DNA from: a virus
IMG/VR virus record: IMGVR_UViG_3300012348_000173
Span: 1 to 64,000 of that record
Length of the DNA: 64,000 bases
Direction: 5' to 3' (one strand)
Part shown: piece by piece, positions 1-64,000 of the stretch
Layout of the letters: each line of letters opens with the position of its first letter
Position numbering within the stretch: position 1 is the first letter of the stretch
Translations under genes and position numbers: made by a program
The notes under the pieces: model-generated
The model's database searches: none
What the model saw: only the letters and a program-made list of their open reading frames with translations
What the model was told of the DNA's origin: nothing

Positions 1-3
1 GCT

Positions 4-30
4 TGTAAATAACTTTTTTCATAAATTTTC
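4..30 (-). promoter_or_regulatory. Early promoter -35 box and upstream element (rest lies outside the window)
   Basis: AAAATTTATGAAAAAAGTTATTTACA on the minus strand, matching the upstream parts of the promoters at about 11511-11535 and 13997-14022. Confidence 0.75.
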
Positions 31-74
31 ACAAATTTTCGTCAAAAATCCCCAAAACACTGATTTTCAATAAG

Positions 75-1010
75 TTACATATTTCCGACAGCAAATTCGA
101 TTGCTCGGAGACTTTCGGTCTCAAGATTACGGTTTTTGTACCATCCTCCGCTCTCGGCATCAATTTCACGGCATATGTTCGCTATTTCGGCCGGGGTGAT
201 CGGATATCCGCAACGAACAGCTTTTCCGGCGGTACTGACCATTATGCTATACATCTGCTTATACCAACCAGTTCCTTGTAACGCAAAGTACTTTGACACC
301 ATGTCCTTATTCACAAACGGACAGTCACGATAGCCGCTCCACTTATAGTTACGATTCGTTAAGCTTTCTTTGCGATACTCCATTATTCGCTCACGCATTG
401 CTTCAGGCAAAGAGTCCATAAACGAAGATCGGGCCTCACGAACATAAGCATGCTTGCTCATAATTTCAGATGGGTCAATAAATGAACCACGATTACTCTC
501 GATGAAATGAAAGCTATCAGGGTAGTCAGCTGGAACATAATACATTCGGCTAAGATCCTTCGTCTGAGGATCGCCTAAGCTATTGAACTCCTTGTTTAGT
601 GCATACCAAAGGTGGCGAATTTCGTCGGCCTTCACGATGCGTGTTAGCGGCAAGATCACTCGGAACTTCGGCTTCACAATTGTACTGCTTGCAGATGAAT
701 ATCGAACATGCTCATAAGGCATAAAGATATTGCATGCTTCCTGCCAATCGCCTTCATAATCATCAACGTCTAGTGCAGCCCAACCGCCCCAAGCCTTTAC
801 ATTATCATTCTTACGAGTCGTATTAGCCTCAAAGATTGCAGGAGAGATGAGCGGAGAACCATTCTTCCGCTCATCTTTCTTTGGCTTGTAACCCGGTTGT
901 GCACTAAGCTTGTATAGCAGCTTCTCAAACTCCTCCCATGAACCAAAGTCCATACGACGGTGAGTCTTGTTGTCAAAGATGCTCTTAAAGATAGTGAACG
1001 AATAAGTCAT
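75..1010 (-). CDS. Archaeo-eukaryotic primase (AEP/PrimPol-like) protein
   Basis: LISPA...LDVDD (DxD), YSSASS...PKFRVILPL and D..R.YYVP motifs; helical C-terminal domain. Confidence 0.7.
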   Translation of the reverse strand: MTYSFTIFKSIFDNKTHRRMDFGSWEEFEKLLYKLSAQPGYKPKKDERKNGSPLISPAIFEANTTRKNDNVKAWGGWAALDVDDYEGDWQEACNIFMPYEHVRYSSASSTIVKPKFRVILPLTRIVKADEIRHLWYALNKEFNSLGDPQTKDLSRMYYVPADYPDSFHFIESNRGSFIDPSEIMSKHAYVREARSSFMDSLPEAMRERIMEYRKESLTNRNYKWSGYRDCPFVNKDMVSKYFALQGTGWYKQMYSIMVSTAGKAVRCGYPITPAEIANICREIDAESGGWYKNRNLETESLRAIEFAVGNM

Positions 1011-1234
1011 GTTGTTTCGTTTAATAATGTGGGTTGTTCAGTATTTGGTGTGCCAAGCATTAGATCAATACTTTCATTGATGTATGCACATTCATGCCCA
1101 TCTGTTGGAATCGGACTACTCCAAATTACTCCTTCGATTGCAATTCGTGCTGGCTTGTAAATGGTGCCGCTGCGACGTCCACCGATAAAACTCGAACTGG
1201 ACGCCTTACATACTAATCGGATATTAGGATTCAT
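1007..1234 (-). CDS. Hypothetical protein
   Basis: 75-aa ORF filling the gap and overlapping both neighbours. Confidence 0.5.
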   Translation of the reverse strand: MNPNIRLVCKASSSSFIGGRRSGTIYKPARIAIEGVIWSSPIPTDGHECAYINESIDLMLGTPNTEQPTLLNETT

Positions 1235-1667
1235 CGCTGAACATTTTTCCGATTAGACCATGATTACCTGCATGACATGGTGGAATCCATCCTTCAGGCT
1301 TCACCAAGTCAGGTAAGCCATACGGATTTTCCCTGCCTTCCTTAACACCAACGCGCTTGTTCATGTTTGCGTGTAGCACCTCATTCCAAGCACGATCGAA
1401 GTTTACTCCATACAAGTCAAGTGTACCAACCGCAACGACAACCAAGTCAATTAGGCTATCAACAATTTCCTCGGAGTTGCCCGTTGCGATGGCGGCGCGC
1501 CCCTCGTTTAGTTCTTCTTGAAGGAAGTTAAATCTGAAGTCCAAGAATGACTTTAGCTTCTCGTTATTCAATCCAAGCACGGCTTCGTCAGCTTCATAAT
1601 ATGCATGCATTTTTGCCATGTCGGCTGAGACCGACACCTTCTTATCCATTGTGTATGTTATTTCCAT
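1224..1667 (-). CDS. MazG-like all-alpha NTP pyrophosphatase (PRA-PH-like)
   Basis: FLQEELNE...EIVDSLIDL...EVLHANMNK...LVKPEGW motif pattern. Confidence 0.8.
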   Translation of the reverse strand: MEITYTMDKKVSVSADMAKMHAYYEADEAVLGLNNEKLKSFLDFRFNFLQEELNEGRAAIATGNSEEIVDSLIDLVVVAVGTLDLYGVNFDRAWNEVLHANMNKRVGVKEGRENPYGLPDLVKPEGWIPPCHAGNHGLIGKMFSDES

Positions 1668-1682
1668 AGTTGTGTTTATCTA

Positions 1683-4232
1683 TTATCCGAAAAAGTCCTC
1701 AAGGCTAGCACGTGGTTCAGCGGTCCATTTAATTGCATGAAGAATCAATTCAAGCGGTTCAAGAAATGCCTTGTTGAACTGATGATCATAATCAATGTAG
1801 CGATGCAATCCAAATTCAGCCGGCAGCTTATCAACAAAAGCAATTACGTTTTCATTTGTTGGATTTGGCAAAGATAGCGAAATGTATTTTATCTTATCTC
1901 CGCTTTGAATAGGCTGATACTTGTCTGCCAAGCCCAAAGAATTTATCATGTGATTGTGCATCAATGCAGCACGGACATGCATTGGAGTACCTTTTGAATA
2001 TATGTTAGTCTTATCACGCCATTTCATTACGTCAGATACACCACGCGGAGTAGCGATAGCTTCAGGCGACATTTTGCAAAATGCTTCTCTGAATTGCTTA
2101 ATAGCCTTTTGAGTTTTACCTTCATCGCCGCTGATGATTACCTTAAACATTTCGCGGAATGCTTCGCGACAAATCTTTGGAGTACTGCTTTTGATAGCTT
2201 CAATACCCATGATCTTAATCTTAGGCTCAGCATATTGAACACCTTCGCTGTTGTGTACATTTAGAATGTATCGCTTCTTGGCCATCCAAATACCTTTGTC
2301 CGCGATGACTTCGCGTTTCATACCCATTGTGTTTTTGTAGCCATTCACTGTCTTATGCAGTTCAGCATATGCATTTGTAAGTATGTTCTCAATGCCACGT
2401 GATCCGCCAAATTCAGACAAGAATGAAACTGGATCAGCGGGCTTAAACTTATTGATGACGTCTGATACATCAACATACACACCGTCGGTATCAATAGCAA
2501 CCAAACGATCTTTTTGAACTCCTGTCACTTTGTCAAGATACTTGTTAATTGCTTCTTCAGCCCAACGCACTGTTAGCTGACCGCTAAGAGTAATACCTTC
2601 GGCAATCGCGATATCAAAGTAACGGAAAAAGGAATTTCCAATCGCACCATAGCATGAGTTCATCAAAATCTTGATACACATTTGCTCAGTGTCAAGACGT
2701 GCAATATCCTTTTCAACCGACTCTAGCTTAGGATCATTCTTTGATAGCTTTTCCTTTTCTTGTTTCTTGGCAAGCATTTCCTTCTTGATACCAACGCGAC
2801 GGTTGTAGAGTTCTTCAATAATCTCTGGAAGGAAACCTTGCTTGTCACGACGGAATGCAGCGCCGTTTGCCGCAATCGCAAGATTTGGCTCAGGTGCAAT
2901 TGGTTTCTTGTCACGCAAGATACGATCAGGATCAATGCCTGGAACATGCATATGTCGCACAAGAGTTTCGGGCGACATGTTGTATTGAATAATGAGGTTA
3001 GGATACAGACTGTTAAGGTCGAAGCTCATAATCCAATCGTATACTCCTGGCGTTACTTCCTTAACAAATCCACCTGGGTAACTGGTCTTGGCGCTTGGAC
3101 GACTTGGCGGAACCGCAATCTTTTTCTTTGCAAGATGGCGGAAGATAATACTATCCCAGATAGCAACCGTTCCAAGAGTGTCAGTGTAGTTGACGCCGCC
3201 AAAGTAAGCAAGCGTAAAGACAAGATTGATTAGACCGAGCTTTTCCTCGAAGCGTTCAATCAGCTCAACGTCTTTAATACAGTAGTCCGTAAACTTCTGG
3301 TGATCAGTTTCATATAGCTTAGTCAGTGAACCAACATCGGTGTAATCCAACTTACGTTCGTTCAACACAACTTCCGCAATATGATCAAGCTTATATGATT
3401 CCTGAGCGCCGTAAGTATTGATAGTGAACTTCTTGAAGAGGTCAAGGTAATCCAACTGTTGGATACCCATGATTTCATACAGAGCATTCTCCTTGCCTTT
3501 GATGACAACGTTCTTTTGTTCAACCTTACTCCATGGAGACAGCTTCATAGCATAGTCAGATCCATGAATGCGTGCAATACGATTAACAAGATACGGAATA
3601 TCGAATAGACGAACGTTCCATCCAGTGATTACATCTGGAGTGTTAACTGGGTCTGCCCACCAAAGTACAAAGTCCTGCAGCATTTCGGCTTCAGTTTCAA
3701 ACTCGCGGTATTCCTTTGCGATGTGAGGAATGCTACTTGCATTCACATCATATTCCTTAAGACCCCAAACGATGTACACGCCAAGTCGAGAACTCTTAAG
3801 CGCGATTGTTGTAACTGGATGCTTCGCTTCGCTTGGCTCAGGAAACCCACCAGGCGCGCCGTTGACACCAGTCGGACATTCAATATCCAAGTATGCAATA
3901 TCAATCAGACGACGATCATATTCAATCTTGTTTGGAAACTCAGCCTGAATGAAAGCAGGAATGTGGCGATCATTGCCGTAAATCTTGAATTCCCGAATGC
4001 CTTCATACGTCTTAGAGAATTCTCGAGCAGCAGACATACTTTCAAAGCGCATTGGTTCAAGAGCCTTTCCGTCAAGTGAACGCCAATTTGCTTTACTTGG
4101 ATTCTTGCTTTCAAGATAAAAGACTGGTCTAAATTTGTAAGATTGGTAAACCTTTGAACCGTTCTCGTCATAGCCTCGATACTTTAGGCTATTCATGTGG
4201 CGGTCGATACACGTATAGAATCCATTAATCAT
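1683..4232 (-). CDS. gp43: Family B DNA polymerase
   Basis: ExoI LDIEC, GWNVRLFDIPYL, SFDLNSLYP, KILMNSCYG, DTDG, KKRY; T4 synteny. Confidence 0.97.
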   Translation of the reverse strand: MINGFYTCIDRHMNSLKYRGYDENGSKVYQSYKFRPVFYLESKNPSKANWRSLDGKALEPMRFESMSAAREFSKTYEGIREFKIYGNDRHIPAFIQAEFPNKIEYDRRLIDIAYLDIECPTGVNGAPGGFPEPSEAKHPVTTIALKSSRLGVYIVWGLKEYDVNASSIPHIAKEYREFETEAEMLQDFVLWWADPVNTPDVITGWNVRLFDIPYLVNRIARIHGSDYAMKLSPWSKVEQKNVVIKGKENALYEIMGIQQLDYLDLFKKFTINTYGAQESYKLDHIAEVVLNERKLDYTDVGSLTKLYETDHQKFTDYCIKDVELIERFEEKLGLINLVFTLAYFGGVNYTDTLGTVAIWDSIIFRHLAKKKIAVPPSRPSAKTSYPGGFVKEVTPGVYDWIMSFDLNSLYPNLIIQYNMSPETLVRHMHVPGIDPDRILRDKKPIAPEPNLAIAANGAAFRRDKQGFLPEIIEELYNRRVGIKKEMLAKKQEKEKLSKNDPKLESVEKDIARLDTEQMCIKILMNSCYGAIGNSFFRYFDIAIAEGITLSGQLTVRWAEEAINKYLDKVTGVQKDRLVAIDTDGVYVDVSDVINKFKPADPVSFLSEFGGSRGIENILTNAYAELHKTVNGYKNTMGMKREVIADKGIWMAKKRYILNVHNSEGVQYAEPKIKIMGIEAIKSSTPKICREAFREMFKVIISGDEGKTQKAIKQFREAFCKMSPEAIATPRGVSDVMKWRDKTNIYSKGTPMHVRAALMHNHMINSLGLADKYQPIQSGDKIKYISLSLPNPTNENVIAFVDKLPAEFGLHRYIDYDHQFNKAFLEPLELILHAIKWTAEPRASLEDFFG

Positions 4233-4238
4233 GTACCT

Positions 4239-4267
4239 ATTATAATCAAAAATGGGAGGCTTGTAAA
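4239..4267 (-). promoter_or_regulatory. Sigma70-type early promoter of gp43
   Basis: TTTACA-N17-TATAAT, then 6 nt to the ATG. Confidence 0.85.
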
Positions 4268-4283
4268 TAACAAACCTCCCATC
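4248..4283 (-). terminator. Rho-independent terminator after hsp20, overlapping the gp43 -35 box
   Basis: ATGGGAGGTTTGT-TATTT-ACAAGCCTCCCAT followed by TTTT. Confidence 0.75.
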
Positions 4284-4307
4284 GGCGTATTTTCTAAAGC
4301 TTATCGC

Positions 4308-4712
4308 TTAGTCAATCTTAACTTTGCGAGGTTGCTTTTCCTCTGGAACATTACGCTTCAATTTGATGCTAAGAATACCATCTTTCATTGATGCGTCCGT
4401 AACTTCAACATATTCCGCCAAAGTAAATTGACGCGTAAAGCTACGTGTACTAATTCCTTTGTAGGTATATTCACGTTCATCCTTTTGTGCTTCACCAACA
4501 ATCTTTAGCAATCCATCCTGGGTTTCAATTGTGATTTGGTCACGAGAGAAACCAGCAACTGCTAGTTCGATTCCGTATGAATCCTCACCGTCTTTAATGA
4601 CATTGTGAGGTGGATATGTTGTGTTACCTTTGATCGCGTTTTCGACTTCAGTGAATATACGATCAATTCCAATCGCCAACGGGGCGTAGTAGTTTAGCGT
4701 GCGTACTGACAT
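4308..4712 (-). CDS. hsp20: Small heat-shock protein (Hsp20/IbpA family)
   Basis: YPPHNV, IELAVAGF, GISTRSFTRQFTLAE, DGILSIKL alpha-crystallin motifs; SD AAGGAG. Confidence 0.95.
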   Translation of the reverse strand: MSVRTLNYYAPLAIGIDRIFTEVENAIKGNTTYPPHNVIKDGEDSYGIELAVAGFSRDQITIETQDGLLKIVGEAQKDEREYTYKGISTRSFTRQFTLAEYVEVTDASMKDGILSIKLKRNVPEEKQPRKVKID

Positions 4713-4799
4713 ATTAACTCCTTATTAAGCAAGTTTAGTTTTTGTTGTTTTCATCAACCTCAAACGAGCATTGATGTTTGCGAACACCGCGTCCGCAAA
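4713..4799 (-). ncRNA. ROSE-like RNA thermometer in the hsp20 5' UTR
   Basis: Three hairpins; the last is AACUUGCUUAAUAAGGAGUU with UUGCU pairing to the SD across a bulged G. Confidence 0.6.
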
Positions 4800-4800
4800 A

Positions 4801-5001
4801 TTATTTATACACGATGCAGCCATTTTCACAACGAAAATGTGCATGACATTGCGTATGTCCAAAGTGATCATAACTTGTACCGCTTGGACGATAAATTCTT
4901 TCGGTCTTCAAGATAGGCCAAACATATTGGCTGCTCATTTCATAATATGCACAGCTGTTAAAAAGCAGCGTGAGTGCTAACATAACAAATAGTTTTTTCA
5001 T
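4801..5001 (-). CDS. Small putative lipoprotein
   Basis: MKK + hydrophobic stretch + lipobox-like LFNSC. Confidence 0.55.
   Translation of the reverse strand: MKKLFVMLALTLLFNSCAYYEMSSQYVWPILKTERIYRPSGTSYDHFGHTQCHAHFRCENGCIVYK
4802..4809 (-). promoter_or_regulatory. T4-type late promoter upstream of hsp20
   Basis: Exact TATAAATA. Confidence 0.65.
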
Positions 5002-5924
5002 TTCTTTTTATTCTTTGCGAAGTCTTGGAACGATAATAGCTTACGGCTTGAGATGATTTCAAAGTATACCTTTGTGCCATCTTTACTGTTTAGTCCTGGA
5101 TAGTCAAATGATACGCTTGAATAGATTGGTCGATAATGTAATGTGCATTCGGACGGAACCAAAAGTAATTGACCAGTTGTGACCATGTCGCCTTTCTTTG
5201 GATTGCCAAGACGAACTGGATTCATAAACAAGTCCTTGTTAGGCTTTACGCTCATGCATTCCAATACACCATGCGGATCAGAAATACTTGTCTTATCAAA
5301 TGCAGTCTCAACTGCAGACCAACGTGATTCACTACTTTTGCGATTACGCTGTGTCGATGCATCAGATGCATCCTTAGAGTAACCTAGTTGGGGAATATCA
5401 ATCCCGTGATTGGTACGAACTGAATGATCATCGTCTTTAGAAATTTCCTTTAGTACATATACATACTTTCGAGGATTTTCTTTAGAGTCCTTATCTTTCT
5501 TGATATTAAATCCACCTTCAAGTAAGTAACAAACGTCTTTGTTGAAGATATATGTTGCGCCTGCAAGCTGATCATCGATTAAACTCTGCGCAGCTTTCTT
5601 TGGATCTTTCATCAATAGCGCACGGCGGATAGCAAGGCCGTCTGGCGAAACAATTGGGTTACGCTCACCAGGTTTAACTTTGCCATCCGAAACCTTGCCG
5701 CCTTCCTTTTCATCGTCCTTTACAGTTAGAGAGGCACTGATAATGCCAAGACCGTGTTCATTGATACCTTCGGTCCAACGTGTAGTTTGATCATCAATGT
5801 ACATTCGTTGTACACCGCCACGATCGGATCGGACAATATCAATTCCGACGACATAATTGCGGTCGCGATTTTTAGCGCCGACCCAACCGTACTTATCTAA
5901 GTATTTGACTGCAACAACACACAT
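4998..5924 (-). CDS. Ntn-hydrolase-fold protein (C45/NRDE-like)
   Basis: M-C start (Cys nucleophile after Met removal), AKNRD, EGINEHGL, RTNH motifs. Confidence 0.7.
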   Translation of the reverse strand: MCVVAVKYLDKYGWVGAKNRDRNYVVGIDIVRSDRGGVQRMYIDDQTTRWTEGINEHGLGIISASLTVKDDEKEGGKVSDGKVKPGERNPIVSPDGLAIRRALLMKDPKKAAQSLIDDQLAGATYIFNKDVCYLLEGGFNIKKDKDSKENPRKYVYVLKEISKDDDHSVRTNHGIDIPQLGYSKDASDASTQRNRKSSESRWSAVETAFDKTSISDPHGVLECMSVKPNKDLFMNPVRLGNPKKGDMVTTGQLLLVPSECTLHYRPIYSSVSFDYPGLNSKDGTKVYFEIISSRKLLSFQDFAKNKKK

Positions 5925-5946
5925 ATGAGTTATTGCTATTTATTCA

Positions 5947-6378
5947 TTAGCTCTTTTTCACGTTTCCGATGCTGTATTTTGAAATCAAATTCCAATCTTT
6001 CTTATCACGATGCGAAATGATTTTGATCATCTTAAGATTAGTCGTTTCGGTTGATTGGATCTTCTTCACAATTGTCAGCAGTCCCCAGTCAGATAATAGG
6101 ATTGCAATTGTGTTACGACGATTACGATCATCAGCTGTAAATGTACTAGGCTTACCGTCCAACATAAACAATTCCTTGAAGTGGACAATGAAGTATCGTC
6201 CTTGTTTATGCAGGATGTGACAGCTTTGATACAGCGTATTGTAATCCTTCTTGGATGAAACTCCGATTCGTGTTAAGGTTTCTTTGATCTTTAGAAAGTC
6301 ATCGGGTTCGCTTAATTGAACCTCTAGCATTTCACTTGGTGACCATTCGATATTTTCTTGAGTATCTGTTATATTCAT
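5947..6378 (-). CDS. regA: Translational repressor RegA
   Basis: DDFLKIKETLTRIG...LYQSCHILHKQGRYFIVHFKELF. Confidence 0.97.
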   Translation of the reverse strand: MNITDTQENIEWSPSEMLEVQLSEPDDFLKIKETLTRIGVSSKKDYNTLYQSCHILHKQGRYFIVHFKELFMLDGKPSTFTADDRNRRNTIAILLSDWGLLTIVKKIQSTETTNLKMIKIISHRDKKDWNLISKYSIGNVKKS

Positions 6379-6395
6379 AGCGATACTCTTATTTA

Positions 6396-6668
6396 TTACT
6401 TCTTTCGATTTCTCTTTCTTGACTTCCTCGCAATCTTAGCCTTTGCTTTAGCTTTCGCAAACCGCTTTGGCGAAAGGTTTTTCATGCTACAGTTACGCAT
6501 GCTTGGAATGTTCTTTGGGATGTCACGCCATGCAATTGGAACATTATCATACTGTGACATCTGAAAGAAAAGAGGCACGTCTGTGGCCGATGGATCAAAC
6601 CATTCTGGAAGAGTTGAGCCTCTACGATAAAAGACGTTACGATAGTCAAGATTTTCCGCCTCGGTCAT
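6396..6668 (-). CDS. Hypothetical protein with a very basic C-terminus
   Basis: 90-aa ORF in operon orientation; K/R-rich tail. Confidence 0.5.
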   Translation of the reverse strand: MTEAENLDYRNVFYRRGSTLPEWFDPSATDVPLFFQMSQYDNVPIAWRDIPKNIPSMRNCSMKNLSPKRFAKAKAKAKIARKSRKRNRKK

Positions 6669-7125
6669 ATTGTTTTCGGAGTTTGGTTAGTTCTTCTTCA
6701 GGATAGAATGTAAGTATTTCACGCGCGCGTTCGGCATTACATTCATAGTGTTTCATCAACAGTTGCACGTCAGGCGTATCGTCTGCACGTTTACCCCACT
6801 TGCTAAAACGCTTACGAGGACGAATGCCATGTCGGTAAAAGTCATACTGCATTTTGGCCGGTAATGATGCATACCGATTCATTTCGTTTGCAAACATAAC
6901 TGTATCATTGAAGTATGACAGGCCACGATTGATCATAAACGGAACGTATGCACGGTCCGGACTATCAGGTGAGGCGCCTTCGCCGCTTTCGGCAAGGCAG
7001 CCTTCCATCATGTTTGCGGATGATTGTCCAGCATTGATAGAGTTTAGGAAGTCGAAGAACGACAGCTTCTTAGGGCCATCGTTCTTCGGTTCTTTAGGAG
7101 CAGTTACTTTTTTCTTAGAAGCCAT
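6646..7125 (-). CDS. gp62: Clamp loader small subunit
   Basis: YVPFMINRGLSYF.DT...ANEMN...QYDFY...RKRFSKW; position between gp44 and regA. Confidence 0.92.
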   Translation of the reverse strand: MASKKKVTAPKEPKNDGPKKLSFFDFLNSINAGQSSANMMEGCLAESGEGASPDSPDRAYVPFMINRGLSYFNDTVMFANEMNRYASLPAKMQYDFYRHGIRPRKRFSKWGKRADDTPDVQLLMKHYECNAERAREILTFYPEEELTKLRKQYDRGGKS

Positions 7126-7406
7126 AGTAATTCACAACATTATCTTTGATCATTATTTGAGTGCGTGCTGAACAAAATGTCTTGTATGATATATAAATTT
7201 TACAGCGACACGTATTTACGTCATAATCAAGTTTCAATGTAAGATCTTTGATTATATGCGTGACGACATATGCCATCGTTAATTCATAGATCATTAAACT
7301 TTGAATTTTGTTTTTAGTGCAATCATCCCAAAATTCGAATTCATGATCGTTCCATATGCCAATGACTACGGATGCTATTTCGCAGACTAATTTTTTCGGT
7401 TGTCAT
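7115..7406 (-). pseudogene. Possible frameshifted small gene between gp44 and gp62, or a 59-aa ORF from the ATG at 7294
   Basis: 95 sense codons from 7402 to the TAA at 7115-7117; the ATG overlapping the gp44 stop is one base out of that frame across an A6 run. Confidence 0.4.
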
Positions 7407-8344
7407 TTCCAGTCCGCGTTCCCCATAAGCTCAGTCATACAAGCAACCATGTTTAGTTCCTTGTCGGCCATGAAACCTGCTTTGTAGCTGTAGTCCGCGA
7501 GGATCAGCACAATGCCTGGGATGCTCGATGGAACGGCATAGTCATACAGCCCGTCATAGATCTTGCGGAAGATAACCGAACTGTCAAGCGTGCTGTTATT
7601 AACAACCCAAGAACGCATATTCTTGAAGTCCTTGCTTTTCAGATAGCTAACCAATTCTGCAATGCTTTGATCGCTTGCACCTACAAGAATAGCAGTTGGC
7701 AGTTCGCCTGTGCTACTGTAACGCTGACACTCATTCAAGATACGACGCCAGTCCGGTGCATATCGGATGATCATTTCAGCAACCGTCTTGTCATCATACT
7801 TGATGCCTTCGGTCTTGAGAATAAAGGTAAGCCGCTTCATGAATTCGCCAGCCAAGGACGCAAGTTGCTTCTTGGTGGTATTGAACTCAACCACGCTGCA
7901 TCGTGAATGAAGCGGCTCAATGATTCGATTCTTAAAGTTACAAGTAAGAATGAATCTGCAGTTATTACTGAATTCTTCGATGAAGCCACGAAGAGCAGGC
8001 ATTGTTGACGTTGGGTTAAGATAGTCAGCCTCATCGAGAATGACAACCTTGTACCCACCGCTTAACGAAACCGTACTTGCAAATTGTTTGATCTTATTGC
8101 GAAGTACGTCAATGCCGCTTTCTTCAGACCCGTTGATAAGAATGTAATCAAGGCCAAGCATATTACACAGCGCTTTCGCAACTGTGGTCTTGCCTAGACC
8201 AGCTGTTCCGGTGAACATCAAGTTTGGAAGCTGTCCGCCTTTTACCAAGGCATTCAACGTCTTCTTAAGATCAGCTGGAAGGATACATTCGTCGACGCTC
8301 TGCGGTCTGTATTTTTCGCTCCAAAGGAATTCAGTATTGCTCAT
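7403..8344 (-). CDS. gp44: Clamp loader large subunit
   Basis: WSEKYRP, GTAGLGKTT, LDEAD, SRC (RFC-type AAA+). Confidence 0.96.
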   Translation of the reverse strand: MSNTEFLWSEKYRPQSVDECILPADLKKTLNALVKGGQLPNLMFTGTAGLGKTTVAKALCNMLGLDYILINGSEESGIDVLRNKIKQFASTVSLSGGYKVVILDEADYLNPTSTMPALRGFIEEFSNNCRFILTCNFKNRIIEPLHSRCSVVEFNTTKKQLASLAGEFMKRLTFILKTEGIKYDDKTVAEMIIRYAPDWRRILNECQRYSSTGELPTAILVGASDQSIAELVSYLKSKDFKNMRSWVVNNSTLDSSVIFRKIYDGLYDYAVPSSIPGIVLILADYSYKAGFMADKELNMVACMTELMGNADWK

Positions 8345-8350
8345 GCTATT

Positions 8351-8379
8351 ATATTATCGGGAAGTGATGACGGTGTAAA
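8351..8379 (-). promoter_or_regulatory. Early promoter of gp44 embedded in the end of dsbA
   Basis: TTTACA-N17-TAATAT, then 6 nt to the ATG. Confidence 0.75.
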
Positions 8380-8614
8380 GGGATTTAATCGCTGCATTTT
8401 CAGCTTCAACTGCGCTTGCATTCTTCTTATGATAAAGGCGTGCAACCTTACGAATCATTGGCTTTGGGATGTCCAATGCGTCATGTGCAGCGGCGATGAT
8501 TTCCTTTACTTGATCGCGTGCATCATCCATGATACGGAACTGTTCGCAAATCTCACGAACAGCATCAAGCATTTCTTGTTTGGTCTTTGGGTCTTCAAGG
8601 TCAATTTTACTCAT
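8354..8614 (-). CDS. dsbA: T4 DsbA-like dsDNA-binding protein
   Basis: 86-aa helical protein with the KEI...IPK...RKVARLYHK pattern. Confidence 0.7.
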   Translation of the reverse strand: MSKIDLEDPKTKQEMLDAVREICEQFRIMDDARDQVKEIIAAAHDALDIPKPMIRKVARLYHKKNASAVEAENAAIKSLYTVITSR

Positions 8615-8632
8615 AATAACTAATGTTTATAC

Positions 8633-8827
8633 TTACAGGGATTTCACGAATTCAAATTCAAGCTGATTTGGATCAGCGTGGTATGGCATTGGAATGACCT
8701 CAGAGAGGCGCGACATAATGCCGTTTGCAATACGCGCGCCATTCTCTGAAAGCTTCTTCATGCGGACCATGACATATAGCAGGTCGCCAATTTCAAGCGC
8801 ATCTTCAATGTCAATTGGTACCTTCAT
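8633..8827 (-). CDS. Hypothetical protein
   Basis: 64-aa ORF tightly packed in the operon. Confidence 0.55.
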   Translation of the reverse strand: MKVPIDIEDALEIGDLLYVMVRMKKLSENGARIANGIMSRLSEVIPMPYHADPNQLEFEFVKSL

Positions 8828-8831
8828 ATTC

Positions 8832-9503
8832 TTAGCTGTTAAAGGTGGAGCTCTTTTCGAGAGCGATGTAATAGTTCACCGAAGCTGAAGAATGCGCCCA
8901 GTGAGAAATCAGTTTAGAGCTAATCTTAACCTCATAGTCGCCTGGGATAACCTTGAGGTTAGAGATAAGGAACTGAAGATCAAACGAACTTTTCTGATCA
9001 TTGCTTTCGTCAATAACAACCGAGAAAGTGTTTGCAGCACTATTCTTAGGATCAACAACCGACAGTGTAACCGTTCCGTCGTTACCTTGAATTGAAACGA
9101 TTGTATGACCAAGAACACCGGCAGCCTTACGAATTTGTGCAAGGACGTCTCCGCTGATGGTTACAGTGAGATCAGCATTTGGCATGTTGATCTTGTTCTT
9201 AGGAGACGTAAGAATGCTTGGATCGGCAAAGCGATATGACGCACGCGAGCGCCCAGATGCAAACTGAACAGAGCTGTCACTAAAAGTAAGATCAGGATCA
9301 GACATCAGGTTAAACATACTGATGAACTCGTTAAGATCATAAATGCCAAAGTCAGAAGTAAAAGTATCTGATACTGTAGCGGATGCCATGATGTTCTTTG
9401 CTTCAGAGATAGTGCTTAGAGGCTCTCCGCTCTTAACGACCAAGTTAGGATTGATCGATGCAAAGTTTTTCAGAATTTCTAGAGTAGATGTAGTTAGTTT
9501 CAT
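8832..9503 (-). CDS. gp45: Sliding clamp
   Basis: MKLT..TLEILKNFASIN, FGIYDLNEF, YYIALE. Confidence 0.96.
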   Translation of the reverse strand: MKLTTSTLEILKNFASINPNLVVKSGEPLSTISEAKNIMASATVSDTFTSDFGIYDLNEFISMFNLMSDPDLTFSDSSVQFASGRSRASYRFADPSILTSPKNKINMPNADLTVTISGDVLAQIRKAAGVLGHTIVSIQGNDGTVTLSVVDPKNSAANTFSVVIDESNDQKSSFDLQFLISNLKVIPGDYEVKISSKLISHWAHSSASVNYYIALEKSSTFNS

Positions 9504-9511
9504 ATAGAGTT

Positions 9512-9540
9512 ATATTAAATGGTATTTGACCAAATGTAAA
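9512..9540 (-). promoter_or_regulatory. Early promoter of gp45
   Basis: TTTACA-N17-TAATAT, then 8 nt to the ATG. Confidence 0.75.
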
Positions 9541-9849
9541 TTAAATTTTATGCTGCTGCAGTTCAATTAGAAACAACACGCATGCAGCGGCGTGTGCTGC
9601 GTGATGTAGGCCGCTTTCAGGATCGTATGTTTCACCTTTACGCAAAGCCCATAGATGTCGTTGAGCGGCCGCAAAGTAACGGTTTTCACCGTCTTCTAAC
9701 AGTCGCCAGTTTTCACGAGAGTACTTGTTCTTACCCATAGTTAATACCTTCACCAACTCATCGAGAGAATATGGAGGAAGTAAACTGTAGTCGGGCTTTT
9801 CAGTATCATACTTAATTCCAACCTGGATTCCTTGTTTTTCTTCAGACAT
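9541..9849 (-). CDS. dATP/dGTP diphosphohydrolase N-terminal-domain protein (DUF5664-like)
   Basis: GIKYDTEKP.YSLLP...G..KY...NW...AA.RHL...D.ESGLHH.AHA; start moved to MSEEK, downstream of the terminator. Confidence 0.8.
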   Translation of the reverse strand: MSEEKQGIQVGIKYDTEKPDYSLLPPYSLDELVKVLTMGKNKYSRENWRLLEDGENRYFAAAQRHLWALRKGETYDPESGLHHAAHAAACVLFLIELQQHKI

Positions 9850-9858
9850 AAAGGTATG

Positions 9859-9902
9859 AAAAAAGGCGGTAGGAGCGCCTGACCAAAGAACGCTCCTACC
9901 GC
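9859..9902 (-). terminator. Rho-independent terminator
   Basis: GCGGTAGGAGCG/CGCTCCTACCGC 12-bp stem followed by CTTTTTT. Confidence 0.85.
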
Positions 9903-9922
9903 ATGTGTACCACCAGGAAAGA

Positions 9923-10180
9923 TTAACCGTTACGACGCGGAGTGCCGAGGCGGAAACGGCGAGTAACATTACCGCGGCGATCCTTACGATCATTCAGATA
10001 GATCGGAAGACCATGATCGTTGCGAAGCTGATTGACGACACGGCGTGGATCGGAGATACCAGCGGCCTTAAGGTCAGCGACGGATGGCTCATAGCCGCTC
10101 TCGAGAACTGCATAAACAGCCTCCTTTTGAGTTTGAGTGCGGAGCATTGAGGATACTTTCTTAATTTCAGTCTTTGTCAT
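9923..10180 (-). CDS. Small winged-HTH-like DNA-binding protein
   Basis: 85 aa, basic; GISDPRRVVNQLR..GLPIY...FRLG pattern. Confidence 0.6.
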   Translation of the reverse strand: MTKTEIKKVSSMLRTQTQKEAVYAVLESGYEPSVADLKAAGISDPRRVVNQLRNDHGLPIYLNDRKDRRGNVTRRFRLGTPRRNG

Positions 10181-10245
10181 TGTGTTATGTTGTTTTGGTT
10201 GTCGAGTTCGTGTTCACGTTTTAGCGGGAACTCACCGCTAAAGTT

Positions 10246-11460
10246 TTAGAATGGATGTTCATCTTCGACGCGCGGAGCGATTCCATGATCAGCAACCGCG
10301 TCATCGGCCTTGAGAATACCTGCATCAATCTTGGTGTAAAGATCGAGGAACGCTTCGCGCGTTTCGGTCTCAAAGCGAGAGATACACATGTTGATTGCCT
10401 GCAAGCGATCGCGGAAGATACCAAAGGCCTTCACGATGTGACACAGGCGGCGAGTACTGATGAGTTCATCAATGCCTTCGCTTTCGTAGGTCTTGCGGAT
10501 AACGCTGGACCAGTTCACCAGCTTGTCAGCAAAGTCATCGTCCTCAATATCGTACATTTCCATGTGCTTGCCGACGATGTTACGCTCAATCTTGAAGTTG
10601 GGATACGGCTGATCAATCGTAGCAACGAAACGCTCGATGAATGCGTCGTCGATGATATTAGCGGCGCTGTAGCGACCGTCGTCACTTCCCCGGCCCTTGG
10701 TATTCGCAGTAGCAATTACGTTGAACCCAGGAGCCGGGGATACCACCTGACCAATCTTTTTCACGAGGACGGGCTTGCCTTCAAGAACGCCCTGAAGACA
10801 CATGATCTTGTTAGAGCCACGGTCAAGCTCGTCGATCAGAAGAATGCAGCCGCGCTCCATGGCCTTGATGACAGGGCCTTTGTGGAAAACGGTCTCGCCG
10901 TTAATAAGACGGAAGCCTCCAATAAGATCGTCTTCGTCGGTCTCAGGACTGATTTGAACGCGGACATATTCGCGCTTGAGCTTGGCACATGCCTGCTCAA
11001 CCATCATAGTCTTGCCGTTACCCGACAAGCCGCTGATGTAAAGAGGGAAGAAGAGACGGGACTCAATGACGCGACGGACGGTCTTATAGTCACCCCACGG
11101 AACAAAAGTAGGGTCAGCCTCAGGGATGTAAATGTCGTCATTGACAATCGCGGTAATTGAAGGCATGCTTTGACGCATAGCCTGGGATGGGATTGTCTTC
11201 GGAGAAGATGATGCATCAGCGACCTCAGGCGCCGATTCATTGGACGGCTCGCCATTAAGTTGTGCATATAGCTTGCGCATGTCAAACTTGCCGCGACCTG
11301 CTTTAAAGCGGTCAAGCATAAGATTGTTTTTCACGCCTCCGTAAGTGAAGCCATGTGCGCGGCCCACTTCATAGAGTTGTTTAGAGGTCACAGCCGCAAG
11401 GGACACGCCGGTCGCGTGAATGGCAGTGAGCGTATTGAGTGCTTTGGTTCGGTCAGTCAT
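10246..11460 (-). CDS. MoxR/CobS-like AAA+ ATPase
   Basis: GLSGNGKT, DDLIGGFRL, LLIDELD, ATANTKGRG, ERF, ISTRRL; ATG at 11460 chosen over the upstream TTG. Confidence 0.9.
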   Translation of the reverse strand: MTDRTKALNTLTAIHATGVSLAAVTSKQLYEVGRAHGFTYGGVKNNLMLDRFKAGRGKFDMRKLYAQLNGEPSNESAPEVADASSSPKTIPSQAMRQSMPSITAIVNDDIYIPEADPTFVPWGDYKTVRRVIESRLFFPLYISGLSGNGKTMMVEQACAKLKREYVRVQISPETDEDDLIGGFRLINGETVFHKGPVIKAMERGCILLIDELDRGSNKIMCLQGVLEGKPVLVKKIGQVVSPAPGFNVIATANTKGRGSDDGRYSAANIIDDAFIERFVATIDQPYPNFKIERNIVGKHMEMYDIEDDDFADKLVNWSSVIRKTYESEGIDELISTRRLCHIVKAFGIFRDRLQAINMCISRFETETREAFLDLYTKIDAGILKADDAVADHGIAPRVEDEHPF

Positions 11461-11487
11461 ATAGTGGTTATTCAATCGGTACGAGTT

Positions 11488-11535
11488 ATAGTAACCTAAA
11501 TTTCACGGAATGTAAATAACTTTTTTCATAAATTT
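11488..11535 (-). promoter_or_regulatory. Early promoter with A-rich upstream element
   Basis: AAATTTATGAAAAAAGTTA-TTTACA-N17-TACTAT. Confidence 0.85.
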
Positions 11536-11552
11536 CACAGTATTTTCACAGA

Positions 11553-13967
11553 TCAGCCGATCAGTTCGGCAAATTTGTGTACGAATACCCGCGAGGACTT
11601 CTTCGAAGAGGAGAATTTCGTAAATTCCTTTGCAAGCTTGTTTTGTGCAGAAGCATTGTTAAGATTGCCCATATCAACTTTGGTGTCAAAGTCTTCATCT
11701 TCATCAGGCATTTCAAGAACGTCGCGGCCGTCAAACGCAAAGAGCATATCATATCCGCCGCCGTTCTTAATAGTAAGAATGCCGTCATTTGCACGAATTT
11801 CACGAGAGGAAGCCTTGAACTTGTCAGCGGCTACACCCCAGTTAGAAACATCGCGATCAACATTACGGAAAGCATCAATGCAGTGAGTCTTAAAGGACCG
11901 TTGGTTTTCAGCAATGAAGTAGCCAATCACAGTACTTTGAGTAACAGCGCGGAATCCGCGGATCGCTGCAGCCATAGCGCCTTTAGGATAATGCGTGCTC
12001 CAGTTAAGAGATTCGCGGCCAAACCGCATTTCATAACCGTTGCTCCACTGCTCAGTATTCTTACGGTGATTGCGGTCGATGATGTTGTCATACACTGCAA
12101 TCATGCAAGGATCGCCGTCAGTGAGAAAGGTAGTGCTCATCTTTTGAACAGTATTTTCCGCGCGAAAACGCTTGACAAGTTCACTTGCAATTATGATTGT
12201 CTCAACAAGAGGAGTTGCGCCAAAGATTTCATAATCAGACTTAAAGAGAACATATGCGCTGTTGCCATGGATACCGTAAATACCATGGGTGCGGCGATAC
12301 CAGGACATTGCGTACATTTCCTTGATACACTTGTCAAACTCAAGCTTCTTCAGCGAAGAATTTAGAATCTCGAAGACGTTCACATTGTCAAAGTTCATCG
12401 ACATACCTGGTGCATACGATATCGGCTCACGCGATACTTTAGTAAGATATCCGCTAGTAAAGCCATACACGACGAACGGAATATTCACTGCCTTACAGAA
12501 GGTCACAAGCTGAATAGTCTGCTCAATGACTGAGCCAAGCGTGCGACCCATAGACCCGCTATAGTCGATGAAAAATGCCATGCCGTGGTTTTTGGACTCG
12601 GCCAAGGTAGTCACGCTACGGAAGATTTGATCTTCGTACTTGTAAGAATGCAAGCGGTTCACGTCAAGCGTGCCGTTTGTCGAGCGGCGTGCACGGCTGT
12701 ATTGATATGCAGCTTTGCGGCGCTCAAACTCCTTGATGAGGACCTGCACATGCTTTTTGGTTGAATCTTTGAACTTACGATATGCTTCAGCAAGTTCAGG
12801 ATTAGACATAATCTCATCATACTTCTCGTCACAACGACGAGATTCCAAGACCGTCTTAAGTGAAGTCACCGCACGCAACATTTGAGCGCTTGTAGGAACA
12901 TTCACTTGAGTCGTATCAATCTTTTCTTGCATCTCAGTGGTACCTTTGTCAAGTTCTCGCTGATGAGTTGCTGCAAAGTTACTTGCCATGTCAGGCGAGT
13001 ATTCAATATTAGGATCGGACGATTGATCAGCAGAGGATGATCCGTTATCGGACGCGTCCTGATTGTCGCTTTCGTCGTCAAGCGGTTCATCCTTTCCGGA
13101 ATTTCCGCCGGCGCCATCAGATTCATCATTTCCTGAAGATCCATTGTTCTTTGACTTTTCATCATCAGGCTTCTTGGGCTTCTCGCCTTCAGTACCTCCG
13201 GAAGAGGAATCAGATTCGGATTCCGATTCACCTGAAGAAGAGTCATCGGATTCGGAATCAGCGTCAGATGATTCCGAACTTTGCTTCTCCTGTTTAGATG
13301 CACGCGAGCGCGATCCGCTGGACTCACTCTTTTCACCGGTCTTGCCGGCCTGCTTCAGATCAGCGGATTCTTCGTCTTGCGGCTGCTGCGATTTTTCAAC
13401 AAGATCGTAAAGCTGCTGGCAAACTTCAAGTACATCATCAAAGGTCTCAGCGGTATAGGCAGCGTCATAAATCACGCGCTCCTCAGCAGAAAGCGGGACA
13501 TTCACAAGATGGCCAATCTTTGCGTGTAGGTTAATACGGTCCGCAATTGACAGCTTGGAGAGGTCGACTCCGTTGATTTTGAAAAGGTCCTTTGCAACGA
13601 AGGAACGATAGCCTTCACGAAAGGAATGAACAAGCCCAGGGTAAGTGGACTGAATCATCCGCTCAATGCGGACGTCTTCAATCACGTTGCAAATATCAAA
13701 CGGGATGTTTGGGAAGCGCTTATAGAACTTCTCAATGCCATCCTGCGGCGTGTAAAGCGCATGACCAACTTCGTGGCCAACAAGCAGGTCCGAAACTTGC
13801 TTGCTTTCGGCGTTCCACATAGGCATGCCGAGCACGCGTGTTTTGGGCTCAAAGAAAGCAGTTTGGTAATTGCCAAAACGGACGGTAATGTTTTCCTTAG
13901 CCAGGAGTTTCGCGAGCATGCTTTGATGCGCTTCGCGGGGTTTCTGAACGGTAGTTCCAATCGGCAT
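11553..13967 (-). CDS. CobT-like protein: HExxH metallopeptidase-like domain, acidic linker, vWA domain
   Basis: GHEVGH...NVIEDVRIE; S/D/E-rich linker; MIDAS DYSGS, TPL, LTDG; paired with a MoxR ATPase; start moved to MPIG, downstream of the promoter. Confidence 0.85.
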   Translation of the reverse strand: MPIGTTVQKPREAHQSMLAKLLAKENITVRFGNYQTAFFEPKTRVLGMPMWNAESKQVSDLLVGHEVGHALYTPQDGIEKFYKRFPNIPFDICNVIEDVRIERMIQSTYPGLVHSFREGYRSFVAKDLFKINGVDLSKLSIADRINLHAKIGHLVNVPLSAEERVIYDAAYTAETFDDVLEVCQQLYDLVEKSQQPQDEESADLKQAGKTGEKSESSGSRSRASKQEKQSSESSDADSESDDSSSGESESESDSSSGGTEGEKPKKPDDEKSKNNGSSGNDESDGAGGNSGKDEPLDDESDNQDASDNGSSSADQSSDPNIEYSPDMASNFAATHQRELDKGTTEMQEKIDTTQVNVPTSAQMLRAVTSLKTVLESRRCDEKYDEIMSNPELAEAYRKFKDSTKKHVQVLIKEFERRKAAYQYSRARRSTNGTLDVNRLHSYKYEDQIFRSVTTLAESKNHGMAFFIDYSGSMGRTLGSVIEQTIQLVTFCKAVNIPFVVYGFTSGYLTKVSREPISYAPGMSMNFDNVNVFEILNSSLKKLEFDKCIKEMYAMSWYRRTHGIYGIHGNSAYVLFKSDYEIFGATPLVETIIIASELVKRFRAENTVQKMSTTFLTDGDPCMIAVYDNIIDRNHRKNTEQWSNGYEMRFGRESLNWSTHYPKGAMAAAIRGFRAVTQSTVIGYFIAENQRSFKTHCIDAFRNVDRDVSNWGVAADKFKASSREIRANDGILTIKNGGGYDMLFAFDGRDVLEMPDEDEDFDTKVDMGNLNNASAQNKLAKEFTKFSSSKKSSRVFVHKFAELIG

Positions 13968-13973
13968 GACAGA

Positions 13974-14022
13974 ATAATAAACGGAAAACCGACCGATGTA
14001 AATAACTTTTTTCATAAATTTT
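13974..14022 (-). promoter_or_regulatory. Early promoter with A-rich upstream element
   Basis: AAATTTATGAAAAAAGTTA-TTTACA-N17-TATTAT, then 6 nt to the ATG. Confidence 0.85.
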
Positions 14023-14142
14023 CACAGAATTTTCATTCGTATCCGTAACTTATTGAAAATGAATGGTTTACATAAAAGTATGAAATTTGGGCATTTTAAT
14101 GTGGCCGAACGGGTAAATTACCGACAAATGACAAAAATGCAC

Positions 14143-14183
14143 AAAAAAGCCCATTTCCGCATAAAATCACGAAAATGGGCTTT
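14143..14183 (-). terminator. Terminator after gp46
   Basis: AAAGCCCATTT...AAATGGGCTTT stem with a following T-run on the minus strand. Confidence 0.7.
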
Positions 14184-14206
14184 GTAACCTATTGAAATTG
14201 AAAAGG

Positions 14207-15928
14207 TTACGTGATGCTTTTTATGCGAGTAAAATTTTGGCGTCTTTCAAACTCGATCTTCTGATCGAACTTTCCTTCCAACAAATCCTGTTTATGACTA
14301 ATCACAAATACTCGAGTCTCAGGATCAAGCGTGTTCATAATCTTTAGCAGGTTGTCAATGCCATCGGTGTCAAGACTTGCATCAAAGACTTCATCGAGAA
14401 TTAGAAGGTTTGTGTTTGCACTATTCTTCATTCTAGCAATTTGTCGCCATGCAAATAGTATGCTTAAATCGATGCGTTGTTTTTCTCCTTCGCTAAAACT
14501 TGCATAACTAAAGTCGTCACGATAGCGACTGCGGATAGTTTCCGAAAAGTTTTCGTCGAGCTCAAAAGAAACAAAGAAGTCAAGAATCTGAAGGTAATGG
14601 TTAATCAGCTTATTCATAACCGGAAGATACTGACGAATAATCTTTGTCTTGATGCCAGTATCCTTTAGGAGTTCTGCAATGACTTCATTGTAAGTACGTT
14701 CTTCAAGTTGCGAACTCTTAAGATCGCTTAGCAGGTCACGATCATCATTTATGGAATGCAGGTCATCTTCTGCTTTACGTAGGTCTTCGTGGTTACATTC
14801 CTTTTTCTTTAGATTTTCAAGATCACGAATACGACGTTCATAATTACCAACGACCGTATTATTTCCGCTAACCGTATTGTTCAGCTTAAGAAGTGCAGAT
14901 AACTTAGATTCATATTCCACAAACTTTTCTTCGGTTTCTTTTATACTTTGCAGTAGCTGCTCGCGACCGTCAGCTAATTCCTTTGCACGACAGCGGCATT
15001 CATCAAGTTTTGATTCACGAACGGTTTCTTCAATCGTCTGACTACACGTTGGGCATTCGGTGTGTTGTTCGTAAAACTTAGATTCCGAAATAATCTTCTT
15101 AATGTTAGCATTAATTTGATGCTCATATCCTTTTAGCTTTGCACGGGTTTGTTCAGTTGACTTTAGTGTCTTATGTGCCGATTCATAATTTGCATTATAT
15201 TCCGCAAGCATCTCTTCATTCTTTTTAAGGAGAGTTTCAATTTGTTCGCGTAGATGAAGTATCTCATCATCATATTTTGCAGCGTTTGTTTCGCCAATAG
15301 ACTTTAGGCTATCAATGTATTTGCGCTGCATAACGATCTTTTCGTTAATCAGACTGTATTGATATTCAGTGTCTTTGATTGTTTCCTTTAGCTTTGCGCT
15401 GCTTTCCTTTAGTACACCATTCATTCGCGAAAAGACCACAATGTCAAGAAGGTCCTCAATAACTTCACGACGATGGTATGCACTAAGTTGCATAAACGGA
15501 ACAAAGTTGCTGCTGCCCAGGACAACCACTTGGTGGAAGCTCTTGTGGTTTAATTTCAGAATGTTTGTCTCAAGCAGCTTCTGATAATCACGCGAATGAC
15601 TTTCTTGATTGACCATTACGCCATTTACCCAAATCTCAAAGATGTTAGGTTTAAGACCGCGGATGATTTTGTATTCAGATGGGCCGTTTTGAAATTCAAT
15701 CTCGACGCGTGTACCTTTGCCATTAATGCTGTTGATTAGCTGAGGCTTGTTGATAGCGCGATGAGGTTTACCAAACAACACAAATGACAATGCGTCAAGC
15801 ATTAGACTTTTGCCACTTCCGTTGTGCCCGACAATTAGCGTGCTGCGGATACTGTCAAGATCAATTTCAATTTCATTATCTCCGACACTCAGGAAGTTCT
15901 TGTATCTTAGTTTCTTAAAGATTAGCAT
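14207..15928 (-). CDS. gp46: Recombination endonuclease ATPase subunit (Rad50/SbcC-like)
   Basis: GHNGSGKS, CPTC zinc hook, FSEGE, LILDE; start at MLIFKK. Confidence 0.96.
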   Translation of the reverse strand: MLIFKKLRYKNFLSVGDNEIEIDLDSIRSTLIVGHNGSGKSLMLDALSFVLFGKPHRAINKPQLINSINGKGTRVEIEFQNGPSEYKIIRGLKPNIFEIWVNGVMVNQESHSRDYQKLLETNILKLNHKSFHQVVVLGSSNFVPFMQLSAYHRREVIEDLLDIVVFSRMNGVLKESSAKLKETIKDTEYQYSLINEKIVMQRKYIDSLKSIGETNAAKYDDEILHLREQIETLLKKNEEMLAEYNANYESAHKTLKSTEQTRAKLKGYEHQINANIKKIISESKFYEQHTECPTCSQTIEETVRESKLDECRCRAKELADGREQLLQSIKETEEKFVEYESKLSALLKLNNTVSGNNTVVGNYERRIRDLENLKKKECNHEDLRKAEDDLHSINDDRDLLSDLKSSQLEERTYNEVIAELLKDTGIKTKIIRQYLPVMNKLINHYLQILDFFVSFELDENFSETIRSRYRDDFSYASFSEGEKQRIDLSILFAWRQIARMKNSANTNLLILDEVFDASLDTDGIDNLLKIMNTLDPETRVFVISHKQDLLEGKFDQKIEFERRQNFTRIKSIT

Positions 15929-15935
15929 ATGCTTA

Positions 15936-17015
15936 TTAAATAGACTCAAGGTTTTGTGCTTCAACGTATAGCTCTTGCAGACGACGCTTGATGCGTTCTT
16001 TGTCAAGAGTTGTATCTACAGCATCAACGTATGTATTAAGTAGTGTGACAGTGTCGCTGATATTCACTTCATCGTCTGCGACGTTATCAGCATTATATTC
16101 ATTTAGGTTTTCAACAATCTTGTATTCAAACGGCTCGTTTGCAACAATCTTATCAAGGTACTTATCAAATGCATATGGGTCTTTCTTGCTTGCCACAATG
16201 ATCTTAACAAAAGATCCTCGAACATGTGACAGATCCATGTTGGCAACTTCAGAGGTTGGATTGATGAATAATGAATCATCATAAACCAGTCGCTTGAAGA
16301 TTGTCATGTCATTGCGAACCGGCAGCAACTCTCGTGTACTTGTGTCAAGAATGTGGAAGTACTTTGGATCATTGCAGTCAGCCCATGTTTGTTCAAATGG
16401 GATTCCAAGATATGTAATGTTTCCACGCGCGCTCTTTGTATGATAGTGACCGGATAGAACCATTTCATAACGCTTGAAAAGGTCACTGTCCATACCGTGA
16501 CTAATTGCAGGTGCGCCTTTCATCATTTCAAATCCAGACAGCTCAAGGTGTCCTCCAAGAATTGGAGCATCTGCGGTCTCAATAAACTTTATGCTCTCAG
16601 CATAATTTTCAGAGTTGATCCAAGGCAACAATGCGATTCGCAAACCATCATATTCATTAACGGTTGGCTGCATGTATAAGTTAACGACATCAGAATAATG
16701 AGTCAGGATTTCAACCAAACTGCAAAGATCATTTGTGTTCTTGTAGAAAACGTCATGATTTCCACAAATGATATCCATCGTCAATCCATACTCACGCAAC
16801 TTGTCAAGAAACATTTCACGATTGCGACGCAGTACTTTGTAATTAGCAACGCGACGATGGTCATAATAGTCTCCAAGATGGATGATCTTGGTTATTCCTC
16901 GATCACGAATGTATGGGAAGAACACCTCCGCATAAAATCGTTCTGCATAATCAAGAAAGATATCACTGCCGTTTTTAACGCCGGCATGTGTGTCAGTTAT
17001 AATTGCAATTTGCAT
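15936..17015 (-). CDS. gp47: Recombination endonuclease subunit (Mre11/SbcD-like)
   Basis: DTH, GD.YD, GNHD, GHYH phosphoesterase motifs; start at MQIAII. Confidence 0.96.
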   Translation of the reverse strand: MQIAIITDTHAGVKNGSDIFLDYAERFYAEVFFPYIRDRGITKIIHLGDYYDHRRVANYKVLRRNREMFLDKLREYGLTMDIICGNHDVFYKNTNDLCSLVEILTHYSDVVNLYMQPTVNEYDGLRIALLPWINSENYAESIKFIETADAPILGGHLELSGFEMMKGAPAISHGMDSDLFKRYEMVLSGHYHTKSARGNITYLGIPFEQTWADCNDPKYFHILDTSTRELLPVRNDMTIFKRLVYDDSLFINPTSEVANMDLSHVRGSFVKIIVASKKDPYAFDKYLDKIVANEPFEYKIVENLNEYNADNVADDEVNISDTVTLLNTYVDAVDTTLDKERIKRRLQELYVEAQNLESI

Positions 17016-17016
17016 A

Positions 17017-17646
17017 TTATTCAATAAAGTCTGATAGAGGACCAACACGTGCAGCCTTCACAGATCTTTTTAGAGGCTTAACGACAACCGCTTCGTCTGA
17101 CGGTGTTTCCTTTCGATAGTCATAAAAGGCTGCATTCTTTCGACGAACCTTCTCAACTATGTTTTCACCAACTCCTGCATTGTCATCATCCATATCCATG
17201 AATGTTCCAATAGCACCGTTGTCAATCATTTTCATTTTGATTTCCAACTGTCGCTTTTCCTTTGCGATCCTACGGAGAAAAGCATAGTAGCAAATTTGAG
17301 TAAAGTAACCAAATGCATTCGGTGATCCTCCACGTGTCTTTGCCTTTTCATCAAAGTTCTTTACTGCTTTAATACAGTCAATCACTCCATCCATAACCAT
17401 ATCTTCGCGGTATGGATAGTTTATGTAACTAGGTCCGCGGGATAATCCGTTTGAGATTTTTAGAATTGACGTTGCAATATAATCGCTTGGCTGTGGAATT
17501 TCTTGACCGTTCTTCTTTGCATCTGAAACGATTGCAGCATATTTAATTACTGCTTCACTAAGCTCTTTGTTATTGACATAGTCCTCTCCACGGGATTTTC
17601 TCTTCTTAAGAGGTTTAATATTTTCTTCAGCTATATCATGTTTCAT
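17017..17646 (-). CDS. gp55: Late sigma factor
   Basis: YVNNKEL, YPYREDMV.DG, NAFGYFTQI.YYAFLRRIAKEK. Confidence 0.95.
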   Translation of the reverse strand: MKHDIAEENIKPLKKRKSRGEDYVNNKELSEAVIKYAAIVSDAKKNGQEIPQPSDYIATSILKISNGLSRGPSYINYPYREDMVMDGVIDCIKAVKNFDEKAKTRGGSPNAFGYFTQICYYAFLRRIAKEKRQLEIKMKMIDNGAIGTFMDMDDDNAGVGENIVEKVRRKNAAFYDYRKETPSDEAVVVKPLKRSVKAARVGPLSDFIE

Positions 17647-17652
17647 ATTAGT

Positions 17653-17690
17653 ATAATAACATAAAAATCTTAGATGTAAATAACTTTTTT
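17653..17690 (-). promoter_or_regulatory. Early promoter of gp55
   Basis: AAAAAAGTTA-TTTACA-N16-TATTAT with extended TG, then 6 nt to the ATG. Confidence 0.75.
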
Positions 17691-17697
17691 ACTAAAT

Positions 17698-17739
17698 ATG
17701 AATTTTGTTATTTACATCATAACTAACCGATGTTATAAT
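17698..17739 (+). promoter_or_regulatory. Orphan plus-strand sigma70-type promoter
   Basis: TTTACA-N17-TATAAT with TGn; no plus-strand ORF follows. Confidence 0.7.
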
Positions 17740-17749
17740 ACTATTAACG

Positions 17750-18166
17750 CTACGGCAACAATCGCTTTGCTACTGCATTCCAATATGATTCTTCTGATAA
17801 ACCTTTAGGATCAAGTGGCTTATGAATATTTGAAGGCATGCTGATATTCTCATTGGTATATGCCGAAACCTTAGATACTGTAAGGTAATCAAAATAATAC
17901 TTTTTAAGGCGGAGTGTAGCAAACGATTCATACTCTACGCGATCGGAATATACGACAGCTGCAGTAGGTACGTTTTCCCCTGGCACCGCAGGTGCGAATC
18001 GTATAGAGCCATTTGGTTCGCATGAAAATGTGCAAGCGTAGTTAAGTTCAACTCCATTCTCGTAAAGCTCAATAACCTCGCCAACAATGAATTTGCCGCT
18101 AACCAAAGAATAGATGCGAATATCCAGTTGGTCTATTTTAGATAGCAGATCATGTGATACTGTCAT
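17750..18166 (-). CDS. Hypothetical protein in the uvsW-gp55 interval
   Basis: 138 aa; overlaps the uvsW stop; L.SG..IVGEV start typical of this syntenic slot. Confidence 0.65.
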   Translation of the reverse strand: MTVSHDLLSKIDQLDIRIYSLVSGKFIVGEVIELYENGVELNYACTFSCEPNGSIRFAPAVPGENVPTAAVVYSDRVEYESFATLRLKKYYFDYLTVSKVSAYTNENISMPSNIHKPLDPKGLSEESYWNAVAKRLLP

Positions 18167-19668
18167 GGCAATTCTATTTCGTATACTTTGTGGTCGAAGC
18201 TTTCGCGTGCATATATTTTAATTCTATCTATTGCATGTTGCATAGTGTAATTCTTTTTCTTCTTCCATGAAAAGTTATCGGATATGTCATAGACTGTAGT
18301 TGCTCGACCATCGTCTGATTTACGAAGGCCACGTCCAATACTCTGCAGTACTCGTATTTGGCTTTTGGTAGGCGCTGCAAAAATAATGTTGTGGATGTTC
18401 TTAATGTTAATACCTGTCGAGAACGTACCGCTACTTGCCGCAATGATTGCATCCTTTTCTTTTTCAACAATAGCACGTATATCTTCACGATCGGTTGCAC
18501 TTACTTCACCGCTTACATAAAATACCTTTCGTGATTCATCAACGGCTTCACACAGCTTTTCATATAGCGGCTTGCCGTGTTTCTCAACTAAGTTAAACAA
18601 AACCAATGTGTTGCCACTTAGGCTTTTTGCGAGGTTCACGATAAACCGATTGCGACCTTCATGTCCAACAATAGATTCAATTTCATTTTGATAGTCTAGC
18701 TTTGAAACAATCTTTCGTAACTCATCAGGATACTTCAAAACAAGGCACTTAATCTTTAGGTCCGCAAGTGTATCATTGTCAATCAGCTCCTTTGTTGTAA
18801 TAACTTTATGAACTGGACCAAAGTTACCAATCAATACACGTTCATTGCAGACGCTGCCATCGAGCGTACCAGTTGTACCAATGCGATATGCTGAACGCGA
18901 TAGCGCACTCATAATACTGTTTAACGACTTAGCTTTAAATAGGTGAGCTTCGTCGCCAATAGTCATACCATACATTTGGAACCAAGCCTTTGGTAAGTTG
19001 ATTGCGCTTTGCCATGTTGTAACAATGACACGCTGCTTCATGCCAATCTTTTCTTTGCCGCTGTAAATGCGATGCACCTCTGCTTCAACGTCAAAGGAAT
19101 CATCATGTGAGCTGTATTCCGCAAAGTCTTTATACATCTGCTCAACCAGCGAAGTTGTAGGTACAACGATTAGTACGCGATCTTCATATTCTTCAAGGTA
19201 CCATCGCATCATTAGGTAAATGATTAACGACTTACCTGAACCTGTTGGACTGATGACTAGGCTGCGTTTCTCAGTTAGAGCGTGTGAATATGCACTTAAT
19301 TGATAATCATATGGAGTGATACGTTGTCCACGGAAACGAATATCTCTTGCAAGTGCACGATCAATCAATTCTTGTTTATTAACTGTATCATGCTGATCAT
19401 CTTTCATTGATGAATCTAGCGCTACAGTATATTTGCGCGATGTTAAAAACTTAACCGCATCTGGAACAAGTCCATATGGAAGCGTCTGCGTGCGGGCGTC
19501 CATAATTCGTATTTTTCCGTCCCACATCTTGTTACGAAACGCCGGCATGAACTTGTAACCGTCCGCATAAAAAGTATAATGTTCAGATAACTCCATAAGT
19601 GCACCATGATCATTTGACTTTAGGTGCACTTTAGTTTCATCAACTTTATAGAAGGTCACTGTACTCAT
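18163..19668 (-). CDS. uvsW: SF2 helicase UvsW
   Basis: SPTGSGKS, DEAH, TGT, QSIGRGLR. Confidence 0.96.
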   Translation of the reverse strand: MSTVTFYKVDETKVHLKSNDHGALMELSEHYTFYADGYKFMPAFRNKMWDGKIRIMDARTQTLPYGLVPDAVKFLTSRKYTVALDSSMKDDQHDTVNKQELIDRALARDIRFRGQRITPYDYQLSAYSHALTEKRSLVISPTGSGKSLIIYLMMRWYLEEYEDRVLIVVPTTSLVEQMYKDFAEYSSHDDSFDVEAEVHRIYSGKEKIGMKQRVIVTTWQSAINLPKAWFQMYGMTIGDEAHLFKAKSLNSIMSALSRSAYRIGTTGTLDGSVCNERVLIGNFGPVHKVITTKELIDNDTLADLKIKCLVLKYPDELRKIVSKLDYQNEIESIVGHEGRNRFIVNLAKSLSGNTLVLFNLVEKHGKPLYEKLCEAVDESRKVFYVSGEVSATDREDIRAIVEKEKDAIIAASSGTFSTGINIKNIHNIIFAAPTKSQIRVLQSIGRGLRKSDDGRATTVYDISDNFSWKKKKNYTMQHAIDRIKIYARESFDHKVYEIELP

Positions 19669-19669
19669 A

Positions 19670-20116
19670 TTATACTCCTGCTGTGAATCGACGGAAGTCG
19701 ATTATGTTTTTGATTGTTGTGTGGCGCCAACGGATATTATCAAGGATGTCTTTCAAGGTATCAACGATATTTTGCTGATACTCAATTACCATCTTAAGCT
19801 TAACAATGTCAGCGTCCGTGTCATAGTATATATCCATGTCGCTTTTAAGCGGCTTCACCAATCCATTAAACGGATCATATGGCCAACCTTTTGCGTCCAT
19901 TTCTTCCTTACTCATTTTGCCGTTGTAATACAACCACTTATCCTTCTTTAGAATCGCAAGTTCATGATCACGTTTCTTTAATCGCAGTTTAGCGTGACTG
20001 TATAGCTCAAGGTATTTGGCATGTAAACTTGCGCTTTTAATACTCGTCTCATCAAGATTCACTTCATCAATTTTGGAGTCAGCGCTCCACATAGCAAGGA
20101 TATCATCTAATGTCAT
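19670..20116 (-). CDS. uvsY: Recombination mediator UvsY
   Basis: W..DSKID...LHAKYL...WLYYNG...IKNIIDFRRF.AG. Confidence 0.92.
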   Translation of the reverse strand: MTLDDILAMWSADSKIDEVNLDETSIKSASLHAKYLELYSHAKLRLKKRDHELAILKKDKWLYYNGKMSKEEMDAKGWPYDPFNGLVKPLKSDMDIYYDTDADIVKLKMVIEYQQNIVDTLKDILDNIRWRHTTIKNIIDFRRFTAGV

Positions 20117-20123
20117 AATTTAA

Positions 20124-20582
20124 TTATACAAACTCGAACGTATCATATCTGAAAGATACATCAACGTAGGCATATTCAACTTCAGTCAATTGTGTATTAA
20201 ACTCAACCGATCCAACACTTGTTGGAAATGCATTTGTAAAACGCATTGCGCGCGAAACATTGTTATGACTAGTGAGGAAGTTTAATGTCATATCGCGAAC
20301 ATCCAAATTCTTTTCTTTAGTGTTATGAAGAATCCAACCATAGATCTCTTCATATACCTTGAGCTCTTCATCTATAGCAATACGAATATTAATCGCATCA
20401 TATTGAATCTTTTCGCCAGGCAGATATCCGTGGCGGTTACGATAATTTAATTCAATTTCTGGAAGAGTGATGCTAGGTAAAGAAGCAGATACCGCAAAGT
20501 ATTCAGTGTTCTTATAATCGTTTCCGGAAATTTGTAACTTAAATCCCGTAAGTGATAGTAAATTTTTGTTAGATGTTACCAT
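20124..20582 (-). CDS. gp3: Tail tube terminator/completion protein
   Basis: NLLS.TGF, IDEELKVY.EIY.W, F.NAFPTS; start at MVTSN, 5 nt after TATAAATA. Confidence 0.85.
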   Translation of the reverse strand: MVTSNKNLLSLTGFKLQISGNDYKNTEYFAVSASLPSITLPEIELNYRNRHGYLPGEKIQYDAINIRIAIDEELKVYEEIYGWILHNTKEKNLDVRDMTLNFLTSHNNVSRAMRFTNAFPTSVGSVEFNTQLTEVEYAYVDVSFRYDTFEFV

Positions 20583-20587
20583 AGCTA

Positions 20588-20595
20588 TATTTATA
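20588..20595 (-). promoter_or_regulatory. Late promoter of gp3
   Basis: Exact TATAAATA. Confidence 0.8.
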
Positions 20596-20598
20596 GAC

Positions 20599-20631
20599 AA
20601 AAAAGGGGAGCTACCCTTTCGAGTAGCTCCC
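20599..20631 (-). terminator. Terminator after the major capsid gene
   Basis: GGGAGCTACTC-GAAA-GGGTAGCTCCC followed by CTTTTTT. Confidence 0.9.
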
Positions 20632-20655
20632 GCAAATTGGGTTATCCGTTAAGGA

Positions 20656-22008
20656 TTACGCAAGGTTTGCAACGCCATTGTAACCGAATCCGTTTGCACC
20701 GGAAAGACCAGTAACAGTGAATGTACGGTAGTATGGGTTTGCACCGTTTGCACCTGTACCGTCGAGTGCAGATGGTGTACCTGCGAATGGGTTCGCAACC
20801 AAGCCGTAGCGAGTCTTGAAGCCAATCTTTGGTTGGAATGTGTTAGGATCAACTGCACGAACCATGGTAAGTGGAACGTATGGGCAGTAGAACATACCAG
20901 CGTCGTATGCATTAGCACCCTTGTAACCTACAGTGATGTAGTCGTCGGTGCTGAATGGGTCGATGAAGACCTTGAGGCGACCGTTAAGAACACCTGCAAA
21001 TACGTTACCAGTGTCATCAACGTTTAGGTTGGTGCTAAGCGCTGGAGCGTAGTTAAGAACACCAGATGCAGCAAGTGCGGAAGCAACGTTGCTGGAGCAG
21101 ATGATGAAGTTACCCTTACCACGACGTGTTGCCTTAGCAATGGAGTTAGCTTCAACATCAAGCTGGAATCCAAGAGTCTTGAACTTTTCAACAGCCCAAC
21201 GACCATCGGAGTCTTGGTCGATGTCGTAGTTACCAGAGTTATTGTAACCACCAGTCTTCGCCTTTAGGTTAACAGTTTCGATAACTTCACGGTTGATTTC
21301 TGCAAGGATTTCAACAGAGAGGATGTTAGCGAGTTCTGCTTCTGCATCAAGACCGTGGACAGCCTTAAGGTCTTGTGCAAGTTCCATGGTGTACTCAGCC
21401 TTAAGCGCACGGGTCTTTGCAGTAACCGTGGTCTTGTCGACTGTGAAGCCCATTTGACCGAAACCAGGAGAAGATGCTCCGGTTGCACCAGTTTGGCCGA
21501 TTGTCTTGTATGTACCGCTTTGCTGGTCGTAGTACTGCGTAGCACCATTATTACCATTACCGCTAAGACCTTCACCAACAGAGGTTGTTACCTTACCAGA
21601 GAAGTTAATGTCTGGCTTGTTGAAGAGTGCTTCAGCTTGGTTTGTACCAGCCGCATCCTGATATTGACTACGCATTGCGAAGATCAAACCAGTTGGCATG
21701 GTCATTGGCTGAACACCAGCGATGTCATAAGCAACGATGTTAGGCATTGCACGACGAACAAGGCTGATGAGAACTGGATCCCATGTTTGGATAGCATTAC
21801 CGCTAGCAACAGAAGGAGCAGCTGGGTTACCAATTGCGTTACCTTCGGTAAGGAAGGATGAGTGAGCGCGTTCTTCAGCGAGAGCCTTCTTTTGGTTCTC
21901 AAGTAGAACAGCGGTGATTGCACGGCGGTAGTTATCCTTGAACTTAGGTGCGTCTGGCGCGTCAAGTACCGGTGCCCAATTTTTTTGTGCGTTATCGGAG
22001 TTAAACAT
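20656..22008 (-). CDS. gp23: Major capsid protein
   Basis: GVQPM..PTGLIFAMR, LKAEYTMELAQDLKAVHGLDAE.EL, FQPKIGFKTRYG. Confidence 0.98.
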   Translation of the reverse strand: MFNSDNAQKNWAPVLDAPDAPKFKDNYRRAITAVLLENQKKALAEERAHSSFLTEGNAIGNPAAPSVASGNAIQTWDPVLISLVRRAMPNIVAYDIAGVQPMTMPTGLIFAMRSQYQDAAGTNQAEALFNKPDINFSGKVTTSVGEGLSGNGNNGATQYYDQQSGTYKTIGQTGATGASSPGFGQMGFTVDKTTVTAKTRALKAEYTMELAQDLKAVHGLDAEAELANILSVEILAEINREVIETVNLKAKTGGYNNSGNYDIDQDSDGRWAVEKFKTLGFQLDVEANSIAKATRRGKGNFIICSSNVASALAASGVLNYAPALSTNLNVDDTGNVFAGVLNGRLKVFIDPFSTDDYITVGYKGANAYDAGMFYCPYVPLTMVRAVDPNTFQPKIGFKTRYGLVANPFAGTPSALDGTGANGANPYYRTFTVTGLSGANGFGYNGVANLA

Positions 22009-22056
22009 AATAGTCTATTTCTTTGTTGTTGTTTGGGGGTTGGGAAAACCGTTATC

Positions 22057-24216
22057 TCAGAGTAGGTCAGATGTTACTGCCTTATTCATTCTTGATAGAG
22101 CGGTTAAATAGGATTTCATTTCAGGAGATAGATTGTCATCCATGGATTCTCCTTCGACGATTGTTTCAGTGCTGACGAAAGAATCGTCAGCATCTTCGGT
22201 TAATGTTGTATCTTCAGTTTCTTGTGCGCTGTTAAGGTAAAATTCCTTGATGGTTGCAACCTTCTTACGATAGGTAGCTTCATCAACAAATTCGACATCT
22301 TCAACGAGCTTCTTCAATCTGTCGACTTGTGTATCTGCGAGACCAGCGGAGGCTTCAGTTACAATCTGTTCGCGAACAAGTGTATCAACACGGTCTGCGA
22401 GAGATTCAGCAATGCGGTTAAGCTTTGCGGTTTGTTCCTTTAGATTGCTGTTTTCAGTTTCAAGCTGAGCAAACAGATCAACCTTGCTGTCAGGTACATC
22501 GACATAATTTTCGACGAATACGTTTTTCAACGATGAGATGAAGTTTTCGGCGAGCTGAGTACGTAGTGAAGATTCGATTGCAACCTTGTTCTCTTCCATC
22601 CAGGATTCAACTGCATAGGTGAGATAGCTGTCAACTTGTTCTTCAAGAACGCTCTTAACGCTTTCAACTTCTTCGGCTAGACGTGTTTCGTATTGTTCAC
22701 TTAGAGTAGCTTCGATTTCGTTAACCTTAGAAGATACTGCAGCTTCAAAAATGATAGCAGCCTTATCCTTAAATTCTTCGGTTAGTCCTTCTTCGCTTTC
22801 GATTAGACGTGTGATATCTTCGGATTCGTATGATTCTTTCATACCATACTTAGCCTTGATGATTGACTTAAGCTTTGCAGCATCGGTCTTATTCAATTTA
22901 CCAGCTTTAGTGACACGACCCTTTGCACGAGCAAGAGAATCGCCTTTACCATCATCTTTATTGGCGCGACCAAAATACATTTTATCCCATCCGTCTTCAA
23001 GATCTTTTGCAATCTTTTCGCCGCCTGGGTGTTTCTTGATTTTTGCCAGAACTTCACTTGCATCGCCATCTGAGCGTGCATCACTTGCAACTGCAATAAA
23101 ATCATCAATCAGTTCTTTTAGTTCAGGACTGATTGCTTCGTCTAATTGTAGGTCTTCGGATTCGTATGATTCTTTCATTGATGCTTTTTCTTTTTCAAGC
23201 TTTTTAATGCGAGCTTGTCTACGCTTAATCATATCTCTTAACTCGACAATTTCATTGCCAATACCTTGAGGGAGATTAGCAAATACACCATCTTTTGTTC
23301 GGTAAGAGGCAATTTTCTTTTCAACTTCTTTTATCTTTTCCTGATATTCCGCAATCTTTTCATGACTGCGCTTAATCTTTTCGTCAATAGATTTTCCATA
23401 ATCTCCCCATGCAGGGCTATGTGGATCATTATGACGGGCTTCGTCTAATTGCATGTCTTCAGATTCTTCAAGGCTTTCACGTACATAAGAACCTTCATGC
23501 TCTCTATCAACTTTACCATCTTTGCCTTTAACGACAGTATGAATATCGCCGCCATGCTGAATAAATGCATGATACTTTCCAGACTTTTGCATTTCTTCTT
23601 TACCCTTTTTAATGATTTCATCATGATCTTTTTTGCTGACATCAGTCACTTTACTAACTTCAGTTCCATGACCTTTCTTTGCAGCCCATGCTTTAGCAGA
23701 TGCTTCATCTTTGAAGTATTTAGTATAGCCTGTGCCGCTGTAAACGCCAGGGTAATGTGCTCTCCATCTCTCGGTTCCATGAGCCATCGAGGCTTCAGCT
23801 AAACCGATATCATTTTCTTCATCGAGTTCAGCTTCTTCTTTTGCAAGTTTCTTAGCAACTGTCTTACGACGCTTGGTAAGATATTCATCAGCTTCATCGC
23901 TATCTCCATCATTATCAACGTCAGAATCTTCGTCTCCGGTCTTATCTAGACCTTCACCATCGTCTTCTTTATCGTCATCGTCTTTGCCATCAATTGATTT
24001 AGGATCGACTTTTGTGGCTTCGCCCATTTCGTCTTCACCCATCTCATCTTCATCGTAATTGCATTTGCATTCATCATCGCAATCACAATCCTCTTTCTTA
24101 GCTTTGGCTTCAGTGATATCCTGTTCCAAAGTTTCATCAAGAGTTTCCAATGCGGCAACGTCGATGTCTTCAATGATGACTTCGTCTTCTTGTAGAGTAT
24201 CTAGGTTATTTTCCAT
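22057..24216 (-). CDS. gp22: Prohead core scaffold protein with large modular insertions
   Basis: C-terminal GLTEEFKDKAAIIFEAAV...YLTYAVESW.EEN core; lies between gp21 and gp23; 719 aa. Confidence 0.9.
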   Translation of the reverse strand: MENNLDTLQEDEVIIEDIDVAALETLDETLEQDITEAKAKKEDCDCDDECKCNYDEDEMGEDEMGEATKVDPKSIDGKDDDDKEDDGEGLDKTGDEDSDVDNDGDSDEADEYLTKRRKTVAKKLAKEEAELDEENDIGLAEASMAHGTERWRAHYPGVYSGTGYTKYFKDEASAKAWAAKKGHGTEVSKVTDVSKKDHDEIIKKGKEEMQKSGKYHAFIQHGGDIHTVVKGKDGKVDREHEGSYVRESLEESEDMQLDEARHNDPHSPAWGDYGKSIDEKIKRSHEKIAEYQEKIKEVEKKIASYRTKDGVFANLPQGIGNEIVELRDMIKRRQARIKKLEKEKASMKESYESEDLQLDEAISPELKELIDDFIAVASDARSDGDASEVLAKIKKHPGGEKIAKDLEDGWDKMYFGRANKDDGKGDSLARAKGRVTKAGKLNKTDAAKLKSIIKAKYGMKESYESEDITRLIESEEGLTEEFKDKAAIIFEAAVSSKVNEIEATLSEQYETRLAEEVESVKSVLEEQVDSYLTYAVESWMEENKVAIESSLRTQLAENFISSLKNVFVENYVDVPDSKVDLFAQLETENSNLKEQTAKLNRIAESLADRVDTLVREQIVTEASAGLADTQVDRLKKLVEDVEFVDEATYRKKVATIKEFYLNSAQETEDTTLTEDADDSFVSTETIVEGESMDDNLSPEMKSYLTALSRMNKAVTSDLL
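22817..23178. repeat. 26-bp exact direct repeat at 22817-22842 and 23153-23178 encoding MKESYESE(D) linkers
   Basis: tcttcggattcgtatgattctttcat occurs twice; gcttcgtctaattg also recurs at 23135 and 23438. Confidence 0.9.
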
Positions 24217-24230
24217 TGTTATTTTCTTAA

Positions 24231-24878
24231 TTACAGGTTGGAGAGGAAATCATCCCAGACACGTATCTGAGCTTCAGCCAAATTTGCTGAAGAGGCTTTT
24301 TTGATTTCAGTCTCATATTTTTCAATTTGTTGCGGCTTAAGTAGACCGTTATCCCAGATCCATTCTACGCCTTCCATGATGCCATTGACAAACGCCGATG
24401 GTGCACTTGGATCTTGTACAATATCAACTGTGGACAGTGTGAAATCATCATTGACTTCACTGCGGCCGTTCCTAGATGCAACGGTTCCCATACCACGACT
24501 AGAGACGCCCAACTGACAACCACCTTCAAGAAGTCCTTTCACGATGTTACCCATTGGGGTGTTCAGTATAAGCGCCTTTCCAACAACATCATTACCGTTC
24601 CATGATAGTTCGGTAATGCGGTGTGAAACTTTATCAAGGTTAATTGTAGGACCGTCTGGATGGTTTAATTCACCAACGGCGCGACCTTTATTAACATACT
24701 CTGTAAGGTATTTACCTACAGCTTTTTCTAAAACTTTCTTTGGGTAAACTCGACGATTACGGTTTACCTGTTCAGCTTGCATGAAGACTCCATCAATGAT
24801 GTATTTCTTTTCACCACCCTGTGCGCTCTCAACAATAGAGTAGCTAAGGTCTTCAATATGCTCGGTGATTAATTTCAT
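24231..24878 (-). CDS. gp21: Prohead protease
   Basis: NRNRRVYP, GELNHP, GVSSRGMG, DIVQDPSAPSA. Confidence 0.96.
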   Translation of the reverse strand: MKLITEHIEDLSYSIVESAQGGEKKYIIDGVFMQAEQVNRNRRVYPKKVLEKAVGKYLTEYVNKGRAVGELNHPDGPTINLDKVSHRITELSWNGNDVVGKALILNTPMGNIVKGLLEGGCQLGVSSRGMGTVASRNGRSEVNDDFTLSTVDIVQDPSAPSAFVNGIMEGVEWIWDNGLLKPQQIEKYETEIKKASSANLAEAQIRVWDDFLSNL

Positions 24879-24887
24879 TATGGAGTT

Positions 24888-24895
24888 TATTTATA
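24888..24895 (-). promoter_or_regulatory. Late promoter of gp21-gp22-gp23
   Basis: Exact TATAAATA. Confidence 0.8.
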
Positions 24896-24917
24896 CAAAA
24901 TGAATTCTTAAGATGCG

Positions 24918-25595
24918 TTATTTTTCAATAACTGCAATTGCGTCCATCAGTTGCTTATTGCCTGAATTTTTACGCTTTATGTCTGCAAGGATTTTTTCAA
25001 CGGTCTTTGTGTCAACACGACCAGCATCAACATGTGCATGCTCCCACGCATTTTTCTGATGAATATCCAAAGCCTTCATAAGTGTATCGCGTGCAGCCAT
25101 GTATTTAGCATTGCGTTCTTTTGCTGCTAAGCCTTTTGACATATCATACTTTTTAGGTGGATTTGCTGTAGCGTATTCACCGCTTGCAAGATCATCATAC
25201 AGCTTCTTAATTGCCTTTACAGCGCTCTTAATCTCAGAGCTTGCATGTGTACTTGCTAACTTATCATAGTAGCTAAGAACGTCGGATGTGCTAGGGCGAC
25301 TTTGGGAAAATGCATTAAATTTATCACGCTCGCCTTTATCTAATTTGCTCATGATTGTGTCTCTGTGCGAAACATATTCTTGAGACCATTTTCGTGATGC
25401 TGCTGCCCCCAATGCATTTAAGCCAGTTGCTTCTTGAATGCTATTGTTATAAATTGTGGACGCCAATTCAACTCTCTTAACGTCGAGAGCCGTGGTTACA
25501 CGAGTCATAATTGCGTTTTTAAATGCAGCGTCTGCTGCAGCAGTGTTATCAGATTGAACTGCATTGATAATTGATTGTACTTGTACGTCGCTCAT
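24918..25595 (-). CDS. gp67: Prohead core protein (gp67-like N-terminus) with a 170-aa extension
   Basis: First 55 aa (A..AFKNAIM.RV..ALD.KRVELA) and position between gp20 and gp21. Confidence 0.7.
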   Translation of the reverse strand: MSDVQVQSIINAVQSDNTAAADAAFKNAIMTRVTTALDVKRVELASTIYNNSIQEATGLNALGAAASRKWSQEYVSHRDTIMSKLDKGERDKFNAFSQSRPSTSDVLSYYDKLASTHASSEIKSAVKAIKKLYDDLASGEYATANPPKKYDMSKGLAAKERNAKYMAARDTLMKALDIHQKNAWEHAHVDAGRVDTKTVEKILADIKRKNSGNKQLMDAIAVIEK

Positions 25596-25620
25596 TTTCT
25601 ATTTATTTGTTTTTGAATAT

Positions 25621-27228
25621 TTAAACGTCTGTTTCCGCTGAGTCTATATCGTCCTCACCGCCCGCGTCAGCGCCGTCACCTACACTATCGGAATCTTCAG
25701 GGGCCGCTGCTGCGTCTGCTTTAGCTTTTTCTTCAGCAATTTCTTCATCCATTTGAGCAATCTCATCATCGCTTTGATTGAGAATATTTGAACGGACCCA
25801 TTTTTCGCTGTAGTATTTACCAACCTTATCACCAAGCTGGTCAACAACTCCAACACGTTCCTTAAGGATTTCGAAGTCTTTTAGCTCACTAAAGTAGTTG
25901 TCCTCAATGTAGTCAACGTTAAGGTTTTCTTTAATTGGGTTCCAATCCTGAGGAGTAATGATACCTTTAAGAACAAGCTGAGTGCGCAGCAGGTCAATGA
26001 ATAGGACCGCAAACTTCTTACGCAGACGGTTAACAAACTTTTGGAACTTAACTTCTTCTCGAGAAATTTCGCTGACGCGACCCATGTTAAACATAGATTC
26101 ACTATCAAGTCGGTTTTGCGGAACATTTAGACTGCGGTGCAGTTTCTTTTGGAAGAATAGGACGTCCTCAATTTGACTGAGGTTTTCACCACCTGGTAGA
26201 GTTGTAATTTCGGTACCTTTACCGCCTTCACGACGTGGCAACCAAAAGTCCTCAAGCATACTCATGCTCTTGCGGTCATCGCTAATTTCACCTGTGTTGG
26301 CATCATACACCAACTTGTTGCGATACTTAGCCATGATGCCTTGAACATATTCTTCGGCCTTACCTTTTGGAAGGTTACCAATGTCAATGTAGAAGATACG
26401 ACGCTCAGGCGCACGTGAAATACGATAGATAACAAGACTGTCTTCCATCATGCGTAGCTGATTAACTAGCTTAACGCTTTTGTGTAGGTAAGAAATTGTT
26501 ACACGTCCAGTTTCATCGGTTAAACCTGAAGGAACATATGTTACAACTTCAGGATCAATCTTAATACCGCTGCTCATCATTGGCGGCGATTGTGACGTGG
26601 TTAATGATCCAATATCATCGGTGTAAAGGTAATACTCGTTTGAAACTTCAACTGTTTTTACACCAGTGACTTTGTCAAGCTTTGTGGTTACTTCTTTAAC
26701 CTTCTTAATTCGCAACGGATCAATCATGCGAAGTTCTTTGATCCCGTCTTTTAACTTTTTAGGATCAATGATCTTATGATAATATATGCGGCCGTCAATA
26801 TACCAACGGCGGAAAATATCAGGACCCATGAAATTGAAATCAATTAGCGTTAGCAGATTTTTAAATTCGTCATGGATCTTTGTTTTGATTGACTCTGACA
26901 ACTCAACATTATCGAGAATCAATCGAACTGGCATACCATCGCTGTCATTAACGATAGATGCATTTACAATTTCAGTAATCGCGTTGTCACATTCTGGTTG
27001 TGTACTTGCTCCGCGATACTTTAAGATGAGGTCCTTTTCATTATTGAAACTGACACCATCAATGTTTAACACCTGACCATAATATCCAGATGTAGATGAA
27101 CTTGAGATAACTGCAGCATCGTCAACTCCATACGGAGCCGCAAATGACTTCATTGTTCCTTCGCGCTCGTCCGTGCTAGGTTTAGCGCCGTCAATCTTTC
27201 GCCCAATTTCAAATCCGAATAACTTCAT
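25621..27228 (-). CDS. gp20: Portal protein
   Basis: FRRWYIDGR, IYRISRAPERRIFYID.GNLPK, EDFWLPRREGG.GTEITTLPG. Confidence 0.98.
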   Translation of the reverse strand: MKLFGFEIGRKIDGAKPSTDEREGTMKSFAAPYGVDDAAVISSSSTSGYYGQVLNIDGVSFNNEKDLILKYRGASTQPECDNAITEIVNASIVNDSDGMPVRLILDNVELSESIKTKIHDEFKNLLTLIDFNFMGPDIFRRWYIDGRIYYHKIIDPKKLKDGIKELRMIDPLRIKKVKEVTTKLDKVTGVKTVEVSNEYYLYTDDIGSLTTSQSPPMMSSGIKIDPEVVTYVPSGLTDETGRVTISYLHKSVKLVNQLRMMEDSLVIYRISRAPERRIFYIDIGNLPKGKAEEYVQGIMAKYRNKLVYDANTGEISDDRKSMSMLEDFWLPRREGGKGTEITTLPGGENLSQIEDVLFFQKKLHRSLNVPQNRLDSESMFNMGRVSEISREEVKFQKFVNRLRKKFAVLFIDLLRTQLVLKGIITPQDWNPIKENLNVDYIEDNYFSELKDFEILKERVGVVDQLGDKVGKYYSEKWVRSNILNQSDDEIAQMDEEIAEEKAKADAAAAPEDSDSVGDGADAGGEDDIDSAETDV

Positions 27229-27245
27229 AGTCTATATATTAAAGA

Positions 27246-27283
27246 AGGATGGCGCACTACTTCAAACTTTCATGCGCCATCCT
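27246..27283 (-). terminator. Hairpin/terminator after gp19
   Basis: AGGATGGCGCA/TGCGCCATCCT 11-bp stem followed by TCTTT. Confidence 0.65.
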
Positions 27284-27293
27284 AAGCTAAGTC

Positions 27294-27845
27294 TTAACCG
27301 TTTAGATCTGTACCAACTGATGTCCAATATTGATAGTTAAGCTCAACAGTGAACTCTTCGATTGTATCGTTCGTTTCATAGTTAAGGTCGATCGCACTTA
27401 TGTTTGTTGGGAATGCGCCATAAAACGTATACCCATATGTTTCAATTTCATTGCGATCTAATTGTACAACTGACATTTGTCTCATATAGTCAAGAGCATT
27501 CGTAGAATTACCTTGAACATATTCACTTGTGTTAGTTGCGTGTGCATTTACCTTATCCATCCACTGCTCAAACGCGCTGCGAATTTCCATGCCCGTATCA
27601 TTGATAACAGTAATGGTCCAAGGTTCAAATGTACGGTCACCCGCAATCTTTAACTTACGACCGCGAAACGGAACTTCAATTGGAGCAATAACACTAGCTG
27701 GTAGTGCTGCTGCTTTAATCATAAAGCTAGTGGTTTCAATCGAAGGAGCAACAACATTTGTTGGAAAATGAACTGTTGCTTTAAATAGGTTAGGGCGAGC
27801 TCCGCCTCCAGCCAATTTACCTTTAAAATCTAATATTCCTGCCAT
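27294..27845 (-). CDS. gp19: Tail tube protein
   Basis: GGARPNLF, FRGR.LKIAGDRTFEPWTITVIND, IEEFTVE. Confidence 0.96.
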   Translation of the reverse strand: MAGILDFKGKLAGGGARPNLFKATVHFPTNVVAPSIETTSFMIKAAALPASVIAPIEVPFRGRKLKIAGDRTFEPWTITVINDTGMEIRSAFEQWMDKVNAHATNTSEYVQGNSTNALDYMRQMSVVQLDRNEIETYGYTFYGAFPTNISAIDLNYETNDTIEEFTVELNYQYWTSVGTDLNG

Positions 27846-27860
27846 AATTGTGATTATTTC

Positions 27861-27868
27861 TATTTATA
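27861..27868 (-). promoter_or_regulatory. Late promoter of gp19
   Basis: Exact TATAAATA. Confidence 0.8.
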
Positions 27869-27883
27869 AGTGTTTAGCGCTAA

Positions 27884-29647
27884 TTAGCCGACGATTTCTG
27901 AAAACTCAACGCCTGTTCGAGTAGCAATGAAATTCAGAGTTATCACGTTAATTGAACGTGAAGGCTTGAGGTAAATATCACCAACAAAACCATTTGAGTC
28001 AATTACTTGAGGTGTGTTATTGGATTCATTACATACAACTCTAAAATCAGTCAAGCCTCGACGAGCCTGAACGTTTCTTAGATATGGTTCAACCGCTGCG
28101 ACAAAAGCAGAGCGTGTAAACTCATCGTTTAATTCAAACAGAGAGTATTTTGCAAATGTAGCAATTGCCTTTTCAAGAGTAATGAACAGGCGGCGTACGT
28201 TAATGCGATCAAATGCACTTGGTCTCTTAAGTGCAGTCTTATCTCCGTATAGAACAATACCTTCGCCTGGGAAGCTAACAATTGGGTTAATACGAGCTTG
28301 ATATAGAGCATCGCGCTGTGTCTTATTTGGATTAAGAGCGAGCTTAGATACACCACGAAGCTGTCCGCGATTCAAACCACCTGGGCTAAACCATGGATCA
28401 GAAACCTGATCGGTATATGCACACAGACCCGCTAAGTGACCTGCATCTGGGACCCAGATATAACGGTCAACGTACTTATTGTACATCTGAACAGGAGTGC
28501 TACCAAATGATGCATAGCTAGTGCTGTAATAAGTTTCGCCATTGAAATAATCAACAACTGTTTGCGTCTTGTCTGCAGCAGAGTCAGTTATTCCTTCAAA
28601 TGCGATTGACATTGGAGCCGAAATAAATGCAAGAAGATCTTTTCGAGCGGTTGCGATATCTAAAACCTTAGCGTCAACGGTGTTTTGGTTTGCTTCAGTT
28701 GTCGTTTCGATGCTGATGCTTTCAGCAAATATGAAGTTAATGTCAACGGCATCAGCTTCTTCAAACAATTCAAGCGCGTCGATGATATTATCTTTAGTGA
28801 CCGTTCCATCTACACCACCATCGAGATCATAGACAAAAGTTGGTGTAGCTTTGTAGGTAAATTCACTACCGTCAGATGTAGCTGTCAGCACAATCTTAGC
28901 TGCGGATGTGAACAAATTACCTTCAAGACCATCAACATAAACATAATTTGAACGAGCATTAACTGCATCGATGAAGTAATTATTTGCGCCGTCAACCGTC
29001 TTAGCGTTTGATGCTAGGCTAAGTCCTTCAAACTTTTCGAGAACTTTATTTTTAGATCCGCTGAATTTTCCTTCTACGTCAATAACCAAGACTGCACATT
29101 CGTCGTATACGCTTTTTCCAGTAAGAGAGCGTGCCCAATCTGTAGTTTCAGGCAAGTATGATAGTTCAGAAATCCAGTCAGAAGAAACGCCTGAAGATAT
29201 ACCATAGCCATATGTAAAATCTCCGTCTGCATATTCGGTTATAACAACAACCTTTAGGCCGTTAGCTAGTGTTCCTGCAAATTTTCCGTATGCTCCAGCA
29301 GACACTGTTGCTGCATCAAATTCTTCAAGAGTTGAAACAACTGAAGGTAGAGCAGTTGTGCTGTATGCATTCTTTGCTGTTGAAGAAACCGCTCTGGATA
29401 CTTTTAGAGCATTTGAATACTTCAAGAAGCTTGCGGCTGTGAAGAACGAGCGCGCGGACTCGTCATTTGTTGTTGGAGCACCAAAGATGCTAGCAAGTTC
29501 AGCCTCGGATGAGACCGTAACAATGCGCCCTGTTGGACCCCATTTGAATTGTCCAGCATATGCACCAATTGAAGTTGATACTGCTGGAACGATATTTGTC
29601 ATGTCGATTTCATTAATCTCGACGCCTGGTGATAGTGAGAATCCCAT
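27884..29647 (-). CDS. gp18: Tail sheath protein
   Basis: SPGVEI.EID, F.WGP, PWFSPGG..RG, SAFDRINVRRLF. Confidence 0.97.
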   Translation of the reverse strand: MGFSLSPGVEINEIDMTNIVPAVSTSIGAYAGQFKWGPTGRIVTVSSEAELASIFGAPTTNDESARSFFTAASFLKYSNALKVSRAVSSTAKNAYSTTALPSVVSTLEEFDAATVSAGAYGKFAGTLANGLKVVVITEYADGDFTYGYGISSGVSSDWISELSYLPETTDWARSLTGKSVYDECAVLVIDVEGKFSGSKNKVLEKFEGLSLASNAKTVDGANNYFIDAVNARSNYVYVDGLEGNLFTSAAKIVLTATSDGSEFTYKATPTFVYDLDGGVDGTVTKDNIIDALELFEEADAVDINFIFAESISIETTTEANQNTVDAKVLDIATARKDLLAFISAPMSIAFEGITDSAADKTQTVVDYFNGETYYSTSYASFGSTPVQMYNKYVDRYIWVPDAGHLAGLCAYTDQVSDPWFSPGGLNRGQLRGVSKLALNPNKTQRDALYQARINPIVSFPGEGIVLYGDKTALKRPSAFDRINVRRLFITLEKAIATFAKYSLFELNDEFTRSAFVAAVEPYLRNVQARRGLTDFRVVCNESNNTPQVIDSNGFVGDIYLKPSRSINVITLNFIATRTGVEFSEIVG

Positions 29648-29732
29648 ATGTTTCCTTTCGTCAGTAGTTTATAATTTTAAGTTTAAGCATAATAAGGAGT
29701 ACATCAATGGTTGTATTTATTCAAAGGCATAT

Positions 29733-31328
29733 TTATAAGGCATTCCATTCATTTAAATCTGCTATCTGTCGTTCATAGTGTGCAGCGCTATCAGGTTTAT
29801 CTGAATTGGACGCACGCGAAATAAATCCAAATGGCGGAAGGTCTTCTTCCATTTCGCGAATCTTTTCGGCGTATAGCAAGTCTTTTAATTGATGATTACT
29901 CATTGCAGTAAATGAATCAGTACTCACGAACCACGCAAACAGCACCATGTTCATAACAAGGTCGTCATGACACCCTCCAGATGCAGCATAGCTATCGCCT
30001 TTTGGTTCAAACGATGATAGCTCAGTAATTGCATCAGCATCACAAACCTCAAGTCGTCCACGCTCAATTAGGTCCTTAAGATTACTGCAACCAATACGCT
30101 TAACGCGCTTACTCATTGTAACACCAATGCCATTATTCTTAACCGAGCTTGATACGAAAGTATTATCATACTCGTAGTCATAGTAGACGCTGTTGCATAC
30201 AACTTGTCCTGCATCATTGTTTTCAATAACAACCAATGCTTCATTGTAAGCTTTAGCGGCACGTATGATATACTCGGGAAACATCAGTGGAGATATGATA
30301 TTGCTTCGGTAAACACATACAGTAGTGAACGTCGTTTCAGTTACGTCAAAGATTGTGAATGTACTATAGTCTTGACCGCGACCTTTACTAACGTCAACAG
30401 TCATGACGTAGTTATGACCTGCTTTTGGTTCTACATAGTAACGCGTATCTTGCCACTCTTTAATTGGAGCACGTGCTTGTAATGCAAGTAGAGTATCAGA
30501 TGCAATTAGAGTTAAGCTACTTCCGATGAAGTCAACTTCAAATTCTTGACGGAACTGCAGCTCGCTTGTATTCTCGATCGTCTGTTGCTTCCAAGCCTCA
30601 TCGCGACCTGGCACTTCCCACCATTTAATCGTAAACGGTTTAAACGAGTTAGCATTTTGGATAGCTCCTTGCCAAAGTTTATAGAACATGTTACCTACGC
30701 CATTTGGAGTGGACGTAATAATTACTTTGGTATCCTTACCTGATGTAATAACAGGATATGTACTTGTATAGAATTCATTTGCCTTGTGAACGAATGCAAA
30801 CTCGTCAAGGAAAACAACGTTAAGCGAAAGACCACGAATAGAACTACCACTTGTTGCAGCTGCAATAACTTCGGAGTTATTTGAGAACTTGATGCTACCT
30901 TTGTTAAGAACCTTGCAACCTGGTTGAAGAAAGAACGGCAAGTTTTCAAGCATCAGCGTTAGACGAGCTAACATTTCTCGGGCAGTTGCTCCTTTGTTAG
31001 CAAGCATACCAATCTTCTTTTCAGAATTGAATATCACGTAGTGTAACAACCACGCAACGCTTGTAATACTTTTACCGCTTTGACGACATGCAAGAACAAT
31101 GTTGAATTTGTTGTCATTGAAGTGTTTGACCATCTTTGTCTGATAGCCACGTAACTTAAATGGAACAAGCCCTTTGTCAAGACTAATTACCTTTACGTAA
31201 TGTTCACAAAAGTAAGCAACGTCATCACGACAGCGAATGTACTCTTCAAGCTCGTGAGCTGTATAGTTTTGGACAACGCCGTCACGCTTGACGTAAATGT
31301 TCCCATTATAGGAATTATCGGTATTCAT
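29733..31328 (-). CDS. gp17: Terminase large subunit
   Basis: RQSGKS, LDEFAF, TSTPNG, DVSKGRGQDYS, HDDLVM. Confidence 0.97.
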   Translation of the reverse strand: MNTDNSYNGNIYVKRDGVVQNYTAHELEEYIRCRDDVAYFCEHYVKVISLDKGLVPFKLRGYQTKMVKHFNDNKFNIVLACRQSGKSITSVAWLLHYVIFNSEKKIGMLANKGATAREMLARLTLMLENLPFFLQPGCKVLNKGSIKFSNNSEVIAAATSGSSIRGLSLNVVFLDEFAFVHKANEFYTSTYPVITSGKDTKVIITSTPNGVGNMFYKLWQGAIQNANSFKPFTIKWWEVPGRDEAWKQQTIENTSELQFRQEFEVDFIGSSLTLIASDTLLALQARAPIKEWQDTRYYVEPKAGHNYVMTVDVSKGRGQDYSTFTIFDVTETTFTTVCVYRSNIISPLMFPEYIIRAAKAYNEALVVIENNDAGQVVCNSVYYDYEYDNTFVSSSVKNNGIGVTMSKRVKRIGCSNLKDLIERGRLEVCDADAITELSSFEPKGDSYAASGGCHDDLVMNMVLFAWFVSTDSFTAMSNHQLKDLLYAEKIREMEEDLPPFGFISRASNSDKPDSAAHYERQIADLNEWNAL

Positions 31329-31981
31329 TTTACAATTTTATCCTTTTGTTTAATCCAATTTGGAAATTTTTCACTCGCACAGCGATTGTATAGAGTATTT
31401 CTTGTTATGTTATATTTTTCAACAACTTCTTTTTCACCGATATACTCGATGCCTTCTATAATGTATACACAATATCTATGTGGTTGTTTAAAGCCAGGGG
31501 AATTGAATGTCTTTTTAACCGATTCGGCTCTTTTAAGTCTAACCTCTTCACTATCAGTCATTCCGCGTCTAGCATTAGCCCCAAGAATCGAATTCTCTTG
31601 ACACTTTTTCAATGCTTCCCCGGTTCTTTTCTTACCTCTTAATGCCATACCTATTGCTTTTCTGTGTTCTTCAGTTTTATGAATACTTGCAATAGCTAAA
31701 CCCGATCCTAAGTTTCTATTAAACCATTTGCGCTTATCCTTTATTAAAGTGAGCATGCGATGCTCATAGTTATATGCTTCTTCAATACTATTAAATGTTT
31801 TATGTATTCGATACCGAAAAGAATCTTTACCGTGCTGCTTAATTAGTTCTTTAACAATTTTTGAAGAAGAAAAGTAATGTATACCAAGGTCATCTTTCGG
31901 TGTACTCTTTGGTTTAATTCTAACTCCATAATAGAGCTGACCAGTTGGTTTGAATTTTAGAACATATGTATATGGACTCAT
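31325..31981 (-). mobile_element. Free-standing GIY-YIG (Seg-like) homing endonuclease gene
   Basis: YTY...YYGVR, YFSSS, E...FN nuclease motifs plus NUMOD3-like H.TEEHRKAI and MTDSEEVRLKR; AT-rich; own late promoter at 31987-31994. Confidence 0.8.
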
Positions 31982-32034
31982 GTATTTATTTATACATAAG
32001 GATTGCCATTTACTATGAATTTTCTAAGGTCATA

Positions 32035-32076
32035 ATGAATTTTGTTATTTACAAGATTACAAAAAGATGTTACAAT
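32035..32076 (+). promoter_or_regulatory. Second orphan plus-strand sigma70-type promoter
   Basis: TTTACA-N17-TACAAT with TGn; first 19 bp identical to the 17698 promoter. Confidence 0.7.
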
Positions 32077-32145
32077 TGGTCTATACCAAATAAGGAAACC
32101 ATCTAGTCTCGACTTAAGGTTAACCGAAGGTTCCCGAAGGGAGTA

Positions 32146-32601
32146 TCAAATATCAATTGGTTCTTCTCGGGACTTAAGGAACTTCTGGAGGTCAGCGGTT
32201 GTGCCAACGTAGATAGAATTATTAGTTACACTAGATGGAGCTGATGATGGTGAGACGCCCCCAACCGGTTCTTGAACAATTTTCTTTCGATTCTTTACAA
32301 GGTCAAGTAACGATGCATTCATATCAGCAGTATTCTTGATCATCGCCGTTAATACCTCAAATGCTCGAGGATGTTCTGCATCGGTAGCAAGTTCATGTAG
32401 ACGCTCAATGGCATCATCACTTGCAAGTATCAACTTCTTGATATGCGCGCGCGCAAATTCATAGTCATCTTCAGTGTCTTTAATTATGACTTCATTCGAC
32501 GGACCAACCGGAAGTACTTCGTTGTTATTTTCGGCTACAGTCGCTGGTAGGTTTGCTGTTAAGGAAGCAAGTATTTCATCTTTCGATTTCTTGTTAGTCA
32601 T
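32146..32601 (-). CDS. gp16: Terminase small subunit
   Basis: DDYEFAR...EHPRAFEV...NNSIYVGTTADLQKFL. Confidence 0.93.
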   Translation of the reverse strand: MTNKKSKDEILASLTANLPATVAENNNEVLPVGPSNEVIIKDTEDDYEFARAHIKKLILASDDAIERLHELATDAEHPRAFEVLTAMIKNTADMNASLLDLVKNRKKIVQEPVGGVSPSSAPSSVTNNSIYVGTTADLQKFLKSREEPIDI

Positions 32602-33853
32602 AATATGAAACTTGTGCAGTTGCGTTTAAAGAAGATCCTTTTGTTTTAAGTACACGATATGTAAGGATTACTTCTTGATTTGAAGGAATAGTTATACTTT
32701 GAGACTGTGGAGAAGTTGTACTAACTCCGTTCTCGCTAGACAAGACAAGGTCTCCATTGGCATAAACCTTAATGTAATCACCGGTCTCGCTTGATAAGTA
32801 TCCTGGAGTACTTGTTCCGTGTTGAGGATTAGCTAGCCAATTTAGATACAGAGTAATTTCTCCTTCGGCTCCATATGCACCTGCAGTAATAGCGTCTGGA
32901 TCCTGATTTTCATAGTTATTAAAGAAGCGAGTACTTACTGTGTATTCACTAGTATCATCGCTCATTGGTGCACTAAATTCCAATGATGGTCCGTTTAGAC
33001 TATCAACATCTATGTCTCCTCCAACATTTCTTTCAACTCTCCATTCCAATCCTGATAGAGTATCGGATATTGGAGGAAGGTCTTCAATGAACCCGTATGT
33101 GGTGGATACCGTAAAGTTACCATCTGCATCTGGCTCACTTGTTGCTTCAACACGCACAATTTCATCTGGCTTATCAGATGGAGAAACATCAATACCTGTA
33201 TGCATGCGTGCCTCAACCCACTTAATGATTTTAGCGCGCTGATCCATTGGTCCAGTAAACTTTACACGAATTGTAAAGTCAAGTGTATAGATGATTGTGC
33301 GACGTGACGCTTGAAAGTCACCTTCATAATCGTCTTGAAAGCTTACTCCTTGTAATGTGATTGGAATATCAGTACGCGATCCTGGACCTTCAAGATCCTT
33401 AACAGTTATGCTGTATTCAGGATTGAAGTAGGGAAGAATTTGCTCAACACATTGCAGTGCATCGTCCTGGTGACGTGCCAGAATGTTAAGCTGCATTCCA
33501 AGTATGTATGGCGTGCTTTGATAAACACGTGCTTTTTCAATCGTGTTTGTTTCGTTAATCGGATACAACGTGTTGTTAAGACGATTAAGCTTTGCGCCAG
33601 TGTCATATTGAATGCTAGTTATTTCAAACGACATGCGAGGTAAGCGAACCGCTACGTCAATTGGGCTGTTAGGATCAAATGAAGCAAGACGTGCAAGGAA
33701 CTTTTGACGTGGTGCATATGTTAACGGTACACGCGAAATGCCTTGCATCTTGCCGTTAATTAACTTAGCAATGCAGATGTTATTGAATAGAGTACCAAAG
33801 ACTGCGACAATAGTCTTAAGGCTCTTGTTATAAAAGTATGTGTTACCTAACAT
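32594..33853 (-). CDS. gp15: Tail sheath stabiliser/terminator with C-terminal extension
   Basis: YFYN...FGTLFNN, VPLTYAP.QKF, LPRMSFE, EQILPYF.P, DDYEGDF..RR; start at MLGNT. Confidence 0.92.
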   Translation of the reverse strand: MLGNTYFYNKSLKTIVAVFGTLFNNICIAKLINGKMQGISRVPLTYAPRQKFLARLASFDPNSPIDVAVRLPRMSFEITSIQYDTGAKLNRLNNTLYPINETNTIEKARVYQSTPYILGMQLNILARHQDDALQCVEQILPYFNPEYSITVKDLEGPGSRTDIPITLQGVSFQDDYEGDFQASRRTIIYTLDFTIRVKFTGPMDQRAKIIKWVEARMHTGIDVSPSDKPDEIVRVEATSEPDADGNFTVSTTYGFIEDLPPISDTLSGLEWRVERNVGGDIDVDSLNGPSLEFSAPMSDDTSEYTVSTRFFNNYENQDPDAITAGAYGAEGEITLYLNWLANPQHGTSTPGYLSSETGDYIKVYANGDLVLSSENGVSTTSPQSQSITIPSNQEVILTYRVLKTKGSSLNATAQVSYYD

Positions 33854-33854
33854 A

Positions 33855-34769
33855 TTAGAAGTCAAATGGCTCTCCGAAAGGATTCCCTTCGCTAAAATCA
33901 ATAAAATTATTCCCTTGGATTTCAAAGGTACTGTTTTGTGCAGCAAAGTCGTTTGTGAACGCGATACCGTTTCCGTCTTGCAAGTCAATAAGTTCGGTTA
34001 CAGTTGAAACTGTTCCGCTATCCTGACCCGTGAATGTTGTGCCGATTGTGATGCTATGAAACTGCCCATCGTCAAACAATAGAGCGCCAAAGCTAGCCGC
34101 AGTTAAATTGGTGTATTGCGCCACGCCAATAAACTTAGCACTGCCAGTGACTCCGCTGGGAAGGGTAATAGTACAATATTCATCAATCGCATGAACCTCG
34201 TTGTTAAGGAATTCCACATACGCTCTCCAAGGCTGTGTAACTGCGTGCTGAACGCCATCAACTTCAGGTACACCTGTATTGATATTTTCATTAGTGTATT
34301 CATAAACCTCACATGTTAATTTGAAGGTAGGAACATTGTTCAATTGGAAGAACGGTTGTTTATCCTCAACCCACTTAATCTCAAACAAGCCACTTGTCAT
34401 TGGGAAGTAAAGAAGATCTCCTTCTCGAGGACGTTGGCTATTTTCAGTGTAGCCAAATTTACCAATTAAAGTATTCCAACGACGACGCGATACAACCACT
34501 GTGATTTGATCTCGAATTTCAAGACCAAACTTAGATACCAATTTACCATCTCCTTCAAAACCGTCGATGCTTTCGACGTACATTTCAATCTTAAAAGCTT
34601 TATCAAACTGCGAAAGAAAATCTTCGTTCAAGATACGATCCATCTGAACAATCTTTCGCGGAATGTAGTACACATCATGGCCATAGATCTTCATCGCCTC
34701 GATTAGAATATCTTCGAGGAGATGCTTTTCGGAACGTGTTCCGTGACTGAAGTATACGTTGCGGGCCAT
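33855..34769 (-). CDS. gp14: Neck protein
   Basis: E..KIYG.DVYYIPR, SKFGLEIRD, RPREGDL, DFSE.NPFG. Confidence 0.93.
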   Translation of the reverse strand: MARNVYFSHGTRSEKHLLEDILIEAMKIYGHDVYYIPRKIVQMDRILNEDFLSQFDKAFKIEMYVESIDGFEGDGKLVSKFGLEIRDQITVVVSRRRWNTLIGKFGYTENSQRPREGDLLYFPMTSGLFEIKWVEDKQPFFQLNNVPTFKLTCEVYEYTNENINTGVPEVDGVQHAVTQPWRAYVEFLNNEVHAIDEYCTITLPSGVTGSAKFIGVAQYTNLTAASFGALLFDDGQFHSITIGTTFTGQDSGTVSTVTELIDLQDGNGIAFTNDFAAQNSTFEIQGNNFIDFSEGNPFGEPFDF

Positions 34770-34772
34770 GTA

Positions 34773-35522
34773 TTATCCTACAAAAAAGTCGACGGGCATT
34801 TGGTACTTGGAATCCCATGCTTCTTCCATCTTTTCAATATCATTGATTGCGTCATCATATAACTGACGGCCATTTAGAGTAACACCACCTGGAAGTTGTA
34901 GACCTTCAAACTTGATTAGGTTTGCTCCCCACTGACGCTTAAACAATGCAGTTGTGTAGCGCTTTAGAGCCATGTCATTATACACTTCAGTATAATCTTC
35001 AGGATTAACTGTCATGTAACATTCAATAATAATGTAGCCTCCCACGCGAAGGTACTTATGCCAATCATCTTGAATGGTCAGCTGATTCTTATGACGTGCA
35101 TACGTAATTTGCTGTGACGCTCCAGTGAGAGTCATTTCAATCAAGCTAAGATACTGCTTAGTGATTTCATAGTTAACCAACGCAGATGGGTTACGCAAAC
35201 CATACAAGTCATTAAGGAACATTTGATACTTAATGCTAAACATGTCAGCCGCATCACCACCCGCACTAAGGTTAAGAACACGTGTTACACTTAAGACTGC
35301 ATCAGGTAGCGTAATCACTCCATTTGTGATACTCTCTGACGTGATTTGATGCTTAATAAAAGTACGAACAACTGCATCACCATGATACTCTTGGTAAAAC
35401 TGAATTGCTTCATCAAGACGATCTTCAATTTGATCTTCGTCGATGTTAATTTCAATTACAGGAGCACCAAGATTGCGTAGGCAATATTCTGCGAGTTCTT
35501 GTCTGGATGATGGGCGGGCCAT
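34773..35522 (-). CDS. gp13: Neck protein
   Basis: YCLR.LGAPVIEIN, QWGANLIKF.G.QLPGG. Confidence 0.94.
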   Translation of the reverse strand: MARPSSRQELAEYCLRNLGAPVIEINIDEDQIEDRLDEAIQFYQEYHGDAVVRTFIKHQITSESITNGVITLPDAVLSVTRVLNLSAGGDAADMFSIKYQMFLNDLYGLRNPSALVNYEITKQYLSLIEMTLTGASQQITYARHKNQLTIQDDWHKYLRVGGYIIIECYMTVNPEDYTEVYNDMALKRYTTALFKRQWGANLIKFEGLQLPGGVTLNGRQLYDDAINDIEKMEEAWDSKYQMPVDFFVG

Positions 35523-35529
35523 AGTTATA

Positions 35530-35805
35530 TTATTGTGTGGCTGCTATCAAAGAAGCAATCTTATTGTTATAATTTTCCAAAAAAGAAACAGTTTCTTGAG
35601 GAGAAAGTGTGTATGTTTGTGCGTCTAACGATTTAAGCATACATCCTTGATTTAGGTTAATTGCAGATGTACATGTTGAGCTGTAATAATTCGTTTGATG
35701 CTGCAGTATTCCAACCAAGATTCCATCAACGATTATTCCATATTTAATCGCTTTATCTAAAGATCCTTTAGCCCACATCTTATCATAGTTAATTGTGTTG
35801 CTCAT
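35530..35805 (-). CDS. Hypothetical protein
   Basis: 91-aa ORF tightly packed in the late operon. Confidence 0.55.
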   Translation of the reverse strand: MSNTINYDKMWAKGSLDKAIKYGIIVDGILVGILQHQTNYYSSTCTSAINLNQGCMLKSLDAQTYTLSPQETVSFLENYNNKIASLIAATQ

Positions 35806-35807
35806 AG

Positions 35808-36290
35808 TTAAGGCGTAATATCTAAAGGTGTAAACGTAATGTGGAAATCTGCAGTATCTCCAGCGACTGGCAACCCGCCTGAAAGATAAAATCTAGTTAA
35901 GCTTTCAGTTGTGTAAAACATAGCCGATCCAAATTGAGTGCCGTGTGTTGATGGATCAGCTAAACCAAATGCTAATACATTTTCATCTATTGTATTCATT
36001 ACATGAAAGTCGTCAGTTGTTGAATTTGACCAAGTTCCACTTGGGAGAGAATTGACGTATCCAGTTAAAGATAGACCATGACTGCCCCAACTTGATGATA
36101 TGAAATTTTCAACATAAATCGCGACTGCATAATAACCATTTGGTATTTCAACATATTCCGTTGAAATTTGTCCATAACCAGGTTCATTTTGTATCCAGCT
36201 TATGTTTAAATTGAAGATACCTCCTGATGAAGATTCAGATGACTTTAGACCAACTGATGATAATCCCAGTGATGTACCCAATGACAACAT
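35808..36290 (-). CDS. Putative head-spike fibre protein (RcGTA Rcc01080-like N-terminus)
   Basis: N-terminal MLSLGTSLGL peptide, Ser/Gly linker, beta-rich domain; follows a spike-base-like gene. Confidence 0.45.
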   Translation of the reverse strand: MLSLGTSLGLSSVGLKSSESSSGGIFNLNISWIQNEPGYGQISTEYVEIPNGYYAVAIYVENFISSSWGSHGLSLTGYVNSLPSGTWSNSTTDDFHVMNTIDENVLAFGLADPSTHGTQFGSAMFYTTESLTRFYLSGGLPVAGDTADFHITFTPLDITP

Positions 36291-36291
36291 A

Positions 36292-36591
36292 TTAGAATAG
36301 CAAGATCAAATTTGCTGGAGCGGCAATTGATACCGTTGTGCCAATTGGATCAATTCCCTTGCCGCCATACGGATAAGTGCATCCGGACTTAACCGTGAAT
36401 GTAACTGTTACATCATCAACGCCAATGACCGAAACTGCACCATCAGCATTTACGTGAAATCCTTTAAAAATTCTTTCTGGAAAGTATGATTCGTTATCGG
36501 CCCAGCCGCTTTCTCCATAAGTGGTTGGAATATATGCATAGCTTAACGCGGACTGCGTATTTCGCATTGATGTTCTTTCAAATACTGTCAT
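36292..36591 (-). CDS. Putative head-spike base protein (RcGTA Rcc01079-like)
   Basis: 99 aa with G.V.V...D...VTF.V..G...P......GTT...LILLF pattern. Confidence 0.55.
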   Translation of the reverse strand: MTVFERTSMRNTQSALSYAYIPTTYGESGWADNESYFPERIFKGFHVNADGAVSVIGVDDVTVTFTVKSGCTYPYGGKGIDPIGTTVSIAAPANLILLF

Positions 36592-36596
36592 ATGAT

Positions 36597-36941
36597 TTAT
36601 TTATCCTCGTTATTGTTTTGATTGTTGTAAGGAAGAAATGATGCTGGGTTCTTGGAAAACTTTTGGCCTAGCTTAACAATTCCGGCAATGATCTCAGGTG
36701 ATATGACACCGATGATCCCATACGTTATTGCCTTGTATAAGCTGCTAATGTCAGTTTGCTCAAGTACAAACCAAGCAATGCCGCTAGCCATAGAAGCAGT
36801 GATTATCTTTTTAATTAGTTCCCAAATTGTTAATCGAGTGTTAGACGCTAGTATTCTTGCAATCATAGCAGTAGCTCCAATTAAAGGTATAACCCAGCCT
36901 TCTTCTAAAAAGGCCTTAATGATGGATTTATCCGGTTCCAT
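36597..36941 (-). CDS. Holin-like membrane protein
   Basis: Three hydrophobic segments and a charged tail; late promoter TATAAATA at 36947-36954. Confidence 0.55.
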   Translation of the reverse strand: MEPDKSIIKAFLEEGWVIPLIGATAMIARILASNTRLTIWELIKKIITASMASGIAWFVLEQTDISSLYKAITYGIIGVISPEIIAGIVKLGQKFSKNPASFLPYNNQNNNEDK

Positions 36942-36957
36942 GATACTATTTATATGA

Positions 36958-37770
36958 TTAGATATTTATCAGGTATTTTAGATCAACCGCTGTTGATGAA
37001 TGTACTTTACGAATAAAGATATTACCGAGTTTACGTTGGGCATCAATAAATGTATTGTCGACTATTCCAAAAGTATGAGGATTAAGTTTACACCCACGAT
37101 CAATCATGTACTTTTCAGTTTCCCAGTCCCAATCCGAAAAACAAAAAGAACGGTCTTTCCATTTTAGGTTTAAATGATTTGCAATAACCGCAAACCAACA
37201 TTCGTCTGCATATGATTCACATGTTGTATCGAAATAATCAACTAGGTTATCATATGCATCAACAAACTTTTTAGCGGCATCACGATCACACATAAACCAT
37301 TGAGAAACGAAAGCGCGGCAATCATATCTTAACGGTGAACATAATGCACGATTCTTTTTCAATTTAAGCATCTTAAAGAACCTATGTTTAGCAATAGAGT
37401 CATTATGAAAATCCTTAAAACATAATGAAGACTGTTCTTCATATATCTTTTCATATACATCTTTCATATTATACAATGGGAGATGCGCATCGCTAATTAA
37501 TATGAAGCGATCGTTATCTGCATCATTTAGAGCATATCTCAACAAATTTATTGTTGCGCTAACTAAAGAAAAGCATCCCCATTTTGTATTTCTTATTATG
37601 TATTCGTTGGGTAATGAATACTTATCCCAATGCGGCGAAAGACTTTCTTTAGGATGAATGTATAAGTTAAAGAGATCGGCGTAACGTTCTTGATCGAAGA
37701 ACATGCACATAGCATCTTCTTTTTGAAAATCTCCATATGTTAATGCAAGAAAGGCAACCTTTTTAGACAT
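36958..37770 (-). CDS. Glycosyltransferase, GT14/core-2 branching-like
   Basis: KVAFL.LT, YIH, TKWG.FSLV.A...LL..AL.D..N.RFILIS...LPL, SQW, DE..F, F.RK. Confidence 0.8.
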   Translation of the reverse strand: MSKKVAFLALTYGDFQKEDAMCMFFDQERYADLFNLYIHPKESLSPHWDKYSLPNEYIIRNTKWGCFSLVSATINLLRYALNDADNDRFILISDAHLPLYNMKDVYEKIYEEQSSLCFKDFHNDSIAKHRFFKMLKLKKNRALCSPLRYDCRAFVSQWFMCDRDAAKKFVDAYDNLVDYFDTTCESYADECWFAVIANHLNLKWKDRSFCFSDWDWETEKYMIDRGCKLNPHTFGIVDNTFIDAQRKLGNIFIRKVHSSTAVDLKYLINI

Positions 37771-38785
37771 CTTTCAATTTAATCATTACGTGCTTAATTG
37801 CCATCCACATATCAAGATATTTGTATGTAGCTAATCTTCCTACAAATATGACACCTTTTTCTTTCTTAGCGCGTTCTTCATATTGTGAATAGATCTTCTG
37901 GCCTTCACCCCAAGGAATCGGATAGTATGGTATATCTTCTTCGCCACATTCCTTTGAATACTCACATGTGATTGTCGTGTTTCCAACATGATTTGCGTCA
38001 AAGTAACTGTGATCATATATGCGAGTGTATGGCGAACATCTATTAATTTGGTTGACGACAAAATACTTTTCTCTAGGTACACCGCTACGATGATGAAATT
38101 CAAGAGTACGATATGGAAGACGACCATAACAATAGTCATAGTATGCATCAACCTTTCCAGTGTATACTGTTAGATTTGCGTTATGTTCTTTCCATGCATC
38201 AGGCTTACAGTTTAGATGCACGTGTATGTTAGGATGACTAAGCATCTTTTCAAACATCTTAGTATATCCGTCTTTTGGAATGCACTGATACTTTTGACCT
38301 TCAAACCAAGTTGGGTCTTCACATGCAGCGGTCTTTGGAATGCGATTGGTGATTGTCTTCGGGATAGTATCAAATGGTACGCCCCACTGCTTTTCGGAAT
38401 AGTCCCGGAAGATAGTATCCACGATTTCTTCCTGAGACAATTCACGTCCAATTTCAGAAACCGTTTTTTGACTGTATGGAAGGCTTATGTACTTGCCAAG
38501 CCGATCAGAAGCTCCTTTGGGCTGTAACTTAAATGGAACCCACTCAGAATAGTCCTTTATGAAATCCCATACTTCTTCATCGTCAGTATGAAAAATATGC
38601 AGGCCATACGTATGAAGGAACTTCACATTACCAAGCGGAGCATCATAACAGTTTCCTCCAATATGATTACGTGTATCATAGATATCTACAATGTATCCTT
38701 TACGTGCAAGACATACGGCCGCAACAATTCCACTAAGTCCACATCCTACTATTTTAACCGAGTATAAGTCCTTTTGCATTTGCAT
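37763..38785 (-). CDS. glf: UDP-galactopyranose mutase
   Basis: VG.GLSG FAD motif, RNHIGGNCYD, YG.HIFHT, KQWG, LPYR, PYYP, GRLATYKYLDM; exact start uncertain (38785 or 38779). Confidence 0.92.
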   Translation of the reverse strand: MQMQKDLYSVKIVGCGLSGIVAAVCLARKGYIVDIYDTRNHIGGNCYDAPLGNVKFLHTYGLHIFHTDDEEVWDFIKDYSEWVPFKLQPKGASDRLGKYISLPYSQKTVSEIGRELSQEEIVDTIFRDYSEKQWGVPFDTIPKTITNRIPKTAACEDPTWFEGQKYQCIPKDGYTKMFEKMLSHPNIHVHLNCKPDAWKEHNANLTVYTGKVDAYYDYCYGRLPYRTLEFHHRSGVPREKYFVVNQINRCSPYTRIYDHSYFDANHVGNTTITCEYSKECGEEDIPYYPIPWGEGQKIYSQYEERAKKEKGVIFVGRLATYKYLDMWMAIKHVMIKLKDV

Positions 38786-39446
38786 AATGATAAACAATTT
38801 CTTCTTGTATTTTTACGCTAGGATATGTATCTAATATCTCATCTAAGTTTTCTGAAAATGCATCGGTTAATGCTTTCATACTGTATGGATTTCCAGTGTA
38901 GAAATTATCAACGCCAACCGCACCTCGCGTGTATGCTGGATATTTAAAGTTAAGAGTATATCGGCCTCTAACCAATCGTAGCAGCACTGTCTCTGGCGTC
39001 TTTTTACAAATATGATGCGTGAAAAGATCATAGCGGGTATTAATGATCATGTCATAGTTATCATATGTAACTATGGAATCAACTAAACGCTTCTTACCTT
39101 CCCACATTCGTTTCCACCCGAGAACTGGCATTTGTGTTAGACCGACATAGCCATCGGTTCGGCCTTTAATCTTTACGTCTGCTTCAGAGTCAACAGATAC
39201 AGTCTTAACTAAAGATGAGCATTCGTCGCCAAAGTAATGTCTTAATAGTGGCTCGTTTACTTGCAATCCATATGAAGCTCCTAACTTACGATATGAAAGG
39301 TTTGCTTCAGTCTCAGACCATGTATGACAATGAATGGACAATGAAGTAACTTGTCTTAGGTTACTTAGCGTCTTTACAAAGTTTCTTAATCCTGAGTCTG
39401 TTAAACCGTCGCGTATGTGTCCTCTTATTCCTAATGCTACTCGCAT
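38754..39446 (-). CDS. Hypothetical protein, possibly glycosyltransferase-like
   Basis: VAL.I.GH.R, HTW, YD..I.TRYDL and D.FY.G motifs; first gene of the sugar cassette. Confidence 0.5.
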   Translation of the reverse strand: MRVALGIRGHIRDGLTDSGLRNFVKTLSNLRQVTSLSIHCHTWSETEANLSYRKLGASYGLQVNEPLLRHYFGDECSSLVKTVSVDSEADVKIKGRTDGYVGLTQMPVLGWKRMWEGKKRLVDSIVTYDNYDMIINTRYDLFTHHICKKTPETVLLRLVRGRYTLNFKYPAYTRGAVGVDNFYTGNPYSMKALTDAFSENLDEILDTYPSVKIQEEIVYHYANAKGLILG

Positions 39447-39464
39447 ATCAGATATATATCTATT

Positions 39465-39650
39465 ATGAATGAAAGAGTATACATTAACAGTGAATTGAGT
39501 GAAAACTTTAGAAACCTAGGTTGCGGAATCGTTGACTATGTCGACGTGTACCGCGTTGAAGGCGATAAGGTTTTCTTTACAGCCGGCAGCGGAAAGTTCC
39601 ACCTTACAAAAGGCGAGCTTAAAGACTATATGCTAGGAGAAGCGGTTTAA
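39465..39650 (+). CDS. Hypothetical protein (only credible plus-strand gene)
   Basis: 61-aa ORF exactly filling the gap between two minus-strand genes. Confidence 0.6.
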   Translation: MNERVYINSELSENFRNLGCGIVDYVDVYRVEGDKVFFTAGSGKFHLTKGELKDYMLGEAV

Positions 39651-40327
39651 GCTTTTTGCAGATCATCTATTCTGCGATTTAGTTCTCCGTATATGTATTT
39701 GTGACCATACCAAGGTCCTTCTCCATATGCACCTCGAAAGGTATGAGTGAGCACCCGCCACTCATTCTTTTCGTATATAAACCATGGCATACCAGAATCT
39801 CCACCTACTAATTGGTTTGACCAACGCTTACGACCTCGAATGTAAGCAAAGTCTTCTTCATAACGAACTTGGGCAATGCTATCATTACCGTCCTGATCTA
39901 AAGTTAAGGCACGTCGCCCATACACTTTGGGGTTTGTGCAAATTTTATAGCCGCATACTTTATCCGAAAACGGTTCGTCAACCTTGCATATTGCAATGTC
40001 TCCTCCGTTATAATATTCACGTGGGACCGTTTTTCCGTTTAGCAAAAACGATTCTTTATTGATTGCAGTTATTGTTCGTGTATGCTTTACTCCATCGGCG
40101 TCAATGACATACACCTTGTTATTTGGAGGAGATGTTGAAGGTATAGCATGCTTACATACTATGATTATGTTCTTAGGCTGTATATCAACAACCCAACCTT
40201 TGATCCATCCATTTCCGATTTTAGGATGATCGGATTTGACAATACCGCTACGATCTAAAGTCTTTGATGATGGTAAAGACTTTAGAGGATTAATGTAAGT
40301 TGCAACTATTTTTTCAAATAGGTTCAT
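39647..40327 (-). CDS. Trypsin-like serine protease
   Basis: Triad in the correct order: VCKHA (His), GDIAI (Asp), GGDSGMP (Ser). Confidence 0.8.
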   Translation of the reverse strand: MNLFEKIVATYINPLKSLPSSKTLDRSGIVKSDHPKIGNGWIKGWVVDIQPKNIIIVCKHAIPSTSPPNNKVYVIDADGVKHTRTITAINKESFLLNGKTVPREYYNGGDIAICKVDEPFSDKVCGYKICTNPKVYGRRALTLDQDGNDSIAQVRYEEDFAYIRGRKRWSNQLVGGDSGMPWFIYEKNEWRVLTHTFRGAYGEGPWYGHKYIYGELNRRIDDLQKA

Positions 40328-40721
40328 CAGTTACAGGCGCATCTGGCTGCGGTTCATCGGTTACAGGCGCATCTGGTTGAGGCAATGGAACCAAAGTGAT
40401 GATGCCATTTCCATCAACAGTTATTTCTCTAGGCTTTGTAGTAATAGCTCTAGGCTGATCAATTCCCCTGTTTTCTAATAGAGTATTGAATTCGTTAGCA
40501 TAGCGAAAATGAGCCTCGAAAATAGACTGCAGTTTTTCAATCCCTTGGCTATTCATAATTTCTTCAATTTGGTCGTCCGGCAAATTCCAAAATTTAGAAA
40601 ATGAATCGTTTAAGTTATAAACGGCCGTCTTAATGCAGTTCTCAACTAAAACTAAAGGAGCGTCGATTGCCGCTAAGTTAATTTCGAGTTGTGTTTTCTG
40701 AGGTATTAGTTGTATAGACAT
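40314..40721 (-). CDS. Hypothetical protein, possibly fibre-associated
   Basis: 135 aa directly downstream of a fibre gene; C-terminal PQPDAPVTDE x2. Confidence 0.55.
   Translation of the reverse strand: MSIQLIPQKTQLEINLAAIDAPLVLVENCIKTAVYNLNDSFSKFWNLPDDQIEEIMNSQGIEKLQSIFEAHFRYANEFNTLLENRGIDQPRAITTKPREITVDGNGIITLVPLPQPDAPVTDEPQPDAPVTDEPI
40321..40380. repeat. 30-bp tandem duplication
   Basis: ggttcatcRgttacaggcgcatctgg twice. Confidence 0.85.
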
Positions 40722-40723
40722 GG

Positions 40724-41668
40724 TTATGAAATTTTAGTCATTCTTACGCAACTATTTGGACGCAATTCGGTGGCCGCTGCGTTAGATGAGTTTTGCGCAA
40801 ATTGTAACGATACTGTATCATTGGTGGTGCATGAAAAGTAAAAGTATCCGCAAACTGGAATCAACGGAGTCGAAGCCGTTGCTCGTGCTCCCATATAAAT
40901 CCCAAGAGGACCTAAACCTGATATGTTAATCGGACCAACTGCGCCTATGCTAACAGATCCTAACAATGCACCAGATGGTGGTTGACTTGATGTTGTGAGC
41001 AATTGGAGCTTTATTCCACCTGCTCCAATAGATGCAAATAAATTAAAATCAACTCGGTATGAAGTATTAGCAACTACGCTGAAATTTCTTAATTCAGAAT
41101 CACTAATAAAAGTTGTCGAAGACGTTACCGAATCAGTAGCGGCCTTAACTTTCACTTGCATCTCTAATCCAAGATTAGATCGAGTAGTTGCCGCATCAGT
41201 TGTATAAATTGCACCAGCTGACATGTCTCCATTTACGTCTAATTTATAAGATGGAGTTGCGGTGCCAACTCCTACTCTATCAGTCGAAGAATCTACAAAT
41301 AGAGTGTTTGTATCGACAATCAAATTGCCTGATGCAGTAATAGCTCCAACGACATGTAGTGCGGTAGATGGAGTGAGCGTGCCAATTCCGACTCTATTGT
41401 TGGTGGCATCCACAAATAGAGAGTTTGTGTCCACGGTAAGATTAGCTGAAATACTGGCAGACCCCACTATATCTAATGTAGTAGCAGGAGTTGAGGTTCC
41501 AATGCCGACGCGATTATTAGCAGCATCAACAAAAAAAGTGCTAGTATCAACGGTTAGATTTCCCGATATTGACGTGTTTTTAGTAAAGTCGATGGTAGAA
41601 CCAGCATTGATATTCGTTAATGCTGCTCCGCTCGCTAATACATTTGCTGAAATTTTAGTTGTCGCCAT
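40724..41668 (-). CDS. Fibre protein with three 39-aa repeats and a beta-rich head
   Basis: NL.VDT..(L/F)FVD....RVG.GT.TP...L x3. Confidence 0.75.
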   Translation of the reverse strand: MATTKISANVLASGAALTNINAGSTIDFTKNTSISGNLTVDTSTFFVDAANNRVGIGTSTPATTLDIVGSASISANLTVDTNSLFVDATNNRVGIGTLTPSTALHVVGAITASGNLIVDTNTLFVDSSTDRVGVGTATPSYKLDVNGDMSAGAIYTTDAATTRSNLGLEMQVKVKAATDSVTSSTTFISDSELRNFSVVANTSYRVDFNLFASIGAGGIKLQLLTTSSQPPSGALLGSVSIGAVGPINISGLGPLGIYMGARATASTPLIPVCGYFYFSCTTNDTVSLQFAQNSSNAAATELRPNSCVRMTKIS

Positions 41669-41670
41669 AA

Positions 41671-43990
<2,320 letters not shown>

Positions 43991-43994
43991 TAAC

Positions 43995-44339
43995 TTATTC
44001 TGTTGGCTTTGTTGCTCGCGGAGTAATTTCAGCCTGCCCTTCACATACGCGAATGACGTCAGACTCATCTTCATTATAAATTTCAACATCAAAGACATAT
44101 CGTCCAGGCTTCATCGCGCCAGTTTGTGCTGGAGTAAGGTTGATGAAAATTTCACCTGACTCTGGATCATCAATGCTAGTTGAGAAATTTACAGATGTTA
44201 ATGATGAATATGATCGACGGATTTGACCGCGCGCTGAAAAGTCCGTAAGATCAACTGGAAGCTTATTTGCGCCAATGACAGGAATCTTACCAGAATATGT
44301 TGAGCCTTGGTCTATGGTAATATCAGTGTACTGAGCCAT
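43995..44339 (-). CDS. Virion structural protein (fibre adaptor-like)
   Basis: IDQG..Y...DLT.FSAR.QIRR...G.I.I.LT..QT...GRYVFDVEI...R..EG...I.P pattern. Confidence 0.7.
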   Translation of the reverse strand: MAQYTDITIDQGSTYSGKIPVIGANKLPVDLTDFSARGQIRRSYSSLTSVNFSTSIDDPESGEIFINLTPAQTGAMKPGRYVFDVEIYNEDESDVIRVCEGQAEITPRATKPTE

Positions 44340-44350
44340 AGTTATATTTA

Positions 44351-47293
44351 TTACGCCTTAATTGCAATGTAGTTAACTTTACAATTTGCCGTAGCGGTTG
44401 TATTTCCGTTAATTGTGAATTGCCCAGATGCAGCAATCACGTTAACATACTTAAGAGTCGTATCATTAGATGCAACGGTTGCAACAATCACTGATGTTGA
44501 AGTAATCCCCGCTGCAATTACGGTAACACTGGATGATGCAGCGTTGATTGTTGCGGTGCCGCTAATTATGTTTAACGCAGATCGGTGAGCTGTTGCCTCA
44601 GTTGCGGAATAGTATGTGAATCCAGCGTCCTGCGCATAATTTTCACCTTTACTTTGTATTGTTCCACCCGTTGCATATTTAACCAAGGTTCCTTCAACGA
44701 TTGTTGAAGTAGTCACCGCGGAAGCAAATGCTAAGCGTGCAGTATTATTTTCAAATGTAAACGTTGAGGTTGCAGCAAATGAAAGAGGTCCAACAAAACT
44801 AACGGGTGATTGAAAAGTAGCTGACCCGTAGACTTCAAGACCACCGTCTAAAGTAAGTAGCCTGTTGTCTTCTTCATCTCTCGAGAATTGTGCAATGCCA
44901 TGAATATCATAAATTGTAGTTACATTTTCCGGAACGGTTGAGTCAGTGTAAATGTAAAAATCTCCAACTTGATGCAGTAAATCAATTTCAGGCTGTGCTA
45001 ATATAGAAGTTATTCCGCTATATGTAGATGTTCCAGCTGATAGAGTATCAAAATATCCAGTTGTTGCAATTATTCCTCCATTTGAATCACGTTGAACAAC
45101 CGAGTTAGGATTTGAATCAACTGCCGGCTCAATTGTGTACTTAACCCAACCTTCGTTTTCCGAGAAAACATACCAATCATATAACACTTTACATGTTTGG
45201 CCTAATCTAAAATTAACTCTAGGAGCTGGAAGAGTTGTCTCGCTGGTAATCTCTATATGACCAGAGGAATCTACGGCCCATGAATTGGCGCAAACCTTAG
45301 GAGATATTTGAATAAGATTTGAGAAAGAGTCATAATAAGCATTTGCATAATCGCTATAGCGTGTAATGCTTGTGGCCAATCTTTCTAAAGAAACACTATA
45401 TTCAGATGGGTGATATACCACAATGAATGGATTAATCGGCTCATCGTTTTCTTCAGCGAAAACAAATGTTTCAGTTTCCCCATTCACACTAAGGCTAAAT
45501 GAATCACCATCAGTGATCACTGCGCCATCGATGTTTAGATAGACATAACCATCATTATAATCGGTTGTGTTATCGCTAAAGACACGTGGCGTGTCAAAGA
45601 TATGATCCACCTCACTAGCTTCAGCATCTGTCCAAACTGACACCGTTGGATCTAGTGCAGGTTCACCTGTCATCAAGACAGATGGAGATGAGGTTTCATA
45701 ATTTGTAGCTTCTTCAAATTGCCATACGTCACCACTGTATCTTTCAACAAAAGCGTAGCCGCCTCCAGTTAAACCATCATCAACGATGCTGATTCCTGAA
45801 TCGTTTCTTGCCCAAACTTTAACCGTTCCGCCTTCAGCTGTTCCAAGATAAACGTAAATACCATCACGCTCTGGGTAATTTAAATCAGAGAAGTCAAATA
45901 TCTTCTTAAAGATCGGAACTTCCTCAGCTTCAAAGGATGCTGATATATCTGTCAAGTTAAAACCATTAATTGTTGTTGGTTTATCAGTTATACCATTCCA
46001 TGAAGTTGTTCCAGGTGTACCAGTTGCGCCCGTTGCTCCGCTCGGTCCAGCGATCCCAGTTGCTCCAGTTGAGCCCTGAGGGCCATTTACACCTGTAGCT
46101 CCACTTGGTCCAGTTAGACCAGTTGGACCTGTGGCACCGCTCGGTCCTCGCACTCCAGTTGCCCCAGTTTCTCCAGCTGGACCGCTAAGCAATCCTATGT
46201 TTTGCCATCCAATTGCAGAGAATACAAAACACGAATCTAATTCAACGACAAACCAAATGTCCCCATAATCGGGTGAGTCAATATCAGTAAGATCGGATTC
46301 ATATTGAACTGCACCCTTTAATGAAAGGGCAGGCGCCGCTGCACCCTCTGGTCCAGATATGTTTCCTAAATACGTAGATTCGCCATCACTTAAAGTTACA
46401 TATAGTCCGCCATCATATTCAATATAGATGTCAGATATACTAACACCTGTTGCGCCACGCGGTCCAGTTGCACCACTTGGACCGCTTGGACCTGTGGCTC
46501 CGCTTGGACCAGTTAAACCCGTAGGTCCTGTAGGTCCTGTAGGACCAGTTAAACCAGTAGGTCCAGTCACGCCAGTAGGACCAGTTAAACCGGTTGGGCC
46601 ACTTGGACCAGTTAAACCAGTAGGACCAGTTAGGCCAGTAGGACCCACTGAACCAGCTGGACCAGTCAAGCCCGTAGATCCTGTTGCACCGGTCACGCCC
46701 GATGCACCTGTAGCGCCGGATGGCCCAGCGACACCAGATGCGCCTGTAGCTCCTGCTCCTGTAGCCCCAACTGCGCCTGTTGGACCTTGAGGACCCTGAA
46801 ATGTTCCAAGATCAACCCAATCAGCAATCGCGTCATCATCTAACAACCATGCATATGCTTTGTTATCCGAAACTTTAATGTAAACGTCTCCCAAAGACTG
46901 ACTTGATGTTGGAAGGTTTGTTACATAGCCTTTAATGTTTAATGCATTTGACGGCGGGCCTGTTGGTCCAGCTGGTCCAGTTGCTCCGGACGGACCAGCA
47001 ATGCCAACTGGTCCTTGTGGTCCTAGCACACTGCCTGCAACGTTTATAGTGCGGCCTAATGAAGTTAGAAGCTTAAGCTGCCCATTTGTTACGGTAGCTG
47101 AAGAAATTAGTTCTCCATCTTCAGTAACTGTTCCTAATGCTGAAAAGAACTGAACGTCACCATTTTCATCTTTATAGAAAAGTTTTCCATCTGCATAGTT
47201 TAAAGCAAGTTCTCCATATTGGATAAACTCTGCTGTTGGCGTAGATCCGCTAACACTAGACGATTTGAGAATATATGTTTTTTCCTCTGGCAT
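44351..47293 (-). CDS. Long collagen-like fibre protein
   Basis: [17 protein letters not shown]-terminal anchor; several G-X-Y tracts; acidic central domain. Confidence 0.85.
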
Positions 47294-47298
47294 ATGAA

Positions 47299-49995
47299 TT
47301 AGATATTTTTAATCTTAGTGAAAAATGGAACAGTTGCTCCTGTTGGATATGAGTTTATATTGTATGCATGATATCCACATGTATACATGTCGCCTGTTGG
47401 TTCGAGCAAATTATCTTGGATTATGCAAGCGGTGAATGATGAAGAGCTTGAAGTACCGAGGTTGACCGATTGCACGTCGCTTACATACTGATCTCTTGGA
47501 ACATATACGTTTTGAGGACGTGCATAAATTGTAGATGAACTGATATCAGTTCCGAGATTAATTCCAGTTCCCCATGCACATAACTTATATTCTCCACCTG
47601 ACAAGAATGTAGCAAATCGTACATTAGGTGCAGAGCTAAAGAATCGATGTACACTGTAATTATTATTTGAAACCGTTAAGCCAGATTGCGTAAAGTCAGT
47701 TATTTGAATCAATGAAGCAACTGGAGTAGACGATTGTGGATGTAGCCCAACCGCTCCATTTGAATTATCACCCATTCCATATAGCTTCCCGTTTGTACCT
47801 ACAACGTGAACTACATAATCAAGGTTAGTGTACACATCAGCCACCGTCGGTGAAGAAATTAGTCTAGGTACAAATGTGTATGCTGGATCTGTCACTGTTG
47901 AGCTGCTACCAAGGCCGAGTTGACGATATAGGTTATAACCCCAACCGTGTATCTTTCCATCAGCTTGTTTTAGTATACCAAATGTATTTGCGCCAATTCC
48001 GCCAAAGTATGCATCCGTTACGCCAGTGATTCGAGTGTATACATTTGACGTAGATGAAATTCCAGCAGGAGTTACGCGATAAGTAGCGGTGTTAATTGCA
48101 TCACTTTCATGCAAACTAAATGTATTATCCGACAGTTTATTTACAGTGTAGTAATAGCTACCAATCTTAATCTTATCATAGTTAAGCATTCCATGATTTG
48201 TTAGAGTATAAACTTGAGTATCAATGTTTAATGTTGGAGTGCCCCCAAGATTTCTTGATATTGGACTTAAGACTGGAACCCAATCATTGTTGTTATCATT
48301 ATTTCCATTGGCCTTTTGGAATCGACCAATTTGACCATTCTCTCCATACCCGCATGCCCACAATTCTCCAGAATCGAGTAGAGCATATCCGGTTTGAGTA
48401 GTTCCTCCTCCAATTAGCCAAGCCTTTGTTACAGTTCTTGATCCCAAATTACCTGGGCCGCGAACTGGAAGCTTAGAGTTTGATGTTGATACATTAGAAT
48501 TATCGCCAAGCTGCCCGTATGTATTATCACCAAATGTATAAAGCTTACCACTTGTTGTTAATGCATATGCAGTCTTAGCATCAGCGTCATAACTTAAGAT
48601 TATTTCAGAGATTGCCTCACCGCCAAAACATAATCTAGGACCAGAAAGGTAATCGGACGAATCACTTGTGTCAATTGATCCACTCTTACGGTTGATGTTA
48701 TAGCCGTAAGAATACACTTTATTATCGCTGTACTTAATGTAAGTACTAAGGTTATCGGTGTATATTTTAACGACATCAGACGCTCGGTATGGAGGCAGAG
48801 ATACACCATATGCATCACCACTAAAGCGTCCAAAACGGTTGCCATATAGGTCGCCGTTTTCTCCATATGCATATATCTTGTTTAGATTGTCAACGCATAC
48901 AAAACCACGCGGTGGAAGAACACTGTATGAATTATATCCTTTGCCGTTTAAGCTCTTGAATTTAGAACCATTTTGTTTTGAAACGGTATCAACATATTCT
49001 TTATTTGCCGCTGCAGTAGGAGGCGCTGAAGAAGGAGTCTCAACGAGAACAACTCCACTGTTGCTTCTTAGCGGAATAAAATACTCATTTGGATTTTGGC
49101 TGCTAAGTAAAGTATAGCTAGCATTTTGTAATTTAGACGATGCGATTGAAGCCGCTTTTAGGATTAGTCTCTTTTGGCTATCAGTTTCAAATTCACTGCC
49201 TAGGTTGAGGCTTATGCTACCGCCGTTAAGATTGAATGTATTGTTGCCTAATGCAGATGTAATAGTAATACCATTTCCGCCTAAGACAGAAAATGCAGCT
49301 ACATTTACTTTACGTGCTCTAATATAATATGCAACCGTCTCTCCACCAATTGTACCGTTTGCCACAGTAGGTAAAGCGAAAGTAGCAGCTGTTTCTCCTA
49401 ATGCTGCAGCCAAATCTGGGTATGTAGATTTACTAACAGTCTGACCATTGCATGCTAACCATAATGTCCCGTCAATAGCAACTCCATTTGCAATTGGAAC
49501 AATCATTCCAACAGGAGTTAGGTCTTCGGTTACAGTTAATGAGGAAGTGTTAATTATTTCACGAACATCATTTGCAATTTCAGTGTTCGTCTTAAAAGTA
49601 ATTCCACTGTTATGGTGATATACATAACCAGATGAAGGAGTAGATGGCAACGTATAATCATAATTGCCAATCTTTATCGTTGACGATGTATTATGAATCT
49701 TAGGCGCCGAAATAATCTTTCCAGCTGAAACTGAAAAATTTGAACCAACGTTTAAATTGTCTCCAGACGCACTTAAGTATGAAGAGCCGATTGTTAAACC
49801 ACCACCAAACGTAACGTTATTTATGACAGTTTGATTAGATCCTGTAAGAAGAAGAGTGTTTGATTCAGATGCATATGTATCATCGATAGCAGCTACCTTT
49901 TCAATAACACCATTTGTCTTTTGGCGCCACTGTTCAAAAGTATCAACGCCGACAACGCCGTTTATCTTAAAATCTGCAAAAGGTATAGAATCCAT
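47299..49995 (-). CDS. Fibre protein with tail-collar domain and RCC1-like repeats
   Basis: [18 protein letters not shown]...[16 protein letters not shown]...F.LP; repeated G.LY..G.N..GQLG. Confidence 0.8.
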
Positions 49996-50004
49996 ATATT
50001 ATGT

Positions 50005-50211
50005 CTATTTATTATGAAGAGCTTGGATAATAATGTTTAGCTTTTCTTCTATAGACGAAACGCGAGCAGAGAGATCGTCTAATGCTTTTCTCTGCTCGTC
50101 GTTTCGCTGTCTTATCTTTTTGGCTGCCATGTATTCGTCATAGTCAGTATTGATAATTGCGTTTGACGCAGGGTCTCGATACAAAGACTTAGTGTCAGCC
50201 ACCTTAATCAT
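50005..50211 (-). CDS. Small conserved protein downstream of the VrlC-like gene
   Basis: [13 protein letters not shown]...Y plus coiled coil. Confidence 0.7.
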
Positions 50212-53200
50212 GATAATGTTGCAATTGCTCTTAGATTTTTAACACGTGGAGCATCAACAATATTTTCACCTTCAAATTGAATCTTGACTTTGAACTCTTT
50301 GAATTTTGCAATGTCAACTGATTCGTCTGGCAATGTTATGAGGTAATGAAGCTCATTAAATACGTTTGGATCGCTGTTCACTGGCATTACACTAGGTGAG
50401 ACTCTGGTTAACTCGATCCAAGGAGTATCATTAAACTTATCAAATTTACCAAATACTTTTACAGTCGATTCCGATGTAGGAATGTTAACATCAAGATACA
50501 CATCAAGCTGATCGGCTTCATATGCTAATTCAATTCTACGCGTTACGTATCTTGAAGTCTTTCCGGTGTCTGTATTTAGTCTGTTGCGAATAAACTTAAC
50601 ATTCATTCGCTCGATGTTGATCACAGGCGACAAATAATTGCTGTCGGTCTTAAGTGTTGTTGTTAACACAACAGGCGCGGTTGAAGATAAGAAGCCATCA
50701 TTCCAAGGCTTCTTGGATGCAGTTGCGCTATAAGATACTCCATTTTCAACTTTGTAATCATATCCAAAAATTGACATCGTGTTATTAACATCGGATGATT
50801 TTAGGACGTTACCTGCTTCGTCAGTTGCAACAATTTCAAGTGTATCTTGGCTTAAAACAAAGTCAGACACTTGGCACTTATTAAGTTCAGCTGTAGCCGT
50901 TGCGTTTGATCCGTTTCCACCGTTTCCTCCAGTGATTGTAACCGTCGGAGCTGATGTATATCCATCACCGTTATCAGTAAGAAGTATTTCACTAACCTTT
51001 CCTGTCGCTAGATTTACAACTGCGATTGCCGCTGCACCCGAGCCGTTTCCACCAGTGATTGTAACTGTAGGCGTTGATGTATATCCAGTCCCGCCGTTTA
51101 TAACAGTTATCTTACGAACTCGATAAAAAGCACGAACTTCACTCTTAACTTCAACATCTCCAGTTTTGAACTTAGCGCGATACAACTTAAACTTAAGGTC
51201 ACGTGTCTGATCTTCGGTCCAGGTGCTAGAGTTTTGACTCATGAAGAATACACCGTTATAAGTATTAGCTGAAATTTTCTTTCCAGTTTTCTTATCGTTT
51301 GAACCAATTGTTGCAACGTGAACACGGTATTCATTATTTACACTTGCGCATACAACTGCATATTCTTGACCTGGTGCTAAGTAAATTGGACTGTCGAACA
51401 TAAATGATGTAGCGATCGTTCCATCAAATGTAGCAAGCACATCAGATGCATACTTAACAACAGTTGAACCTGGAACAACATTTTGAGTAGGAGTTCCGTT
51501 TTCGCATGTCACCACGAAGATTTCAACTGGAGCATTTGTCTTTGGCTTTTGGCTGAAGAACAAATCAAAACCAGTTGCAAATATGCCTTCATTATTTGAT
51601 ATCAAGAATGATTGTGCTACAGGATCAACCCAGCATGTCTTCTTAGATTTGCTGATTCGTGAATCAGTAATTAGACGAGTCTGTTCAACACTTGCTCTTA
51701 CAATTTCCGGTATAGCGGTTGATAGAATAGTTGACTGAGTTGTTGTTACAACTCCAGACGCTACATAATCTGCTGCAGCATAACTTGTTCCAGAAGAATC
51801 AATGTTTGTCTTAGAATCGGTTAATTTAAATTGACGCGATCCTGTTAGGAACTTAATCTTAGTATCCTTAGCATTTGGGATAACAAACAAGCCATAAACT
51901 TCTCCATCAGAATTTGCTTTAAGTGTTCGCGTAGAAGGAGCAAGGTATGGAATTGGACCGCCGTTTTCACTGGCAATATCGGAATACTTCTTACGCTTAT
52001 TTTCAAACTCTGTTTTGGAATAAGCAGTGCAATATTGCGTAACATTTACACCGTCAAAGAAAGGCCAGTATAGTGTATCTGGCTTCAGACCGTGTGCTTT
52101 AAACCAGACATAGCGCTGACGGATGTATGGTCTAACCGTAACATCTAATACGCGATCACCTAAATCAAGTTCGGTCTTTTTGCCAGTTGTAACTGCAGTT
52201 CTTATTCCCTTTCTTGATTGCTCTAGGTCTTGAACAATTTTGTATGAAGCATCAGGCGTGTCTTTTCCATACTGAGGTCTCTTGGAATCGTTTGATAGCT
52301 CAACCAATCTTTCTTTACCTGACCAGTATGTCTTCCAGCTTGACCACTCGGTACCAAGAATTTGAATATCTTCGCCTTCTTCCTTAAGAGTATCTTCAAG
52401 ATCATTTCCGAAATATCTGATAGCGTCCTTAAGAGTGTTGTCTTTGATAACAAGCTCTGGTCGCTCTACGGTGTCACACCAGTAGTCAGCTGATGGGTAT
52501 AGCTTAAGCTTACCAACATATACACTTGACGCGTATGGGTTTACACTCTCATCATCGCTTGCATTGTTTTGATAGATGTATGAAACAGAGCTGTAAGGCA
52601 TTGTTAAGATATCATCATGAACACCACTTGATGTAAATGTATCAGTTGCATCAAGCGCGGATGTATCAATTGGTGTAAGCTTAAAGCTTCTTACGCTAAA
52701 CGCTGGACGAAGTTCATTTGTGTCGCTGTCAATTGCACAAATATGTTGTGGGTTTGTAGGATCGCCAACATTATGACCATTAAAGCTGTCTACAACAAAT
52801 CCATTCTTAAATCGACTAAATCCAAGATCATCGGTAATGTTGATGTTCTGAGTGTCCTTTTCTAAGAGAGACAGTGAAGTATAATATTCTAGGTTGGAGA
52901 TTCGACGATCAAGCGATCTGATGTTCGCCATCGTATATCTCTGATTGTCAATCTTATCAACCGTTACATCATTTGCGCCAAAGGTGTATGGGCCTAGATG
53001 CAACGTGTACAGTTCCATAGCTGACTCTGGAACACTCGGCTTTTTAGGATTATTTGCTGGGATACCTTCTTTAACTTTGAAGTTACCATTCTTATTGACA
53101 ATAACCGAATCAATTCTAGGAAGATAATAATCGGCTTCAAACGAAATAATACTAAAAGGATCAATTGGGTATCTTAATGCTTGATCAGGAGCGTATCTAA

Positions 53201-55382
53201 AGTCAAGTACATCTCTAAGCTGAATGTCTTCATACTTAGGAATCTCATCAAGCGGAACATGTGTTGTGACTGTGCTATCAATAAAATAACTCAGCGGATC
53301 GTAAAAGTCCCCAGCCTCAACAAAATCATAATATGTATAGCTTACAGTATCTGATCCACCACCGATGCTTGCATCTGCAGTCTTCTTAATTTTGGCGGTC
53401 GAATATGAGGCATCGCCTTGACCGTCAAAGTAAATTTCAAATCCAGCTGTGTCAACCGAAACCAAATGATAAACATTCGGTACATTAATTATTGCATCAC
53501 GGTCAACGTTTTTAAGAACTGAAATTGTGCCTGTCTTACGAACCTTGTATCCTCTTTTACCTGCACCCTTTACGGTGCATAAGATAGTGTATTCAGACGC
53601 ATTTGGAGAATTGATTGACAACGATAAAACATTTGCCGGTGTCGAGGTCACAATTGAGTATTCAGAACTCGCAAGAATACCTGAAACCGAATTATAAACA
53701 ATGATGTTTTGCTCATTCTTGTCAAATGCAAGACTATCAGCTATTCTTTCAGTAATAACACCTCCGATTGCATATAACCCATCAACGTAAATTTTCTTAA
53801 AGTAAGTTAGTTCTCTAAGATCAGCCAATGGCGATAGCGGCAAGGTGTACAGTGATTTTGCTAGCTCAGCATTTCGGATTCCAGTTTCGGTGTTAAGCGT
53901 CACATCACCATTTACAATTGTCAATCCTTCGCTCAATGCATACCCAGTGTCAAGTGAAACATCATAAAGGAATACTGTGTACACATCTAATCCCTGGATC
54001 TTTCGACTTTTCTTTTCGATTGATCTGATTTTAGTTTCACCGATGTTCTGATATCCGTCAAAGATGTTATATACCGTTGAAGGAACGTTAATATTTGGGA
54101 TAGCCGAATCTGCAGCAAACGTACAGTCAATTCCGAAGCCCATGTCAGCCGAAACATTTAAATCGCGGTATCGGCCATTCTTACCATTGTAAGTTAGGCG
54201 AGCCTTAGGAACACGCAGGGACAGCGCTGATTTTAGCTCAACACGATATCCTTTTACATACGCAACCGATGGGTCAAGCGTAACGAGTAGTTCATTCTTA
54301 GCAGTATCAAGATCAACTGTTCCATCGGCCTTCACATAGCCTAGGTTAATCAATTCATTATTGATGCTAGAGATATCATCAGCAGACATACCAGTTGTAT
54401 CACGGTATGCATCTTTGATGTTTAAGGCAAATGGGTTAACCTCATAGTTACCTGATTCCTCATATGTACGCTGCGCAAGCTTATCATCAATCCCCTTAAA
54501 AGCGAGGGATGAAGAATCTTTCGCAATTTCATCAGACGTGATTTTTAAAAGCTTGACATAATCACCATCTGGTACATCATCACCAGCGCTTAATGTCAAT
54601 TCTAAGTCAACATAATAACGATCTGCGCCTGGGGAGTTGTAGTTATAGAACCCATTTGCGTTATCTAACAATGTCTCATCGACAATTGTATCGTCTGGAT
54701 TACTAAGAGAATCAACTGCAGTCACTATTGATTCAGTGACTTTAAGCAATACATTTCCAGTGAATGTTGTGTTTTGAGCTAAGTCAGCAACAACGTATTG
54801 TTCTTGAACCGCAACAAAGCTTCCTTTAACAAAGTACACACCTTTTTGGACATGTGCGCCTACCGCCAAATTAACAGCATCAATAGTTCCAATTACATTT
54901 GGGTCTTCTTCATTTTCAGCCACAATTGTGATTGCGTCCGATGCATTGAACCTAAACACGTTTTCACCATTTGCTTCTTTTGAATTGACATTCTTAAGAT
55001 ATATGCGGTATCTGGTTGCGCCTAGGGCAATGATTGAAATTATTTTAGCGGTTAAGCCATCATTATCGGTAACTTTATCATACGGTATGTCAATGAAGTT
55101 TACCTCTTCGTCTGCACTAACATCAATGCTATAAATTTTAGAGCTATCATCAAAACGTGCAAGTCCTCCAAGAACACGATTTCCGTTCTTATATAGACTA
55201 CGTCCTACGCGATCAATTTGCGTTTGTAGCGCACTTTGAATTTGGTTTAGTTCGCGTGTTTGAACCGAAACGCCTGGCTTAAATAATACACGAAGATAAT
55301 TCTTATCGCCGTGCGTAAGTCCATTTACGTCAGGATCATTGTAATCATCATAATATGTGTTTGAGTATGTAGTAATTGACAT
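50208..55382 (-). CDS. Large baseplate/structural protein (VrlC/DUF4815-like)
   Basis: [55 protein letters not shown]. Confidence 0.85.
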
Positions 55383-56803
55383 TATAATTGGATGATAATT
55401 TTTAGCTCTTCGTTTTGGTCTGCAGATCTAATTATCTGTGCTCTGTTTTCTAGAAATACAACATCACCTGTATGAGGATCATATGTTGATGAAGTTATTG
55501 ACGATGGAGTCTTTCCGGTATCTGTGACTACTTGCGTGTCACGATTTACGATTGATATGTTCTTAGCGCCGTCTATAGCATTAACGCCATCATGGTATCC
55601 CTTTGTATAATACACAGTCTTTGTTGCGGAATTGTAACTATGAACAACTCCAATGTATTTCGTTACGGATGATTGGATTTGAACAATACCGTCGCCTACA
55701 TTAATTGAACCAGTGTAACCTGTTAGAACAAATGAATTAAGAGTGGAAACGGCTGCGGTTGTCAAAACTGTGCCTGAGGTGTTCTTAGGATTCTTAAGTA
55801 GGCTAATCTGAGAATATGAGCCATACACTGGCGAAACTGCACTTCTAGAATTTGCTAAAAAGCAAACATACCATGCAGGTGTGTATCTACGAACATCATA
55901 TGAGAATCCATTGACATTTGATAGCAGAGGAACTATGACTGGAAGCTCATTTATTGTTATTCCGTCTGGAACCGACGATATTCTAGCAGTTGCAGCTTTA
56001 AATGTAACCAATGAAGTCTTATTAATAAGATCGGTATAAAAGCTAGTAGGTAAGGCTAGTGCTGTTATTTTACCGTTTACATCAACAGATGCAGTGACAT
56101 TAGTGATTGTATATGATACATTTGTTCCGCTTGCATTTACACCATCTAGCATAATGCTTATACCGCTAACCGATGTAGAAGCACCATTTAAATCTCCACC
56201 ATTAACGATATGCAACCCGTAAGCATTTCCGAGGTAGTCTGCACTCGTGTTTAGCGCTGTATCAATTTCGACAAACTGTTCATTATTGAATTTGCTATAC
56301 TGCTTAATTTTACCAACACGCGCAATCACGTGCTTAGTTGTGGCTTCACCAATCCTGAAAATATTTGCTTCAGGGCTAGTGATATTAATTAAGTCATTTG
56401 ATGTAACAACTAAGTTAACATCCGGAGAGTATACAAACACATAAACGTTACCGCCAACCAAATCCACGAAGTATGAAGGATTATGTGTTGATGATGGGTA
56501 TAGCGTAGCTGAGTCATATGGGTTGTATTGCTTATACTTGTGCCCATTTGTTAATGTATGCAAAGGTATAACTTCAGCAAAATCACTCGTATTAACTTTA
56601 AGCAAATCAGTGATTGCATATTTTGCCGCTAGCGTTGCTTCATGAGTTCCAACTGGAAAAGGAGATTCGTTTGGCGGAGTAAGCTCATCATACCATGCAT
56701 CGGACTTACCAATACCTATGTAATAGGAGCTCGAACTTTGAGCATCGGTTTTTAGCAATGCTGCTAAATTTTTTCTATGATTTTCTGTAATGATTGCGGC
56801 CAT
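55382..56803 (-). CDS. gp8: Baseplate wedge subunit
   Basis: MAAIITE..R, YY.GIG...W, TGDV.F.ENR..I.RS.DQ.EE.KIIIQL. Confidence 0.85.
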
Positions 56804-56822
56804 ATTCGTTAATGTATTTATA

Positions 56823-58025
56823 TCAAAGTTCTAAAAGTATACTTGTTTGAAATCTTCTTAAAGTCGAATCAGGCACACCCGATTCAGACGTGTTATCTAT
56901 AGTGCTTTTATTCCAATCCGTCAGTGATGAGGAACCAAGTTCTATAAAGGCCTCATCATATTCATTTTGATCAGTGTATGTCGATAACGTGTTAAACACA
57001 CATGCATTTGTGTCTGAATATGATTCAGATGCTTGCGCAATTGTATAGTTAGCGTATCCTGATATAGTAGGAGTTAACTCATCAAAGAATTTAAGTTGAG
57101 CCTGATATTCGCTTCTAAAATCAACAGGTCTTTCGAGATATAGCAATATGTCAAGTAATACGCTTAACGAATATCCCAATTGATCAGACTGCAGTATTCC
57201 AGGAGTAGCATATGTAGTTGTTCTATCGCTTGATGACGATTCTATAGTTACCTTAAAAAGAAAATCAATCTCGTTTAAGAACGTTCCATTTTCGTAAATT
57301 GCGCCAAGCGAAGTTGGAGCCTGCCACTTAGGAGAGTTTTGTCTTATTAGTTTATCAAGATCAATGTTTTTCCAATAGTCGTCAGGCGATACGTTTTCAA
57401 AGTCTGTTATGTAAGTATCAACAGAAGATTCCCAATCATTGCTGCTAAACATAACCAAGACTATAGCAACAAAGAGCTTTAATCCAGCAGGATGAACAAA
57501 GCGTATGAACTCATTAATCCATAAGCTAGGATCATTTGTCGTTCTTATTTCATACGAAAACTTTTGCCAATAGTAACTATCCTGTAAGACAAAACGATCA
57601 GACGCAACTGATTTATCGCTTGACGAATCAAACAGTGCTGATGATGGATAAAATACCGAAACAAATTCGTTGTAAAACAACCTGAAGAAGCTATGAATAC
57701 TTTCTTCAGAGCCACGTGTCTTATAGTAGTTATAGATTACTTTGTATAATCTTCTTTTATCTAATGCTACACTATTTGGTACTGCTTTTGCAATTTGTAG
57801 CTGTATAGCATTTAAATATTTATCTGACATTTCATCAATGTCATGATTATCAAACATGCTATTAATTTCAGCTGACGGACCGCCAACCGAATTTAAGTAT
57901 TCATAATATCGCTTGATAAACTTAACTATCTCAAATCCGCTCTCCCTAACATATTCGGGAAACAACGAGGATGATTTTGTAGGCTCGTTGTATAATGATT
58001 TAGCGCTGTCTGATATGTTTAACAT
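56823..58025 (-). CDS. gp7: Baseplate wedge initiator-like protein (short)
   Basis: YYEYL, YKTRGSEESI..FFRL.Y, LQDSYYWQKFSY, VHPAG. Confidence 0.75.
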   Translation of the reverse strand: MLNISDSAKSLYNEPTKSSSLFPEYVRESGFEIVKFIKRYYEYLNSVGGPSAEINSMFDNHDIDEMSDKYLNAIQLQIAKAVPNSVALDKRRLYKVIYNYYKTRGSEESIHSFFRLFYNEFVSVFYPSSALFDSSSDKSVASDRFVLQDSYYWQKFSYEIRTTNDPSLWINEFIRFVHPAGLKLFVAIVLVMFSSNDWESSVDTYITDFENVSPDDYWKNIDLDKLIRQNSPKWQAPTSLGAIYENGTFLNEIDFLFKVTIESSSSDRTTTYATPGILQSDQLGYSLSVLLDILLYLERPVDFRSEYQAQLKFFDELTPTISGYANYTIAQASESYSDTNACVFNTLSTYTDQNEYDEAFIELGSSSLTDWNKSTIDNTSESGVPDSTLRRFQTSILLEL

Positions 58026-59929
58026 TATCGGTCACGTGTGAATGTTTGATATGCAGTTGCTTTACTTAGTCCGCCTACAACAATTTCGTCTGCAGCGCCA
58101 ACGACATTGCATCGATTGTAATCAATTGAAATGATTTGGTTTCTTCTTGAAACGATGTCATTTGAAATTGGGATTAGGTCAAGAGTTATGTCAAATGCAT
58201 CATCGGATATTCCAAAAGGATTAATCTTTACAGTTCCGTCATTCAGGTAAATTGAACCAATGTCTTGAATTGGGTTTTCTACGCCGTTTGATTTCGTATA
58301 GATGTATAGTGTTCGCGCTGTAGAGTTATTAGGATTTTCTTTTTCACCTAAGAAAACATTTTCACCGTCCAATAGCCAAGGTGCGCTAATTGAGTATGAT
58401 GCAATCGCATACCCATCATCAATCGTTAATGGAGTTCCATACTTAATCGTGAATTCACCATATGATAGAGGATCAATTTCAAAATTCTTTGAAACGAAAA
58501 CACGAACGTGCGAATTGATTATAGCAGAGTTGTATGTATCAATTGATCGTGTAAATTCTGAGTATCTAAACACACTACCAAAAGAGCTAAGCATGGTATC
58601 ATTATATTTCTTAACGACATCGTTTCTTACGGCATTCTCTAACTGCGCTTTGGATAAAGAGGTGATATTGCTATTGTACTTAAATAGGACATCCAGCATT
58701 ATGTTAATAACCTCAGTATCAACAACTTCAGGAATAATACCTAACACCTTCTTTGAAGACAGAAGATTGCGCACAATTTGCTTTTCAACTTCTGATAGTT
58801 GTGCCGCAGTATTTTTCTTTTTGATTGCAATTAAAACTTTCCCGTATTGTGGAGGAATTGCATCTTCGCCTCCCCATACGCTAACACTAGCATCGCTATC
58901 AAACCCTTGCTTAATGATTGCTTGATAATCATCTGCGGTTACAGCGCGATTCTGAGTAACAAAGCTACTTGTTGAATTTGCACGTATGCTATCAATAGCC
59001 TCACGATTACTTCCCCCGCCTGAAGGAGAGGACACAGTTAATGTCACACTGAACGTATTTGTGTTTGTGTTTAATTCAGTTGGGTTAAGGTGAATAAACG
59101 GACCAGGCGCTCCATTTGCATCAACACCATTGCAACTGATGTATTCAATTTCAATTACATTTAGCGGCGATAGCTTTTTACCAATGATGTTATTACCAAA
59201 AGTAATTTCATAGCTGCCTAGTGTATTTTCGCCTATGTAATAAACGTTTGTGTCGCCGTTTGGTATTGATACATTATCATACTTCACAAACTCAACTGAC
59301 TCTGCATTATTGTTTTGATTGGCATACACTCTAACAATCAGTGTGTTGATGTCAATCGTGTCGTCATCAATGATGTATCGCTCATATTCATTTGATGCGT
59401 TCGCTAACAGTCTTTTTACTACACGACGTCCTTCTTGTAGAGTTACTTTATTTTCTACTCCACCAATCAAATACTTATATGTGCTTCCTTCACGAGTTAA
59501 AGTTACACCATCTTTAAGAACATAGTAATATGTTTTGTTTTTATAGCTTGTGCTAAACAACGTGTTCTTATCAATGAATAGCGTCGTAGGCGGATTAGCT
59601 CCGCTGACACCTATTCTTAGGTATGCATCAACCTTTGATGAAGTAGCGCTTCTAGGAACATATCCTAATAGCTTAGCGGCCGACACGACACTGCTTCTTA
59701 GTTGCGCGCTGTCAATAAAGCTTTCATTAATTGCCATATGCGCAGTCATGGCATTATAATGTGTGTTGTATGCTAAGATATCAATGATTGTGCTTAGTGC
59801 ACTACCTTGAAAGTTATAGTCTTTATAAATCAGCTGACCATTGCTATCAGTAAGCTGTTGAAAGTAGTCGACGATATTTGACTTTATCTGATCAAAATCG
59901 AGTTCAGTTGTATTTAATGTATTTGCCAT
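58025..59929 (-). CDS. gp6: Baseplate wedge subunit
   Basis: ELDFDQIK, LAYNTHYNA, NESFIDSA.LR, QNRAVTADDY, WGGED..PPQYGKV. Confidence 0.94.
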   Translation of the reverse strand: MANTLNTTELDFDQIKSNIVDYFQQLTDSNGQLIYKDYNFQGSALSTIIDILAYNTHYNAMTAHMAINESFIDSAQLRSSVVSAAKLLGYVPRSATSSKVDAYLRIGVSGANPPTTLFIDKNTLFSTSYKNKTYYYVLKDGVTLTREGSTYKYLIGGVENKVTLQEGRRVVKRLLANASNEYERYIIDDDTIDINTLIVRVYANQNNNAESVEFVKYDNVSIPNGDTNVYYIGENTLGSYEITFGNNIIGKKLSPLNVIEIEYISCNGVDANGAPGPFIHLNPTELNTNTNTFSVTLTVSSPSGGGSNREAIDSIRANSTSSFVTQNRAVTADDYQAIIKQGFDSDASVSVWGGEDAIPPQYGKVLIAIKKKNTAAQLSEVEKQIVRNLLSSKKVLGIIPEVVDTEVINIMLDVLFKYNSNITSLSKAQLENAVRNDVVKKYNDTMLSSFGSVFRYSEFTRSIDTYNSAIINSHVRVFVSKNFEIDPLSYGEFTIKYGTPLTIDDGYAIASYSISAPWLLDGENVFLGEKENPNNSTARTLYIYTKSNGVENPIQDIGSIYLNDGTVKINPFGISDDAFDITLDLIPISNDIVSRRNQIISIDYNRCNVVGAADEIVVGGLSKATAYQTFTRDR

Positions 59930-60372
59930 TATCTTAAACGATTAATTATGATTTCTACTTTCTGAGGATTTTGGTTATTGATCGCAAATGTTATTGTTAC
60001 AGTGTATGCATTTTCATAAGATGTATCAGCGACGTCAACATTTAAAGATGAAACTCTAGGTTCATATTTTCGTATGACATTGTAAATCTCATCTTTAATT
60101 GCAATCTTAGTGATTGCAGTTGCATTCTCAAACAATAAAGACTTTAGCCCAGCGCCTAATTGAGGTTGAAATGGTCGATCATATTTACCGCTAAGAACTA
60201 AGTTTCTTATTGAGTTTTTAATAGCATCAATATCCGTTAAAGGAATAATGTCACCTTTAAGATTATTGGCTGCATACGTATGCATAGCCATATCAAAATC
60301 CGAATAAATGATATCTCTCGTTAGGGTAGGGACATATCCAGATTTATTGTAATCTGATAGGAGAGTGCTCAT
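59929..60372 (-). CDS. gp25: Baseplate wedge subunit/sheath initiator
   Basis: YSD.D, AIKNSIRNL, RPFQP..G, YEPRV. Confidence 0.92.
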   Translation of the reverse strand: MSTLLSDYNKSGYVPTLTRDIIYSDFDMAMHTYAANNLKGDIIPLTDIDAIKNSIRNLVLSGKYDRPFQPQLGAGLKSLLFENATAITKIAIKDEIYNVIRKYEPRVSSLNVDVADTSYENAYTVTITFAINNQNPQKVEIIINRLR

Positions 60373-60379
60373 TATCTAT

Positions 60380-61924
60380 TTATATTGCATTTCCTCCGCC
60401 GTATCTAGCTTGAGCTTTTTTGTACTGAGGTGCCAGCTTTGTACCACGTGAAACTAGGAAGACTTGTACTGCAGCCATGTTTGACTTTTGGTATGCCGCT
60501 GGAGTATCGGTGTAAATGTCAACTTTATTGTATGTCAATTCGATATTTCCTGTGTCATGCACTGTGTAAACTCCACTTGGATTTTTACCACTTGGATTGT
60601 ATGGCGTTCCATCTGGATTCTTAAGAGCAAGGACACTACCAATTGGAACACGTGTACTAGAACATGAGAAGTCGCTAATAAGCTTATCTCCAAACGGTCC
60701 ATGAAAAGCGTTATCATAATCAAGAGTGCCAATCTTGATTGTCTTACCACGGCTATTGGTGTAATAATTTCCGGTTATATTTTTTTCACCGCGTGCTTCC
60801 CAATATGCAATTAGCTCAGGTGGACGTTGTGCTGGCTTAATATCTAGGAATGTTGTATAGTCACCGTATGGACTTGAGTACCAAGTAACTCCTTTGGATA
60901 TAAGAGCGCCGGTTGCAACCATATTGCTATTTCGCATACCGTATGCTCGAATTACGGCAGCCTGAGATTTTATGATTTGGCCTATGCCAGATGTTCTGCG
61001 TGAGTATTCTTGTCTAACAGTTTCACTCCAGCCTCCGCTATGTGTTTTATATTCCACATCTATGCTCGTGACATAGCTTGTGTAATATTCTGCATCTTGA
61101 ACATCATCCTTTGAATTAAGTATCTTATTATGATACGCCATAGCAACAGTATTAACCGACGTAATCATTGATGAATACCCTCCTTCATCGGTTGCACCGT
61201 TTTCCTTAGTCGTATACTCTCGTATGTCAACCATGACTTCATCATAGTTGTATTTTACTTCATTTAAGTTTTCGTCAATCGTTCCAATGCTTGCCTTTAA
61301 TGGACTAGACATAGGCGCGGATGAAGGAGAAAGAAGTGGGGATCCTTTAACTGCTCCATTTGCATCATAGTCCGGAAGATTACATATATCTAAAACATCC
61401 AGATCGGCTACAAGATCATAGATGTTATCAACAACATCGCCAAATGTATCTATGATCTTTGCAATCGCCTCAGAGCGTTGTATTCCTTGCAAAGCCTTTG
61501 CGGCAATGAGCTGCTGTAATAGACTTAGCGGTTTAATTTGCTTAAGTGTTTCAATCACACTGTTTACCGCGTTTGCATATGCAAGAGCAATTTGGACTGT
61601 AGAAATAACTTCTTTTGCAGCGCTGTTTGATAAGACATATTCCATAGCCTTTTCAATGACTTTTGCTATAATCCTATCCTCTAGATTTTGCGCACACTCA
61701 ATAAGCGATGATGCTTGTGCCAACGGTACACTTAATCCAGATGCAGATACCGTGGCTTCAATAACCTGAAGACCATCAGACGACATTGCAGTGCTCTGAT
61801 TGGCCAATGTCTTTAGCATATTTGGGTCCAATAAAGTACCTGGCTTTAATGCTAAAGTATTAGCTGTAGTCTCGCCGAAAGTTGTCTTTACGGTTTCACT
61901 TAATGCAGAAATAGTCTTTGACAT
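60380..61924 (-). CDS. Baseplate-region protein with C-terminal 3D/RlpA-like double-psi barrel
   Basis: TWYS...VPIGSVL...YTVHDTG...VDIY; helical N-terminal region. Confidence 0.6.
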   Translation of the reverse strand: MSKTISALSETVKTTFGETTANTLALKPGTLLDPNMLKTLANQSTAMSSDGLQVIEATVSASGLSVPLAQASSLIECAQNLEDRIIAKVIEKAMEYVLSNSAAKEVISTVQIALAYANAVNSVIETLKQIKPLSLLQQLIAAKALQGIQRSEAIAKIIDTFGDVVDNIYDLVADLDVLDICNLPDYDANGAVKGSPLLSPSSAPMSSPLKASIGTIDENLNEVKYNYDEVMVDIREYTTKENGATDEGGYSSMITSVNTVAMAYHNKILNSKDDVQDAEYYTSYVTSIDVEYKTHSGGWSETVRQEYSRRTSGIGQIIKSQAAVIRAYGMRNSNMVATGALISKGVTWYSSPYGDYTTFLDIKPAQRPPELIAYWEARGEKNITGNYYTNSRGKTIKIGTLDYDNAFHGPFGDKLISDFSCSSTRVPIGSVLALKNPDGTPYNPSGKNPSGVYTVHDTGNIELTYNKVDIYTDTPAAYQKSNMAAVQVFLVSRGTKLAPQYKKAQARYGGGNAI

Positions 61925-61927
61925 AGT

Positions 61928-62767
61928 TTATCCTGTTGGAGGTAAGGTTGATGCACCGGTCTCAACGTGAACGTGGCTAAGAAGAGATATGCTATTTGCT
62001 AAAACGTCTGATGACGAAGATATTGTACCTTTCACGTCAGTTGTTCCTTTAACCGATACGTTATCAGAGACGCGTAAATCGCCTGCTTCTAAATTCATAT
62101 TTCCTGGAGCGTTCACGTTAACAGATGATCCAGATCCTATTTCCAATCCGCCGCTTGAGCCTAAGGTCATTGATGCTCCACTGACCATTATGCTTTTTCC
62201 ACTGCTCATTTGAACGCAGCTTCCTGATACGATTGATGACTGATCACCAGACACAATTGATTTAGAATTGCCTCCAACAATATTGTTAGAGTTACCCATG
62301 ACTTTAGTGTCAGAATTTCCATGAACGGTTGTGGTTAAATTTTCCGAAACGTTAGCACCGATATCTCCTACAATATCAGCTGCAATCCCACCACCATTTA
62401 CTTTAGTTTTTATTTTTCCATCAACCTGAAGATTAAGATCTTTCTTAACATATAGGTTATAGTTTCCTCCAATTGTCGTTTCACAATCTCCAAGAATTGT
62501 TATAGACGCTCTTCCGCCAATAAAGATCTTACCGTCACGTATGATCGTAACCCAATCATCTCCAAGAATATTAAGAGTGCGGGATCCGTCGGCTACAAAT
62601 GTTTCGTATGATCCAGACTTATGCTGTCGATGAATTCGTTCAGCACCTAATGTGTCGTCAACCTCGTGGATATGACCTGAGCGTGAGCGTGTTACGCTAT
62701 TAAATGGGTATACCGTTCCACCACTTTGTAGCGGCGGATTCCAGGATGTAGATGCATCTTCACTCAT
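61928..62767 (-). CDS. gp5: gp5 C-terminal part: beta-helix puncturing spike
   Basis: YPFN.V....SGHI.EVDDT.GAERI...HKSG, 8-aa V.G repeats, terminal HVH. Confidence 0.85.
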   Translation of the reverse strand: MSEDASTSWNPPLQSGGTVYPFNSVTRSRSGHIHEVDDTLGAERIHRQHKSGSYETFVADGSRTLNILGDDWVTIIRDGKIFIGGRASITILGDCETTIGGNYNLYVKKDLNLQVDGKIKTKVNGGGIAADIVGDIGANVSENLTTTVHGNSDTKVMGNSNNIVGGNSKSIVSGDQSSIVSGSCVQMSSGKSIMVSGASMTLGSSGGLEIGSGSSVNVNAPGNMNLEAGDLRVSDNVSVKGTTDVKGTISSSSDVLANSISLLSHVHVETGASTLPPTG

Positions 62768-62773
62768 ATGTTA

Positions 62774-63763
62774 TTAAGCAGACGGTATAATTGTGATTGC
62801 TGACCGTGTATTATTTATTGATCTTTTTCGTATGTTAACTCTGTTGCCAACGGTATTTCCATCAATTGACGTATAGTTCCCATTTGCATCGCTGTCACTA
62901 TTAGCGATCCCAACGTGAGATATTGCAAACGTCACTATGTCTCCTCTCTTAACATACCTAGGATTAAATCTAAGTTGTGCATATGGCTTATTTACAGCCC
63001 ACTCTTCAAAACCAAACGCTTTTGCGGTTTTTGGTCGAGCTGTTTCTGGTAAAACTCCAGACGTTCTTATACACCATGATGCGAAAGCTGCACACCATGC
63101 CTGCCTTGCAGAATATCCGCCTGGATATTCGGTGGCGCTCCAATATTTCTGAATACCAGGCCCTTGGTTATCGGACGTCTCAATGATACCTTGTCGATAT
63201 TCATTTTCTGCAACAGCTGCTAACTTATCACCTGCCCCGCCAGCAATGGTTGGCGGGGTTTGCGTAGAATCAAAGGATGTCGTTATTGGTATAGCATTTG
63301 AGTATACTCCTGTTGCGGTGCTTCCTGCACCATAACTATTCATTACAGTTGATGCTCCAGGCGCAGTTAATGTACCTGCCTCAGGAGGAATATCATTACC
63401 CAGGAAAGAACCAAATGTCTTATGCGGATCGCCATATCCCATGTTTGATGTCACGTCAAACCCAACATCATAACCACTCGCGGACGCGATTGTTGCGACA
63501 ACTACAGGATCTTGCAGTTCTTGACCATCTCTAAAAAATCCAAACACCCATGTATTTGGAACCAATGCAGTTGCACTTATACCAATGCCAGCAACACTTG
63601 CTGACGTAGTTGGAAGCATTACCGTGGCAAGAGGCAAATCTATTGTGGGTAACTGCGTGCGGTCAGGCGTATGATAACCAAGACAGCGAACACGAACACG
63701 ACCTTGTCCTGTAGGATCATTTACGTCTTCAACTATACCAACAAACCAATCATTAATTATCAT
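62774..63763 (-). CDS. gp5: gp5 N-terminal OB-fold fused to a CHAP amidase domain
   Basis: WF.GIVED..DP...GRVRVRC.G.H, WVFGFF.DG...Q.P; WCAAFASW, GDIV.F, HVGI, DGNT. Confidence 0.85.
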   Translation of the reverse strand: MIINDWFVGIVEDVNDPTGQGRVRVRCLGYHTPDRTQLPTIDLPLATVMLPTTSASVAGIGISATALVPNTWVFGFFRDGQELQDPVVVATIASASGYDVGFDVTSNMGYGDPHKTFGSFLGNDIPPEAGTLTAPGASTVMNSYGAGSTATGVYSNAIPITTSFDSTQTPPTIAGGAGDKLAAVAENEYRQGIIETSDNQGPGIQKYWSATEYPGGYSARQAWCAAFASWCIRTSGVLPETARPKTAKAFGFEEWAVNKPYAQLRFNPRYVKRGDIVTFAISHVGIANSDSDANGNYTSIDGNTVGNRVNIRKRSINNTRSAITIIPSA

Positions 63764-64000
63764 ACGTTATCTCTAATTATTTTTGCGCGTGTTGTGTAGT
63801 AACCATTCTCAAATGTATGAACCGCAACTGCAACAACATAATAACCACTTAAGCTATAATCTTTGTCGTCGCTTTCTTCAGGCTTCTTTTTAACATCATC
63901 ATAAAACTTCTTTATGTTTGCGGCCTTTGGAATTTCTATGCGTATTTTCTTACCTGGGTTTAAAGCAAAATCCCCATACACAACAATCTCATGCGATTGT
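63760..64000 (-). CDS. C-terminal part of a baseplate hub protein (gp27-like), truncated by the window
   Basis: GDF.L.PG..I....SGYY.V..V.H.F..G.Y.T; directly upstream of gp5. Confidence 0.6.
   Translation of the reverse strand, partial: QSHEIVVYGDFALNPGKKIRIEIPKAANIKKFYDDVKKKPEESDDKDYSLSGYYVVAVAVHTFENGYYTTRAKIIRDNV

Follow-up and report, generated by a model that had tools for sequence, protein, structure and literature searches.

Here we analyzed the gp22 scaffold gene in a 64,000-nucleotide stretch of DNA (the window) from an uncultured T4-like phage, together with the head genes around it. The gp22 reading frame is flanked by an S77 prohead protease gene and a gp23-type capsid gene, all three on the minus strand. 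It has a five-part layout: an acidic N-terminal arm (aa 1-141), modules A (aa 142-259), B (aa 260-360) and C (aa 361-473), and a T4_CASP core (aa 474-719). The features are listed below; the last hyphen in a protein motif marks the candidate cut.

20656-22008, minus strand: major capsid protein gp23, with a candidate maturation site FLTE-G at aa 52-55 (Pfam Gp23, E 5e-139)
22057-24216, minus strand: gp22 scaffold gene, the whole of the putative cassette polyprotein, 719 aa (ORF; Pfam T4_CASP, E 6e-62)
22060-22797, minus strand: scaffold core, aa 474-719, pI 4.2, beginning after RLIE-S (Pfam T4_CASP)
22798-23136, minus strand: module C, aa 361-473, 12.3 kDa, after QLDE-A
23137-23439, minus strand: module B, aa 260-360, 11.8 kDa, after QLDE-A
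23440-23793, minus strand: module A, aa 142-259, 13.3 kDa, after GLAE-A
23794-24216, minus strand: acidic N-terminal arm, aa 1-141, pI 4.05, ending GLAE-A
24231-24878, minus strand: gp21-like prohead protease (Peptidase_S77), the presumed linker-cutting enzyme (Pfam E 1.2e-42)
24918-25595, minus strand: gp67-like prohead core gene, 225 aa (weak PHROG 'prohead' match at aa 8-49)

Apart from its length, gp22 resembles the T4 scaffold group gp22/gp67/gp68 in its core domain, gene order (portal, gp67-like, protease, scaffold, capsid), acidity and dense L/I-x-E motifs. T4 gp22 is about 270 aa, and the scaffolds typical of marine T4-like phages have 340-350 aa, 120 of them in the arm; the protein here reaches 719 aa, of which the inserted modules make up 332. 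The Pfam family PF25623 (T4_CASP) scores 209.8 bits against a cut-off of 27 and covers aa 465-706 only (profile positions 2-246 of 247). When the whole protein was compared with phage records, similarity among the matches listed started only at residue ~355 or later. The arm contains conserved candidate sites ITE-A (aa 34-36) and MGE-A and a Cys-rich insert (aa 43-66), and its conservation is 65-90% across all close relatives. An earlier note on this DNA had described a 719-aa gp22 with three Lys-rich blocks after LxE-A, which we confirmed, with block positions matching our mapping of the reading frame and its sites. Each block carries 20-23 Lys and Arg residues and closes with an acidic linker, ES(L/Y)E..ED. 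Apart from these linker tails, tblastn and blastp bore out that A, B and C are mutually unrelated.

The linkers are also repeated as DNA, in the following copies (no strand assigned).

22817-22842: 26-nt linker repeat, copy 1, at the C/core junction, encoding MKESYESED
23153-23178: 26-nt linker repeat, copy 2, at the B/C junction
23135-23163: 29-nt linker repeat at the B/C junction, encoding ESEDLQLDEA
23438-23466: 29-nt linker repeat at the A/B junction, encoding ESEDMQLDEA, 90% identical to the B/C copy

The two 26-nt copies, at 22817 and 23153, are 100% identical, as had been claimed, and an exact repeat of this length within a single gene is far beyond chance. The claimed 14-nt pair proved to be the exact portion of the longer 29-nt, 90% repeat.

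We compared 15 distinct scaffolds of 395-724 aa, whose cores are 71-100% identical; modules were defined in this analysis by a regular expression. Their module sets include none, A, A-C, A-C-C, A-B-C, C-D, E, F, G-E-E and C-E, among others. The architectures found on IMG/VR contigs are N-A-core (in three separate metagenomes), N-A-C-core, N-A-C-C-core and N-C-D-core, and contigs with these variant scaffolds encode a protease 94% identical, a portal 93-95% identical and a capsid protein 85-87% identical. Further architectures came from the protein database: N-core, E, F, G-E-E, C-E, J-E, H-E-I and an A-like variant. The wider clade has scaffolds of up to 972 aa, including a P-loop module and a hydrophobic module or segment, and a single search returned 765 long T4-type scaffolds. 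The variation in module number and identity that had been predicted, with linkers and core persisting, is thus what the relatives display; the arm persists too, and there is no single invariant colinear insertion. Since close relatives carry differing module sets, the scaffold is probably a plug-in carrier for head-packaged proteins, as judged from sequence comparison.

The closest pairs locate the exchange points. Contigs L003 and L001 are 99.9% identical in DNA except for a C unit that is copied exactly and in tandem (339 nt), and L003 matches L007 at 99% as far as an indel of 339 nt. The same 21-nt linker repeat flanks both events. Gains and losses of cassettes coincide exactly with the linker repeats, in keeping with the proposal that these serve as recombination points. 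The C copies of L001 match each other at 100%, which might reflect either duplication in the very recent past or an effect of assembly, although L002, from a second sample, has the same C-C arrangement. Short-read assemblers can mis-join sequence of the kind seen in the 21-29 nt repeats and the identical tandem, and the cassette differences might by extension all be metagenome assembly artefacts. We regard this as extremely improbable, because independent samples yielded the same architectures (three metagenomes for N-A-core, two for C-C), the modules are themselves unique sequence rather than repeats, one open frame is kept in all variants, and the repeats are shorter than typical reads.

A similar extension lies in a second head gene. 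The gp67-like protein consists of a 55-aa conserved part ending in SIQE followed by a 170-aa basic extension (pI 9.5; 24921-25430). In L001 and L008, a 60-aa protein occupies the gp67-like position and stops where the extension in the window starts. The extension has no relative in IMG/VR. Relative to them, the gp67-like gene has gained a 170-aa basic passenger after IQE-A, in parallel to the gp22 modules.

Modules A and C are both predicted to fold into domains. For module A, AlphaFold2 gives an alpha/beta domain at aa 149-246 followed by a disordered acidic linker (mean pLDDT 71; below 50 at linker residues 106-118 in module numbering). Module C is modeled as an N-terminal three-helix part with a basic tail (mean pLDDT 75), and this tail is conserved and strongly Lys-rich. 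Module B is rich in Lys and Glu, with a helical, coiled-coil-like composition. In relatives, module A is 65-77% identical with many invariant positions. The dN/dS values are 0.24 for A, 0.18-0.21 for C and 0.10-0.13 for the core; those of the two modules, at about 0.2, indicate purifying selection on both.

No known family or fold could be assigned. Pfam and PHROG scans module by module gave no match above noise, and for modules A and C Foldseek found no match in the PDB at E <= 0.001 and ESM Atlas look-ups scored below 0.8. A wide VIA-align search with module A reached a best Z of 4.2, which is uninformative. Module B gave only linker-tail matches elsewhere, so that the module itself was found in this phage alone. 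Stand-alone copies of A or B were absent among 1.84 billion representatives, and the 93.9-kb genome of the phage itself contains none of A, B or C. For D and E, a word-index-limited search of short proteins yielded neither stand-alone nor leader-bearing homologues.

Module C differs in this respect. With it, phmmer retrieved 26 outside homologues (E 3e-10 to 8e-4), and the family also occurs as stand-alone proteins of 97-160 aa in other T4-like phages. In 13 of the 15 complete ones, a leader ending in (L/I/V)-x-E is aligned with the QLDE-A column of the scaffold. The leader of one homologue, MKTYKQFIIE-A, is identical at 7 of 10 positions to the T4 capsid-targeting sequence (CTS), MKTYQEFIAE (PMC8442874). 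The stand-alone C proteins share the architecture of T4 internal proteins, a leader ending L/I-x-E and then a domain. Genes of this kind adjoin gp43, or gp32 and gp59, in T4-like genomes. One such genome, G001 (complete, 170.7 kb), encodes an S77 protease and a scaffold with a long, purely acidic arm and no basic modules. Five larger proteins with C-like domains (L169, L180, L186, L192 and L196) match no Pfam or PHROG family, and their fragments carry no S77 protease or scaffold. Neither module C nor its stand-alone homologue P0004 had a tblastn match in 50,697 phage records, and the modules showed no similarity to T4 IPI, IPII or IPIII or to any other protein of a cultured phage. We also considered an origin of module C from the 'PKTKAG' basic stretch of ordinary marine T4-like scaffold arms, but the comparison was not significant (BLASTP E 0.018, in the wrong region; hhalign E 0.17 over 13 columns). 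Of what the earlier note had proposed to look for in module-wise profile, structure and stand-alone searches, a stand-alone family emerged for C, and neither a family or fold match nor a stand-alone A or B did.

The lack of a function or known fold for any module would suit an arm that is a tolerated, functionless spacer, with linkers left uncut and variation amounting to neutral indel noise in a disordered region. Long variable arms also occur in phages whose arms are purely acidic. Such a spacer is very unlikely, however, given the purifying selection (dN/dS 0.18-0.24), the folded domains predicted by AlphaFold2, the many positions of module A that are invariant at 65% identity, and the retention of the module C domain as a separate gene elsewhere. 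It also leaves unexplained why a protease-type motif stands at every module boundary even where linker sequences differ.

These boundary motifs follow the T4 rule. T4 gp21 cuts after L/I-x-E, and T4 gp22 is cut at a Glu-Ala bond (PMC9026906). The candidate sites at the gp22 junctions, identified by motif, are GLAE-A, QLDE-A, QLDE-A and RLIE-S. Module boundaries in relatives always have a protease-type motif despite differing linkers, for example ITE-A and LVE-G in P0003. In the capsid protein, FLTE-G was found near the N-terminus as the earlier note had it, at residues 52-55, and precedes the Pfam Gp23 domain, which begins at residue 73. Across close-clade arms, the residue after [LIM]-x-E is Ala in 28% and Ser in 24% of cases, against a background of 7%. 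To our knowledge, Met at P3 (MKE-S, MDE-A) is not an established T4 gp21 site. In the 246-aa core, [LI]-x-E occurs 12 times where shuffled sequences predict 5.0, and the interiors of modules A, D, E, F, H and the A-like variant contain none. Module B has four in its interior and may be degraded by the protease. Pooled over the other modules, 2 were observed against about 5 expected, which is in the expected direction and not statistically significant.

Modules of 10.5-13.3 kDa would result from such cuts, with a pI of 9.2-9.6 without the acidic linker and 6.5-8.1 with the linker attached. A T4-type late promoter motif, TATAAATA, is located just upstream of the protease gene (24888-24895, minus strand), and no internal T4-type late promoter was found within gp22. 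The modules are therefore made as one chain with the scaffold, and their separate expression from an internal promoter of this type is unlikely on the sequence. With three unrelated units and a core in one reading frame, shared linkers, and an adjacent upstream S77 protease gene, gp22 has the layout of a polyprotein.

What happens to the modules after cleavage could follow several paths. They may serve assembly only: through their volume, by balancing charge or by aiding nucleation they would fill or tune the prohead core, and once cleaved they would be expelled or degraded with the scaffold. Most T4 gp22 fragments do exit the head, and T4 IPIII also influences head assembly (PMC9026906); the modules here ride on the scaffold itself, and internal [LI]-x-E motifs are abundant in module B. 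We consider this path unlikely, though deserving of some weight. A structural requirement is hard to fit to phages that tolerate zero to four modules with a 94% identical protease and a capsid protein of about 86% identity, and the homologues of module C include stand-alone proteins with the build of T4 internal proteins. At 10-13 kDa, folded fragments would also be as large as the T4 internal proteins retained in the head, and no cleavage motif occurs inside A, D, E or F.

Alternatively, the modules could be released and retained but act within the capsid, where Lys-rich proteins would condense DNA or neutralize charge for packaging or ejection rather than act as host effectors. The pI of the trimmed modules (9.2-9.6), the strongly Lys-rich conserved tail of module C, and the basic T4 internal proteins located with the DNA (PMC8442874) are all consistent with such a role. 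A generic polycation, however, does not explain unrelated folded domains with specific conserved residues, or the P-loop module and hydrophobic segment in wider relatives, and the fast turnover of modules more closely resembles conflict-driven cargo. A purely in-capsid role thus seems rather improbable to us.

We favor, at a probability of about 0.62, a reading in which gp22 is both scaffold and cargo carrier: its modules would be cut free by the S77 protease, retained with the DNA and probably injected, and its cassettes exchanged through the linker repeats. All sequence-testable parts of the earlier note's reading, which was of this kind, are supported. The conserved C-terminal core would build the prohead core as in T4, and the N-terminal arm would have accumulated independent small modules, each bracketed by a flexible acidic linker ending in L/I-x-E-A. 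Because the modules are part of the scaffold chain, each scaffold molecule entering the prohead would bring one copy of each. Once the S77 protease fires, the motif-rich core would be chopped into small peptides that exit the head, and the linkers would be cut once or twice, freeing modules of ~10-13 kDa that become basic when the acidic linker is removed. The freed modules would stay with the DNA like T4 internal proteins and probably reach the next host. We infer linker cleavage, head retention, injection, and any anti-defence or DNA-packing role. Since the linker DNA is repeated, homologous recombination could add, delete, duplicate and swap cassettes, resulting in different cargo sets in closely related phages.

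The T4 internal proteins are the classic example of proteins that a phage injects before gene expression; they number in the hundreds per mature head, and IPI* acts against a restriction system. T4 IPI, IPII, IPIII and Alt carry a CTS, enter the prohead core, are freed by gp21 after L/I-x-E, and are small and basic after processing (PMC9026906, PMC8442874); the scheme proposed for the modules is the same, though they would be basic only after loss of the acidic linker. Both repertoires differ strongly between related phages. However, T4 internal proteins are separate genes with an N-terminal tag of ~10 residues, whereas A, B and C are tandem internal segments of gp22, exchangeable via repeated linker DNA. 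In the laboratory, fusion to the CTS brings 20-200 foreign proteins into each T4 head (PMC9026906). Those are constructs, whereas gp22 would represent the idea as it evolves in nature, with release by a protease; the shared logic is a passenger on a recruited element.

Like viral polyproteins, gp22 contains several units in one reading frame that would be split at the consensus sites of a viral protease. Unlike them, its units are accessory and strain-variable, the protease is a separate neighboring gene, and processing would occur inside an assembled prohead. Cargo is likewise attached to an element recruited inside the shell in laboratory fusions to the P22 scaffold protein and in the short C-terminal tags of encapsulins. 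In the giant phages of the phiKZ-like group and SPN3US, a gp21-related protease reportedly matures numerous proteins that lie inside the head or are ejected, cutting at short motifs with a terminal Glu (PMC5694885, PMC7411985). These are separate genes with propeptides, with no cassettes in the scaffold gene, and we detected no homology to them. Our literature search found no published description of cargo modules inside a T4-type scaffold.

How phages gain and diversify injected cargo is poorly understood. If the favored reading is true, a cassette-polyprotein scaffold would be a simple natural route to high-copy loading, with release by the existing maturation protease and exchange by recombination. 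A broader proposal is more doubtful, though possible: across a large group of uncultured T4-like phages, the scaffold, and at least once the gp67-like protein, may act as an all-purpose delivery chassis open to recombination. Acidic LxE-A linkers on either side might then suffice for any small protein to be loaded at scaffold stoichiometry, cut free and injected as a first-wave effector, such as an anti-defence protein, with linker exchange reshuffling the repertoire between strains and the wider clade adding enzymes and membrane-active pieces. The 765 long scaffolds would imply hundreds of candidate head-cargo modules in metagenomes, together with a sequence rule to find them. The gp22 arrangement would also be a natural counterpart to the CTS and scaffold-fusion engineering of phage capsids as protein carriers.

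On its minus strand the window has a T4-type head operon. The 719-aa ORF within it is, as a scaffold, a T4_CASP family member, with its Pfam match to the T4 scaffold family confined to aa 465-706. In gene order, the operon and the parts of the scaffold (gp22) are as follows, with an arrow marking a candidate prohead protease cut position.

25621-27228 (-), portal
24918-25595 (-), gp67-like small core gene
24231-24878 (-), S77 prohead protease
22057-24216 (-), 719-aa ORF (gp22)
20656-22008 (-), gp23 capsid gene
gp22 aa 1-141, acidic arm, pI 4.05
gp22 aa 142-259, block A, starting directly after L-x-E↓A
gp22 aa 260-360, block B, starting directly after L-x-E↓A
gp22 aa 361-473, block C, starting directly after L-x-E↓A
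22817 and 23153, linker DNA repeat within gp22, 26 nt exact
23135 and 23438, linker DNA repeat within gp22, 29 nt at 90% identity

The three blocks are mutually unrelated except in their tails, and the scaffold core starts after RLIE↓S. The earlier note had described three unrelated blocks each behind L-x-E↓A, repeated linker DNA and an FLTE↓G site in the capsid protein, and all of these are present. A T4-type late promoter motif lies directly upstream of the S77 protease gene, with none inside the 719-aa ORF. The window has nine TATAAATA motifs, every one of them on the minus strand (sites include 20588, 24888, 27861, 29730 and 31987), and several directly precede late structural genes, consistent with T4-type late promoters, though nine against 4.7 expected is only a mild enrichment. 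The arm also contains a Cys-rich acidic insert (CDCDDECKC, followed by repeated DEMGE; aa 43-66, 24019-24090 (-)) that terminates in MGE↓A and may be a metal binder. This insert is common to the database proteins P0033, P0038 and P0041 and is missing in the related contigs L001, L003, L006 and L007.

Module number and identity vary among relatives, as the earlier note had anticipated; variable cassettes were found rather than one invariant insertion. In IMG/VR contigs with 94% identity to the window in the protease, 93-95% in the portal and 85-87% in the capsid protein, the scaffold takes the forms arm-A-core (485 aa, three metagenomes), arm-A-C-core (598 aa), arm-A-C-C-core (711 aa, with the C-C pair found again in a second sample) and arm-C-D-core (556 aa), D being a further, new module. 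A core-only query against a 5.8-billion-protein set, restricted to long proteins, returned 765 scaffolds of at least 395 aa. Among the matches listed, 15 distinct scaffolds (core identity 71-100%, 395-724 aa) include module-free forms and add six or more modules to the set (E, F, G, H, I, J, plus an A-like variant), in varied order and copy number. Ordinary marine T4-like scaffolds in these searches are 340-350 aa.

More distant scaffolds (core identity 51-63%) reach 972 aa; their modules were delimited by a simple motif and grouped by single linkage, which lumped several together. A P-loop motif occurs in one of these modules and a hydrophobic segment in another. Among P0045 (903 aa), P0136, P0060 and P0044 (core identity 53-60%), the arms include a module with a Walker-A-like GPPGIGKT motif and a recurring one that starts AISWDLIQSMY, has a hydrophobic, transmembrane-like segment and is sometimes in tandem. 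A still more distant marine T4-like scaffold (L084:148-1551, 460 aa, core identity 46%) has its own basic, Gly/Arg-rich insert of about 115 aa starting after DLDE↓A, so scaffold arms may have gained cargo on more than one occasion.

Close pairs of relatives indicate how the cassettes move. L001 has the C unit (339 nt) in an additional, exact tandem copy, and its DNA is otherwise 99.9% identical to that of L003; L003 and L007 match at 99% through the arm and module A and then differ by the same 339-nt unit. In both comparisons the two alignment blocks share 21 nt, namely the linker repeat that encodes ESFESED, so the mobile unit is LQLDEA-module-ESFESED. L001 matches L010 at 100% as far as the end of A and at only 93% in the core, and the gene is therefore a mosaic. 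Judged from these alignments, the units exchange by recombination between linker repeats, which bears out the proposed gain and loss of cassettes at this position, and the 26-nt and 29-nt repeats of the window are the same device.

The linkers are also candidate protease sites. In T4, gp21 cleaves behind L/I-x-E, and the cut in gp22 falls at a Glu-Ala bond (PMC9026906). At all module boundaries in the clade [L/I/M]-x-E precedes Ala, Gly or Ser, and linkers of different sequence keep the motif too (P0003, a scaffold 61% identical, has ITE↓A and LVE↓G). In close-clade arms the residue after the motif is Ala in 28% and Ser in 24%, against a background of about 7%, in counts that are not phylogenetically independent. 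AlphaFold2 models give confident domains for A and C (mean pLDDT 71 and 75), and linker residues fall below 50, which predicts exposed, flexible linkers. The core has 12 [LI]-x-E motifs versus 5.0 in shuffles, consistent with its expected degradation. Within modules the motif occurs zero times in A, D, E, F, H and the A-like variant, once in C and four times in B; this scarcity is no more than suggestive, given how little Glu those modules contain.

Modules A and C are under purifying selection, somewhat relaxed or faster-evolving relative to the core (window versus relatives, dN/dS 0.24 for A, 0.18-0.21 for C and 0.10-0.13 for the core), and about 70 positions of A are invariant across sequences down to 65% identity. 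With the linker still attached the modules are near neutral; were it also cut at a second candidate site (LEE↓S or MKE↓S), they would be 10.5-12.3 kDa with pI 8.7-9.6, within the size range of T4 IPI and IPII.

A second core protein gives an independent example of a passenger acquired behind a protease-type site. The gp67-like gene of L001 and L008 stops after 60 aa, and the window's protein (225 aa) has 170 residues added after SIQE↓A, with pI 9.5 and no detectable relatives in IMG/VR. Outside the window, a 599-aa protein adjoining a gp32-like gene (L198:618-2417 (+), genome 69617-71416) has an N-terminal stretch ending EDLLLDE↓V and then long Gly/hydrophobic-rich repeats, and may be another protease-processed virion protein.

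In a phmmer search with A+B+C against 1.84 billion representatives, A and B gave no homologues outside the scaffold; C alone gave 26 proteins (E 3e-10 to 8e-4), so that stand-alone copies, also raised in the earlier note, were found for this module only. Many are stand-alone proteins of 97-160 aa. Of the 15 whose N-terminus is complete, 13 start with a leader that closes with (L/I/V)-x-E, in the same alignment column as the scaffold's QLDE↓A. One such leader is MKTYKQFIIE↓A; the T4 capsid targeting sequence (CTS) is MKTYQEFIAE (PMC8442874). Where context was recovered, these genes lie in T4-like genomes, either between homologues of the window's 5947-6378 genes and hsp20/gp43 or adjoining gp32-like and gp59-like genes. 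One such genome is complete (170.7 kb) and has an S77 protease; its scaffold shares the window's junction, RLIE↓SEE, and the long arm is acidic throughout and lacks basic modules. The same domain would thus be delivered by two routes, from a gene of its own with a tag or as part of the scaffold.

C-like domains have two further settings: multi-module proteins that have a CTS-like start and are joined at VELDE↓A, and larger proteins from big phage fragments, which close with such a domain. Among the former, a stand-alone 497-aa polyprotein (L169:5530-7020, also L166) has at least four modules, one C-like, and linkers reading EEVELDE↓A or VELNE↓A. The domain also lies inside large multi-module proteins without a Pfam or PHROG match, directly after the large-terminase gene in L181, L183 and L186 (628-882 aa), and inside L192 (534 aa) and L196 (510 aa); at 8-23% completeness (CheckV), these fragments are probably from very large phages.

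The sequences establish that gp22 is modular, that its cassettes turn over at the linker repeats, that the modules are under selection and that C is homologous to small proteins bearing a leader. Each scaffold molecule would carry one copy of every module into the prohead, where the S77 protease would cut the linkers; the folded modules, too big to escape, would remain with the DNA as internal proteins and be injected. The likeness to T4 internal proteins lies in this way of working, since no sequence similarity to them was found, and whereas those are encoded by separate genes with an N-terminal CTS, the scaffold modules have neither feature. We found no literature description of cargo modules inside a T4-type scaffold. 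The arrangement is best seen as a protease-jointed, recombining polyprotein in which the scaffold incorporates its cargo, with modules that may serve in anti-defence or DNA packing.
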